NCBI RefSeq assembly: GCF_055900595.2 | Contig: NZ_CM148325.1 | Strand: one strand, 5' to 3' | DNA: 64,000 nucleotides | Part shown: positions 1-64,000 of the stretch, one piece after another | Numbering within the stretch: the stretch's first letter is position 1 | How the letters are laid out: each line of letters opens with the position of its first letter | Notes under the pieces: generated by a model | Told to the model about the DNA's origin: nothing | Databases searched by the model: none | The model's input: the letters and a program-made list of their open reading frames with translations, nothing else | Translations under genes and position numbers: made by a program

Positions 1-19100: not shown

Positions 19101-21236
19101 ATGAAATCAATGAATATTGCCGCCAGTAGTGAACTGGTATCCCGACTTTCTACTCATCGCCGCGTGGTGGCGTTGGGAGATACTGATTTTACGGACGTCG
19201 CGGCAGTCGTCATTACCGCTGCGGATAGTCGCAGTGGCATTCTTGCATTGCTTAAGCGCACCGGTTTTCATCTACCGGTGTTTTTGTATTCCGAACATGC
19301 TGTTGAATTACCTGCGGGCGTTACGGCGGTAATCAACGGCAACGAGCAGCAGTGGCTGGAGCTGGAATCCGCAGCCTGTCAGTATGAAGAGAATTTGCTG
19401 CCACCGTTTTATGACACGCTGACGCAGTACGTTGAGATGGGTAATAGCACCTTTGCTTGCCCTGGACATCAACATGGTGCGTTCTTTAAAAAGCATCCTG
19501 CCGGACGCCATTTTTACGATTTCTTTGGCGAGAACATCTTTCGCGCCGATATGTGTAACGCTGACGTAAAATTGGGCGATCTGCTTATTCATGAAGGATC
19601 GGCGAAAGATGCGCAGAAATTTGCAGCCAAAGTCTTTCATGCCGATAAAACCTATTTTGTGCTGAACGGCACATCGGCAGCGAATAAAGTGGTGACGAAT
19701 GCGCTGTTAACGCGTGGCGATCTGGTGCTCTTCGACCGTAACAACCATAAGTCGAATCATCATGGCGCGTTGATTCAGGCGGGGGCGACACCGGTCTATC
19801 TGGAAGCTTCACGTAACCCGTTTGGTTTCATTGGCGGTATTGATGCGCACTGTTTTAATGAAGAGTATCTGCGCCAGCAAATTCGCGACGTTGCGCCAGA
19901 AAAAGCCGACCTGCCGCGCCCGTTTCGCCTGGCGATTATTCAGCTGGGAACCTATGACGGCACTGTCTATAACGCCCGTCAGGTGATCGATACCGTTGGG
20001 CATCTGTGTGATTACATTCTGTTTGATTCCGCGTGGGTCGGTTACGAACAGTTTATCCCGATGATGGCGGATAGCTCGCCGCTGCTGTTAGAACTTAACG
20101 AAAACGATCCGGGGATCTTTGTGACTCAGTCGGTGCACAAACAGCAGGCGGGATTCTCACAGACGTCGCAGATCCATAAAAAAGATAACCATATCCGTGG
20201 ACAGGCGCGTTTTTGCCCGCATAAGCGGTTGAATAATGCCTTTATGCTCCATGCTTCTACCAGCCCGTTCTATCCGCTGTTCGCCGCCCTGGACGTTAAC
20301 GCCAAAATTCATGAAGGGGAGAGTGGGCGTCGGCTGTGGGCTGAGTGCGTTGAGTTGGGTATTGAGTCGCGCAAGGCTATTCTTGCGCGCTGTAAGCTGT
20401 TCCGCCCGTTTATCCCGCCCGTTGTTGATGGCAAATTGTGGCAGGATTATCCGACGTCAGTGTTAGCCAGCGACCGCCGTTTTTTCAGTTTTGAGCCGGG
20501 GGCGAATTGGCACGGCTTTGAAGGATATGCCGCGGATCAGTATTTTGTTGATCCGTGCAAGCTGTTACTCACCACGCCGGGTATCGATGCCGAAACCGGC
20601 GAATATAGCGACTTTGGCGTTCCGGCGACGATTCTGGCGCACTACCTGCGTGAGAACGGCATTGTGCCGGAGAAGTGCGATCTCAACTCCATTCTGTTCT
20701 TATTAACTCCGGCGGAAAGCCACGAGAAGCTGGCACAACTGGTGGCGATGCTGGCGCAGTTTGAACAGCATATTGAGGATGATTCGCCGCTGGCTGAGGT
20801 GTTGCCGAGCGTTTATAACAAATATCCGGTGCGCTATCGCGACTACACCCTGCGCCAGTTGTGTCAGGAGATGCACGATTTGTATGTCAGTTTCGACGTC
20901 AAAGACCTACAAAAAGCGATGTTCCGCCAGCAGAGTTTCCCGTCAGTGGTGATGAATCCCCAGGATGCGCATAGCGCTTATATTCGCGGTGAAGTGGAGT
21001 TGGTGCGGATTCGTGATGCCGAAGGGCGAATTGCGGCAGAAGGGGCGTTGCCTTATCCACCTGGCGTGCTTTGCGTGGTACCCGGGGAAGTCTGGGGTGG
21101 GGCGGTTCAACGTTATTTCCTTGCGCTGGAAGAAGGCGTGAATTTGTTGCCGGGATTTTCGCCGGAGTTGCAAGGTGTCTATAGCGAAACCGATGCGGAT
21201 GGCATGAAACGGTTGTACGGTTATGTGTTGAAGTAA
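19101..21236 (+). CDS. speC: Ornithine decarboxylase, constitutive
   Basis: 711-aa ORF matching E. coli SpeC essentially along its whole length (MKSMNIAASSELVSRL…). Confidence 0.95.
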   Translation: MKSMNIAASSELVSRLSTHRRVVALGDTDFTDVAAVVITAADSRSGILALLKRTGFHLPVFLYSEHAVELPAGVTAVINGNEQQWLELESAACQYEENLLPPFYDTLTQYVEMGNSTFACPGHQHGAFFKKHPAGRHFYDFFGENIFRADMCNADVKLGDLLIHEGSAKDAQKFAAKVFHADKTYFVLNGTSAANKVVTNALLTRGDLVLFDRNNHKSNHHGALIQAGATPVYLEASRNPFGFIGGIDAHCFNEEYLRQQIRDVAPEKADLPRPFRLAIIQLGTYDGTVYNARQVIDTVGHLCDYILFDSAWVGYEQFIPMMADSSPLLLELNENDPGIFVTQSVHKQQAGFSQTSQIHKKDNHIRGQARFCPHKRLNNAFMLHASTSPFYPLFAALDVNAKIHEGESGRRLWAECVELGIESRKAILARCKLFRPFIPPVVDGKLWQDYPTSVLASDRRFFSFEPGANWHGFEGYAADQYFVDPCKLLLTTPGIDAETGEYSDFGVPATILAHYLRENGIVPEKCDLNSILFLLTPAESHEKLAQLVAMLAQFEQHIEDDSPLAEVLPSVYNKYPVRYRDYTLRQLCQEMHDLYVSFDVKDLQKAMFRQQSFPSVVMNPQDAHSAYIRGEVELVRIRDAEGRIAAEGALPYPPGVLCVVPGEVWGGAVQRYFLALEEGVNLLPGFSPELQGVYSETDADGMKRLYGYVLK

Positions 21237-21242
21237 GAATAA

Positions 21243-21276
21243 AAAAACGGGTCACCTTCTGGCGACCCGTTTTTCT
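21243..21276. terminator. Bidirectional rho-independent terminator between convergent speC and nupG
   Basis: AAAAAAACGGGTCACC-TTCT-GGCGACCCGTTTTTC: GC-rich hairpin flanked by A-run and T-run. Confidence 0.55.
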
Positions 21277-21284
21277 TTGCGTAA

Positions 21285-22541
21285 TTAGTGGCTAACCGTC
21301 TGTGTACCTGTCGGGACACGAACGTGTTTATATTTGAACATCGCCATGAACGCGAAGGCCAGCACCACGGAGTAACCTGCGAAAATCAGCCATACGGTCT
21401 GCCAGTCGGTAGTGCCGTTTTGGGTGTACATCTCAACCACTTTACCGCTCACGATGCCGCCGAGGATACAGCCGAAGCCGTTGGTCATCATCAGGAACAT
21501 CCCCTGCGCGCTGGCGCGAATTGCCGGGCTAACTTCTTTTTCGACAAACACCGAACCAGAGATGTTGAAGAAGTCGAATGCGCAACCGTAAACGATCATC
21601 GACAGTACCAGCAGTACAGTACCGAACGGAGTCGGGTCGCCGTAAGCAAACAGAGCAAAACGCAGGATCCACGCCACAATACTGATCATCATTACGTTCT
21701 TAATACCGTAGCGGCTTAAGAAGAACGGGATGGTCAGAATGAACAGGGTTTCAGAGATCTGCGAAATCGACATGATGATTGACGCATGCTGCACGATGAA
21801 GCTGCTGGCAAACATCGGATCTTTGTCAAAGCTGTGCAGGAAGGTATTACCGAACATGTTGGTAATCTGCAGTTCCGCGCCCAGCAGCATTGAGAAGATG
21901 AAGAAGATTGCCATACGCTTGTTTTTAAACAGCGCGAATGCATCGAGGCCCAGCAGGGTTGTCCAGCTCTGATTCGCTTGCTGTTTAGCAACCGGAATAT
22001 GCGGCAGAGTCAGGGTAAACAGAACCAGAATGGCGGAAAGCGCTGCGCCAATATACAGCTGCATGTGGCTTAATTCGAAGCCGGACAGGCTCACCACCCA
22101 CATTGCCATGATAAAGCCGATGGTGCCCCAGATACGGATTGGCGGGAAGTCAGTAACGATATCCATCCCGGCATTTTGCAGGCGATAGTAAGAGATGGTG
22201 TTGATTAACCCAAGCGTTGGCATATAAGCAAACGAGTTAATCAATATCACAAGGAACATCGCCTCCGGCGTAGTGACCTCTGCCGCCATGAACAGCGTGA
22301 TAGCGCCAATGGTGTGGCAAATGGCATAGACCCATTTCGCACTTAACCATTTGTCGGCCACAATCCCCAGCAGCGCAGGCATAAAGACCGCGGCGATACC
22401 CAGTGAGCTATAAACTGCGCCGATAGAAGCACCGTCAAACTTCAGGGTAACAAACATATAGGAGCCGAGGGTCGTCAGCCAACTTCCCCACAGACAGAAC
22501 TGCAGAAAAGAGAGGATTTTCAGCTGCAGCTTAAGATTCAT
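21285..22541 (-). CDS. nupG: Nucleoside:H+ symporter
   Basis: Start set at MNLKLQLKILSFLQF (418 aa) by agreement with E. coli NupG. Confidence 0.9.
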   Translation of the reverse strand: MNLKLQLKILSFLQFCLWGSWLTTLGSYMFVTLKFDGASIGAVYSSLGIAAVFMPALLGIVADKWLSAKWVYAICHTIGAITLFMAAEVTTPEAMFLVILINSFAYMPTLGLINTISYYRLQNAGMDIVTDFPPIRIWGTIGFIMAMWVVSLSGFELSHMQLYIGAALSAILVLFTLTLPHIPVAKQQANQSWTTLLGLDAFALFKNKRMAIFFIFSMLLGAELQITNMFGNTFLHSFDKDPMFASSFIVQHASIIMSISQISETLFILTIPFFLSRYGIKNVMMISIVAWILRFALFAYGDPTPFGTVLLVLSMIVYGCAFDFFNISGSVFVEKEVSPAIRASAQGMFLMMTNGFGCILGGIVSGKVVEMYTQNGTTDWQTVWLIFAGYSVVLAFAFMAMFKYKHVRVPTGTQTVSH

Positions 22542-22742
22542 GTTAATTTCCTCACATCGTGATGCGGATGAGTGTTTGAAAAAGCACATTTGACCGTGCG
22601 AGATGATGCGATTCTATCAACTTCGCGGACTGGTTTTTTGTTACCTGTGGCAAATAATTGCAAACATTCCCAATTTGCAAAACGAAATTGTGATGTAGAT
22701 AACATTTTTACCCCTGAGCATCGTCAGGGGCGGTTAGTGGAA

Positions 22743-23849
<1,107 letters not shown>

Positions 23850-23886
23850 TTATGCAAGTTGCCGGAGGCGTGCTCCGGCACTGTTT

Positions 23887-24165
<279 letters not shown>

Positions 24166-24189
24166 TCATCCTCTTTATCGACTCACGCG

Positions 24190-25242
24190 CTAAACCGGCG
24201 CGCCAGTGCGTAACTGCTGTAACAAACGCTCCACGGGAGCCGCCAGGCCAACTGACGGCGGTTGCGCTAAGTTATACCAGAGCGCATTGTCTTCATCCAT
24301 GCAGCCGGTGAATGACGACACGGGAAGCCACATAGGCACAATATCTAAGTGGAAATGGCTGAAGGTATGCCGAAACGCGGTCAGCTGCGTCAGGTTATCG
24401 GCAGCAATCTGTCGTTGCGCCAGCCACTGCCGCAAACTTTCTTCATCGGCAAACTGCGGGAAACAGTATAAACCGCCCCACAATCCGCTCGGCGGACGCT
24501 GCGCCAGCAATACTTCATCTTCGTGCTGTAACAGCAAAAAGTAGCCGGTGCGCTCTGGCAGCGTCTGTTTCGGTTTTTTGCCCGGATAAAGCGACCAGCT
24601 ATTGTTGGCGGCGGCAATACATCCGTTTTGTAGCGGACAGAGCGAGCATTTCGGCTTAGAGCGCGTACAAATCATCGCGCCCAAATCCATCATCGCCTGG
24701 TTAAACCGTTCCACGCCAACCGCGGGCGTCACCTGCTCGCTCAAACTCCATAGTTTATTCTCGACCTCTTTTTTCCCGGGCCAGCCGCTTACAGCATAGC
24801 AGCGCGCCAGCACGCGTTTGACGTTACCGTCGAGAATCGGAAAGTGCTTACCCAGAGAAAGCGAGAGAATCGCGCCTGCGGTGGAACGCCCGACGCCCGG
24901 CAGTGCTGCAACTTCCTCAAAGGTTTCCGGGAATTTACCGCCGTGTAAGGCCGCCACTTGTTGTGCCGCTTTATGCAGATTGCGCGCTCGGGCGTAATAG
25001 CCAAGCCCGGTCCACAAGTGGAGAACTTCGTCGAGCGGCGCATTGGCGAGATCGGTCACCGTTGGGAAGCGCACCATAAAGCGTTCAAAATAGGGGATAA
25101 CGGTCGCAACCTGAGTTTGTTGCAACATCACTTCTGAGAGCCATACTTTGTAGGGCGTCTTGTCAATTTGCCAGGGCAGCGTTTTCCGCCCGTATTTATC
25201 GTACCAGTCCAGAACCTGGGCTGAAAATTGCGACGCTTGCAT
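24190..25242 (-). CDS. mutY: Adenine DNA glycosylase
   Basis: Start set at [20 protein letters not shown] (350 aa); HhH-GPD and [4Fe-4S] cysteine motif ([17 protein letters not shown]). Confidence 0.9.
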
Positions 25243-25402
25243 GGTCACCGAATTCACTGTTGTTGGGGGCAAGATTGCAGCACAGCGACGGCAGGGTGTA
25301 AACCGGAACTTTCCGCAGCCACGGCCTTATCATGCTTGCATCCGGCAACTAACTTTGGATAATGCCCGTTTTCAGAACACTTTCACAAGCGACTAAATCT
25401 TT

Positions 25403-26122
25403 ATGAAAAACGACGTCATCTCACCGGAATTTGATGAAAACGGCCGCCCGCTGCGCCGTATCCGTAGTTTTGTGCGCCGCCAGGGGCGACTGACCAAAGG
25501 CCAGGAACATGCGCTGGAAAACTACTGGCCGGTGATGGGCGTTGAGTTCAGCGAAGATATGCTGGATTTCCCTGCGCTTTTTGGCCGTGAAGCGCCGGTG
25601 ACGCTTGAGATTGGTTTTGGCATGGGCGCGTCGTTGGTGGCAATGGCTAAAGATCGCCCCGAGCAGGACTTCCTCGGCATTGAAGTGCATTCACCGGGCG
25701 TTGGTGCGTGCCTGTCTTCTGCGCATGAAGAGGGCTTAAGCAACCTGCGCGTGATGTGTCACGATGCGGTTGAAGTGCTGCATAAAATGATTCCTGACAA
25801 TTCATTGCGCATGGTGCAGCTCTTTTTCCCTGACCCGTGGCACAAAGCGCGCCATAATAAACGCCGTATCGTTCAGGTGCCGTTTGCCGAGCTGGTAAAA
25901 AGCAAACTGCAGCTGGGGGGCATATTCCATATGGCGACCGACTGGGAACCTTATGCGGAACATATGCTTGAAGTGATGTCTTCTATTGACGGTTATAAAA
26001 ACCTGTCAGAGAGCAATGATTACGTACCGCGTCCGGCATCACGTCCGGTGACGAAATTTGAACAACGTGGTCATCGTCTTGGTCACGGAGTATGGGACTT
26101 AATGTTCGAGAGGGTGAAATAA
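25403..26122 (+). CDS. trmB: tRNA (guanine46-N7)-methyltransferase
   Basis: 239-aa ORF matching E. coli TrmB ([34 protein letters not shown]…). Confidence 0.9.
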
Positions 26123-26448
26123 TGGCAAAGAACCGTAGCCGTCGTCTGCGTAAAAAAATGCACATCGACGAATTCCAGGAATTAGGATTTTCGGTGGCAT
26201 GGCGATTCCCGGAAGGTACATCGGAAGAACAGATTGATAAAACCGTTGATGACTTTATTAACGAGGTTATCGAACCGAACAAACTGGCCTTTGACGGCAG
26301 CGGTTATCTGGCCTGGGAAGGTCTGATCTGCATGCAGGAAATCGGCAAATGCACCGAAGAACATCAGGCGATTGTGCGTAAGTGGCTGGAAGAACGCAAA
26401 CTGGAAGAGGTACGCACCAGCGAACTTTTCGACGTTTGGTGGGACTAA
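26122..26448 (+). CDS. yggL: DUF469 protein
   Basis: Start set at [19 protein letters not shown] (108 aa); start overlaps the trmB stop. Confidence 0.85.
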   Translation: MAKNRSRRLRKKMHIDEFQELGFSVAWRFPEGTSEEQIDKTVDDFINEVIEPNKLAFDGSGYLAWEGLICMQEIGKCTEEHQAIVRKWLEERKLEEVRTSELFDVWWD

Positions 26449-26480
26449 GAAAGCATACGGGCGATGACAAATGCAAAACT

Positions 26481-26561
<81 letters not shown>

Positions 26562-26631
26562 GGAAAACGCGCACTTTGTTATCAATCTGGGGCCAGCAAA
26601 TGCTGGCCTGATTTGTTCTTGAGGGAAGACT

Positions 26632-27351
26632 ATGATGCGCAAAATGCTGCTGGCGGCAGCACTTTCAGTGACGGCAATGACCGCTCACGCCGACTACCAG
26701 TGCAGCGTCACGCCGCGTGACGATGTGATTGTCAGCCCGCAAACCGTGCAGGTGAAGGGCGAAAACGGCAATCTGGTGATCACGCCAGACGGCAACGTGA
26801 TGTATAACGGTAAGCAATATTCCCTGAATGCCGCCCAGCGCGAGCAGGCGAAGGATTATCAGGCTGAACTACGTAGCACCCTGCCGTGGATTGATGAAGG
26901 CGCGAAAAGCCGCGTCGAGAAAGCTCGTATTGCGCTGGATAAAATTATCGTTCAGGAGATGGGCGAAAGCAGCAAAATGCGCAGCCGTCTGACCAAACTT
27001 GATGCGCAGCTGAAAGAGCAGATGAACCGCATTATCGAAACGCGCAGCGATGGCCTGACGTTTCACTATAAAGCCATTGATCAGGTTCGTGCCGAAGGCC
27101 AGCAATTAGTGAATCAGGCAATGGGCGGAATTTTACAGGACAGCATTAATGAAATGGGCGCGAAAGCGGTGCTGAAAAGCGGCGGTAACCCATTACAGAA
27201 CGTGCTGGGAAGCCTGGGCGGCCTGCAATCCTCAATCCAAACCGAGTGGAAAAAGCAGGAAAAAGATTTCCAGCAGTTTGGCAAAGATGTTTGTAGCCGC
27301 GTTGTGACTCTGGAAGATAGCCGCAAAGCCCTGGTCGGGAATTTAAAATAA
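26632..27351 (+). CDS. yggN: DUF2884 periplasmic protein
   Basis: 239-aa ORF with signal peptide MMRKMLLAAALSVTAMTAHA; matches E. coli YggN. Confidence 0.85.
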   Translation: MMRKMLLAAALSVTAMTAHADYQCSVTPRDDVIVSPQTVQVKGENGNLVITPDGNVMYNGKQYSLNAAQREQAKDYQAELRSTLPWIDEGAKSRVEKARIALDKIIVQEMGESSKMRSRLTKLDAQLKEQMNRIIETRSDGLTFHYKAIDQVRAEGQQLVNQAMGGILQDSINEMGAKAVLKSGGNPLQNVLGSLGGLQSSIQTEWKKQEKDFQQFGKDVCSRVVTLEDSRKALVGNLK

Positions 27352-27526
27352 TCCTCTATTTTAAGACGGCATAATACTTTTTTATGCCGTTTAATTCTTC
27401 GTTTTGTTACCTGCCTCTAACTTTGTAGATCTCCAAAATATATTCACGTTGTAAATTGTTTAACGTCAAATTTCCCATGCAAAGCTAAGGGATAATGCGT
27501 AGCGTTCACGTAACTGGAGGAATGAA

Positions 27527-28573
27527 ATGGAGTTTTTCAAAAAGACGGCACTTGCCGCACTGGTTATGGGTTTTAGTGGTGCAGCATTGGCATTACCCAA
27601 TATCACCATTTTAGCAACCGGCGGGACCATTGCCGGTGGTGGTGACTCCGCAACCAAATCTAACTACACAGCGGGTAAAGTTGGCGTAGAAAATCTGGTT
27701 AATGCGGTGCCGCAACTGAAGGACATTGCGAACGTTAAAGGCGAGCAGGTAGTGAATATTGGCTCCCAGGACATGAACGATGATGTCTGGCTGACACTGG
27801 CGAAAAAAATTAACACCGACTGCGATAAAACTGACGGCTTCGTCATTACCCACGGTACCGACACGATGGAAGAAACCGCTTACTTCCTCGACCTGACGGT
27901 GAAATGCGACAAACCGGTGGTGATGGTCGGTGCAATGCGCCCGTCCACGTCTATGAGCGCAGACGGTCCATTCAACCTGTATAACGCGGTAGTGACCGCA
28001 GCTGATAAAGCCTCCGCTAATCGTGGCGTACTGGTAGTGATGAACGACACCGTGCTTGATGGCCGTGATGTCACCAAAACCAACACCACCGATGTAGCGA
28101 CCTTCAAGTCTGTTAACTACGGTCCTCTGGGTTACATTCACAACGGTAAGATTGACTACCAACGTACCCCGGCACGTAAGCACACCAGCGACACGCCGTT
28201 CGATGTCTCTAAGCTGAATGAACTGCCGAAAGTCGGCATTGTTTATAACTACGCTAACGCATCCGATCTTCCGGCTAAAGCACTGGTAGATGCGGGCTAT
28301 GATGGCATCGTTAGCGCTGGCGTGGGTAACGGCAACCTGTATAAAACCGTATTTGACACCCTTGCAACCGCTGCGAAAAACGGCACTGCAGTAGTGCGTT
28401 CTTCCCGCGTACCGACGGGCGCTACCACTCAGGATGCCGAAGTGGATGATGCGAAATACGGCTTCGTCGCCTCCGGCATGTTGAACCCGCAAAAAGCGCG
28501 CGTTCTGCTGCAACTGGCTCTGACGCAAACTAAAGATCCGCAGCAGATCCAGCAGATCTTCAATCAGTACTAA
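27527..28573 (+). CDS. ansB: L-asparaginase II (periplasmic)
   Basis: 348-aa ORF with signal peptide and asparaginase motifs (ATGGTIAG, HGTDTMEETA); matches E. coli AnsB. Confidence 0.95.
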   Translation: MEFFKKTALAALVMGFSGAALALPNITILATGGTIAGGGDSATKSNYTAGKVGVENLVNAVPQLKDIANVKGEQVVNIGSQDMNDDVWLTLAKKINTDCDKTDGFVITHGTDTMEETAYFLDLTVKCDKPVVMVGAMRPSTSMSADGPFNLYNAVVTAADKASANRGVLVVMNDTVLDGRDVTKTNTTDVATFKSVNYGPLGYIHNGKIDYQRTPARKHTSDTPFDVSKLNELPKVGIVYNYANASDLPAKALVDAGYDGIVSAGVGNGNLYKTVFDTLATAAKNGTAVVRSSRVPTGATTQDAEVDDAKYGFVASGMLNPQKARVLLQLALTQTKDPQQIQQIFNQY

Positions 28574-28689
28574 TCACTTCGCCCCGGTATCGCGCCGGGG
28601 CTTATTCACTTCAGACTCACGTCCATTGCCAATTTTTATTACCCTAATGATAATCACCGGAATAAATTATTCCGCGCGAGGGTTTTCGG

Positions 28690-29697
28690 GTGAAAAAGCA
28701 ATGGATTGTTGGTACGGCGCTGTTTATGTTGATGACTGGTAATGTCTGGGCAGATGGTGAACCGCCAACTGAAAATATCTTAAAAGATCAATTCAAAAAG
28801 CAGTATCACGGCATTCTCAAGCTTGATGTCATCACCTTAAAAAATCTTGATGCTAAGGGTAATCAGGCCACCTGGTCAGCGGAAGGCGATGTCTCTTCCA
28901 GTGACGATCTCTATACCTGGGTCGGTCAGTTGGCAGATTACGAGCTGCTCGAACAGACCTGGACGAAAGATAAACCGGTGAAATTCTCGGCGATGTTAAC
29001 CAGTAAAGGAACGCCCGCGTCTGGCTGGTCGGTGAACTTTTACTCTTTTCAGGCGGCAGCCAGCGATCGTGGGCGGGTGGTTGACGATATCAAAACGAAT
29101 AATAAATATCTGATCGTGAATAGCGAAGATTTCAATTATCGCTTTAGTCAGCTTGAGTCTGCGTTGAATAACCAGAATAACTCGATTCCTGCACTGAAAA
29201 AGGATGTAAAAGCGCTTGATAAGCAAATGGTGGCGGCGCAGAAAGCAGCGGATGCATATTGGGGAAAAGATGCAAACGGTAAGCAAATGACCCGCGAAGA
29301 CGCCTTTAAAAAAATTCACCAACAGCGTGATGATTTTAATAAACAGAACGATAGTGAGGCGTTCGCGGTTAAATATGACAAAGAGGTTTATCAACCGGCG
29401 ATTGCGGCATGTCATAAACAGAGTGAAGAGTGTTATGAAGTGCCAATTCAGCAGAAACGAGATTTTGATATCAACGAACAACGGCGACAGACTTTTCTGC
29501 AATCACAAAAACTTAGCCGTAAATTGCAGGATGACTGGATAACGCTCGAAAAAGGGCAATATCCGTTAACGATGAAAGTTTCAGAAATAAACAGTAAAAA
29601 AGTCGCGATTTTGATGAAAATTGACGATATCAACCAGGCTAATGAACGCTGGAAAAAAGATACCGAACAACTGCGGCGCAATGGGGTGATTAAGTAA
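28690..29697 (+). CDS. yggM: DUF1202 family protein (GTG start)
   Basis: 335-aa ORF with signal peptide; matches E. coli YggM in sequence and position. Confidence 0.85.
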   Translation: MKKQWIVGTALFMLMTGNVWADGEPPTENILKDQFKKQYHGILKLDVITLKNLDAKGNQATWSAEGDVSSSDDLYTWVGQLADYELLEQTWTKDKPVKFSAMLTSKGTPASGWSVNFYSFQAAASDRGRVVDDIKTNNKYLIVNSEDFNYRFSQLESALNNQNNSIPALKKDVKALDKQMVAAQKAADAYWGKDANGKQMTREDAFKKIHQQRDDFNKQNDSEAFAVKYDKEVYQPAIAACHKQSEECYEVPIQQKRDFDINEQRRQTFLQSQKLSRKLQDDWITLEKGQYPLTMKVSEINSKKVAILMKIDDINQANERWKKDTEQLRRNGVIK

Positions 29698-29721
29698 TTT
29701 TTGCGATGACGCATGAGTTGT

Positions 29722-29757
29722 TGCCGGATGCTGCGTACACGCACGCCGCATCCGGCA
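29722..29757. repeat. REP palindromic element
   Basis: TGCCGGATGCTGCGTACACGCACGCCGCATCCGGCA between convergent yggM and hemW. Confidence 0.5.
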
Positions 29758-29765
29758 ATACAAAT

Positions 29766-30902
29766 TTACTCAGCCAGAAAAAGCTCCAGCAGCGAATTTA
29801 AAAACAACTTCCCATGTTCCGTTATCTGCCAGTAATCCGCACATTCTGTGAGATAACCCTGAGCAATAGCCTCGTCTAACTGAGGGCGAATAACCTCTTC
29901 TGAAAGGCCAGTATACTGGCTAAACTCCACGCGCGGCGCGGCTTCCAGCAAACGGAAGCGATTCATAAAGAACTCAAACGGCTTATCTGCGGCTTCGACA
30001 TCACGCTGGCTTTCCAGATACCGCCCCTGCATAAAACCACGCGGATGACGCGTTTTGGTGGTACGCAGAATGCGCCCATCCAGGAAGGTCACTTTGCCAT
30101 GCGCGCCGCAGCCAATACCGATGTAGTCACCAAAGCGCCAGTAGTTGAGATTGTGCTGGCACTGATAACCGGGTTTGGCGTAAGCGGAGGTTTCATATTG
30201 CTGATAACCCGCTGCGGTTAATAACTGATGCCCCTGTTCGAAAATGTCCCACAGCGCGTCATCGTCCGGCAGTACAGGAGGGCGCGAGCCAAACAGCGTA
30301 TTGGGTTCGATGGTCAGTTGATACCAGGAAAGATGCGGCGGATTCAGTTCAATAGCCTGGCGTAGATCGCCAAGCGCCTCTTCCAGTGATTGATCCGGTA
30401 GCCCATGCATCAAATCGAGGTTAAAGCTACGTAACCCTAAACCGCTCGCCAGATTTGCCGCTCGTTTCGCTTCTTGCGGGCCATGAATGCGCCCAAGTCG
30501 TTTCAGCTTTTCTTCGCTAAAACTCTGTACGCCAATGGAGATGCGGTTCACACCAGCACGCTGATAATCAACAAAGCGATCGGCTTCAACCGTACCAGGA
30601 TTCGCTTCCATCGTAATTTCTGCATCCGCTGCCAGCGGCAAACGCGCACGTATGCCGTCCAGCAGCGTTTGCATCGCCGGGCCGGAAAGCAGGCTCGGCG
30701 TACCACCGCCAATAAAGATTGTCTTTACTTCACGGCCCTGAGCGTAAGCCACATCGTTGTTCAGATCGTTAAGCAGATGCTGAACATAATCGTCGTGCGG
30801 CACTTCTCCTTTCAACGCGTGAGAGTTGAAATCGCAGTACGGGCATTTCTGCACGCACCACGGGATGTGAATGTAGAGACTCAGCGGCGGTAATTTAACC
30901 AT
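29766..30902 (-). CDS. hemW: Radical-SAM heme chaperone HemW (YggW)
   Basis: 378-aa ORF with radical-SAM CxxxCxxC motif ([10 protein letters not shown]); matches E. coli YggW/HemW. Confidence 0.9.
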
Positions 30903-31488
30903 TACGTAAAGCGTCCAGCAGCAGTTTCAACGCCTGACCACGGTGGGAAATGGCGCTCTTTTCTTCGCGGGTCAGTTCGGCAGCAGTTTTCCCTTCGGAA
31001 GGTACGAAGAAGATTGGATCATAACCAAAGCCACCAGTGCCCGCTGGTTCACGAGTAATCACGCCCGGCCAGCTGCCGTGGCACACCAGCGGAGTGGGAT
31101 CTTCCGCGTGACGCAGATATACCAGCACGCAGTGGAAACGCGCCTGACGTTGGTCGTCCGGTACGTCTTTCATTGTTTCCAGCAGTTTTTGCAGATTCTT
31201 TTGATCGGTCGCGTCTTCACCGGAATAACGCGCGGAGTAAATACCCGGCGCGCCACCCAGCGCATCTACCGCCAGACCGGAGTCGTCGGCAATTGCCGGT
31301 AAACCGGTCACTTTTGCCGCATGGCGCGCTTTCAGAATCGCGTTTTCGATAAAGGTCAGGCCGGTTTCTTCAGCGGAATCTACGCCGAGGTCTGTTTGGG
31401 CCACGATATCAAGACCGAAGTCGCTAAGCAGCGACGCCAGCTCACGCACTTTACCGGCATTGCCGGTTGCGAGGACAACTTTTTGCAT
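30895..31488 (-). CDS. rdgB: dITP/XTP pyrophosphatase
   Basis: 197-aa [24 protein letters not shown]… matching E. coli RdgB. Confidence 0.9.
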
Positions 31489-31495
31489 AGGATAC

Positions 31496-31786
31496 CTAAT
31501 TAATTAACGCCGCGATTTCTGGCGGGATTTGTTGCGGATTAATGATTTTAATTTGTTTGTGGCGGCCAAGTTCGCCTTTTTCAATCACCACCTGGCTTTT
31601 GGCAACCCGGAATTGCTTACCGAGAAACTTCACCAGATGGCTGTTGGCCTGGCCGTCAACCGGCGGCGCGGTAATGGCGACTTTTACCTCGTCGCCATGT
31701 AAACCGACAATAGAATCACGGCTGGCTTTCGGCTGAATATAGAGCCGTAAAACCAGACCGTCATCATTAACTGTTACGGCACTCAT
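31496..31786 (-). CDS. yggU: UPF0235 (DUF167) protein
   Basis: Start set at [16 protein letters not shown] (96 aa) by agreement with E. coli YggU. Confidence 0.85.
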
Positions 31787-32349
31787 AACGCCATCCACAG
31801 CCCCGGCAGCAGCATATTTCCGGTCGCCTGCAAGACTTCTGCGACACCCATATTGATGACATACAGCAGCAGAACGAGGATCATCGGCGAGAAATCAATC
31901 CCACCCATTGCCGGTAGCAAGCGGCGAATCGGGCGCAGCAGCGGATCGGCCAGCTGAATCAGCACGTATTCAATCGGGCTACGACCCTGGCTTACCCAGC
32001 TCATAATCGCCATCACCAGCAGGACCCAGAAAATCAGCAGGCCGATGGTTTTCAGCAGAATCAATAAACCGGCAATCCAAATGATTGGCAGGAAGGTCAC
32101 CACTTTAAACAGCACGATGGCTTTAATGAAACTGAGAATATAGGCAACCAGCAGCGAGGCGCTATCAATGGGGCCCATTGCCGGAATAACGCGGCGCAGT
32201 GGCCCGATAATCGGCTGCGTTACCTTCACTACAAACTGTGAGAAGGGGTTGTAAAAATCACAATGAGCCCACTGCATCCAGATGCGTAATAACAGCACCA
32301 TGGTATACAGCTCAATGACCGTTGAAAGCAGGAAAGTCAACGTATTCAT
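31783..32349 (-). CDS. yggT: YGGT-family inner-membrane protein
   Basis: 188-aa membrane ORF matching E. coli YggT; overlaps the yggU start by 4 nt. Confidence 0.85.
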
Positions 32350-32366
32350 GGCGTTCCTTTAATTCC

Positions 32367-33071
32367 TTATTTTTTAGAGTAATCACGCGCACCAAAAATT
32401 GCAGTGCCGATACGAACCATCGTGCTACCTGCCGCAATGGCGGCTTCCATATCGTCCGACATTCCCAGAGAGAGCGTGTCGATATGCGGGTAGCGCGTTT
32501 TCAGTCCGGCAAATGCTACAGCCATTTGGCGTGCAACTTCAAACTGCCTTACATATTCTGACTCAGGCGCAGGGATTGCCATCAGCCCGCGCAGACGTAA
32601 ACGCGGTAGTTCAGCGACCGCAGCTGCCAGCTCGTCCAGTTCAGCCAGTTGAATCCCGGACTTACTGTTTTCATCACTAATGTTAATTTGAATCAGTACG
32701 TTAAGAGGGGGAAGTTCTGCCGGGCGCTGGTCGTTCAGACGGGTAGCGATGCGCAAACGGTCGATGGTATGACACCAGTCGAAATGCTCTGCCACCAGGC
32801 GGCTTTTATTAGACTGCAACGGGCCAATAAAATGCCATTCTAATCCTGTTACGCCCAGTTCCTGAAAGTGGCGAATTTTATCTACCCCTTCCTGAACGTA
32901 GTTTTCACCAAATTGACGCTGCCCGGCATCAATGGCTTCTGCGATGGCGCTCGCAGGTTTTGTTTTACTGACTGCAAGCAGCGTAATTTCTTCTGGAGAA
33001 CGGCCGCAACGCGTTGCAGCCGCTGAGATTTTGTCCCGGACCTGTGCCAGGTTATGCGCAATATCGTTCAT
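32367..33071 (-). CDS. yggS: PLP-homeostasis protein (YggS/PROSC family)
   Basis: 234-aa ORF matching E. coli YggS. Confidence 0.9.
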   Translation of the reverse strand: MNDIAHNLAQVRDKISAAATRCGRSPEEITLLAVSKTKPASAIAEAIDAGQRQFGENYVQEGVDKIRHFQELGVTGLEWHFIGPLQSNKSRLVAEHFDWCHTIDRLRIATRLNDQRPAELPPLNVLIQINISDENSKSGIQLAELDELAAAVAELPRLRLRGLMAIPAPESEYVRQFEVARQMAVAFAGLKTRYPHIDTLSLGMSDDMEAAIAAGSTMVRIGTAIFGARDYSKK

Positions 33072-33088
33072 TTTCCGAGGATCTTAGT

Positions 33089-34069
33089 ATGAATATGGAA
33101 GAAATTGTGGCCCTTAGTGTAAAGCATAACGTCTCGGATCTACACCTGTGCAGCGCCTGGCCCGCACGATGGCGCATTCGCGGGCGAATGGAAGCTGCGC
33201 CGTTTGATGCGCTGGACGTCGAAGAGCTACTGCGGGAGTGGCTGGATGACGATCAGCGGACAATATTGCTGGAGAATGGTCAGTTGGATTTTGCTGTGTC
33301 GCTGGCGGAAAACCAGCGGTTGCGTGGCAGTGCGTTCGCGCAACGGCAAGGTATTTCTCTGGCATTACGGTTGTTACCTTCGCACTGTCCACAGCTCGAA
33401 CAGCTTGGTGCGCCACCGGTATTGCCGGAATTACTCAAGAGCGAGAATGGCCTGATTCTGGTGACGGGGGCGACGGGGAGCGGCAAATCTACCACGCTGG
33501 CGGCGATGGTTGGCTATCTCAATCAACATGCCGATGCGCATATTCTGACGCTGGAAGATCCTGTGGAATATCTCTATACCAGTCAGCGATGTTTGATCCA
33601 ACAGCGGGAGATTGGTTTGCACTGTATGACTTTCGCATCGGGATTGCGGGCTGCATTGCGGGAAGATCCTGATGTGATTTTGCTCGGAGAGCTGCGTGAT
33701 AGCGAGACAATCCGTCTGGCGCTGACGGCGGCAGAAACCGGGCATCTGGTGCTGGCGACATTACACACGCGCGGCGCAGCGCAGGCAGTTGAGCGACTGG
33801 TGGATTCGTTTCCGGCGCAGGAAAAAGATCCCGTGCGTAATCAACTGGCAGGTAGTTTACGGGCGGTGTTGTCACAAAAGCTGGAAGTGGATAAACAGGA
33901 AGGACGCGTGGCGCTGTTTGAATTACTGATTAACACACCCGCGGTGGGGAATTTGATTCGTGAAGGGAAAACCCACCAGTTACCGCATGTTATTCAAACC
34001 GGGCAGCAGGTGGGGATGATAACGTTTCAGCAGAGTTATCAGCAGCGGGTGAAAGAAGGGCGCTTGTGA
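33089..34069 (+). CDS. yggR: PilT-like type IV pilus retraction ATPase homolog
   Basis: Start set at MNMEEIVALSVKHN (326 aa); Walker A GATGSGKSTT; matches E. coli YggR. Confidence 0.85.
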   Translation: MNMEEIVALSVKHNVSDLHLCSAWPARWRIRGRMEAAPFDALDVEELLREWLDDDQRTILLENGQLDFAVSLAENQRLRGSAFAQRQGISLALRLLPSHCPQLEQLGAPPVLPELLKSENGLILVTGATGSGKSTTLAAMVGYLNQHADAHILTLEDPVEYLYTSQRCLIQQREIGLHCMTFASGLRAALREDPDVILLGELRDSETIRLALTAAETGHLVLATLHTRGAAQAVERLVDSFPAQEKDPVRNQLAGSLRAVLSQKLEVDKQEGRVALFELLINTPAVGNLIREGKTHQLPHVIQTGQQVGMITFQQSYQQRVKEGRL

Positions 34070-34100
34070 CGTTGCTGTGTCTGATACGAATTGTAAATAT

Positions 34101-34194
34101 GCCCGATGCGCAAGCTTATCGGGCCTACAAGGGAAGCGTAACTTTGAATTCGCACTCACTGTAGGTTGGATAAGGCGTTTACGCCGCATCCAAC
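34101..34194. repeat. REP/BIME palindromic elements
   Basis: GCCCGATGCGCAAGCTTATCGGGCCTAC and GTAGGTTGGATAAGGCGTTTACGCCGCATCCAAC in inverted orientation. Confidence 0.6.
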
Positions 34195-34242
34195 ATGAAA
34201 CAACGAGCACATTGTCAGAAATCTGTGCGCTAGTAAATCGCC

Positions 34243-34659
34243 TTAATATCCCTGCTCGAAATAGCTTTCGAGAATAATAACCGCAGAGGCAGAGTCGACT
34301 TTGCCTTTGTTGAGCGCCCGATAGCCGCCCTGTTCAAACAGACCGGAACGTGCCTCCACGGTGCTAAGACGCTCGTCATGGAGCTTTACTTCAACACCGA
34401 AACGACCATGAATACGGTTGGCAAATTTACGCGCTCTGGCGGTTAACGGCTGTTCGGTGCCGTCCATATTCAGCGGCAAACCGACGATGATTTCGTCCGG
34501 CTGCCACTCTTTCAGTAAACGCTCGATAATGTTCCAGTCCGGCGTACCGTCCTGCGCTTTAATTGCAGGCAAAGGGCGAGCGGTGCCGGTAATGCGTTGG
34601 CCGACCGCTACGCCAATGCTTTTGGTGCCGAAGTCGAAGGCGAGTAAGGTTCCACTCAT
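34243..34659 (-). CDS. ruvX: Putative pre-16S rRNA nuclease / Holliday-junction-resolvase-like protein
   Basis: Start set at [20 protein letters not shown] (138 aa) matching E. coli YqgF. Confidence 0.9.
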
Positions 34660-35222
34660 CAGGCGTGTCCTGCCACACCAGGCATGGTGAGAATATCCAC
34701 ACCAATCAGTTTTGCCGCCTCGCGCCAGCGGTCGGCAATCGGCGTTTTGAACAGAATATTCAGATCTGCCGGGGCCGTTAGCCACGCGTTATCGAGAATT
34801 TCTTGTTCCAGTTGACCTTTCTCCCAGGAGGCATAACCCAGAGCCACCAATACGTCAGACGGTTGTTTATCGGTGCCGAGCGTTTCCAGCACATCGCGGG
34901 AAGTGGTCATCACTGTGTTGTCTGAAATGCGAATGCTGGAAGCAAAATTGGAAGGCGGAGTATGCAAAATAAACCCGCGATCTTCAGCCAGCGGACCGCC
35001 GAGCATAACCGGTTTATCCAGACGGATTGATTCATCACGCGGCTCCGGCGTGATCTTCAGCTTTTCCAGAATCCCTTCAATTTTGAGATTTTCCAGCGGC
35101 TTGTTGACGATGATCCCCATTGCACCATTGGTATTATGTTCGCAAATGTAGACCACGGAACGACGGAAAATCGGATCCTGGAGAGCAGGCATGGCAATAA
35201 GAAAGTGATGCTGTAAATTCAT
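34659..35222 (-). CDS. yqgE: UPF0301 protein
   Basis: Start set at [17 protein letters not shown] (187 aa) matching E. coli YqgE. Confidence 0.85.
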
Positions 35223-35330
35223 TGTCAGAGGTTCTGTTTCCTGGTTCAAAAAAGCAACAGCGCCCAGTATGCGTGGAAAGAAGGGCGCTGTCACTCAGAG
35301 TCTCAACGAGATCCTTCTCGCTAAGGTGGG

Positions 35331-36281
35331 TTACTGCTGCTGTAAACGTGCTTCGATGGCATCCATTAACATTCCGGTAATCGACACCGGAAACTCTGCT
35401 TCAATCTCACGAATACAGGTTGGGCTGGTGACGTTAATTTCAGTCAGACGGTCGCCGATGATATCCAGACCAACAAAAATCAGCCCTTTTTCTTTCAGCG
35501 TCGGCCCAATCTGACGGGCGATTTTCCAGTCACTTTCCGTCAGCGGACGAGGTTCACCGCGACCACCGGCAGCCAGATTGCCACGGGTTTCGCCCCCCTG
35601 CGGAATACGCGCCAGGCAATACGGCACCGGCTCGCCATCCACTACCAGCACGCGTTTGTCGCCATCTTTAATGGCTGGCAGGTAATTTTGCGCCATGCAG
35701 TAGCGAGTGCCATGCTCAGTCAGGGTTTCGGCAATCACGCCGAGGTTTGGATCACCTTCTTTCACGCGGAAAATCGACGCGCCGCCCATACCGTCCAGCG
35801 GCTTAAGAATGATGTCGCTGTGTTTTTCCCAGAAAGCTTTTAGCTGCGCTTTATTGCGTGTGACCAGCGTTTCTGGTGTTAAGTCAGAGAACCAGGCAGT
35901 GAACAGTTTTTCGTTACAATCGCGCAGGCTCTGCGGCTTGTTAACGATCAGCGTCCCTTTATCTTCGGCACGTTCCAGAATATAGGTCGAGTAGATAAAC
36001 TCGGTATCAAACGGCGGGTCTTTACGCATCAGGATCACATCGAGATCGGCCAGCGGCAGATCCTGCTCACCCGTGAACTCGTACCATTTATCGTAGTTCT
36101 GTTCGACGCTCAAAGTACGGGTACGAGCGCGAGCCTCACCATTGATCAAATAGAGATCGGCCATCTCCATATAGTGAAGTTCGTAACCACGACGCTGTGC
36201 TTCCAGCAACATAGCGAAACTGGAATCTTTCTTGATGTTGATGTTTGCGATGGGGTCCATCACGATGCCGAGCTTGATCAT
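35331..36281 (-). CDS. gshB: Glutathione synthetase
   Basis: 316-aa ORF MIKLGIVMDPIANINIKKDSSFAMLLEAQRRGYELHYMEM… matching E. coli GshB. Confidence 0.95.
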   Translation of the reverse strand: MIKLGIVMDPIANINIKKDSSFAMLLEAQRRGYELHYMEMADLYLINGEARARTRTLSVEQNYDKWYEFTGEQDLPLADLDVILMRKDPPFDTEFIYSTYILERAEDKGTLIVNKPQSLRDCNEKLFTAWFSDLTPETLVTRNKAQLKAFWEKHSDIILKPLDGMGGASIFRVKEGDPNLGVIAETLTEHGTRYCMAQNYLPAIKDGDKRVLVVDGEPVPYCLARIPQGGETRGNLAAGGRGEPRPLTESDWKIARQIGPTLKEKGLIFVGLDIIGDRLTEINVTSPTCIREIEAEFPVSITGMLMDAIEARLQQQ

Positions 36282-36293
36282 TATTCTTCTCCG

Positions 36294-37025
36294 TTAGCCC
36301 AAATCGCCAAAACGCACTTGTAGCGCGGTAATGGCGGTGAGCGCAGTTGTCTCAGTACGCAAAACGCGAGGTCCCAACAGGATATCAGTAAATTGATAGC
36401 GGGCAGTCATGGCAATTTCATCTGCCGATAAACCGCCTTCCGGGCCAATCAGCAGGCGGACGCGTTCGACCGGTAACGGCAACGTATTGATGCTGTTACT
36501 GGCGCGCGGGTGAAGATTCAGTTTCAGTCCTTCATCCTGCTCTGCACACCAGGCTTCCAGATCCATCGCTGGACGGATTTCCGGCACCCGGTTACGGCCA
36601 CACTGCTCACAGGCAGCAATTGCAATCTTCTGCCACTGCTGGAGCTTCTTGTTCAGACGTTCACTATCCAGTTTAACGCCGCAGCGCTCAGAAAAAAGTG
36701 GCGTAATGAGGCTTACACCGAGTTCGATCGATTTCTGGATAGTAAATTCCATTTTTTCACCACGCGACATCACCTGACCGAGGTGAATATGCAGCGGAGA
36801 TTCGCGATCGTCGATCTGGCCTTCCAGCACCTTCACTTCCACGCTTTTTTTGCTGGCGCTGGTAATTTCGGCGTCAAAGACCTGGTTGCTGCCGTCAAAC
36901 AATTGCAGCGCCTGTCCCGGCCCCATACGCAGTACGCGCCCGATATGGTTGGCGGCATCTTCGCAAAGCGCGATGTGAGAATGGCTGGTCAGTGGTTCAG
37001 GATGATAAATGCGGGGGATACGCAT
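36294..37025 (-). CDS. rsmE: 16S rRNA (uracil1498-N3)-methyltransferase
   Basis: Start set at [20 protein letters not shown] (243 aa) matching E. coli RsmE. Confidence 0.9.
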
Positions 37026-37104
37026 AGTTAAAAATCCGCGTCGTCTCCCCACGCGGTTGTACGCGTGGGGTAGGGGTTAACAAAAAGAATCCCGCTAGTG
37101 TAGG

Positions 37105-37812
37105 TTAGCTCTTTCGCGCCTGGCAAGCGCGTTGCACATACGGGTTATGATTGCCCTGCACCTTCGCGATGCGTTCATCACGTTCGCACTCCCAGTCGGT
37201 AACTGGATACATCTTGTCCCATGCGTTGAACAGCTGCGTTTGCTGACGAGAGAGTGTCAGGTTGTATTGGTCACGCATATAGAAGTAGGTGCGCGCAATG
37301 GCACCGCGTGCACGCGCTGGTGGTTCGGCAACTTTTTCTTTGAAATCGACCTTCATGGCGCATTGACCGTACTGGCCTTCACCGCCATTCCACTGGCTGT
37401 ACATAAAGTTGCCGCGATCGCCATTCACCTCACCGACTGACGGCTGCAGGTTATGCATATCGCTTTCCATCTTGCGATAGACCGGATCTTTGGCGCAATT
37501 TTTACGTCCACCGTCCTGCCAGCACTGGCGCTGGTGACCGAATTGCCAGGCAGGAACGACGTGTTCCCACTCTACGCGGCTGGCACGGTTTTCATTTTTT
37601 CGCACCTGATAGCCGCACGATTGCAGATCAACAACGCCTTTTTTGCCCTGCCAGTTAATTTTACATCCGCAATAAAACGTACCGGGCGCGTCAGCGTGGA
37701 CTTTTACCGCCGCGGCTTTCGCTTGAGAAAAACTATTGATACCTTCGGCCAATGCCGGGCCGGAAAATGCTGTGCTCAGTACCACCGCAGCAATAGACAA
37801 ATAACGGTACAT
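37105..37812 (-). CDS. endA: Periplasmic endonuclease I
   Basis: Signal peptide [22 protein letters not shown] plus endonuclease I body; matches E. coli EndA. Confidence 0.9.
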
Positions 37813-37906
37813 CACTTACTCCGTGTTAAAACGAGCCAGCAACGTAGCGAAAGTTGTTTTGGTATGCAATCAGCCAGATCAGGAAAGTTCCTGATAGTTC
37901 AGGTGG

Positions 37907-38404
37907 TTATTTCGCAACCAGCTGTTCGCCGCAGTGAACACAGCGATAGACGGCTTCGCCACGAACTACGCGATTATGACGGCGTACGGTAAGCTGATGC
38001 TCCTGGCACTTGCAGCGGTAGGGGAAGGTGTTGCGGCGCACGGATTGCAGTTCGAACTGATGCGTACGACGGGCGGGAACGCCCAGCACGCTTTCCATCA
38101 TCCACTTCCACTCTTTGCCATGTGGCGCTACGCGGCCGAAATGTTTCCATACCAGCAAATGTGCCAGTTCGTGCGGCACCACTTCTTCAATAAAGGCTTC
38201 ACTGTTTTCCAACAGCAAAACGGGATTGAGACGAATTTCATAGCTTTCCAGCCAGGCTGTTCCGGCAGAGGTTCCGCGCTGGGTGTAAGAGAGTTTTGGC
38301 TCCGGGTAGTTACGCCCTAGCTTCAGGTTGGCCTGGGCGAGTTTTTCCCGCAGGCGACGCATAACGGCCTGTTGGATGGCGATAGGGAGACGGGATGTTT
38401 TCAT
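37907..38404 (-). CDS. sprT: SprT-like zinc metallopeptidase-fold protein
   Basis: Start set at [18 protein letters not shown] (165 aa); HELAH zinc motif; matches E. coli SprT. Confidence 0.85.
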
Positions 38405-38480
38405 AGCGGCAGAGGATAGAGCGAAGAAAAGATGACTGCAAGAGGTGGCTTCCTCCATGATGGGAGGAAGCCTGAGGAGA

Positions 38481-39875
38481 TTAATCGTGAGCGCCGATTT
38501 CGCGCAGTTTACGACCTTTCATCAGATTACGTTCAATATGTTCCAGCGAAACGTGTTTGGTTTCCGGTACCAGCCACAATGTCAGCAGGATAAACAGTAC
38601 GTTCAGAGCAGCATACACCCAGAAGGTGTTGGCGTTACCCAGCGTGTTGAGCATGGTCAGGAACGTTGCGCCAACGATCATGTTGGCAATCCAGTTGGTG
38701 GCAGTGGAGCAGGTGATGCCAAAATCGCGGCCTTTCAGCGGCTGAATTTCGGAGCACAGTACCCAAATCAGCGGACCGGCACTCATGGCAAAACCGACAA
38801 TAAACATCAGCAGCATGGCGATGGCGAAATACTGCGCCGACGGAGAGTGGATACCGATATGCATCATTGTACCGAGTACGCCCATACCAGCAGCCATCAC
38901 CAGGAAGCCCAGCGTTAGCGTTGGTTTACGTCCCCAGCGGTCAACAAGGCCGATTGCGATAAAGGTGGCAAGTACGTTGGTCAGGCCGACAATCACTGTC
39001 CCCCACATTTGCTCGGTGGTGTTGGTATAACCCGCCAGTTCGAAGATTTTCGGCGCGTAATACATGATGACGTTCATCCCGGTGAATTGCTGCATTACCT
39101 GCAATAGTACGCCAAGGAACACCGCGCGGCGGAAGTTGCTATTCTCTTTAAACAGCGCCCAGCCACTCTGTTTAACCTGCAAACTTTCACGGATTTCATC
39201 CAGTTCGCGTTTCGCTTCCGCGCTGGTGTCACGCAGGCGTAGCAGCACGCGTTCGGCATCAACAAAACGGCGTTTGGCGGCAAACCAACGTGGGCTGTCT
39301 GGCAGGAAGAAGACACCAATCAGCAGCAAAATTGCCGGGATGATAATCACACCCAGCATCCAGCGCCATGCACCGGTGTAGCTGAAGGCGGTATCAGAAA
39401 GATAAGCGCCGAGGATCCCGATAGTGATCATCAACTGATACATCGAGATCATACTGCCGCGAATTTTTTCCGGCGCAATTTCTGACAGGTACAGTGGTGC
39501 GGTATAAGAGGCCACACCCACCGCCAGCCCCAGCAGAACGCGGGAAAGAATCAGTACTTCAACGTTTGGCGCAGCCGCAGAGAACAGTGAACCGGCAACA
39601 AACAGGATTGCGCCGATCATCAGGCTCTTTTTGCGCCCGAGTTTAAAGGAGAGCCAGCCGCTGCCCACCGCACCGACTGCCGCACCGAACATCATGGAGC
39701 TTACGACCCATTCTTGCGTGTGCGAAGTAATCTGGAATTCATCTGCAATAAACGGCAGTGCGCCAGCAATTACACCGATATCCAGGCCAAAGAGTAATCC
39801 CGCCAGAGCGGCAAGGAAGCAGACGAAAAACGTCATTGCCTTGTTTGACCGCCCCTGTTTTTTAGCGTCAGGCAT
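38481..39875 (-). CDS. galP: Galactose:H+ symporter (MFS sugar porter)
   Basis: Start set at [20 protein letters not shown] (464 aa) matching E. coli GalP. Confidence 0.9.
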
Positions 39876-40220
39876 GATGCCCTCCAATATGGTTATTTTT
39901 TATTGTGAATTAAGATAGGTGAGTACGACGTAAAAAGATGTGAAGCAAATCACATCAGTGTAATCGCTTACACTAACATTTATCTTAGTTATGATTTAAG
40001 TGCATGAAAATAATTGAGTTATATCATCATAGATTAAAGGTTGTTATCTGCAATTAAGACTTTACTGAAAAGAAATGTAACAACTGTGAAAGCTGAATAA
40101 TAATATGAAAATATTACAAATATTTGGCTGGTGTGGTTGGTGTAATCGATTTCAGTAGTGATGATAATTTGCGGTAAAACGTGTTGAGGAAGAATGATGT
40201 TATTGTGCGGGCGGTTTTTT

Positions 40221-40246
40221 GCCGGATGCGGCGTGAACGCCTGTCC
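40221..40246. repeat. REP palindromic unit
   Basis: GCCGGATGCGGCGTGAACGCCTGTCC, REP consensus downstream of metK. Confidence 0.4.
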
Positions 40247-40261
40247 ACTGCGGTGAGGTAA

Positions 40262-40292
40262 AAGAAAAAGGCCAGCGCGAGGCTGGCCTTTG
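40262..40292 (-). terminator. Rho-independent terminator of metK
   Basis: On the minus strand: stem AAAGGCCAGCC-TCGC-GCTGGCCTTT followed by a T-rich run, directly 3-prime of the metK stop. Confidence 0.5.
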
Positions 40293-40310
40293 AAAGCAGG
40301 TGAAGAAAGA

Positions 40311-41465
40311 TTACTTCAGACCGGCAGCATCACGCAGCAGCTGCGCTTTGTCGGTTTTTTCCCACGGGAAATGTTCACGACCAAAGTGACCGTATGCTGC
40401 GGTTTCTTTGTAGATCGGGTGCAGCAGATCCAGCATCTGAATCAGACCGTATGGGCGCAGGTCGAAGAATTCACGTACCAGCAGAGTCAGTTGTTCAGAA
40501 GGCACTTTCTCAGTACCGAAAGTTTCTACCATGATGGAAGTCGGTTCAGCCACGCCGATTGCGTAGGAAACCTGAATTTCACAACGATCGGCCAGGCCAG
40601 CAGCAACAATGTTTTTCGCGACATAACGTGCTGCGTAGGCTGCGGAACGGTCCACTTTTGATGGATCTTTACCGGAGAACGCACCGCCACCATGACGCGC
40701 CATGCCGCCGTAGGTATCAACGATGATTTTACGACCAGTCAGACCGCAGTCACCCATCGGGCCACCGATAACGAAACGACCGGTCGGGTTGATGAAGAAT
40801 TTGGTGGCAGAAGTCAGCCATTCAGCGGGCAGAATCGGCTTGATGATCTCTTCCATTACCGCTTCTTGCAGCGATTTCTGGTCGATCTCTTCAGAGTGCT
40901 GAGTGGAAAGCACGACAGCATCAATGCCAACGATTTTGCCGTCGTCATACTGGAAAGTCACCTGGCTTTTCGCGTCCGGGCGCAGCCACGGCAGAGTGCC
41001 GTTTTTACGCACTTCAGCCTGACGCTGTACCAGACGGTGTGCATAAGTGATAGGTGCTGGCATCAGCACGTCGGTTTCATTAGTTGCGTAGCCAAACATC
41101 AGCCCCTGGTCGCCCGCGCCCTGTTCCAGCGGATCGGCACGGTCAACGCCCTGGTTGATGTCAGGAGACTGTTTACCGATGGCGCTCAGAACCGCACAGG
41201 AGTTAGCGTCAAAGCCCATGTCGGAATGCACATAGCCAATTTCGCGAACGGTATTACGGGTGATCTCTTCGATGTCTACCCAGGCGCTGGTGGTGATTTC
41301 GCCGCCAACTAAAACCATGCCGGTTTTTACGTAGGTTTCGCAAGCAACGCGTGCTTTCGGATCCTGTTCGAGGATCGCGTCTAAAACGGCATCAGAGATT
41401 TGGTCAGCAATTTTGTCAGGATGCCCTTCAGAGACGGACTCGGACGTAAAAAGGTGTTTTGCCAT
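40311..41465 (-). CDS. metK: S-adenosylmethionine synthetase
   Basis: Start set at [32 protein letters not shown] (384 aa), matching E. coli MetK throughout. Confidence 0.95.
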
Positions 41466-42119
41466 ATTTAATATCACCTAAAGAGAATTTGGTTAGCTCA
41501 AACTGTTGTGTGGATTTTCTGTGGTAGCGGATCCTACCACGACTCTGCAGGTTAAAAACACTGGCAGTCTGAGTGTTAATCGGTATGGATGGATTAACAT
41601 CTGGATGGCTATTTTAGGTCAGTTCTTCACCCAATTTCCACTTTTTTTTGAATCGTGTCTCATTCTGTTAAAAACGTGGCTGGAAATTTTTCCTGACAAT
41701 GCTGGCATTCTGCGTATTTATCTTTTGCAATTTTCTGCCATTGTGGGGTATAAAACGCGGCGCGCGGCTTAAATAAAAAGCACACGACGTTTCTTTCGTG
41801 TTGCCACTTCCAGCCGGGTTGAAAACAGAGTTTTGGCTTGTGGGTTCGTCTTAACAGGCGGCCGTGGAGGTGATACGAAATAATGAACCGTTGTCTGCTG
41901 CTTAACCTGTCTCACCGTTCTGGTGAAGATTCGTTCCCCGCACTCTGCATCTCTGCTTTGCATACCTGCCGATGTTATACCCATCTCGGCGCTTCTCAGG
42001 ATTCAAGAGCTGGTTACAGCTACTGAGGACTGAACAAGGGCGCTCTTGTAAAAACAAGAGTTTTCTCGTGGTTTCGCCGAACTGTCACACTTACGTTCGG
42101 TTATGTGCTTAATAATGTT

Positions 42120-42251
42120 ATGAAAAAGAAACCGGTTGCGCAGTTGGAGCGTCAGCATTCACTGCTGGAAAATCCATGTGCTTATGGGTTGTTATCGCAG
42201 TTCCAGGCTGCGATAGTCGTTAACTGTTTTACACTTAATAAAATAATTTGA
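42120..42251 (+). CDS. yqgB: Small protein YqgB (43 aa) upstream of speA
   Basis: ATG at 42120 gives [43 protein letters not shown], matching my recollection of E. coli YqgB; ends 8 nt before the speA start. Confidence 0.55.
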
Positions 42252-42259
42252 GGTTCGCT

Positions 42260-44236
42260 ATGTCTGACGACATGTCTATGGGTTTGCCTTCGTCAGCGGG
42301 CGAACACGGTGTACTACGCTCCATGCAGGAGGTTGCAATGAGCTCCCAGGAAGCCAGCAAGATGCTGCGTACTTACAATATTGCCTGGTGGGGCAATAAC
42401 TACTATGACGTTAACGAGCTGGGCCACATCAGCGTGTGCCCGGACCCGGACGTCCCGGAAGCTCGCGTCGATCTCGCGCAGTTAGTGAAAACTCGCGAAG
42501 CACAGGGTCAGCGTCTGCCTGCACTGTTCTGTTTCCCACAGATCCTGCAGCACCGTTTGCGTTCCATTAACGCCGCGTTCAAACGAGCGCGGGAATCCTA
42601 CGGCTATAACGGCGATTACTTCCTCGTTTATCCGATCAAAGTTAACCAGCACCGCCGCGTGATTGAGTCCCTGATTCATTCGGGCGAACCGCTGGGCCTG
42701 GAAGCCGGTTCCAAAGCCGAGTTGATGGCGGTGCTGGCACATGCTGGCATGACCCGTAGCGTCATCGTCTGCAACGGTTATAAGGACCGCGAATATATCC
42801 GCCTGGCATTAATTGGCGAGAAGATGGGCCACAAGGTCTATCTGGTCATTGAGAAGATGTCAGAAATTGCCATTGTGCTGGATGAAGCAGAACGTCTGAA
42901 TGTCGTTCCTCGTCTGGGCGTGCGTGCACGTCTGGCTTCGCAGGGCTCGGGTAAATGGCAGTCCTCCGGCGGGGAAAAATCGAAGTTTGGCCTGGCGGCG
43001 ACTCAAGTACTGCAACTGGTTGAAACGCTGCGTGAAGCCGGGCGTCTCGACAGCCTGCAACTGCTGCACTTCCACCTCGGTTCGCAGATGGCGAATATTC
43101 GCGATATCGCGACAGGCGTTCGTGAATCCGCGCGTTTCTATGTGGAACTGCACAAGCTGGGCGTCAATATTCAGTGCTTCGACGTCGGCGGCGGTCTGGG
43201 CGTGGACTATGAAGGCACCCGTTCTCAGTCTGACTGCTCCGTAAACTACGGCCTCAATGAATACGCCAACAACATCATCTGGGCGATTGGTGATGCGTGT
43301 GAAGAAAATGGTCTGCCACATCCGACGGTAATCACCGAATCGGGTCGTGCGGTGACTGCGCATCACACCGTGCTGGTGTCGAATATCATCGGCGTGGAAC
43401 GTAACGAATACACGGTGCCGACCGCGCCTGCAGAAGATGCACCGCGCGCCCTGCAAAGCATGTGGGAAACCTGGCAGGAAATGCACGAACCGGGAACTCG
43501 CCGTTCTCTGCGTGAATGGTTACACGACAGCCAGATGGATCTGCACGACATTCATATCGGCTACTCTTCCGGCACCTTTAGCCTGCAAGAACGCGCATGG
43601 GCTGAGCAGCTTTATTTGAGCATGTGCCATGAAGTGCAAAAGCAGCTGGATCCGCAAAACCGTGCTCATCGTCCGATTATCGACGAGCTGCAGGAACGTA
43701 TGGCGGACAAAATGTACGTCAACTTCTCGCTGTTCCAGTCGATGCCGGATGCGTGGGGGATCGACCAGTTGTTCCCGGTTCTGCCGCTGGAAGGGCTGGA
43801 TCAAGTGCCGGAACGCCGCGCTGTGCTGCTGGATATTACCTGTGACTCAGACGGTGCTATCGACCACTATATTGATGGTGACGGTATTGCCACGACAATG
43901 CCTATGCCGGAGTACGATCCGGAGAATCCGCCGATGCTCGGTTTCTTTATGGTCGGCGCATATCAGGAGATCCTCGGCAACATGCACAACCTGTTCGGTG
44001 ATACCGAAGCGGTTGACGTGTTCGTCTTCCCTGATGGTAGCGTAGAGGTAGAACTGTCTGACGAAGGCGATACCGTGGCGGACATGCTGCAATATGTGCA
44101 GCTCGATCCGAAAACGCTGTTAACTCAGTTCCGCGATCAGGTGAAGAAAACCGATCTTGATGCTGAACTGCAACAACAGTTCCTGGAAGAGTTCGAGGCA
44201 GGTTTGTACGGTTATACCTATCTTGAAGATGAATAA
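42260..44236 (+). CDS. speA: Biosynthetic arginine decarboxylase
   Basis: Start set at [45 protein letters not shown] (658 aa) matching E. coli SpeA. Confidence 0.95.
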
Positions 44237-44382
44237 TTAAGATTATTCTGCTGGCGGGGCGATTTATTTACGTAAATCGGCCCGCTTTCTTTTTATATAT
44301 TCTTAAAAATAATTTAGCTGCTTTTCTGGTGATGCTGCCAACTTACTGATTTAGTGTATGATGGTGTTTTTGAGGTGCTCCA

Positions 44383-44658
44383 GTGGCTTCTGTTTCTATC
44401 AGCTGTCCCTCCTGTTCAGCTACTGACGGGGTGGTGCGTAACGGCAAAAGCACCGCCGGACATCAGCGCTATCTCTGCTCTCACTGCCGTAAAACATGGC
44501 AACTGCAGTTCACTTACACCGCTTCTCAACCCGGTACGCACCAGAAAATCATTGATATGGCCATGAATGGCGTTGGATGCCGGGCAACCGCCCGCATTAT
44601 GGGCGTTGGCCTCAACACGATTTTCCGCCATTTAAAAAACTCAGGCCGCAGTCGGTAA
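44383..44658 (+). CDS. insA: IS1 InsA (transposition inhibitor / N-terminal part of InsAB-prime transposase)
   Basis: 91-aa [46 protein letters not shown]… identical in character to IS1 InsA. Confidence 0.9.
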
Positions 44659-45080
44659 CCTCGCGCATACAGCCGGGCAGTGACGTCATCGTCTGCGCGG
44701 AAATGGACGAACAGTGGGGATACGTCGGGGCTAAATCGCGCCAGCGCTGGCTGTTTTACGCGTATGACAGGCTCCGGAAGACGGTTGTTGCGCACGTATT
44801 CGGTGAACGCACTATGGCGACGCTGGGGCGTCTTATGAGCCTGCTGTCACCCTTTGACGTGGTGATATGGATGACGGATGGCTGGCCGCTGTATGAATCC
44901 CGCCTGAAGGGAAAGCTGCACGTAATCAGCAAGCGATATACGCAGCGAATTGAGCGGCATAACCTGAATCTGAGGCAGCACCTGGCACGGCTGGGACGGA
45001 AGTCGCTGTCGTTCTCAAAATCGGTGGAGCTGCATGACAAAGTCATCGGGCATTATCTGAACATAAAACACTATCAATAA
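44577..45080 (+). CDS. insB: IS1 InsB (C-terminal transposase part, expressed by -1 frameshift fusion with InsA)
   Basis: 167-aa [67 protein letters not shown]… matching IS1 InsB; overlaps insA in the -1 frame. Confidence 0.85.
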
Positions 45081-45158
45081 GTTGGAGTCATTACCTGCTT
45101 TTCTTATTAAATAATCTCCCTACAATCGCTGCATTAATTAAATGCAGAGGGAACGGTT

Positions 45159-45890
45159 ATGAAAAAATGGAAAGTACGTAGCGCGTTGGTGGCATTAATC
45201 GTGCTGCTGGCTGGTTGTTCCAGTAATGCGCAGTATAATAGCAGTGCATCAGGCAATGTCGGCACCGCCTGGGGTGGGGATGTGCACTCAACGGTTCAGG
45301 GCGTATCTGCTGAACGAGCCTGGCGCGATCCGGCAGAGATGATCGTTATTAGTTATTCGACTAATGTTCCTTCCGGCTACGACCGCGTTTATAGCATTCG
45401 TATTAACGAACTGGAATATGCTATTCGCGATGGTAATTTTAATTCTCTACCTATTACGCGGGTTTATGATTCATCCAATAATGAACCACGCTATATTGTC
45501 CATGCCAGAGTCGGAATGAATTATCAATTATATGTCCGTAATTACAGTCGTAACACCAACTACGAGATCGTTGCTACGGTTGATGGCCTGGATGTGCTGA
45601 ACGGCAAGCAAGGTTCGCTGAATAACAACGGTTATATTGTGAATGCCGGAGATTCGTTAGCGATTAAAGGATTCCGCAAAGATAAACATACCGAAGCGGC
45701 TTTTCAGTTCGCCAACGTTGCTGATTCCTACGCAGCCAATTCGGCGCAAGGCGATGTGCGTAATACCGGTGTAATCGGCTTTGCCGCCTTTGAATTACAA
45801 GGCCCGGCGAAAAACGCGCTGCCGCCGTGCTCTGGACAAGCCTTTCCGGCAGATAACAATGGCTATGCGCCGCCACCGTGTCGGAAATAG
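45159..45890 (+). CDS. Lipoprotein of unknown function (signal peptide with lipobox LLAGC)
   Basis: 243-aa ORF MKKWKVRSALVALIVLLAGCSSNAQ…; Asn/Tyr-rich mature region; sits between speA and speB. No family recalled. Confidence 0.65.
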   Translation: MKKWKVRSALVALIVLLAGCSSNAQYNSSASGNVGTAWGGDVHSTVQGVSAERAWRDPAEMIVISYSTNVPSGYDRVYSIRINELEYAIRDGNFNSLPITRVYDSSNNEPRYIVHARVGMNYQLYVRNYSRNTNYEIVATVDGLDVLNGKQGSLNNNGYIVNAGDSLAIKGFRKDKHTEAAFQFANVADSYAANSAQGDVRNTGVIGFAAFELQGPAKNALPPCSGQAFPADNNGYAPPPCRK

Positions 45891-45957
45891 CAACCTCGCT
45901 TGATGCCTCGCCCATTTAAGGCGATAATTAGCACAAACTTGTGTTTCACAAATCCAA

Positions 45958-45997
45958 CCCTTCCTCGTCGGGCCTAACGACGCGGAAGGGTTTTTTT
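45958..45997 (+). terminator. Rho-independent terminator downstream of the lipoprotein gene
   Basis: CCCTTCCTCGTCG-GGCCTAA-CGACGCGGAAGGG followed by TTTTTTT; 13-bp stem with one mismatch. Confidence 0.55.
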
Positions 45998-46025
45998 ATA
46001 TCGACTTTGTAATAGGAGTCCATCC

Positions 46026-46946
46026 ATGAGCACCTTAGGTCATCAATACGATAACTCACTGGTTTCCAACGCCTTTGGTTTTTTACGCCTGCCGATGAAC
46101 TTCCAGCCATATGACAGCGATGCTGACTGGGTGATTACTGGCGTGCCGTTCGATATGGCCACTTCTGGTCGTGCGGGTGGTCGCCACGGTCCGGCAGCGA
46201 TCCGTCAGGTTTCGACGAATCTGGCCTGGGAACACAATCGCTTCCCGTGGAATTTCGACATGCGTGAGCGCCTGAACGTCGTGGACTGCGGCGATCTGGT
46301 ATATGCCTTCGGAGATGCCCGTGAGATGAGCGAGAAGCTGCAGGCGCACGCCGAGAAGCTGCTGGCTGCCGGTAAGCGTATGCTCTCCTTCGGTGGTGAC
46401 CACTTTGTTACGCTGCCGCTGCTGCGCGCTCATGCGAAGCATTTCGGCAAAATGGCGTTGGTACACTTTGATGCCCACACCGATACCTACGCTAACGGTT
46501 GTGAATTTGACCACGGCACCATGTTCTATACCGCGCCGAAAGAAGGTCTGATCGACCCGAATCATTCTGTGCAGATTGGTATTCGTACCGAGTTTGATAA
46601 AGACAACGGCTTTACCGTGCTGGACGCCTGCCAGGTGAACGATCGCAGCGTGGATGACATTATCGCCCAGGTGAAACAGATTGTGGGTGATATGCCGGTT
46701 TACCTGACCTTTGATATCGACTGCCTGGATCCTGCTTTTGCACCAGGCACCGGTACGCCGGTAATTGGCGGCCTGACCTCCGATCGCGCCATTAAACTGG
46801 TACGCGGCTTGAAAGATCTCAACATCGTTGGGATGGACGTAGTGGAGGTGGCTCCGGCATACGATCAGTCGGAAATCACCGCTCTGGCTGCGGCGACGCT
46901 GGCGCTGGAGATGCTGTATATCCAGGCGGCGAAAAAGGGCGAGTAA
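46026..46946 (+). CDS. speB: Agmatinase (agmatine ureohydrolase)
   Basis: 306-aa ORF with arginase-fold motifs ([22 protein letters not shown]) matching E. coli SpeB. Confidence 0.95.
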
Positions 46947-46974
46947 GCGCCAGATAAGAGGCGCGCGGGTGATG

Positions 46975-47135
<161 letters not shown>

Positions 47136-47149
47136 GGCACTACCTGGCT

Positions 47150-47908
47150 TTACTTAACTCCATCCGCGCTCATACGATCGCGAATATGCTGGGCGCGTTC
47201 GGCGGATGCAGGATGGTCGTCAAACATTGAGCTTTGGCGGCCTTCTTCCAGTTTCGCCAGTTTTTCAAAGCTGGTGGCAAGACCTGCCGGGCTGATACCG
47301 CGTTGGCGCAGCAAATCGTAGGAGTAATCATCGGCCTCTGATTCCTGACGTTGGGTAAATTGCGAATTGACTAGCTTTTCGCCCAGGTCTCCCAGTTGTG
47401 ATTGTGACAAACTGCCGACAATTCCGCCTGCAGAGGCCGCCGCAACGCGAATTGCGTTTGTACCAAGTGCTACCTGCATTCCTTTCTTCACATGGCCTAA
47501 TGCCACGTGCCCCATTTCGTGACCGAGCACCGCTTCGACTTCGTTATCCGTCATCATATCCATCAGCCCGCTATAGACGCGGATACAGCCGTTAGCCATT
47601 GCAAAGGCGTTCACATCCTTCGCCATATACACTTTGTAATTCACCGGCTGACCGTTGATGTTATCGCCTAACGCGCGAGAAATTGTCGTCAGACGTCTAG
47701 CATATTCGCTATTGGCTGGCGCAATCGTCGCTTTGCTGTCCATCTCCTGGCATGCCTGATCGCTCAGTTTTTTCACCTGCGCATCACTCAAACTGTAAGC
47801 CTGAAAAGCTTCCGCTCCTGATGAGAGCAGTCCACTGGAGTCCATATTCTGGCAACCGGTCAGCACCGTAGCCACGCTCATTGCTACCAATAAGGCGCGA
47901 ATTTTCAT
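47150..47908 (-). CDS. loiP: Periplasmic M48-family metalloprotease (lipoprotein)
   Basis: Start set at MKIRALLVAMSVATVLTGCQ (252 aa); HEMGH zinc motif; matches E. coli LoiP/YggG. Confidence 0.9.
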   Translation of the reverse strand: MKIRALLVAMSVATVLTGCQNMDSSGLLSSGAEAFQAYSLSDAQVKKLSDQACQEMDSKATIAPANSEYARRLTTISRALGDNINGQPVNYKVYMAKDVNAFAMANGCIRVYSGLMDMMTDNEVEAVLGHEMGHVALGHVKKGMQVALGTNAIRVAAASAGGIVGSLSQSQLGDLGEKLVNSQFTQRQESEADDYSYDLLRQRGISPAGLATSFEKLAKLEEGRQSSMFDDHPASAERAQHIRDRMSADGVK

Positions 47909-48185
47909 GTTTTCTCTTCCGCACAAGGTCAGGATTATTCTAAAAATGCGCCGTTTGCAGGTGAATCGACGCTCAGTCTCAGTATAAGGAAAAGCGCAGC
48001 GGACGGGCGAGTGGATTGCGCAACATGCGAGCATGATCCAGAGATTTCTGAAGCGGCAAAAGGATGTTCCATGTACATGACGAGCGGCTTGCGGTAAATT
48101 GTTGGCAAATTTTCCGGCGTAGCCCAAAACGCGCTGTCGTCAAGTCGTTAAGGGCGTGCCCTTCATCATCCGATCTGGAGTCAAA

Positions 48186-50177
48186 ATGTCCTCACGTAAA
48201 GAGCTTGCCAATGCTATTCGTGCGCTGAGCATGGACGCAGTACAGAAAGCCAAATCCGGTCACCCGGGTGCCCCTATGGGTATGGCTGACATTGCCGAAG
48301 TCCTGTGGCGTGATTTCCTGAAACACAACCCGCAGAATCCGTCCTGGGCTGACCGTGACCGCTTCGTGCTGTCCAACGGCCACGGCTCCATGCTGATCTA
48401 CAGCCTGCTGCACCTCACCGGTTACGATCTGCCGATGGAAGAACTGAAAAACTTCCGTCAGCTGCACTCTAAAACTCCGGGTCACCCGGAAGTGGGTTAC
48501 ACCGCAGGTGTAGAAACCACCACCGGTCCGCTGGGTCAGGGTATTGCCAACGCAGTCGGTATGGCGATTGCAGAAAAAACGCTGGCGGCGCAGTTTAACC
48601 GTCCGGGCCACGACATCGTCGACCACTACACCTACGCCTTCATGGGCGACGGCTGCATGATGGAAGGCATCTCCCACGAAGTTTGCTCTCTGGCGGGTAC
48701 GCTGAAGCTGGGTAAACTGATTGCGTTCTACGATGACAACGGTATTTCTATCGATGGTCACGTTGAAGGCTGGTTTACCGACGACACCGCAATGCGTTTC
48801 GAAGCTTACGGCTGGCACGTTATTCGCGATATCGACGGTCATGACGCGGCATCCATCAAACGCGCAGTAGAAGAAGCGCGCGCAGTGACTGACAAACCGT
48901 CCCTGCTGATGTGCAAAACCATCATCGGTTTCGGTTCCCCGAACAAAGCCGGTACCCACGACTCCCACGGTGCGCCGCTGGGCGACGCTGAAATTGCCCT
49001 GACCCGCGAACAGCTGGGCTGGAAATACGCGCCGTTCGAAATCCCGTCTGAAATCTATGCTCAGTGGGATGCGAAAGAAGCAGGCCAGGCGAAAGAATTC
49101 GCATGGAACGAGAAATTCGCTGCTTACGCGAAAGCTTATCCGCAGGAAGCTGCTGAATTTACCCGCCGTATGAAAGGCGAAATGCCGTCTGACTTCGATG
49201 CCAAAGCGAAAGAATTCATCGCTAAACTGCAGGCTAATCCGGCGAAAATCGCCAGCCGTAAAGCGTCTCAGAATGCGATTGAAGCGTTCGGCCCGCTGTT
49301 GCCGGAATTCCTCGGCGGCTCTGCTGACCTGGCACCGTCTAACCTGACCCTGTGGTCTGGTTCTAAAGCAATCAACGAAGATGCTGCGGGTAATTACATC
49401 CACTACGGTGTTCGCGAGTTCGGTATGACCGCGATTGCTAACGGTATCTCCCTGCACGGTGGCTTCCTGCCGTACACCTCCACCTTCCTGATGTTCGTGG
49501 AATACGCACGTAACGCCGTACGTATGGCTGCGCTGATGAAACAGCGTCAGGTGATGGTTTACACCCACGACTCCATCGGTCTGGGCGAAGATGGCCCGAC
49601 TCACCAGCCGGTAGAGCAGGTCGCTTCTCTGCGCGTGACCCCGAACATGTCCACATGGCGTCCGTGTGACCAGGTTGAATCCGCGGTCGCGTGGAAATAC
49701 GGCGTTGAGCGTCAGGACGGCCCGACTGCGCTTATCCTCTCCCGTCAGAACCTGGCGCAGCAGGAACGTACTGAAGAGCAGCTGGCAAACATCGCGCGCG
49801 GTGGTTATGTGCTGAAAGACTGTGCCGGTCAGCCGGAACTGATCTTCATCGCTACCGGTTCTGAAGTTGAACTGGCGGTTGCTGCCTACGAAAAACTGAC
49901 TGCTGAAGGCGTGAAAGCGCGCGTGGTTTCCATGCCGTCTACCGACGCATTCGACAAGCAGGATGCGGCTTACCGTGAGTCTGTACTGCCGAAAGCGGTT
50001 ACTGCACGCGTTGCGGTGGAAGCTGGCATTGCTGACTACTGGTACAAGTATGTTGGCCTGAACGGTGCTATCGTCGGCATGACCACCTTCGGTGAATCTG
50101 CTCCGGCAGAGCTGCTGTTTGAAGAGTTCGGCTTCACCGTTGACAACGTTGTTGCGAAAGCAAAAGAACTGCTGTAA
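48186..50177 (+). CDS. tktA: Transketolase 1
   Basis: Start set at [40 protein letters not shown] (663 aa) matching E. coli TktA. Confidence 0.95.
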
Positions 50178-50196
50178 TCGGTAAGATGCTTTGTGA

Positions 50197-50225
50197 GAAG
50201 GGCCGCGAAAGCGGCCCTTTTTTTA
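50197..50225. terminator. Bidirectional rho-independent terminator between tktA and the convergent SPFH gene
   Basis: GAAGGGCCGC-GAAA-GCGGCCCTTTTTTT hairpin. Confidence 0.55.
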
Positions 50226-51131
50226 CTTAGTAGAGATAAACGGAACTGTACTGCCGGGGATCATGGTATCGGGTAGCTTACCGTCCCAACGCTCAGCAGT
50301 GGTGAGGGCAACAAGTCCGGGATTATCCCGCAGAGCTTCACCGCGCAGGCGGATCGCTTCTGCTTCAGCCGCACTTTTTAAACGAATAGTTTCAGCCTCT
50401 GCCGCGCCTCTTACGCGAATAGTCTCAGCTTCTGCTTTGGCTGCCGCCAGTTTACTGTCTGCTTCTGCCTGGGCCTGAGTTACCGCTATTTGCGCCTGGA
50501 TTTTCTCTGTTTCCAGATTTTGCTTACGTGTGGCAATGGCGACTTCTGCTTTCATTCGATCTTCAATCGATTTTTCATAAGCGTCAGAAAAATCAATATT
50601 TTCAATCTGGACACCATCAATCACCACCGGGCCAACAACGGCTTTACGCATTGCATTTTGCAGATCCTGAACCAGTTTTGTACGATCCTGTACCGCGCTG
50701 ATGGCGGTATATTGGCCGAAAACGTTCTCCAGTTGAGTTGGCAACTGACGGACAATCAGACGATCTTTTAATGCTTCAATGGTGTTGTAGGTGGTATAAA
50801 CCGCGCCTGCTTCTGAAGGTTTAATGTGGAAGCTGACTGATACTGTCATTTGTGCCGGTTGCTGGTCGCGGCTGTAGGCCTGTAATCCCTGATAAACCAC
50901 AGCCTGATTACGCGTGGAAATTTTCTCTACGCTTTCCATAAAAGGGATCTTAAAACCCAGACCCGGCTCGGCAACTTTTACGATTTTTCCGTAGCGCAGC
51001 AAAATGCCGCGTTCACCTTCATTAACGGTGTAATACGAGAGAAATGGCAGCACAACCACGGTAATCACGCCAATGGCGATAGCAATAGATTTTTGTGGGC
51101 GAAATGAGGTTATTGAAACAGGTGCTTTCAT
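50223..51131 (-). CDS. SPFH/band-7 (prohibitin/flotillin-like) membrane protein with C-terminal Ala/Glu-rich coiled-coil repeats
   Basis: 302-aa ORF with N-terminal TM helix, SPFH core (YTVNEGERGILLRYGKI…) and repetitive tail (AEAETIRVRGAAEAETIRLKSAAEAEAIRLRGEA). Confidence 0.7.
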   Translation of the reverse strand: MKAPVSITSFRPQKSIAIAIGVITVVVLPFLSYYTVNEGERGILLRYGKIVKVAEPGLGFKIPFMESVEKISTRNQAVVYQGLQAYSRDQQPAQMTVSVSFHIKPSEAGAVYTTYNTIEALKDRLIVRQLPTQLENVFGQYTAISAVQDRTKLVQDLQNAMRKAVVGPVVIDGVQIENIDFSDAYEKSIEDRMKAEVAIATRKQNLETEKIQAQIAVTQAQAEADSKLAAAKAEAETIRVRGAAEAETIRLKSAAEAEAIRLRGEALRDNPGLVALTTAERWDGKLPDTMIPGSTVPFISTK

Positions 51132-51506
51132 GAGAATCTTCCTTGAGTAAAGCGTGGGAATATGTCACATGAGGTGAGGAGAAAACAGCCAACAGGTGAG
51201 AATTCAGAATCTATAAAGGGGGAGAGCGAAAAACATCGGCTAAAAAAGTATGTTTTCGAACATTCAATAGATAAATAGAGATATGCATCACAAATACATA
51301 GGCAGATAAAACATTGGTTTTGTGATAAACATAGCAAACACAAACTTGACTTTATAAGTATAAATTTCATGTTGTTGTTATTTAACATTTTATTATTTTG
51401 GTTCATGTTTTTTTTCTTCTCGCGTGCCCAATTGCTTTCATTAAATCGCACGAGTATTTTATTTTTACCGCCGGACGGTACCCTAAAAATAAAATAAGGA
51501 TAATTT

Positions 51507-51950
51507 ATGCGGCTTATTGATTATTTTCCAGAATCATCAATCTCAGTTATACATTCAGCAAAAGATTGGCAGGAAGCTATCAATTTCTCGATGGCATCAT
51601 TGCTGGATAAAAACTATATCAGCGAGAATTACATTCAGGCTATTAAAGATTCCACCATTAACAATGGCCCTTATTATATTCTCGCACCAGGCGTGGCAAT
51701 GCCTCATGCGCGACCGGAATGTGGGGCGCTTAAAACCGGGATGTCTTTGACGTTACTTAAACCAGGCGTTTATTTTCCGGGGAATGACGAACCGATTAAA
51801 TTACTTATCGGTCTTTCTGCTGCCGATGCCGATTCGCACATTGGTGCTATTCAGGCGTTAAGTGAATTGCTGTGCGAAGAAGAAATACTTGAACAACTCT
51901 TAACTGCAACATCAGAAAAACAATTAGCGGACATTATCAGCCGCGAATAA
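51507..51950 (+). CDS. cmtB: Cryptic mannitol-type PTS EIIA component
   Basis: 147-aa ORF matching E. coli CmtB. Confidence 0.9.
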   Translation: MRLIDYFPESSISVIHSAKDWQEAINFSMASLLDKNYISENYIQAIKDSTINNGPYYILAPGVAMPHARPECGALKTGMSLTLLKPGVYFPGNDEPIKLLIGLSAADADSHIGAIQALSELLCEEEILEQLLTATSEKQLADIISRE

Positions 51951-51977
51951 TGACTCTCTCCTCTACAGGATAATATT

Positions 51978-53366
51978 ATGGAAAACAAGTCTGCTCGTGC
52001 AAAGGTCCAGGCTTTTGGGGGCTTTTTGACGGCAATGGTCATCCCCAATATTGGTGCTTTTATTGCCTGGGGTTTTATTACTGCATTATTTATTCCTACT
52101 GGTTGGCTGCCTAACGAACATTTCGCCAAAATTGTCGGCCCGATGATTACCTATTTATTGCCCGTAATGATTGGTTCTACCGGTGGCCATTTAGTCGGCG
52201 GTAAACGCGGCGCAGTCATGGGCGGAATAGGGACAATTGGTGTAATCGTCGGCGCAGAAATCCCGATGTTCCTTGGTTCAATGATCATGGGACCGTTAGG
52301 TGGGCTGGTCATAAAATATGTCGATAAGGCACTGGAAAAACGCATACCTGCTGGTTTTGAGATGGTTATCAATAACTTCTCATTAGGTATCACCGGGATG
52401 CTCCTTTGTCTGCTGGGTTTTGAAGTAATCGGCCCGGCGGTGTTAATTGCCAATACTTTCGTCAAAGAGTGTATTGAGGCGCTGGTACATGCGGGCTATC
52501 TGCCTTTGCTGTCAGTCATCAATGAACCGGCGAAAGTGCTTTTCCTCAATAACGCGATAGATCAGGGCGTCTATTACCCGTTGGGGATGCAACAGGCTTC
52601 AGTTAACGGTAAATCCATCTTCTTTATGGTGGCGTCCAACCCTGGGCCTGGCTTAGGACTGCTGTTGGCGTTTACTTTGTTTGGTAAAGGGATGAGTAAA
52701 CGTTCTGCGCCCGGGGCGATGATTATTCACTTCCTCGGTGGGATCCACGAACTGTATTTCCCGTATGTGCTGATGAAGCCGCTGACCATTATTGCCATGA
52801 TTGCCGGCGGTATGTCTGGCACCTGGATGTTTAACTTACTGGACGGTGGTCTGGTGGCTGGTCCAAGTCCGGGGTCTATCTTTGCTTACCTTGCACTGAC
52901 GCCGAAAGGCTCGTTCCTGGCGACAATTGCCGGTGTTACGGTAGGTACCCTGGTGTCCTTTGCTATCACTTCCGTAATACTGAAGATGGAAAAAACGGTG
53001 GAAACGGAGAGCGAAGATGAGTTTGTGCAGTCCGCCAATGCGGTTAAGGCGATGAAACAAGAAGGTACATTCTCGTTAAGCCGGGTTAAGCGTATCGCCT
53101 TTGTTTGCGATGCGGGAATGGGCTCCAGCGCGATGGGCGCAACCACCTTCCGTAAGCGCCTGGAAAAAGCGGGGCTGGCAATAGAAGTAAAACATTACGC
53201 GATAGAAAACGTGCCTGCAGATGTGGATATCGTCGTTACTCACGCTAGTCTGGAAGGGCGCGTGAAACGTGTGACGGATAAACCGCTGATATTGATTAAT
53301 AACTATATTGGCGATCCCAAACTCGACACTTTATTTAATCAATTAACCGCTGAACATAAAAACTGA
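51978..53366 (+). CDS. cmtA: Cryptic mannitol-type PTS EIICB component
   Basis: 462-aa ORF with polytopic EIIC domain and C-terminal EIIB (FVCDAGMGSSAMGA) matching E. coli CmtA. Confidence 0.9.
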   Translation: MENKSARAKVQAFGGFLTAMVIPNIGAFIAWGFITALFIPTGWLPNEHFAKIVGPMITYLLPVMIGSTGGHLVGGKRGAVMGGIGTIGVIVGAEIPMFLGSMIMGPLGGLVIKYVDKALEKRIPAGFEMVINNFSLGITGMLLCLLGFEVIGPAVLIANTFVKECIEALVHAGYLPLLSVINEPAKVLFLNNAIDQGVYYPLGMQQASVNGKSIFFMVASNPGPGLGLLLAFTLFGKGMSKRSAPGAMIIHFLGGIHELYFPYVLMKPLTIIAMIAGGMSGTWMFNLLDGGLVAGPSPGSIFAYLALTPKGSFLATIAGVTVGTLVSFAITSVILKMEKTVETESEDEFVQSANAVKAMKQEGTFSLSRVKRIAFVCDAGMGSSAMGATTFRKRLEKAGLAIEVKHYAIENVPADVDIVVTHASLEGRVKRVTDKPLILINNYIGDPKLDTLFNQLTAEHKN

Positions 53367-53380
53367 TTGCCGAGGTAAAA

Positions 53381-54658
53381 ATGAAAACCAAAGTTGCTGC
53401 TATTTATGGCAAGCGGGATGTCCGTCTGCGCGAATTTGAACTGCCCGAAATTACCGATAATGAACTGCTGGTGAGTGTAATTTCTGACAGTGTGTGTTTA
53501 TCGACCTGGAAAGCGGCGTTACTCGGTAGCGAACATAAACGGGTGCCCGACGATTTAGAAAATCATCCGGTCATTACCGGGCATGAATGTGCCGGGATTA
53601 TTGTTGAAGTGGGGAAAAATCTTACCGACAAATATAAAAAAGGCCAACGTTTTGTATTGCAACCGGCGATGGGGCTACCAAGCGGGTATTCTGCGGGATA
53701 CAGCTACGAATATTTTGGCGGTAATGCTACCTATATGATTATTCCGGAGATCGCCATTAACCTGGGCTGCGTATTACCGTATCACGGATCTTATTTTGCT
53801 GCGGCGTCTCTGGCAGAGCCGATGTGCTGCATTATTGGCGCTTATCATGCCAATTATCACACCACGCAATATGTTTATGAGCATCGCATGGGCGTGAAAC
53901 CTGGTGGCAATATTGCGCTGCTGGCGTGTGCTGGCCCGATGGGGATAGGCGCTATCGATTACGCTATTAACGGCGGCATACAACCGTCGCGGGTAGTGGT
54001 GGTCGATATCGACGACAAACGCCTGGCACAGGTGCAGAAGCTGCTGCCGGTGGAGCTGGCGGCCAGCAAAGGCATTGAGCTGATATATGTGAATACCAAA
54101 GGAATGGCCGATCCGGTACAGAAGCTGCGGGCGCTGACAGGAGATGCTGGGTTCGATGACATTTTTGTTTATGCGGCGGTGCCTGCTGTCGTTGAGATGG
54201 CTGACGAATTACTGGCGGAAGATGGCTGCCTGAACTTCTTTGCCGGGCCGACGGATAAAAACTTCAAAGTGCCGTTTAATTTCTACAACGTCCATTACAA
54301 CAGCACGCACGTCGTCGGTACATCGGGTGGTTCAACGGACGATATGAAAGAGGCGATTGCCCTGAGCGCCACGGGGCAGTTGCAACCGTCGTTTATGGTG
54401 ACGCATATCGGTGGCCTGGATGCAGTGCCAGAAACCGTTCTCAATTTACCGGATATCCCCGGTGGTAAAAAACTCATTTACAACGGCGTTACCATGCCGC
54501 TCACCGCCATTGCCGATTTTGCCGAAAAAGGTAAAACAGATCCGCTGTTTAAAGAGCTTGCGCGGCTGGTTGAGGAAACGCACGGCATCTGGAATGAACA
54601 GGCCGAGAAATATCTGCTGGCGCAATTTGGCGTTGATATCGGGGAGGCCGCGCAATGA
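53381..54658 (+). CDS. yggP: Zinc-type alcohol-dehydrogenase-like protein
   Basis: 425-aa ORF matching E. coli YggP; MDR-family fold. Confidence 0.85.
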   Translation: MKTKVAAIYGKRDVRLREFELPEITDNELLVSVISDSVCLSTWKAALLGSEHKRVPDDLENHPVITGHECAGIIVEVGKNLTDKYKKGQRFVLQPAMGLPSGYSAGYSYEYFGGNATYMIIPEIAINLGCVLPYHGSYFAAASLAEPMCCIIGAYHANYHTTQYVYEHRMGVKPGGNIALLACAGPMGIGAIDYAINGGIQPSRVVVVDIDDKRLAQVQKLLPVELAASKGIELIYVNTKGMADPVQKLRALTGDAGFDDIFVYAAVPAVVEMADELLAEDGCLNFFAGPTDKNFKVPFNFYNVHYNSTHVVGTSGGSTDDMKEAIALSATGQLQPSFMVTHIGGLDAVPETVLNLPDIPGGKKLIYNGVTMPLTAIADFAEKGKTDPLFKELARLVEETHGIWNEQAEKYLLAQFGVDIGEAAQ

Positions 54659-55620
54659 TGTCCCTGGCGTGGCCATTATTTCGCGTTACGGAGCAGGCAG
54701 CGTTGGCTGCCTGGCCGCAAACCGGATGTGGCAACAAAAATAAAATTGATGGCCTGGCGGTCACCGCGATGCGCCAGGCATTAAACGATGTCGCTTTTCG
54801 TGGGCGAGTGGTCATCGGCGAGGGAGAAATTGACCATGCGCCGATGCTGTGGATTGGCGAAGAGGTGGGCAAAGGCGATGGGCCAGAAGTCGATATCGCG
54901 GTTGACCCGATTGAAGGCACGCGGATGGTGGCGATGGGGCAGAGCAATGCGCTGGCGGTAATGGCTTTCGCCCCACGAGGCAGCCTGTTACACGCGCCCG
55001 ATATGTATATGAAAAAGCTGGTCGTTAATCGGCTGGCGGCGGGCGCGATTGATCTGGCGTTACCCCTGGCGGACAACTTGCGCAATGTGGCGAAAGCGTT
55101 AGGCAAACCGCTGGACCAGCTACGTATGGTTACGCTGGATAAACCGCGCCTGAGAGCCGCAATTGAGGAAGCGACACAACTGGGCGTGAAGGTTTTTGCC
55201 CTGCCAGATGGCGATGTCGCCGCCAGCGTGCTGACCTGCTGGCAGGATAATCCTTACGACGTGATGTACACCATCGGCGGCGCGCCGGAAGGAGTTATTT
55301 CTGCCTGTGCTGTTAAAGCATTGGGTGGGGATATGCAGGCCGAGCTGATTGATTTTTGTCAGGCCAAAGGGGATTACACGGAAAATCGGCAGATTGCAGA
55401 ACAGGAACGCCAGCGTTGCAAGGCAATGGGCGTTGACGTTAACCGTGTGTACTCGCTCGATGAACTGGTGAGGGGGAACGATATCCTCTTTAGCGCTACG
55501 GGCGTGACGGGCGGCGAGTTGGTGAATGGTATCCAACAGACGGCGAATGGGGTGCGGACGCAGACATTACTGATCGGCGGCGCGGACCAAACGTGTAATA
55601 TAATAAACTCCCTGCATTGA
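54655..55620 (+). CDS. yggF: Fructose-1,6-bisphosphatase class II (GlpX-like)
   Basis: 321-aa ORF matching E. coli YggF; start overlaps the yggP stop. Confidence 0.85.
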   Translation: MMSLAWPLFRVTEQAALAAWPQTGCGNKNKIDGLAVTAMRQALNDVAFRGRVVIGEGEIDHAPMLWIGEEVGKGDGPEVDIAVDPIEGTRMVAMGQSNALAVMAFAPRGSLLHAPDMYMKKLVVNRLAAGAIDLALPLADNLRNVAKALGKPLDQLRMVTLDKPRLRAAIEEATQLGVKVFALPDGDVAASVLTCWQDNPYDVMYTIGGAPEGVISACAVKALGGDMQAELIDFCQAKGDYTENRQIAEQERQRCKAMGVDVNRVYSLDELVRGNDILFSATGVTGGELVNGIQQTANGVRTQTLLIGGADQTCNIINSLH

Positions 55621-55641
55621 TGGTGATCTATCGGAAGACGA

Positions 55642-64000: not shown

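Follow-up and report, generated by a model that had tools for sequence, protein, structure and literature searches.

IS1 proper is an element of about 768 bp whose two ends are imperfect inverted repeats, each about 23 bp long and starting with GGTRATG. It carries two consecutive open reading frames, insA and insB', with a -1 frameshift at an A6C motif, and it leaves a target duplication of 8 or 9 bp. The IS1 promoter is weak and is repressed by InsA. Few kinds of structural variant are as common in E. coli as an IS1 insertion. The IS1 of plasmid R100/NR1 (IS1R; 'IS1-like element IS1B family' in PGAP annotation) has the same repeats, insA, insB', A6C frameshift and 9-bp duplication as the copy described below. 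According to PMC10359306, IS1 prefers AT-rich targets and duplicates 9 bp in 78% of events and 8 bp in the other 22%, and the classic study of its specificity is that of Zerbib et al. (1985, J Mol Biol 185:517), as cited in PMC9330008. Moreover, fusion promoters formed by IS1 have been documented (Prentki et al. 1986, J Mol Biol 191:383), as listed in Table 1 of PMC9330008.

In this study, an IS1 copy between speA and speB was analyzed in a 64-kb stretch of DNA, which is called the window here and to which all positions refer. The preferred reading, to which a probability of roughly 85% is given, is that of an ordinary, complete IS1 which entered an intrinsic IS1 hot spot by simple insertion, was then passed on within a small sublineage and has little or no effect on fitness. 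In this scheme, the InsAB' transposase would be made through the -1 frameshift at A6C, and a staggered cut of the target followed by gap repair would yield the 9-bp duplication. The landing place would be the AT-rich spacer that runs from the speA terminator to an accessory lipoprotein gene. A single event would have occurred in a recent ancestor of the E. coli sublineage that includes strains U1, 28Eco12 and the source of the window, and the element would have stayed unrearranged since. The insertion in itself matters little, being routine IS1 biology. A literature search found no paper on IS1 at speA-speB and no mention of a hot spot in the speA-lipoprotein spacer.

Anatomy and genomic setting of the element

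Inspection of the sequence placed the element at 44328-45095 on the plus strand, with a length of 768 bp (RefSeq label 'IS1B family'; annotated in U1 and 28Eco12). All 768 of its 768 bases are identical to the IS1 of R100 (NC_002134.1), so that the element itself is without difference from the R100 copy and the chromosomal location alone differs. The same 768 bp also occur at 100% identity on thousands of enterobacterial plasmids. The left terminal inverted repeat (IRL, 44328-44350) reads GGTGATGCTGCCAACTTACTGAT, and the right one (IRR, 45073-45095) reads ATCAATAAGTTGGAGTCATTACC at the end of the element, with GGTAATGACTCCAACTTATTGAT as its reverse complement; the two repeats match at 18 of 23 positions. 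The first frame, insA (44383-44658, plus strand), encodes 91 amino acids with a zinc ribbon and a helix-turn-helix (Pfam PF03811, Zn_ribbon_InsA, and PF12759, HTH_Tnp_IS1), and the insB' frame, which ends at 45080, holds the DDE domain (Pfam DDE_Tnp_IS1, PF03400, E 2.3e-78). The A6C motif of the programmed -1 frameshift (AAAAAAC, within TTAAAAAACTC) lies at 44634-44640, where RefSeq also annotates a 'programmed frameshift'. When the -1 shift was made conceptually at this motif, the frames joined into a 232-aa InsAB' without an internal stop (44383-45080, plus strand), for which RefSeq has the joined CDS WP_095033700.1. A promoter-like site, CTGCCA-16-TATGAT, spans the IRL at 44335-44362 on the plus strand; it was the only sigma-70-like match in the scanned region 44150-45250, and its position is presumably that of the insA promoter of IS1 (P_IRL).

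The element is flanked by two perfect copies of TGCTTTTCT, at 44319-44327 and at 45096-45104, each directly abutting IS1; genomes with an empty site have this 9-mer there once. The segment 44319-45104 therefore consists of exactly IS1 and both duplications. When both strands of the window were searched, TGCTTTTCT was found at no other place, and an identical 9-mer at both ends of the element would be expected by chance with a probability of about 4^-9. The junctions of the filled site could be looked for in other assemblies by the k-mers TTTAGCTGCTTTTCTGGTRATG and CATTACC(T)GCTTTTCTTATTAAAT. At the level of sequence, the length, repeats, reading frames, A6C motif, duplication and identity to the reference are all those of IS1. 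The initial annotation had described a complete 768-bp IS1 with both inverted repeats, insA/insB and an intact 9-bp duplication, and the repeat comparison, the Pfam matches, the identity to R100 and the perfect 9-mers directly at both IS1 ends bear this out. The copy is without visible defect in its sequence and may well be competent for transposition at present.

The genes in this part of the window are arranged in the order metK (minus strand), yqgD, yqgG, yqgB, speA (plus strand), IS1 (plus strand), a lipoprotein gene of 243 codons and speB. The upstream neighbor, speA, encodes the biosynthetic arginine decarboxylase (42260-44236, plus strand; ORF and RefSeq annotation, 28Eco12 locus 1261-3237). 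The accessory lipoprotein gene (45159-45890, plus strand) encodes 243 amino acids with a lipobox LLAG/C, the slash marking the cleavage point, and corresponds to the RefSeq 'hypothetical protein' WP_000758911.1; comparison of this protein with Pfam, NCBIfam and PDB sequences gave nothing beyond signal-peptide-level matches. Further downstream lies speB, encoding agmatinase (46026-46946, plus strand; ORF and RefSeq annotation). The element was correctly placed between speA and the lipoprotein gene by the initial annotation, and its distances of 92 and 64 bp were each off by one: 91 nt separate the speA stop codon (44234-44236) from IS1, and 63 nt separate the end of IS1 from the lipoprotein ATG (45159).

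The lipoprotein gene is not found in all E. coli. A contiguous empty-site query that included the first 542 bp of this gene was matched in 3,541 of the 5,426 complete genomes. In strain K-12, neither this gene nor the region of the speA terminator is present, and about 55 bp of unrelated sequence is found instead (L017, 1799-1935). Deletion of the gene by IS1 in K-12 was considered and was ruled out by the alignment, which holds no remnant of an IS.

Distribution and age of the insertion

Removal of IS1 and one 9-mer from the window gave a reconstructed empty site of 1,124 bp. Many complete E. coli genomes, among them Nissle 1917, LF82, NRG 857C, 'clone D', SaT040 and ZH063, have this sequence uninterrupted and without a single difference. 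In contrast, only 2 of 5,426 complete RefSeq genomes have the filled site, with its two junctions and its 9-bp duplication, namely U1 (NZ_CP041359.1, Japan) and 28Eco12 (NZ_CP038505.1, Colombia, urine), in both of which PGAP labels the element 'IS1-like element IS1B family transposase, programmed frameshift'. The junctions, the duplication, the IS and the flanks of these two insertions are identical to those of the window, and the identity of the insertion is thereby reproduced in two independent assemblies. No difference was found between 28Eco12 and the window over the 7.5 kb compared, and U1 differs at 1 position over 26 kb around IS1 (23000-49198).

With 2 annotated occurrences among 5,426 complete genomes, the insertion is private to a lineage, evolutionarily recent and already known. 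Indeed, as a textbook element annotated in public genomes, the insertion is not new. The earlier suggestion of a recent insertion agrees with the 100% empty sites elsewhere and with the rarity of the filled site, provided that 'recent' is taken as relative, for the insertion is common to isolates from Japan and Colombia and to the source of the window and so predates their divergence. The U1/28Eco12 sublineage could be recognized by it as a marker.

The identity to U1 falls abruptly to 93-98% from window position 49199, inside tkt, onward, especially over 50198-56944, and unmatched gaps against U1 were seen at 54828-55467 and 56630-56944. Position 49199 looks like a recombination boundary. When the whole 24-kb query was used, no complete RefSeq genome matched it throughout. 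In view of the divergence from U1 past 49199, the source of the window is not U1 itself but a third relative, of mosaic make-up, which has the block with IS1 in common with U1.

Repeated use of the speA-speB spacer by IS1

A 1.5-kb query of the filled site returned 10 genomes and a synthetic query with the IS inverted returned 10 more, the search joining same-strand pieces only. Junction mapping in these 20 genomes resolved about 13 distinct IS1 events in the speA-speB spacer: 3 at the position of the window's insertion, 1 recurrent site 27 bp downstream and about 9 inside the lipoprotein gene. Since the first 10 genomes all carried IS1 in the same orientation, a region-wide orientation bias was considered; it was rejected as a search artefact, because the IS-inverted query gave 10 genomes with the opposite orientation. 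Only at the exact site of the window is the orientation the same in 3 of 3 cases.

The two further insertions at this site are those of CUVET20-PYO4 and SCU-316, which belong to two unrelated E. coli lineages (L005 and L007, IS1 at 1329-2096 in both). Their left junction and orientation are those of the window, and their duplication is of 8 bp, GCTTTTCT. The IS1 of CUVET20-PYO4 differs from that of the window at 8 positions and the IS1 of SCU-316 at 72 positions, which are distributed over the whole element and include both terminal repeats. Over 1,995 shared columns, the flanks differ from those of the window by 61 substitutions in CUVET20-PYO4 and by 38 in SCU-316, the nearest flank SNPs lying 69 bp to the left and 93-116 bp to the right of IS1. 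Furthermore, for the flank haplotype of each carrier, empty sites of 100% identity were found in other genomes, which argues for three independent hits on one position. The simplest reading of these alignments is that three independent insertions occurred at one phosphodiester bond, with one cut fixed at CT/TA (the slash marking the cut, between 44327 and 45105) and a stagger of 8 or 9 bp.

A single ancient insertion could also have been spread by descent or homologous recombination, with later gene conversion of IS1 and a 1-bp deletion that turned the 9-bp duplication into one of 8 bp. The identical left junction and orientation in all three carriers would be explained in this way, and the numerous IS1 copies per genome could have acted as conversion donors. 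Such a history is nevertheless highly improbable. The three carriers differ in their flank haplotype, with SNPs as close to IS1 as 69-116 bp, and the exact empty-site relatives of each haplotype already indicate that every carrier is nested among empty-site strains. The 8 and 72 differences occur throughout the element, terminal repeats included, and the duplications are of different length. Several extra events would be needed, whereas independent insertion needs none.

The preferred reading, repeated insertion at an intrinsic hot spot, draws on the independent arrival of other IS1 variants at this very phosphodiester in other lineages. CT/TA is thus a nucleotide-precise IS1 hot spot, which fits the known target preference of the element: of all 40-bp stretches in the local region, the one with the target is the richest in A+T (82%). 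Documented IS1 hot spots (Zerbib et al. 1985, as cited in PMC9330008; PMC10359306) are likewise described as AT-rich targets with 8- and 9-bp duplications and reuse of one position, as here. The background density of IS1 was gauged with two queries that are each half IS1. A 140-nt left-junction query gave about 62,000 chromosomal matches, or about 11 IS1 copies per genome, and the 1.5-kb query gave a median of about 10-11 matching places per genome. In rough arithmetic, which is no proper enrichment statistic for a clonally structured genome set, a uniform model would predict about 0.004 carriers at a given position and orientation among 3,541 genomes, whereas 4 were observed there and the window adds one more; over the whole region of about 0.8 kb, the excess on the same rough footing is only about 3-fold.

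This hot-spot observation is a small, well-supported addition that is consistent with known IS1 biology. The reuse of one base-precise site by three IS1 variants illustrates cleanly, and in natural genomes, how specific IS1 is in its targets, and the site could serve as a chromosomal substrate for asking what defines IS1 hot spots, whether AT-richness, curvature, or binding of H-NS or IHF.

Many unrelated E. coli IS1 copies were seen to align 30-40 nt into the left flank at about 73% identity. The three such copies inspected (L018, about 900-937; L019, about 905-944; L020, about 905-946) have AT-rich runs like TTAAAAATAAT at 15-25 bp from the IRL, and T-rich duplications. A shared left-flank motif was rejected as an explanation of this likeness, the copies having been picked by BLAST from about 60,000 IS1 copies, so that the likeness may reflect a common AT-rich preference.

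The second recurrent site, 27 bp downstream, has the duplication CAATCGCTG (window 45123-45131). Both 20KM2222 and MS 21-1 carry IS1 there, oppositely oriented (L009 and L010, IS1 at 1356-2123), on distinct flank haplotypes with differences at 15, 39 and 41 bp from the IS. Insertion at this site parts a -10-like element, TACAAT, from the lipoprotein gene.

Within the lipoprotein gene itself, IS1 has broken the coding sequence at about 9 positions in other strains, equivalent to window 45399-45466 and 45680-45718, and five of these events are clustered in the approximately 70 bp of 45399-45466 (disruptions at L002, L003, L004, L006 and L013-L015). In N10, 23CRST038 and EC32, the in-gene IS1 is without a target duplication and its far side is joined to uacT, ygeQ and sat (L011 and L012, IS at 1689-2456 in both; L016, IS at 1913-2680). 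The missing duplications and the junctions with distant genes indicate that rearrangement mediated by IS1 has deleted or rearranged speB and its neighbors in these three strains.

With three hits at the same site in the same orientation and about 10 further IS1 events within the lipoprotein gene or a little upstream of it, selection on this gene could be an alternative explanation of the recurrence. The insertions would then be adaptive and regulatory, having been favored for an altered expression of this gene. That the three independent insertions share one site and one orientation speaks for such selection, and the approximately 9 other events that knock out the gene suggest that it is often under relaxed or negative selection. 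On the other hand, recurrence at one site is already expected from the known non-random target choice of IS1, and the coexistence of disruptive and non-disruptive insertions fits mere tolerance in an accessory gene. In addition, the carriers are rare (4 of 3,541 genomes with a contiguous speA-lipoprotein spacer), and none has grown into a large clade. Adaptive regulation is therefore regarded as unlikely. Similarly, it is doubtful that CT/TA and the position 27 bp downstream form an orientation-biased hot spot whose reuse in unrelated lineages is maintained, beyond target preference, by selection for a rewired lipoprotein expression.

Possible effects on transcription

If selection had acted on expression, a promoter at the right end of IS1 would be a possible means of raising it. 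The geometry found here is that given for the fusion promoters of Prentki et al. (1986; cited in PMC9330008), with an outward -35-like hexamer 8 bp from the tip of the IS, so that a -10 element just past the duplication is correctly spaced. The best candidate in the window is TTGGAG (45082-45087), which faces outward within the IRR, followed after 17 bp by TATTAA (45105-45110). The -10-like hexamer lies exactly 17 bp from TTGGAG with a 9-bp duplication and would lie 16 bp from it with an 8-bp duplication, which, together with the published precedent, speaks for an adaptive role. Against this, the candidate hexamers here are weak in comparison with the documented fusion promoters: with 3 of 6 and 4 of 6 matches, the candidate agrees with the consensus at 7 of 12 positions, and despite its correct spacing it was not reported by the scanner. 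The scan of 44150-45250 found no outward promoter. Since IS1 and the lipoprotein gene share their orientation, read-out from the IS promoter into this gene is also possible. Outward promoter activity of IS1 toward the lipoprotein gene, which had been proposed in the initial annotation, is accordingly kept as a possibility, and in an adaptive scenario either the fusion promoter TTGGAG-17-TATTAA or IS read-out could increase expression.

Expression could instead have been lowered by displacement of the AT-rich, UP-like tract upstream of the gene. Among its native sequences, TACAAT (45121-45126) is the one that most resembles a -10 element, and TTTTCT, which falls within the duplicated 9-mer, would be a poor -35 partner for it. 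IS1 left this native core intact and displaced the upstream AT-rich tract by 777 bp. Separation of the tract from the core promoter region might cause a modest change of expression in either direction. If the insertions did change the expression of the lipoprotein gene, they would offer a first handle on its role.

The neutral reading of the insertion is in keeping with the signals on either side of it. A strong putative intrinsic terminator of speA, consisting of a GC-rich hairpin and a U-tract, was located by folding at 44254-44294 on the plus strand, its function being suggested by its shape. The RNA of 44237-44327 folds with a dG of -25.2 kcal/mol (z -3.83), and 0 of 200 shuffled sequences folded as well. 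The promoter and terminator scan of 44150-45250 missed this hairpin through its limit on loop size, and folding recovered it. IS1 starts 33 nt past the hairpin. A second terminator-like hairpin, which is shared with K-12, lies just before speB at 45956-45997. With a terminator upstream of IS1 and a hairpin before speB, the effect on read-through from speA is probably small, and the polarity added to speA-to-speB read-through is likewise likely to be small. Moreover, no coding sequence is disrupted and IS1 lies downstream of the speA terminator, and for these reasons little effect on either speA or speB is expected. The insertion is thus most likely neutral or nearly so.

In a search of 41000-47500 against Rfam (E <= 0.1), the target spacer matched no known RNA. 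Between speB and loiP, at 46974-47128 on the minus strand, the search gave two matches to the REP-like naRNA4 family, with scores of 50.1 and 37.7 bits that are below the gathering score of 59.5.

Follow-up and report, generated by a model that had tools for sequence, protein, structure and literature searches.

The window, by which we mean the whole stretch of 64,000 nucleotides that was analysed, holds between speA and speB a gene for a 243-aa lipoprotein in addition to a complete IS1 element, as an earlier note on this DNA had described. The product begins with MKKWKVRSALVALIVLLAGC and ends with ...GYAPPPCRK, in agreement with the C-terminal PPCRK tail reported previously, and its description as rich in Asn and Tyr also holds (Asn 9.9%, Tyr 5.8%). 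The features of the locus are as follows, where the long haplotype is the form of the speA-speB spacer that carries the lipoprotein gene and the short haplotype the form that does not.

44253-44295, plus strand: intrinsic terminator of speA, with the stem GGCGGGGCGATTTA...TAAATCGGCCCGC followed by a TTTCTTTTT run, in the long haplotype only.
44328-45095, plus strand: IS1 of 768 bp with insA and insB, a complete and independent insertion.
45121-45126, plus strand: putative -10 hexamer TACAAT of the lipoprotein gene promoter, with C at -13, proposed from a conserved motif.
45129-45147, plus strand: perfect palindrome CTGCAT-TAATTAA-ATGCAG in the 5' UTR of the lipoprotein gene.
45147-45153, plus strand: Shine-Dalgarno sequence GAGGGAA of the lipoprotein gene, directly after the palindrome.
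45159-45890, plus strand: lipoprotein gene, 243 aa, between speA and speB.
45159-45218, plus strand: signal peptide with lipobox L-A-G-C, Cys20 being mature residue 1, as read from the sequence.
45255-45800, plus strand: all-beta globular domain, residues ~33-214, which holds most of the invariant residues of the family.
45801-45887, plus strand: flexible C-terminal tail with a conserved F-P-x-x-x-x-x-Y-A-P-P-P motif and an R-K end.
45900-45928, plus strand: promoter-like site of speB from a consensus scan, -35 TTGATG, 17-nt spacer, -10 GATAAT.
45958-45997, plus strand: hairpin CCCTTCC-T-CGTCG-GGCCTAA-CGACG-C-GGAAGGG followed by T7, from folding and conservation.

The IS1 is flanked by a 9-bp target duplication, TGCTTTTCT, at 44319-44327 and 45096-45104, and ends 63 bp upstream of the ATG of the lipoprotein gene, just 5' of the core promoter and next to the expected -35 position. 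It displaces the upstream AT-rich DNA and leaves the core promoter and open-reading frame intact, and it may alter expression of the gene. The same IS1 junction occurs in only ~3 of 5426 complete E. coli genomes (U1, 28Eco12 and CUVET20-PYO4), and in SK1144, which is identical to the window over the compared segments of speA, the lipoprotein gene and speB, the site is uninterrupted. Other E. coli genomes carry IS1 at different positions of the speA-speB locus, as independent insertions, and in LY180 an IS1 divides the lipoprotein open-reading frame into two annotated pseudogene fragments.

Upstream of the IS1, the terminator of speA folds at -22.4 kcal/mol (z = -4.4), and an equivalent hairpin is kept 3' of speA in other genera and is missing in K-12. 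A strict consensus scan reported no promoter for the lipoprotein gene, the putative -10 hexamer being drawn instead from the TACNNT that is conserved at this position in the upstream regions of Escherichia, Salmonella, Citrobacter and Klebsiella. In Salmonella a different hairpin (CCCCCT...AGGGGG) takes the place of the 5' UTR palindrome, which could act as a 5' stabiliser or as an operator. On the other side of the gene, the promoter-like site of speB is conserved across genera and in K-12 as CTTGAAG...GGCGATAAT in an alignment of nine spacers, and it is followed by a 94-nt leader which contains the hairpin at 45958-45997 and folds at -31.9 kcal/mol (z = -4.7), speB itself starting 3' of the hairpin at 46026. 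The lipoprotein gene had been credited with a strong terminator of its own; the strength stands, the ownership does not, as the hairpin lies 3' of the speB promoter and occurs in identical form before speB in K-12. With its T-run it is conserved over six genera (nine spacers including K-12), the outer stem showing two compensatory changes and the inner stem and loop being almost invariant, with one varying loop position. The surrounding sequence varies while the hairpin stays almost constant. Phytobacter and Kosakonia possess a different speB leader, and in Citrobacter gillenii a ~140-bp insertion that resembles an ERIC/IRU-type repeat separates the speB promoter from the hairpin. A scan of 44100-46200 against Rfam returned no family for either hairpin, its sole hit being a sub-threshold P31 match on the speA terminator.

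Taken from this layout, the hairpin at 45958-45997 is predicted to terminate transcription of the lipoprotein gene while lying inside the speB leader, and that leader has the look of an attenuator, or of a leader that regulates speB. Expression of speB is induced by agmatine; we know of no mechanism for this induction. With the speA terminator on one side and the speB promoter and hairpin on the other, the lipoprotein gene reads as a separate transcription unit, lodged between the end of one polyamine gene and the start of the next.

We searched the 921-bp segment 45105-46025 against the 5426 complete E. coli genomes. A segment bearing the gene (≥80% coverage, 95-100% identity) was present at the locus in 3550 of them (65%), always on the chromosome, where the product was annotated as 'hypothetical protein', 'lipoprotein' or 'membrane protein', and in the remainder the match was limited to the last 78 bp of the query, i.e. 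the hairpin and speB leader. The gene is thus already annotated in thousands of genomes and is an ordinary genomic feature. The reciprocal search with the K-12 junction recovered an intact 137-bp speA-speB spacer in 1867 of 5426 genomes (34%), at 98.5-100% identity among the matches listed. In the K-12 derivative J53, speA is followed by speB across this 137-bp spacer with no gene inside, which confirms the gene order given for K-12 in the earlier note, and K-12 and B derivatives lack the lipoprotein gene. The order speA, lipoprotein gene, speB was found in O157:H7, where the DNA segment at the same locus is 98.6% identical, and in SK1144, which is 100% identical over the 921-bp query and in which the product is WP_000758911.1; U1 shares both this accession and the IS1 arrangement of the window.

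Alignment of the short and long haplotypes gave a net difference of 875 bp. Absent from the short K-12 allele are the speA terminator, the AT-rich and promoter region 5' of the lipoprotein gene and the entire open-reading frame. The ~60 bp that contain the speB promoter (45891-45950 in the window) are only ~65% identical between the two haplotypes in E. coli, with small hairpins retained in both versions, whilst the speA and speB flanks diverge by 1.5-3%, which is no more than two long-haplotype strains differ from each other. We looked in speA and speB beside the indel for raised divergence, a sign of imported DNA, and found none. Divergence of ~35% over ~60 bp against 1.5-3% in the flanks implies that a simple recent deletion is no adequate explanation of the short allele; this allele could date far back, or its source could be another lineage that had already lost the gene, from which it was then imported, and its near-invariance suggests a single origin. 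As one-third of E. coli genomes are without the gene and the open-reading frame is split by IS1 in LY180, the gene is dispensable, at least in culture.

A genomic scan with one genome per species found a relative of the gene in 276 species. The order speA, lipoprotein gene, speB recurs in E. whittamii and two further Escherichia species, three Citrobacter, Kluyvera, Klebsiella (including Klebsiella spallanzanii), Phytobacter, Kosakonia and an Enterobacter, and on a truncated contig of E. albertii the gene immediately precedes speB. In Salmonella it comes straight after speA, and no speB lay within the flank examined. In its place, the next genes encode a regulator of the GntR family and proteins of the dehydrogenase family (Mannitol_dh, ADH_N and Ldh_2 domains), which implies that the speA-speB spacer took in other DNA in this genus. 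Homologues with 53-76% identity are present in Salmonella, Klebsiella, Citrobacter, Kluyvera, Raoultella, Intestinirhabdus and Entomohabitans, and the identity of orthologues falls with taxonomic distance, from 95-96% within Escherichia to 58-76% in other genera. Comparison of the gene with its counterparts in O157 and in E. whittamii gives a dN/dS of ~0.06, and comparison with that of Salmonella 0.065 (range 0.06-0.07), so that the gene is under strong purifying selection. Because dN/dS is 0.06, a spurious open-reading frame at 45159-45890 could be ruled out.

The earlier note had suggested a strain-specific islet inside a housekeeping operon, a suggestion that does not survive the presence of the gene in 3550 of 5426 E. 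coli genomes and at the same position in many genera. It had also named presence in K-12 and most E. coli as the finding that would overturn the idea; K-12 is without the gene, whilst most E. coli carry it. Its distribution is neither restricted nor sporadic, covering 65% of E. coli and being syntenic in at least eight genera, and we detected no integrase, mobility genes, repeats, insertion scars or target duplication belonging to it at the locus. The combination of synteny across genera and dN/dS of ~0.06 argues that the gene was inherited vertically and maintained by selection, and that the short spacer is derived. We therefore regard the lipoprotein gene as an ancestral chromosomal gene of the Enterobacteriaceae and not as an islet, its presence most likely being the older state, a reading to which we give a probability of roughly three in four; the short K-12 spacer is, judged from these comparisons, most likely the derived state. 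That the gene was instead acquired horizontally, entering the speA-speB spacer in some lineages of E. coli, is most improbable and already largely refuted, since its absence from K-12, B and 34% of genomes, its GC content below that of the flanking genes and a second, non-syntenic copy in one Citrobacter, which indicates that it is able to move, have to be set against the constant position that it keeps in at least eight genera and in several species of Escherichia, the lack of an integrase, repeats or target duplication of its own, and a divergence among orthologues that rises with taxonomic distance. In base composition the gene has a GC content of 48.6% and a GC3 of 46%, against a GC content of 55% and a GC3 of 63-64% in speA and speB, with a mean GC of 49.4% in the window.

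The non-syntenic copy, in Citrobacter sp. 18056, is 64% identical and lies away from speA-speB, with genes of DUF4026 and DUF2314 as neighbours. Its gene order and open-reading frame lengths recur on a contig labelled Chryseobacterium sp. 18061, which suggests contamination or mislabelling; a contig labelled 'Mycobacterium sp. KBS0706', with the gene order of Inquilinus limosus, likewise suggests contamination or mislabelling.

The encoded protein carries a lipoprotein signal peptide, beginning with MKKWKVRSALVALIVLL, with a basic n-region and a hydrophobic h-region. The lipobox [LVI][ASTVI][GAS]C is present as LLAG-C20, Cys20 is invariant across 38 homologues, and a lipobox-like motif occurs in 245 of 282 family members. 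The residue at +2 is Ser, and Asp at +2 is found in none of the 38 aligned homologues. Under the enterobacterial Lol rule, a lipoprotein without Asp at +2 goes to the outer membrane, and the +2 residue thus predicts that this protein is sorted to the outer membrane. An AlphaFold model built from 125 sequences (pLDDT 90, pTM 0.82) gives one all-beta domain at precursor residues ~33-214, in which the invariant residues of the family include W38, R53, Y66, Y122, N128, S130, E136, D142, Y159, R173 and Y191. The last ~30 residues are of low confidence in the model yet hold a conserved motif. In Enterobacterales, Cys222 and Cys241 bracket this FP..YAPPP motif and are likely to form a disulfide loop, which would fit formation outside the cytoplasm.

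An HMM search of 1.84 billion representative proteins returned 4298 family representatives at E ≤ 1e-3 and 3325 at E ≤ 1e-10, and together with a word-based search and the genome scan places the family across alpha-, beta- and gamma-proteobacteria, with named members in Providencia, Proteus, Gilliamella, Neisseria, Kingella and Pseudomonas aeruginosa PA7, as well as in Variovorax, Ralstonia, Burkholderia, Paracoccus and Inquilinus. Among 282 full-length members, the tail motif, in the general form F-P-x(2-14)-[YF]-A-x-[PA]-P, lies ≤8 residues from the C-terminus in 227, and 36% have K and 25% R at the very end, others having Y, P, N or Q; most Enterobacteriaceae show a CRK end and Variovorax an RYRK end. 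Some distant, GC-rich members are circularly permuted, with an LGTxWGE...R segment placed after the core domain, directly before the FP..YAPPP tail. The earlier statement that the protein belongs to no nameable family is borne out, Pfam and NCBIfam giving no match beyond the signal-peptide region. Scans with Pfam, NCBIfam and PADLOC of the protein, 38 homologues and 10 distant members gave only weak noise in that region, and sequence-profile searches of the PDB with two alignments produced no match to the family. A literature search by topic and by guessed locus tags found no experiment or publication on the protein. STM3085, the putative Salmonella tag of the gene, appears once in the literature, as an off-target in an unrelated list. 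The family is thus large and strongly conserved, and we found for it no Pfam model, solved structural relative or publication.

We propose, with low confidence and from sequence features, that the product may be anchored in the outer membrane and act in the periplasm as a binding or scaffold protein, with no relation to polyamine synthesis. The protein would be exported by Sec and lipidated at Cys20 by Lgt, LspA and Lnt, after which Lol, given Ser at +2, would sort it to the outer membrane. There it would present a ~185-residue all-beta domain and a flexible, probably disulfide-looped FP..YAPPP tail, with which it could bind a conserved cell-envelope ligand or partner protein. Its role might be structural, scaffolding or sensing in the envelope, and would be dispensable under many conditions. 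The invariant cluster of polar and aromatic residues and the terminal motif hint weakly at such a ligand or partner, and a binding or scaffold role was proposed because these residues and this motif coincide with purifying selection and dispensability.

An alternative is that the protein is a functional partner of SpeA and SpeB which, for instance, binds or senses envelope agmatine, putrescine or arginine; this would account for the retention of its gene in the operon. Across the Enterobacteriaceae the gene is stably linked to speA and speB, and SpeA has been described as associated with the envelope, an association which would favour such a role. However, a predicted terminator stands between speA and the gene, on whose downstream side the speB promoter is found, K-12 makes putrescine through the speA/speB pathway without the gene, and the linkage breaks down in Morganellaceae, Orbaceae, Neisseriaceae, Comamonadaceae and alpha-proteobacteria, i.e. 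it is not kept wherever the family occurs. In Providencia the homologue lies between metJ and an OmpX-like gene with rpmE, in Comamonadaceae it lies inside the his operon between hisD and hisC, in Gilliamella it adjoins recO, and elsewhere outside the Enterobacteriaceae its contexts are varied; a conserved partner gene was sought in the contexts of ~80 species and none was found. Searches of Pfam, NCBIfam and the PDB likewise revealed no homologue among the enzymes, transporters or binding proteins of polyamines, and the lack of similarity to polyamine-binding or polyamine-metabolising families further weakens this alternative, which we consider unlikely. As the contexts outside the Enterobacteriaceae are varied and hold no common partner, we take the tie to the polyamine genes to be an accident of position, specific to this lineage.

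The same contexts bear on a second alternative, in which the protein is a periplasmic inhibitor or orphan immunity protein that neutralises incoming toxins or lytic enzymes directed at the envelope, for instance type VI effectors or lysozymes. A small lipoprotein outside the cytoplasm, whose gene some members of a species have and others lack, would suit this role, and in Variovorax and Xenophilus the homologue is followed by a small Rap1a-like gene whose product matches Pfam PF18602, a type VI immunity family, at 27.5 bits against a cut-off of 27.7. This neighbour is nevertheless confined to the ~24 loci of those two genera, no effector gene lies nearby in any of the ~80 contexts, PADLOC gave no hit for the protein, and with ~40% identity across classes, many invariant residues and a dN/dS of 0.06 the protein is far more conserved than immunity proteins usually are, so that we see little chance of this alternative being correct.

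A further reading would make the protein the E. coli representative of a large, unrecognised family of envelope lipoproteins, proteobacterial wherever the organism is named, with a new all-beta fold, in which the conserved FP..YAPPP motif at the C-terminus docks to a core component of the envelope such as peptidoglycan or, by its terminal Lys where the host is an enterobacterium or one of the Comamonadaceae, is joined to it covalently. We hold this to be decidedly unlikely; if true, the protein would connect the outer membrane with the cell wall in a way that has so far been overlooked, and one beyond the reach of K-12-based genetics, because K-12 does not have the gene.

Whatever the role of the protein, the locus shows that the laboratory strain K-12 misses genes which most E. 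coli carry, and the natural split between genomes with and without the gene (3550 vs 1867 complete genomes) provides a ready comparison set for a phenotype search.

Set beside known systems, the gene is the same as that behind RefSeq WP_000758911.1 and WP_000758914.1, from which nothing in it differs, and its Salmonella orthologue is annotated as 'outer membrane lipoprotein'. With the generic outer-membrane lipoproteins of Gram-negative bacteria, the substrates of Lgt, LspA, Lnt and Lol, the protein shares the signal peptide, the LAG-C and the absence of Asp at +2, whereas its mature domain is without a match among the described lipoprotein families. MATH/TRAF-like and ToxA-like beta-sandwiches (SPOP, the TRAF domain of USP7, Fusarium Avr2/SIX8 and Ptr ToxA) recur as its best natural structural matches and cover 80-105 residues of the core sandwich, with no significant structural or sequence similarity to a MATH/TRAF-like domain. 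Braun's lipoprotein, which is joined to peptidoglycan through its terminal Y-R-K, suggests a last alternative, that L,D-transpeptidases cross-link the R-K end of the tail to peptidoglycan. The CRK and RYRK ends in most Enterobacteriaceae and in Variovorax would be compatible with such a tether, as would a tail for which disorder and a length sufficient for contact with the cell wall are predicted; against it, Lys is terminal in only 36% of the sampled members, it is FP..YAPPP and not the last residue that is conserved, and an all-beta protein is unlike the coiled coil of Lpp, which leaves this alternative very unlikely. The protein thus resembles Lpp and OprI in being an outer-membrane lipoprotein, as predicted, with an Arg-Lys C-terminus, and differs from Lpp in being an all-beta protein and not a helical trimer, in being four times larger, and in belonging to a family in which the terminal Lys is not conserved.

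Follow-up and report, generated by a model that had tools for sequence, protein, structure and literature searches.

A prohibitin-family SPFH gene between tkt and cmtB, present in one third of Escherichia coli genomes and apparently lost from K-12-type strains

The E. coli literature counts four SPFH proteins, HflK, HflC, QmcA and YqiK (PMC10434171), a number that reflects the fact that this literature works with K-12. HflK and HflC face the periplasm (PMC10434171), and the same orientation has been predicted (Hinderhofer 2009, PMC2636767) for the prokaryotic prohibitins, or SPFH4, a group in which no bacterial member had been studied (PMC2636767) and whose members are reported usually to replace HflK/C, a tendency rather than a strict criterion (PMC2636767). 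In P. aeruginosa, deletions of SPFH genes caused almost no phenotype (PMC13086221), so that any role of the protein described here may be subtle. In the searchable literature no experimental work turned up, either for this protein or for any bacterial member of SPFH4, and gene-specific searches were empty. The locus analysed here lies in the window, a stretch of 64,000 nucleotides from contig NZ_CM148325.1 (assembly GCF_055900595.2), and encodes a fifth SPFH protein, conserved and under selection, in one E. coli genome of three. Its importance is modest, in that RefSeq already carries the gene as 'prohibitin family protein', the family is known, and so is this type of presence/absence polymorphism. 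Natural carriers and non-carriers, together with K-12 genetics in the same species, nonetheless offer a convenient test of whether HflKC is duplicated by bacterial prohibitins.

The gene and the parts of its product are located as follows.

50223..51131, minus strand: SPFH/Band-7 'prohibitin family protein' gene (open reading frame, Pfam Band_7, and PGAP with the same 909-nt coding sequence)
50502..51029, minus strand: codons of the SPFH domain, residues 35-210 (Pfam; AlphaFold2 alpha/beta domain 33-181 with pLDDT >90; Foldseek)
51036..51098, minus strand: codons of the predicted N-terminal membrane anchor, residues 12-32 (AlphaFold2 helix; hydrophobic IAIAIGVITVVVLPFLSYY; HflC signal-anchor alignment)
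50337..50468, minus strand: codons of four 11-residue Ala/Glu-rich repeats, residues 222-265 (direct repeats, 33-bp spacing)

The product comprises 302 residues and begins at an ATG, with a Shine-Dalgarno sequence, AAGGAAG, at 51138-51144. The initial annotation had read from the letters alone an SPFH membrane protein with a repetitive Ala/Glu-rich tail and had proposed a Pfam search, and its reading was borne out: the Band_7 model (PF01145), aligned over positions 2-176 of 176, matches the domain at E 5.6e-32 with 111.6 bits, the cut-off being 23.6, and the tail resolves into four units (AEADSKLAAAK, AEAETIRVRGA, AEAETIRLKSA and AEAEAIRLRGE) that show up at the DNA level as a 33-bp period over about 50337-50474. 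Alleles differ in this region by whole 11-residue units (one fewer in Kluyvera and in P0011, two fewer in E. albertii P0013), so that the register of the helix is kept. An AlphaFold2 monomer model of the whole protein (pLDDT 84.8) contains a transmembrane helix, the SPFH domain and a single long helix of 87 residues (183-269) that includes all four repeats, reproducing the succession of N-terminal anchor, SPFH domain and C-terminal coiled-coil helix that is the architecture of the superfamily. The anchor helix is modelled at block pLDDT 83-92, and the C-terminal 30 residues are conserved and have pLDDT <50 in the monomer. Three positive charges (K2, R11 and K14) lie N-terminal to the hydrophobic anchor with no negatives among them, and the 15 residues that follow it carry a net charge of +1, a modest bias.

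A profile built from 45 homologs found HflC (E 1.3e-20), HflK (5.6e-13) and prohibitin (9urz_B, 8.6e-11, profile residues 21-264 aligning to 9-253; PHB2 8rrh_B, 1.1e-10), with QmcA and stomatin weaker. The fold comparison gave a similar order, the top Foldseek matches being HflC (7vhq_G, 2.4e-17) and human PHB2 (2.3e-15), then erlin, stomatin and QmcA, all five at probability 1.00; all of these were solved as membrane-attached oligomeric SPFH assemblies, and the present protein was modelled as a monomer. Similarity to prohibitins thus extends over the full length in both profile and Foldseek comparisons and supports the SPFH4 or 'prohibitin family' label. The NCBIfam equivalogs of HflC and HflK (TIGR01932, TIGR01933, NF008259 and NF008181) missed their cut-offs widely (60.5 vs 134.4 bits in the case of HflC and 37.4 vs 159.4 in that of HflK, the other two scores being 53.5 vs 427 and 34.3 vs 660), as did that of flotillin FloT (NF058507, 17.3 vs 700 bits). 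There is no hflK-hflC pair at this locus, the true pair being elsewhere in the genome, and hflKC was found in 5,425 of the 5,426 E. coli genomes, so that virtually every one of the 1,818 carriers of the SPFH gene has it as well. The operon that marks the stomatin/QmcA-NfeD type (SPFH1) is missing too: the neighbours are tkt and cmtB and no NfeD reading frame was found within the flanks, as had been noted from the first. Nor is there a constant partner gene, genomic contexts differing between genera, with unrelated neighbours in Mixta and Arenimonas. Judged by sequence, the protein belongs to the HflK/C-prohibitin branch, as a prokaryotic prohibitin (SPFH4) closest to HflC, HflK and the prohibitins.

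The initial annotation called SPFH proteins common accessory genes; the idea of an acquired insertion did not survive comparison with other species. E. albertii has the gene at the same site, in Kluyvera it directly adjoins tkt, and in Klebsiella spallanzanii it stands beside the epd-pgk-fbaA cluster, as in Kluyvera; synteny shared across three genera implies that it is not an inserted island. Compared with orthologs from E. coli, E. albertii and Kluyvera, dN/dS is 0.02-0.08, within E. coli as well, denoting strong purifying selection that has held over a divergence of dS >2.5 and ruling out a pseudogene or decaying gene. In 5,426 complete E. coli genomes the gene was found at the tkt-cmtB site 1,818 times (33.5%). 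Some match was obtained in 1,830 genomes, and in 1,818 of these at least 80% of the gene is covered; the 909-nt frame is intact in the strains inspected. Alleles of 245 residues labelled 'partial' are not truncations, since in each of the three places read their end coincides with that of a contig, an assembly artefact; a 266-residue form bears the same label, and both forms have hundreds of database members. Carriers include ST131 strain JJ1887 and phylogroup F strain SMS-3-5, which we take to represent extraintestinal pathogenic lineages. K-12 and BL21 are without the gene, their intergenic region here measuring 313 bp. The initial annotation expected none at this position in K-12 and would have been mistaken had K-12 and most E. 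coli carried it; in MG1655 the corresponding 313-bp tktA-cmtB region has nothing annotated. The synteny indicates that the gene is ancestral at this locus and was lost in K-12-type strains.

The surroundings of the gene contain the following features.

48186..50177, plus strand: tkt (transketolase), convergent neighbour (open reading frame; PGAP 'tkt' in the 99.8%-identical strain 2013C-4282)
51507..51950, plus strand: cmtB (PTS mannitol-type IIA), divergent neighbour (open reading frame; PGAP annotation)
50198..50226, no strand assigned: terminator hairpin common to tkt and the SPFH gene (AAGGGCCGC-GAAA-GCGGCCCTT followed by a T-run; RNA folding)
51132..51506, no strand assigned: AT-rich divergent promoter spacer separating the SPFH gene from cmtB (375 bp, 33.1% GC)
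51156..51214, minus strand: upstream blocks on the SPFH side of the spacer, with conservation reaching from E. coli to Kluyvera (alignment of the window, two E. coli strains, E. albertii and Kluyvera)
51277..51336, no strand assigned: two CRP-like candidate sites, AGAGATATGCATCACA at 51277-51292 and TGTGATAAACATAGCA at 51321-51336 (pattern search, 2 mismatches each)
51423..51506, plus strand: cmtB-proximal 84 bp with 98% identity between both haplotypes (segment identities and in-register comparison)

The SPFH gene, monocistronic and standing singly between tkt and cmtB, converges on tkt, as first described, at a distance of 45 bp. The hairpin between the two ends tkt on the plus strand, its T-run overlapping the SPFH stop codon (50223-50225), and folds with -26.4 kcal/mol on the plus and -18.1 on the minus strand (z = -4.5 on both, none of 200 shuffles being as stable). 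A simple terminator scan had missed this hairpin, which RNA folding confirmed. A search for RNA genes gave a sole, sub-threshold Rfam match over the same hairpin (30.5 vs 43 bits) and no family above threshold in the spacer. The very AT-rich region of some 375 bp that had been remarked before cmtB is likewise real, its GC content comparing with 49.4% for the whole window and falling in the lowest 0.5% of 375-bp windows. Since the K-12 tktA-cmtB region has 32.9% GC, this property is common to both haplotypes, and the spacer is the normal promoter region of cmtB, of which K-12 has a diverged version, rather than DNA brought in with the SPFH gene. Upstream of the SPFH gene, the block CATGTGACATATTCC (51156-51171) holds a possible extended -10 element, TGACATATT (51159-51167), and a second block, ATAGATTCTGAATT, follows at 51200-51214; both are missing from K-12-type strains, and a promoter role for them is possible. 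A consensus promoter scan found no sites. The K-12 cmtB promoter is bound and activated by CRP (PMC3105977), and K-12 and E. albertii both retain the TCACA half-site of 51288-51292; CRP-like matches are not enriched over the whole window (31 found vs 28 expected), so that the two in the spacer are candidates only. Two other features of the spacer were rejected, namely a 107-residue reading frame (51128-51451, minus strand) that is spurious, being of low complexity and, in L003, L004 and E. albertii, interrupted by stop codons, and a 13-nt perfect inverted repeat upstream of cmtB that is unexceptional as an RNA structure (z = -1.1).

The K-12-type allele is short of about 1.06 kb, and what remains of its spacer is homologous to that of carriers at only about 51% identity. 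A gapped MAFFT alignment of the distal spacers (50-51%, against 48 +/- 4% when shuffled) misleadingly suggested no homology, a reading overturned by ungapped comparison, in which K-12 intergenic positions 45-229 line up in perfect register with window positions 51238-51422; their identity is 51%, whereas shuffled sequences reach 30 +/- 3% (maximum 42%), and no other offset exceeds 38%. The homology is thus real, and it gives way at 51423, the sharp boundary of the haplotype-specific segment, to the nearly identical stretch before cmtB. The locus is structurally unstable in other ways as well, with REP/BIME insertions and an IS1-mediated deletion besides the K-12-type deletion.

These data suggest a periplasm-facing SPFH4 ring or cage whose gene is an old resident of the tkt locus and whose absence from K-12-type strains is a loss allele, an explanation that, taken whole, we consider somewhat on the probable side. 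The N-terminus would be cytoplasmic and the helix of residues 12-32 a single-pass inner-membrane anchor, placing the SPFH domain on the periplasmic face of the membrane. Because the two sides of the anchor differ only modestly in charge, the argument for this topology leans mainly on homology to HflC, with whose signal-anchor the anchor and first strands align. The 87-residue repeat helices would pack side by side into a closed homo-oligomeric ring or cage, like those of HflK/C and mitochondrial prohibitins, the conserved C-terminal 35 residues closing its top. Such a cage would fence off a patch of inner membrane and control the access of membrane proteins to its contents, a function parallel to that of HflKC being the most likely. 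The leading candidate for a client is the FtsH protease, purely by analogy, and another envelope-spanning machine is possible. The gene would be expressed alone, from a promoter in the AT-rich spacer that it has in common with cmtB. The deletion allele of two thirds of E. coli is probably tolerated because the core HflKC covers an overlapping role, and the pattern of loss fits such redundancy and, equally, a niche-specific role.

It is also conceivable that the protein is of a mobile-element type, belonging to conjugation machinery or to phage-host conflict (superinfection exclusion, or FtsH-dependent manipulation of lysis and lysogeny), and that the chromosomal copy was domesticated or captured. 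Relatives do occur on mobile DNA, including a 73%-identical paralog in the F-type transfer operon of an Enterobacter IncFII/IncR plasmid (traB - hypothetical - prohibitin - hypothetical - traV), further copies on Pseudomonas conjugative plasmids (about 59% identity) and, beside genes for TopB, RadC, anti-restriction protein, ArdC and CbtA, in ICE-like surroundings (62-72%), and homologs of ~50% identity in 350-kb jumbo phages (GAP32, fHe-Yen9-04 and Serratia phage BF); the protein itself matches PHROG 200 at 2e-62. The chromosomal copy, however, has no mobile-element hallmarks, is bordered by tkt and cmtB (or epd) across three genera, kept its purifying selection over the whole divergence noted above, and has syntenic orthologs of 82-96% identity compared with at most 73% for the mobile paralogs. 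No PADLOC defence model matched, and a defence system was rejected as such, with 0 PADLOC-DB 2.0 families at E <= 0.01. We judge this alternative improbable; the link to phage or stress functions raised in the initial annotation holds for the wider family, by way of its jumbo-phage, plasmid and ICE paralogs, but not for the chromosomal copy, which has no tie to mobile elements or known defence.

A third reading would turn the protein around, making it a stomatin- or QmcA-like scaffold with its N-terminus outside and its SPFH domain inside, organising a microdomain on the cytoplasmic face. QmcA and stomatin are significant matches in sequence and fold (8z5g_A, 3.4e-7 by profile and 4.9e-12 by Foldseek), and the charge bias of the anchor is indecisive; yet the best sequence, profile and fold matches are to the periplasm-facing HflC and HflK and to prohibitins, which face the intermembrane space, all positive charge before the anchor is N-terminal, and the NfeD partner typical of stomatin-type operons (PMC2636767) is missing. 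This orientation therefore seems quite improbable to us. Patchy presence in 33.5% of genomes, a GC3 of 0.44 compared with 0.62 for tkt, and the instability of the locus might instead point to a recently acquired islet or a decaying remnant devoid of current function. Against this stand the gene order shared with E. albertii, Kluyvera and Klebsiella spallanzanii, the low dN/dS also within E. coli, the intact frame, the coverage of at least 80% in nearly all genomes with a match, and the contig-end origin of the abundant 'partial' proteins, which largely refute it and leave it very improbable.

Returning to the periplasm-facing cage, one third of E. coli may build a second one, a homo-oligomeric bacterial prohibitin, competing or cooperating with HflKC for FtsH or scaffolding envelope-spanning machines, with the two alleles forming an old polymorphism, maintained or introgressed. 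We offer this extension as rather unlikely; its scaffolding of type IV secretion is suggested by the tra-operon paralogs, and its old, maintained or introgressed polymorphism by the spacer beside the deletion, so diverged between alleles. If it were true, quality control of membrane proteins, tolerance of aminoglycosides or phage lysogeny would set carriers apart from K-12.

Among described systems, the FtsH-modulating HflC/HflK cage (PDB 7vhp, 7vhq, 7wi3 and 9cz1) is the nearest, with an N-terminal signal-anchor, SPFH domain and long helix in common and, probably, the periplasm-facing orientation; HflC ranks first in the sequence, profile and fold comparisons, with 24% identity over nearly the full length. 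The present protein differs in having neither the ~45-residue insertion of HflC nor the long N-terminal extension of HflK, in being encoded by a single gene rather than by an hflK-hflC pair in the hfq-hflX operon, so that it would need to form a homo-oligomer, and in varying within a species in which hflKC is core. Prokaryotic prohibitins (SPFH4) and PHB1/PHB2 resemble it in length (about 270-300 residues), in architecture and in having no NfeD partner. By sequence it is nearer to HflC than to PHB, PHB2 being the second-best fold match, and whereas SPFH4 is reported rarely to co-occur with HflKC (PMC2636767), here the two co-occur in essentially every carrier. The QmcA-YbbJ and stomatin-NfeD pairs (SPFH1) have the SPFH fold and cage-forming helix in common with it, but match more weakly, include an NfeD gene and probably have the opposite orientation. 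The paralogs of mobile elements and phages (F-type tra operon, ICEs and jumbo phages; PHROG 200) are 50-73% identical over residues 28/30-302, and differ in their diverged N-terminal anchors and mobile genomic contexts.

The gene between tkt and cmtB is an intact reading frame of 302 codons beginning with ATG, whose product contains a full-length Band_7/SPFH domain at residues 35-210 (Pfam, E 5.6e-32; 111.6 bits against a cut-off of 23.6) and, at residues 222-265, four 11-residue units (AEADSKLAAAK, AEAETIRVRGA, AEAETIRLKSA and AEAEAIRLRGE) that show up at the DNA level as direct repeats spaced by 33 bp. It is surrounded by the following features:

48186-50177, plus strand: tkt, convergent neighbour of the SPFH gene
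Between the tkt and SPFH stop codons: hairpin AAGGGCCGC-GAAA-GCGGCCCTT, then a T-run overlapping the SPFH stop codon
50223-51131, minus strand: SPFH gene
51138-51144, minus strand: ribosome-binding site of the SPFH gene, AAGGAAG
51132-51506: spacer from the SPFH gene to divergent cmtB, 375 bp, 33.1% GC
51156-51171 and 51200-51214: conserved blocks just upstream of the SPFH gene, kept from E. coli to Kluyvera
51277-51292 and 51321-51336: two candidate CRP-like sites, 2 mismatches each

The initial annotation had described an SPFH-domain protein with a repetitive Ala/Glu-rich tail, convergent to tktA. This observation is real, the two stop codons lying only 45 bp apart, and its interpretation is supported with two corrections, concerning the direction of the gene's gain or loss and the spacer. 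The hairpin in the gap folds much more stably than shuffled sequence does, in either orientation (z = -4.5), and so serves both tkt and the SPFH gene as a terminator.

The gene is an already known, annotated member of a known family, named 'prohibitin family protein' in RefSeq (e.g., WP_000646925.1 in strain 2013C-4282; over a 1,901-bp query, this strain and the window share 99.8% identity). Some match to it occurs in 1,830 of 5,426 complete E. coli genomes, and at least 80% of the gene in 1,818, with carriers including SMS-3-5, an O145 strain and the ST131 strain JJ1887. Only one of the 1,842 matching places in these genomes is a plasmid record, the others being chromosomal, and all records that were listed or inspected have it between tkt and cmtB; among the records listed without it, BL21 derivatives included, tkt leads directly to cmtB. 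The suggestion that K-12 has no gene here was correct, the tktA-cmtB intergenic region of MG1655 (313 bp) containing no annotated features, and the objection that the gene might be present in K-12 and most E. coli fails, because it is missing from both.

Comparison with related species points to an ancestral gene lost from K-12-type strains rather than gained, contrary to its initial reading as an accessory gene. The E. albertii ortholog (96% amino-acid identity) occupies the same cmtB-tkt site, and that of Kluyvera intermedia (86%) is likewise convergent to tkt, its other neighbour being epd-pgk-fbaA since Kluyvera has no cmt cluster; Klebsiella spallanzanii shares the epd-pgk-fbaA side, its contig stopping short of the tkt side. 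Purifying selection on the gene is strong: comparing the window with other E. coli alleles gives a dN/dS of 0.07-0.08, with E. albertii about 0.03 (at dS 0.7) and with Kluyvera 0.02-0.03. Alongside these values and the shared synteny, a functionless remnant or recent islet is a highly improbable reading.

Missing from the K-12-type allele is roughly window 50180-51237 (about 1.06 kb), comprising the shared terminator, the entire coding sequence and some 105 bp on its upstream side; about 44 bp with a different tkt terminator hairpin stand there instead. The remaining part of the K-12 interval runs colinear to the window spacer without a single indel, and is 98% identical over the cmtB-proximal 84 bp, but only 51% identical over the next 185 bp. 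The latter is nevertheless clear homology, since shuffled sequences give 30 +/- 3% and every other offset at most 38%; a gapped-alignment control that had suggested no homology between these distal stretches was wrong, as this ungapped register demonstrates. Distal divergence between K-12 and the window is about as great as that between E. coli and E. albertii over the same stretch, and the jump to near-identity, at about 51423-51433, is abrupt. Recent laboratory loss is thereby ruled out, and the gene-less allele is either old or was brought in by recombination from a diverged lineage.

Regarding the very AT-rich region reported before cmtB, its length and composition stand (33.1% GC against 49.4% for the whole window, within the lowest 0.5% of 375-bp windows), but not its distinctiveness, the K-12 intergenic region being equally AT-rich (32.9% GC). 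The spacer is an ordinary divergent promoter region, and its reading as a mobile-element scar was rejected, as was a 107-aa ORF within it, which is not conserved. It matched no Rfam family, and a consensus promoter scan returned zero sites; conserved block 51156-51171 includes a possible extended -10, TGACATATT. One CRP-like half-site is kept in K-12 and E. albertii, and the K-12 cmtB promoter is bound and activated by CRP (PMC3105977). Directly upstream of the cmtB ribosome-binding site lies a perfect 13-nt inverted repeat (51455-51496; TATTTTATTTTTA - 16 nt - TAAAAATAAAATA, inner ACCG/CGGT stem), which K-12 has unchanged and E. albertii has in part. Because its stability as RNA is not unusual (z = -1.1), it is more likely to act as a DNA operator or to have arisen by chance, the sequence being AT-rich.

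The tkt-cmtB locus is structurally busy. Two other E. coli carriers have REP/BIME-type units between the tkt and SPFH stop codons, corresponding to window gap 50178-50222: one in L004 (1279-1485; about 160 bp in total) and two in L003 (1279-1671; about 350 bp), each bordered by a terminator-hairpin copy that looks as though it had been duplicated along with the unit. In E. coli FDAARGOS_1260 (L011 3501-5529), IS1A stands in place of the SPFH gene's 5' three quarters, cmtB, cmtA and the start of yggP, through an IS1-mediated deletion from inside the SPFH gene into yggP, seen in one genome. Many 245-aa 'partial' database entries, considered as shortened alleles, are contig-end artefacts.

A further difference lies between speA and speB, presumably adjacent in K-12, which in the window are separated by about 1.8 kb (44237-46025) that includes:

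44577-45080: IS1 transposase ORF (Pfam DDE_Tnp_IS1, 2.3e-78)
45159-45890, plus strand: predicted lipoprotein ORF, 243 aa, signal peptide ending LAGC

E. coli strain U1 (NZ_CP041359.1) matches window 44200-46050 at 100% identity. The predicted lipoprotein has no Pfam or PHROG match and is 58% identical to the product of a 242-aa gene in the corresponding Kluyvera loiP-speA interval (L007 9125-9853); its gene appears to be a second ancestral one that K-12 lacks. In Kluyvera-type contigs this interval (8950-10000) holds the lipoprotein gene in L007 and L009 and speB (agmatinase) in L008, and the two thus alternate among close relatives; the window has both.

Sequence and structure comparisons place the SPFH protein in the HflK/C-prohibitin branch of its superfamily. 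A single-sequence search of solved structures gave HflC (1.3e-13) and HflK (1.7e-10) as best matches, then QmcA, stomatin and prohibitin, while a profile of 45 homologs gave HflC at 1.3e-20, HflK at 5.6e-13, prohibitin at 8.6e-11, PHB2 at 1.1e-10, and QmcA and stomatin at about 1e-6 to 1e-7, prohibitin alone aligning end to end (residues 21-264). The protein shares 24% identity with HflC and scores far short of the equivalog cut-offs that NCBIfam sets for HflC, HflK and FloT. An AlphaFold2 model (mean pLDDT 84.8) comprises a membrane helix (12-32), an SPFH alpha/beta domain (33-181), an unbroken helix (183-269) and a C-terminal tail that is conserved, yet modelled poorly; Foldseek matched it in the PDB at probability 1.00 to HflC, PHB2, erlin1/2, PHB1, stomatin and QmcA, whose solved forms are all membrane-attached oligomeric SPFH assemblies.

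Three positive charges (K2, R11, K14) and zero negative ones precede the anchor, which together with the first strands aligns with the HflC signal-anchor; since HflK/C faces the periplasm (PMC10434171), a cytoplasmic N-terminus and a periplasmic SPFH domain would be expected, and a cytoplasm-facing, stomatin-like orientation seems quite unlikely. The long helix with its 11-residue periodicity may be the wall-forming element of SPFH cages. Alleles vary in the repeat region by whole 11-residue units (one fewer in Kluyvera and in one E. coli allele, two fewer in one E. albertii allele), as would be predicted for a helix that has to stay in register. The product is thus likely to form a homo-oligomeric ring or cage around a membrane patch, on the periplasmic face of the inner membrane. 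FtsH would be its leading candidate client, by analogy with HflK/C and mitochondrial prohibitins, and functional overlap with core HflKC would account for the tolerated loss in two thirds of strains. We lean slightly towards this overall picture, and are less confident of the FtsH step on its own.

The family is common on mobile DNA, which keeps alive another role, that of scaffolding envelope-spanning transfer machines or acting in phage-host conflict. A 73%-identical paralog sits between traB and traV in the F-type transfer operon of the Enterobacter hormaechei IncFII/IncR plasmid pMB9539_2 (L021 4911-5795), hinting at a role for the subfamily alongside type IV secretion machinery; copies occur on Pseudomonas conjugative plasmids (about 59% identity) and in ICE-like contexts in Klebsiella oxytoca and Testudinibacter (62-72%), homologs in 350-kb jumbo phages (about 50%), and the protein matches PHROG 200. 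The suggested phage link thus holds for the family, but the chromosomal gene has no mobile-element context, no PADLOC match and a long-standing synteny, and for its product we consider such a role unlikely.

In the scheme of Hinderhofer et al. 2009, the branch to which the SPFH protein is assigned is the 'p-prohibitin' or SPFH4 subfamily; its proteins lack an NfeD partner and had, according to that paper, been studied in no bacterium (PMC2636767). The natural carriers and non-carriers within E. coli offer a setting for testing bacterial prohibitin function. Whereas SPFH4 and HflK/C were reported to occur seldom in one genome (PMC2636767), the E. coli SPFH gene always stands alongside hflKC, which is found in 5,425 of 5,426 complete genomes.
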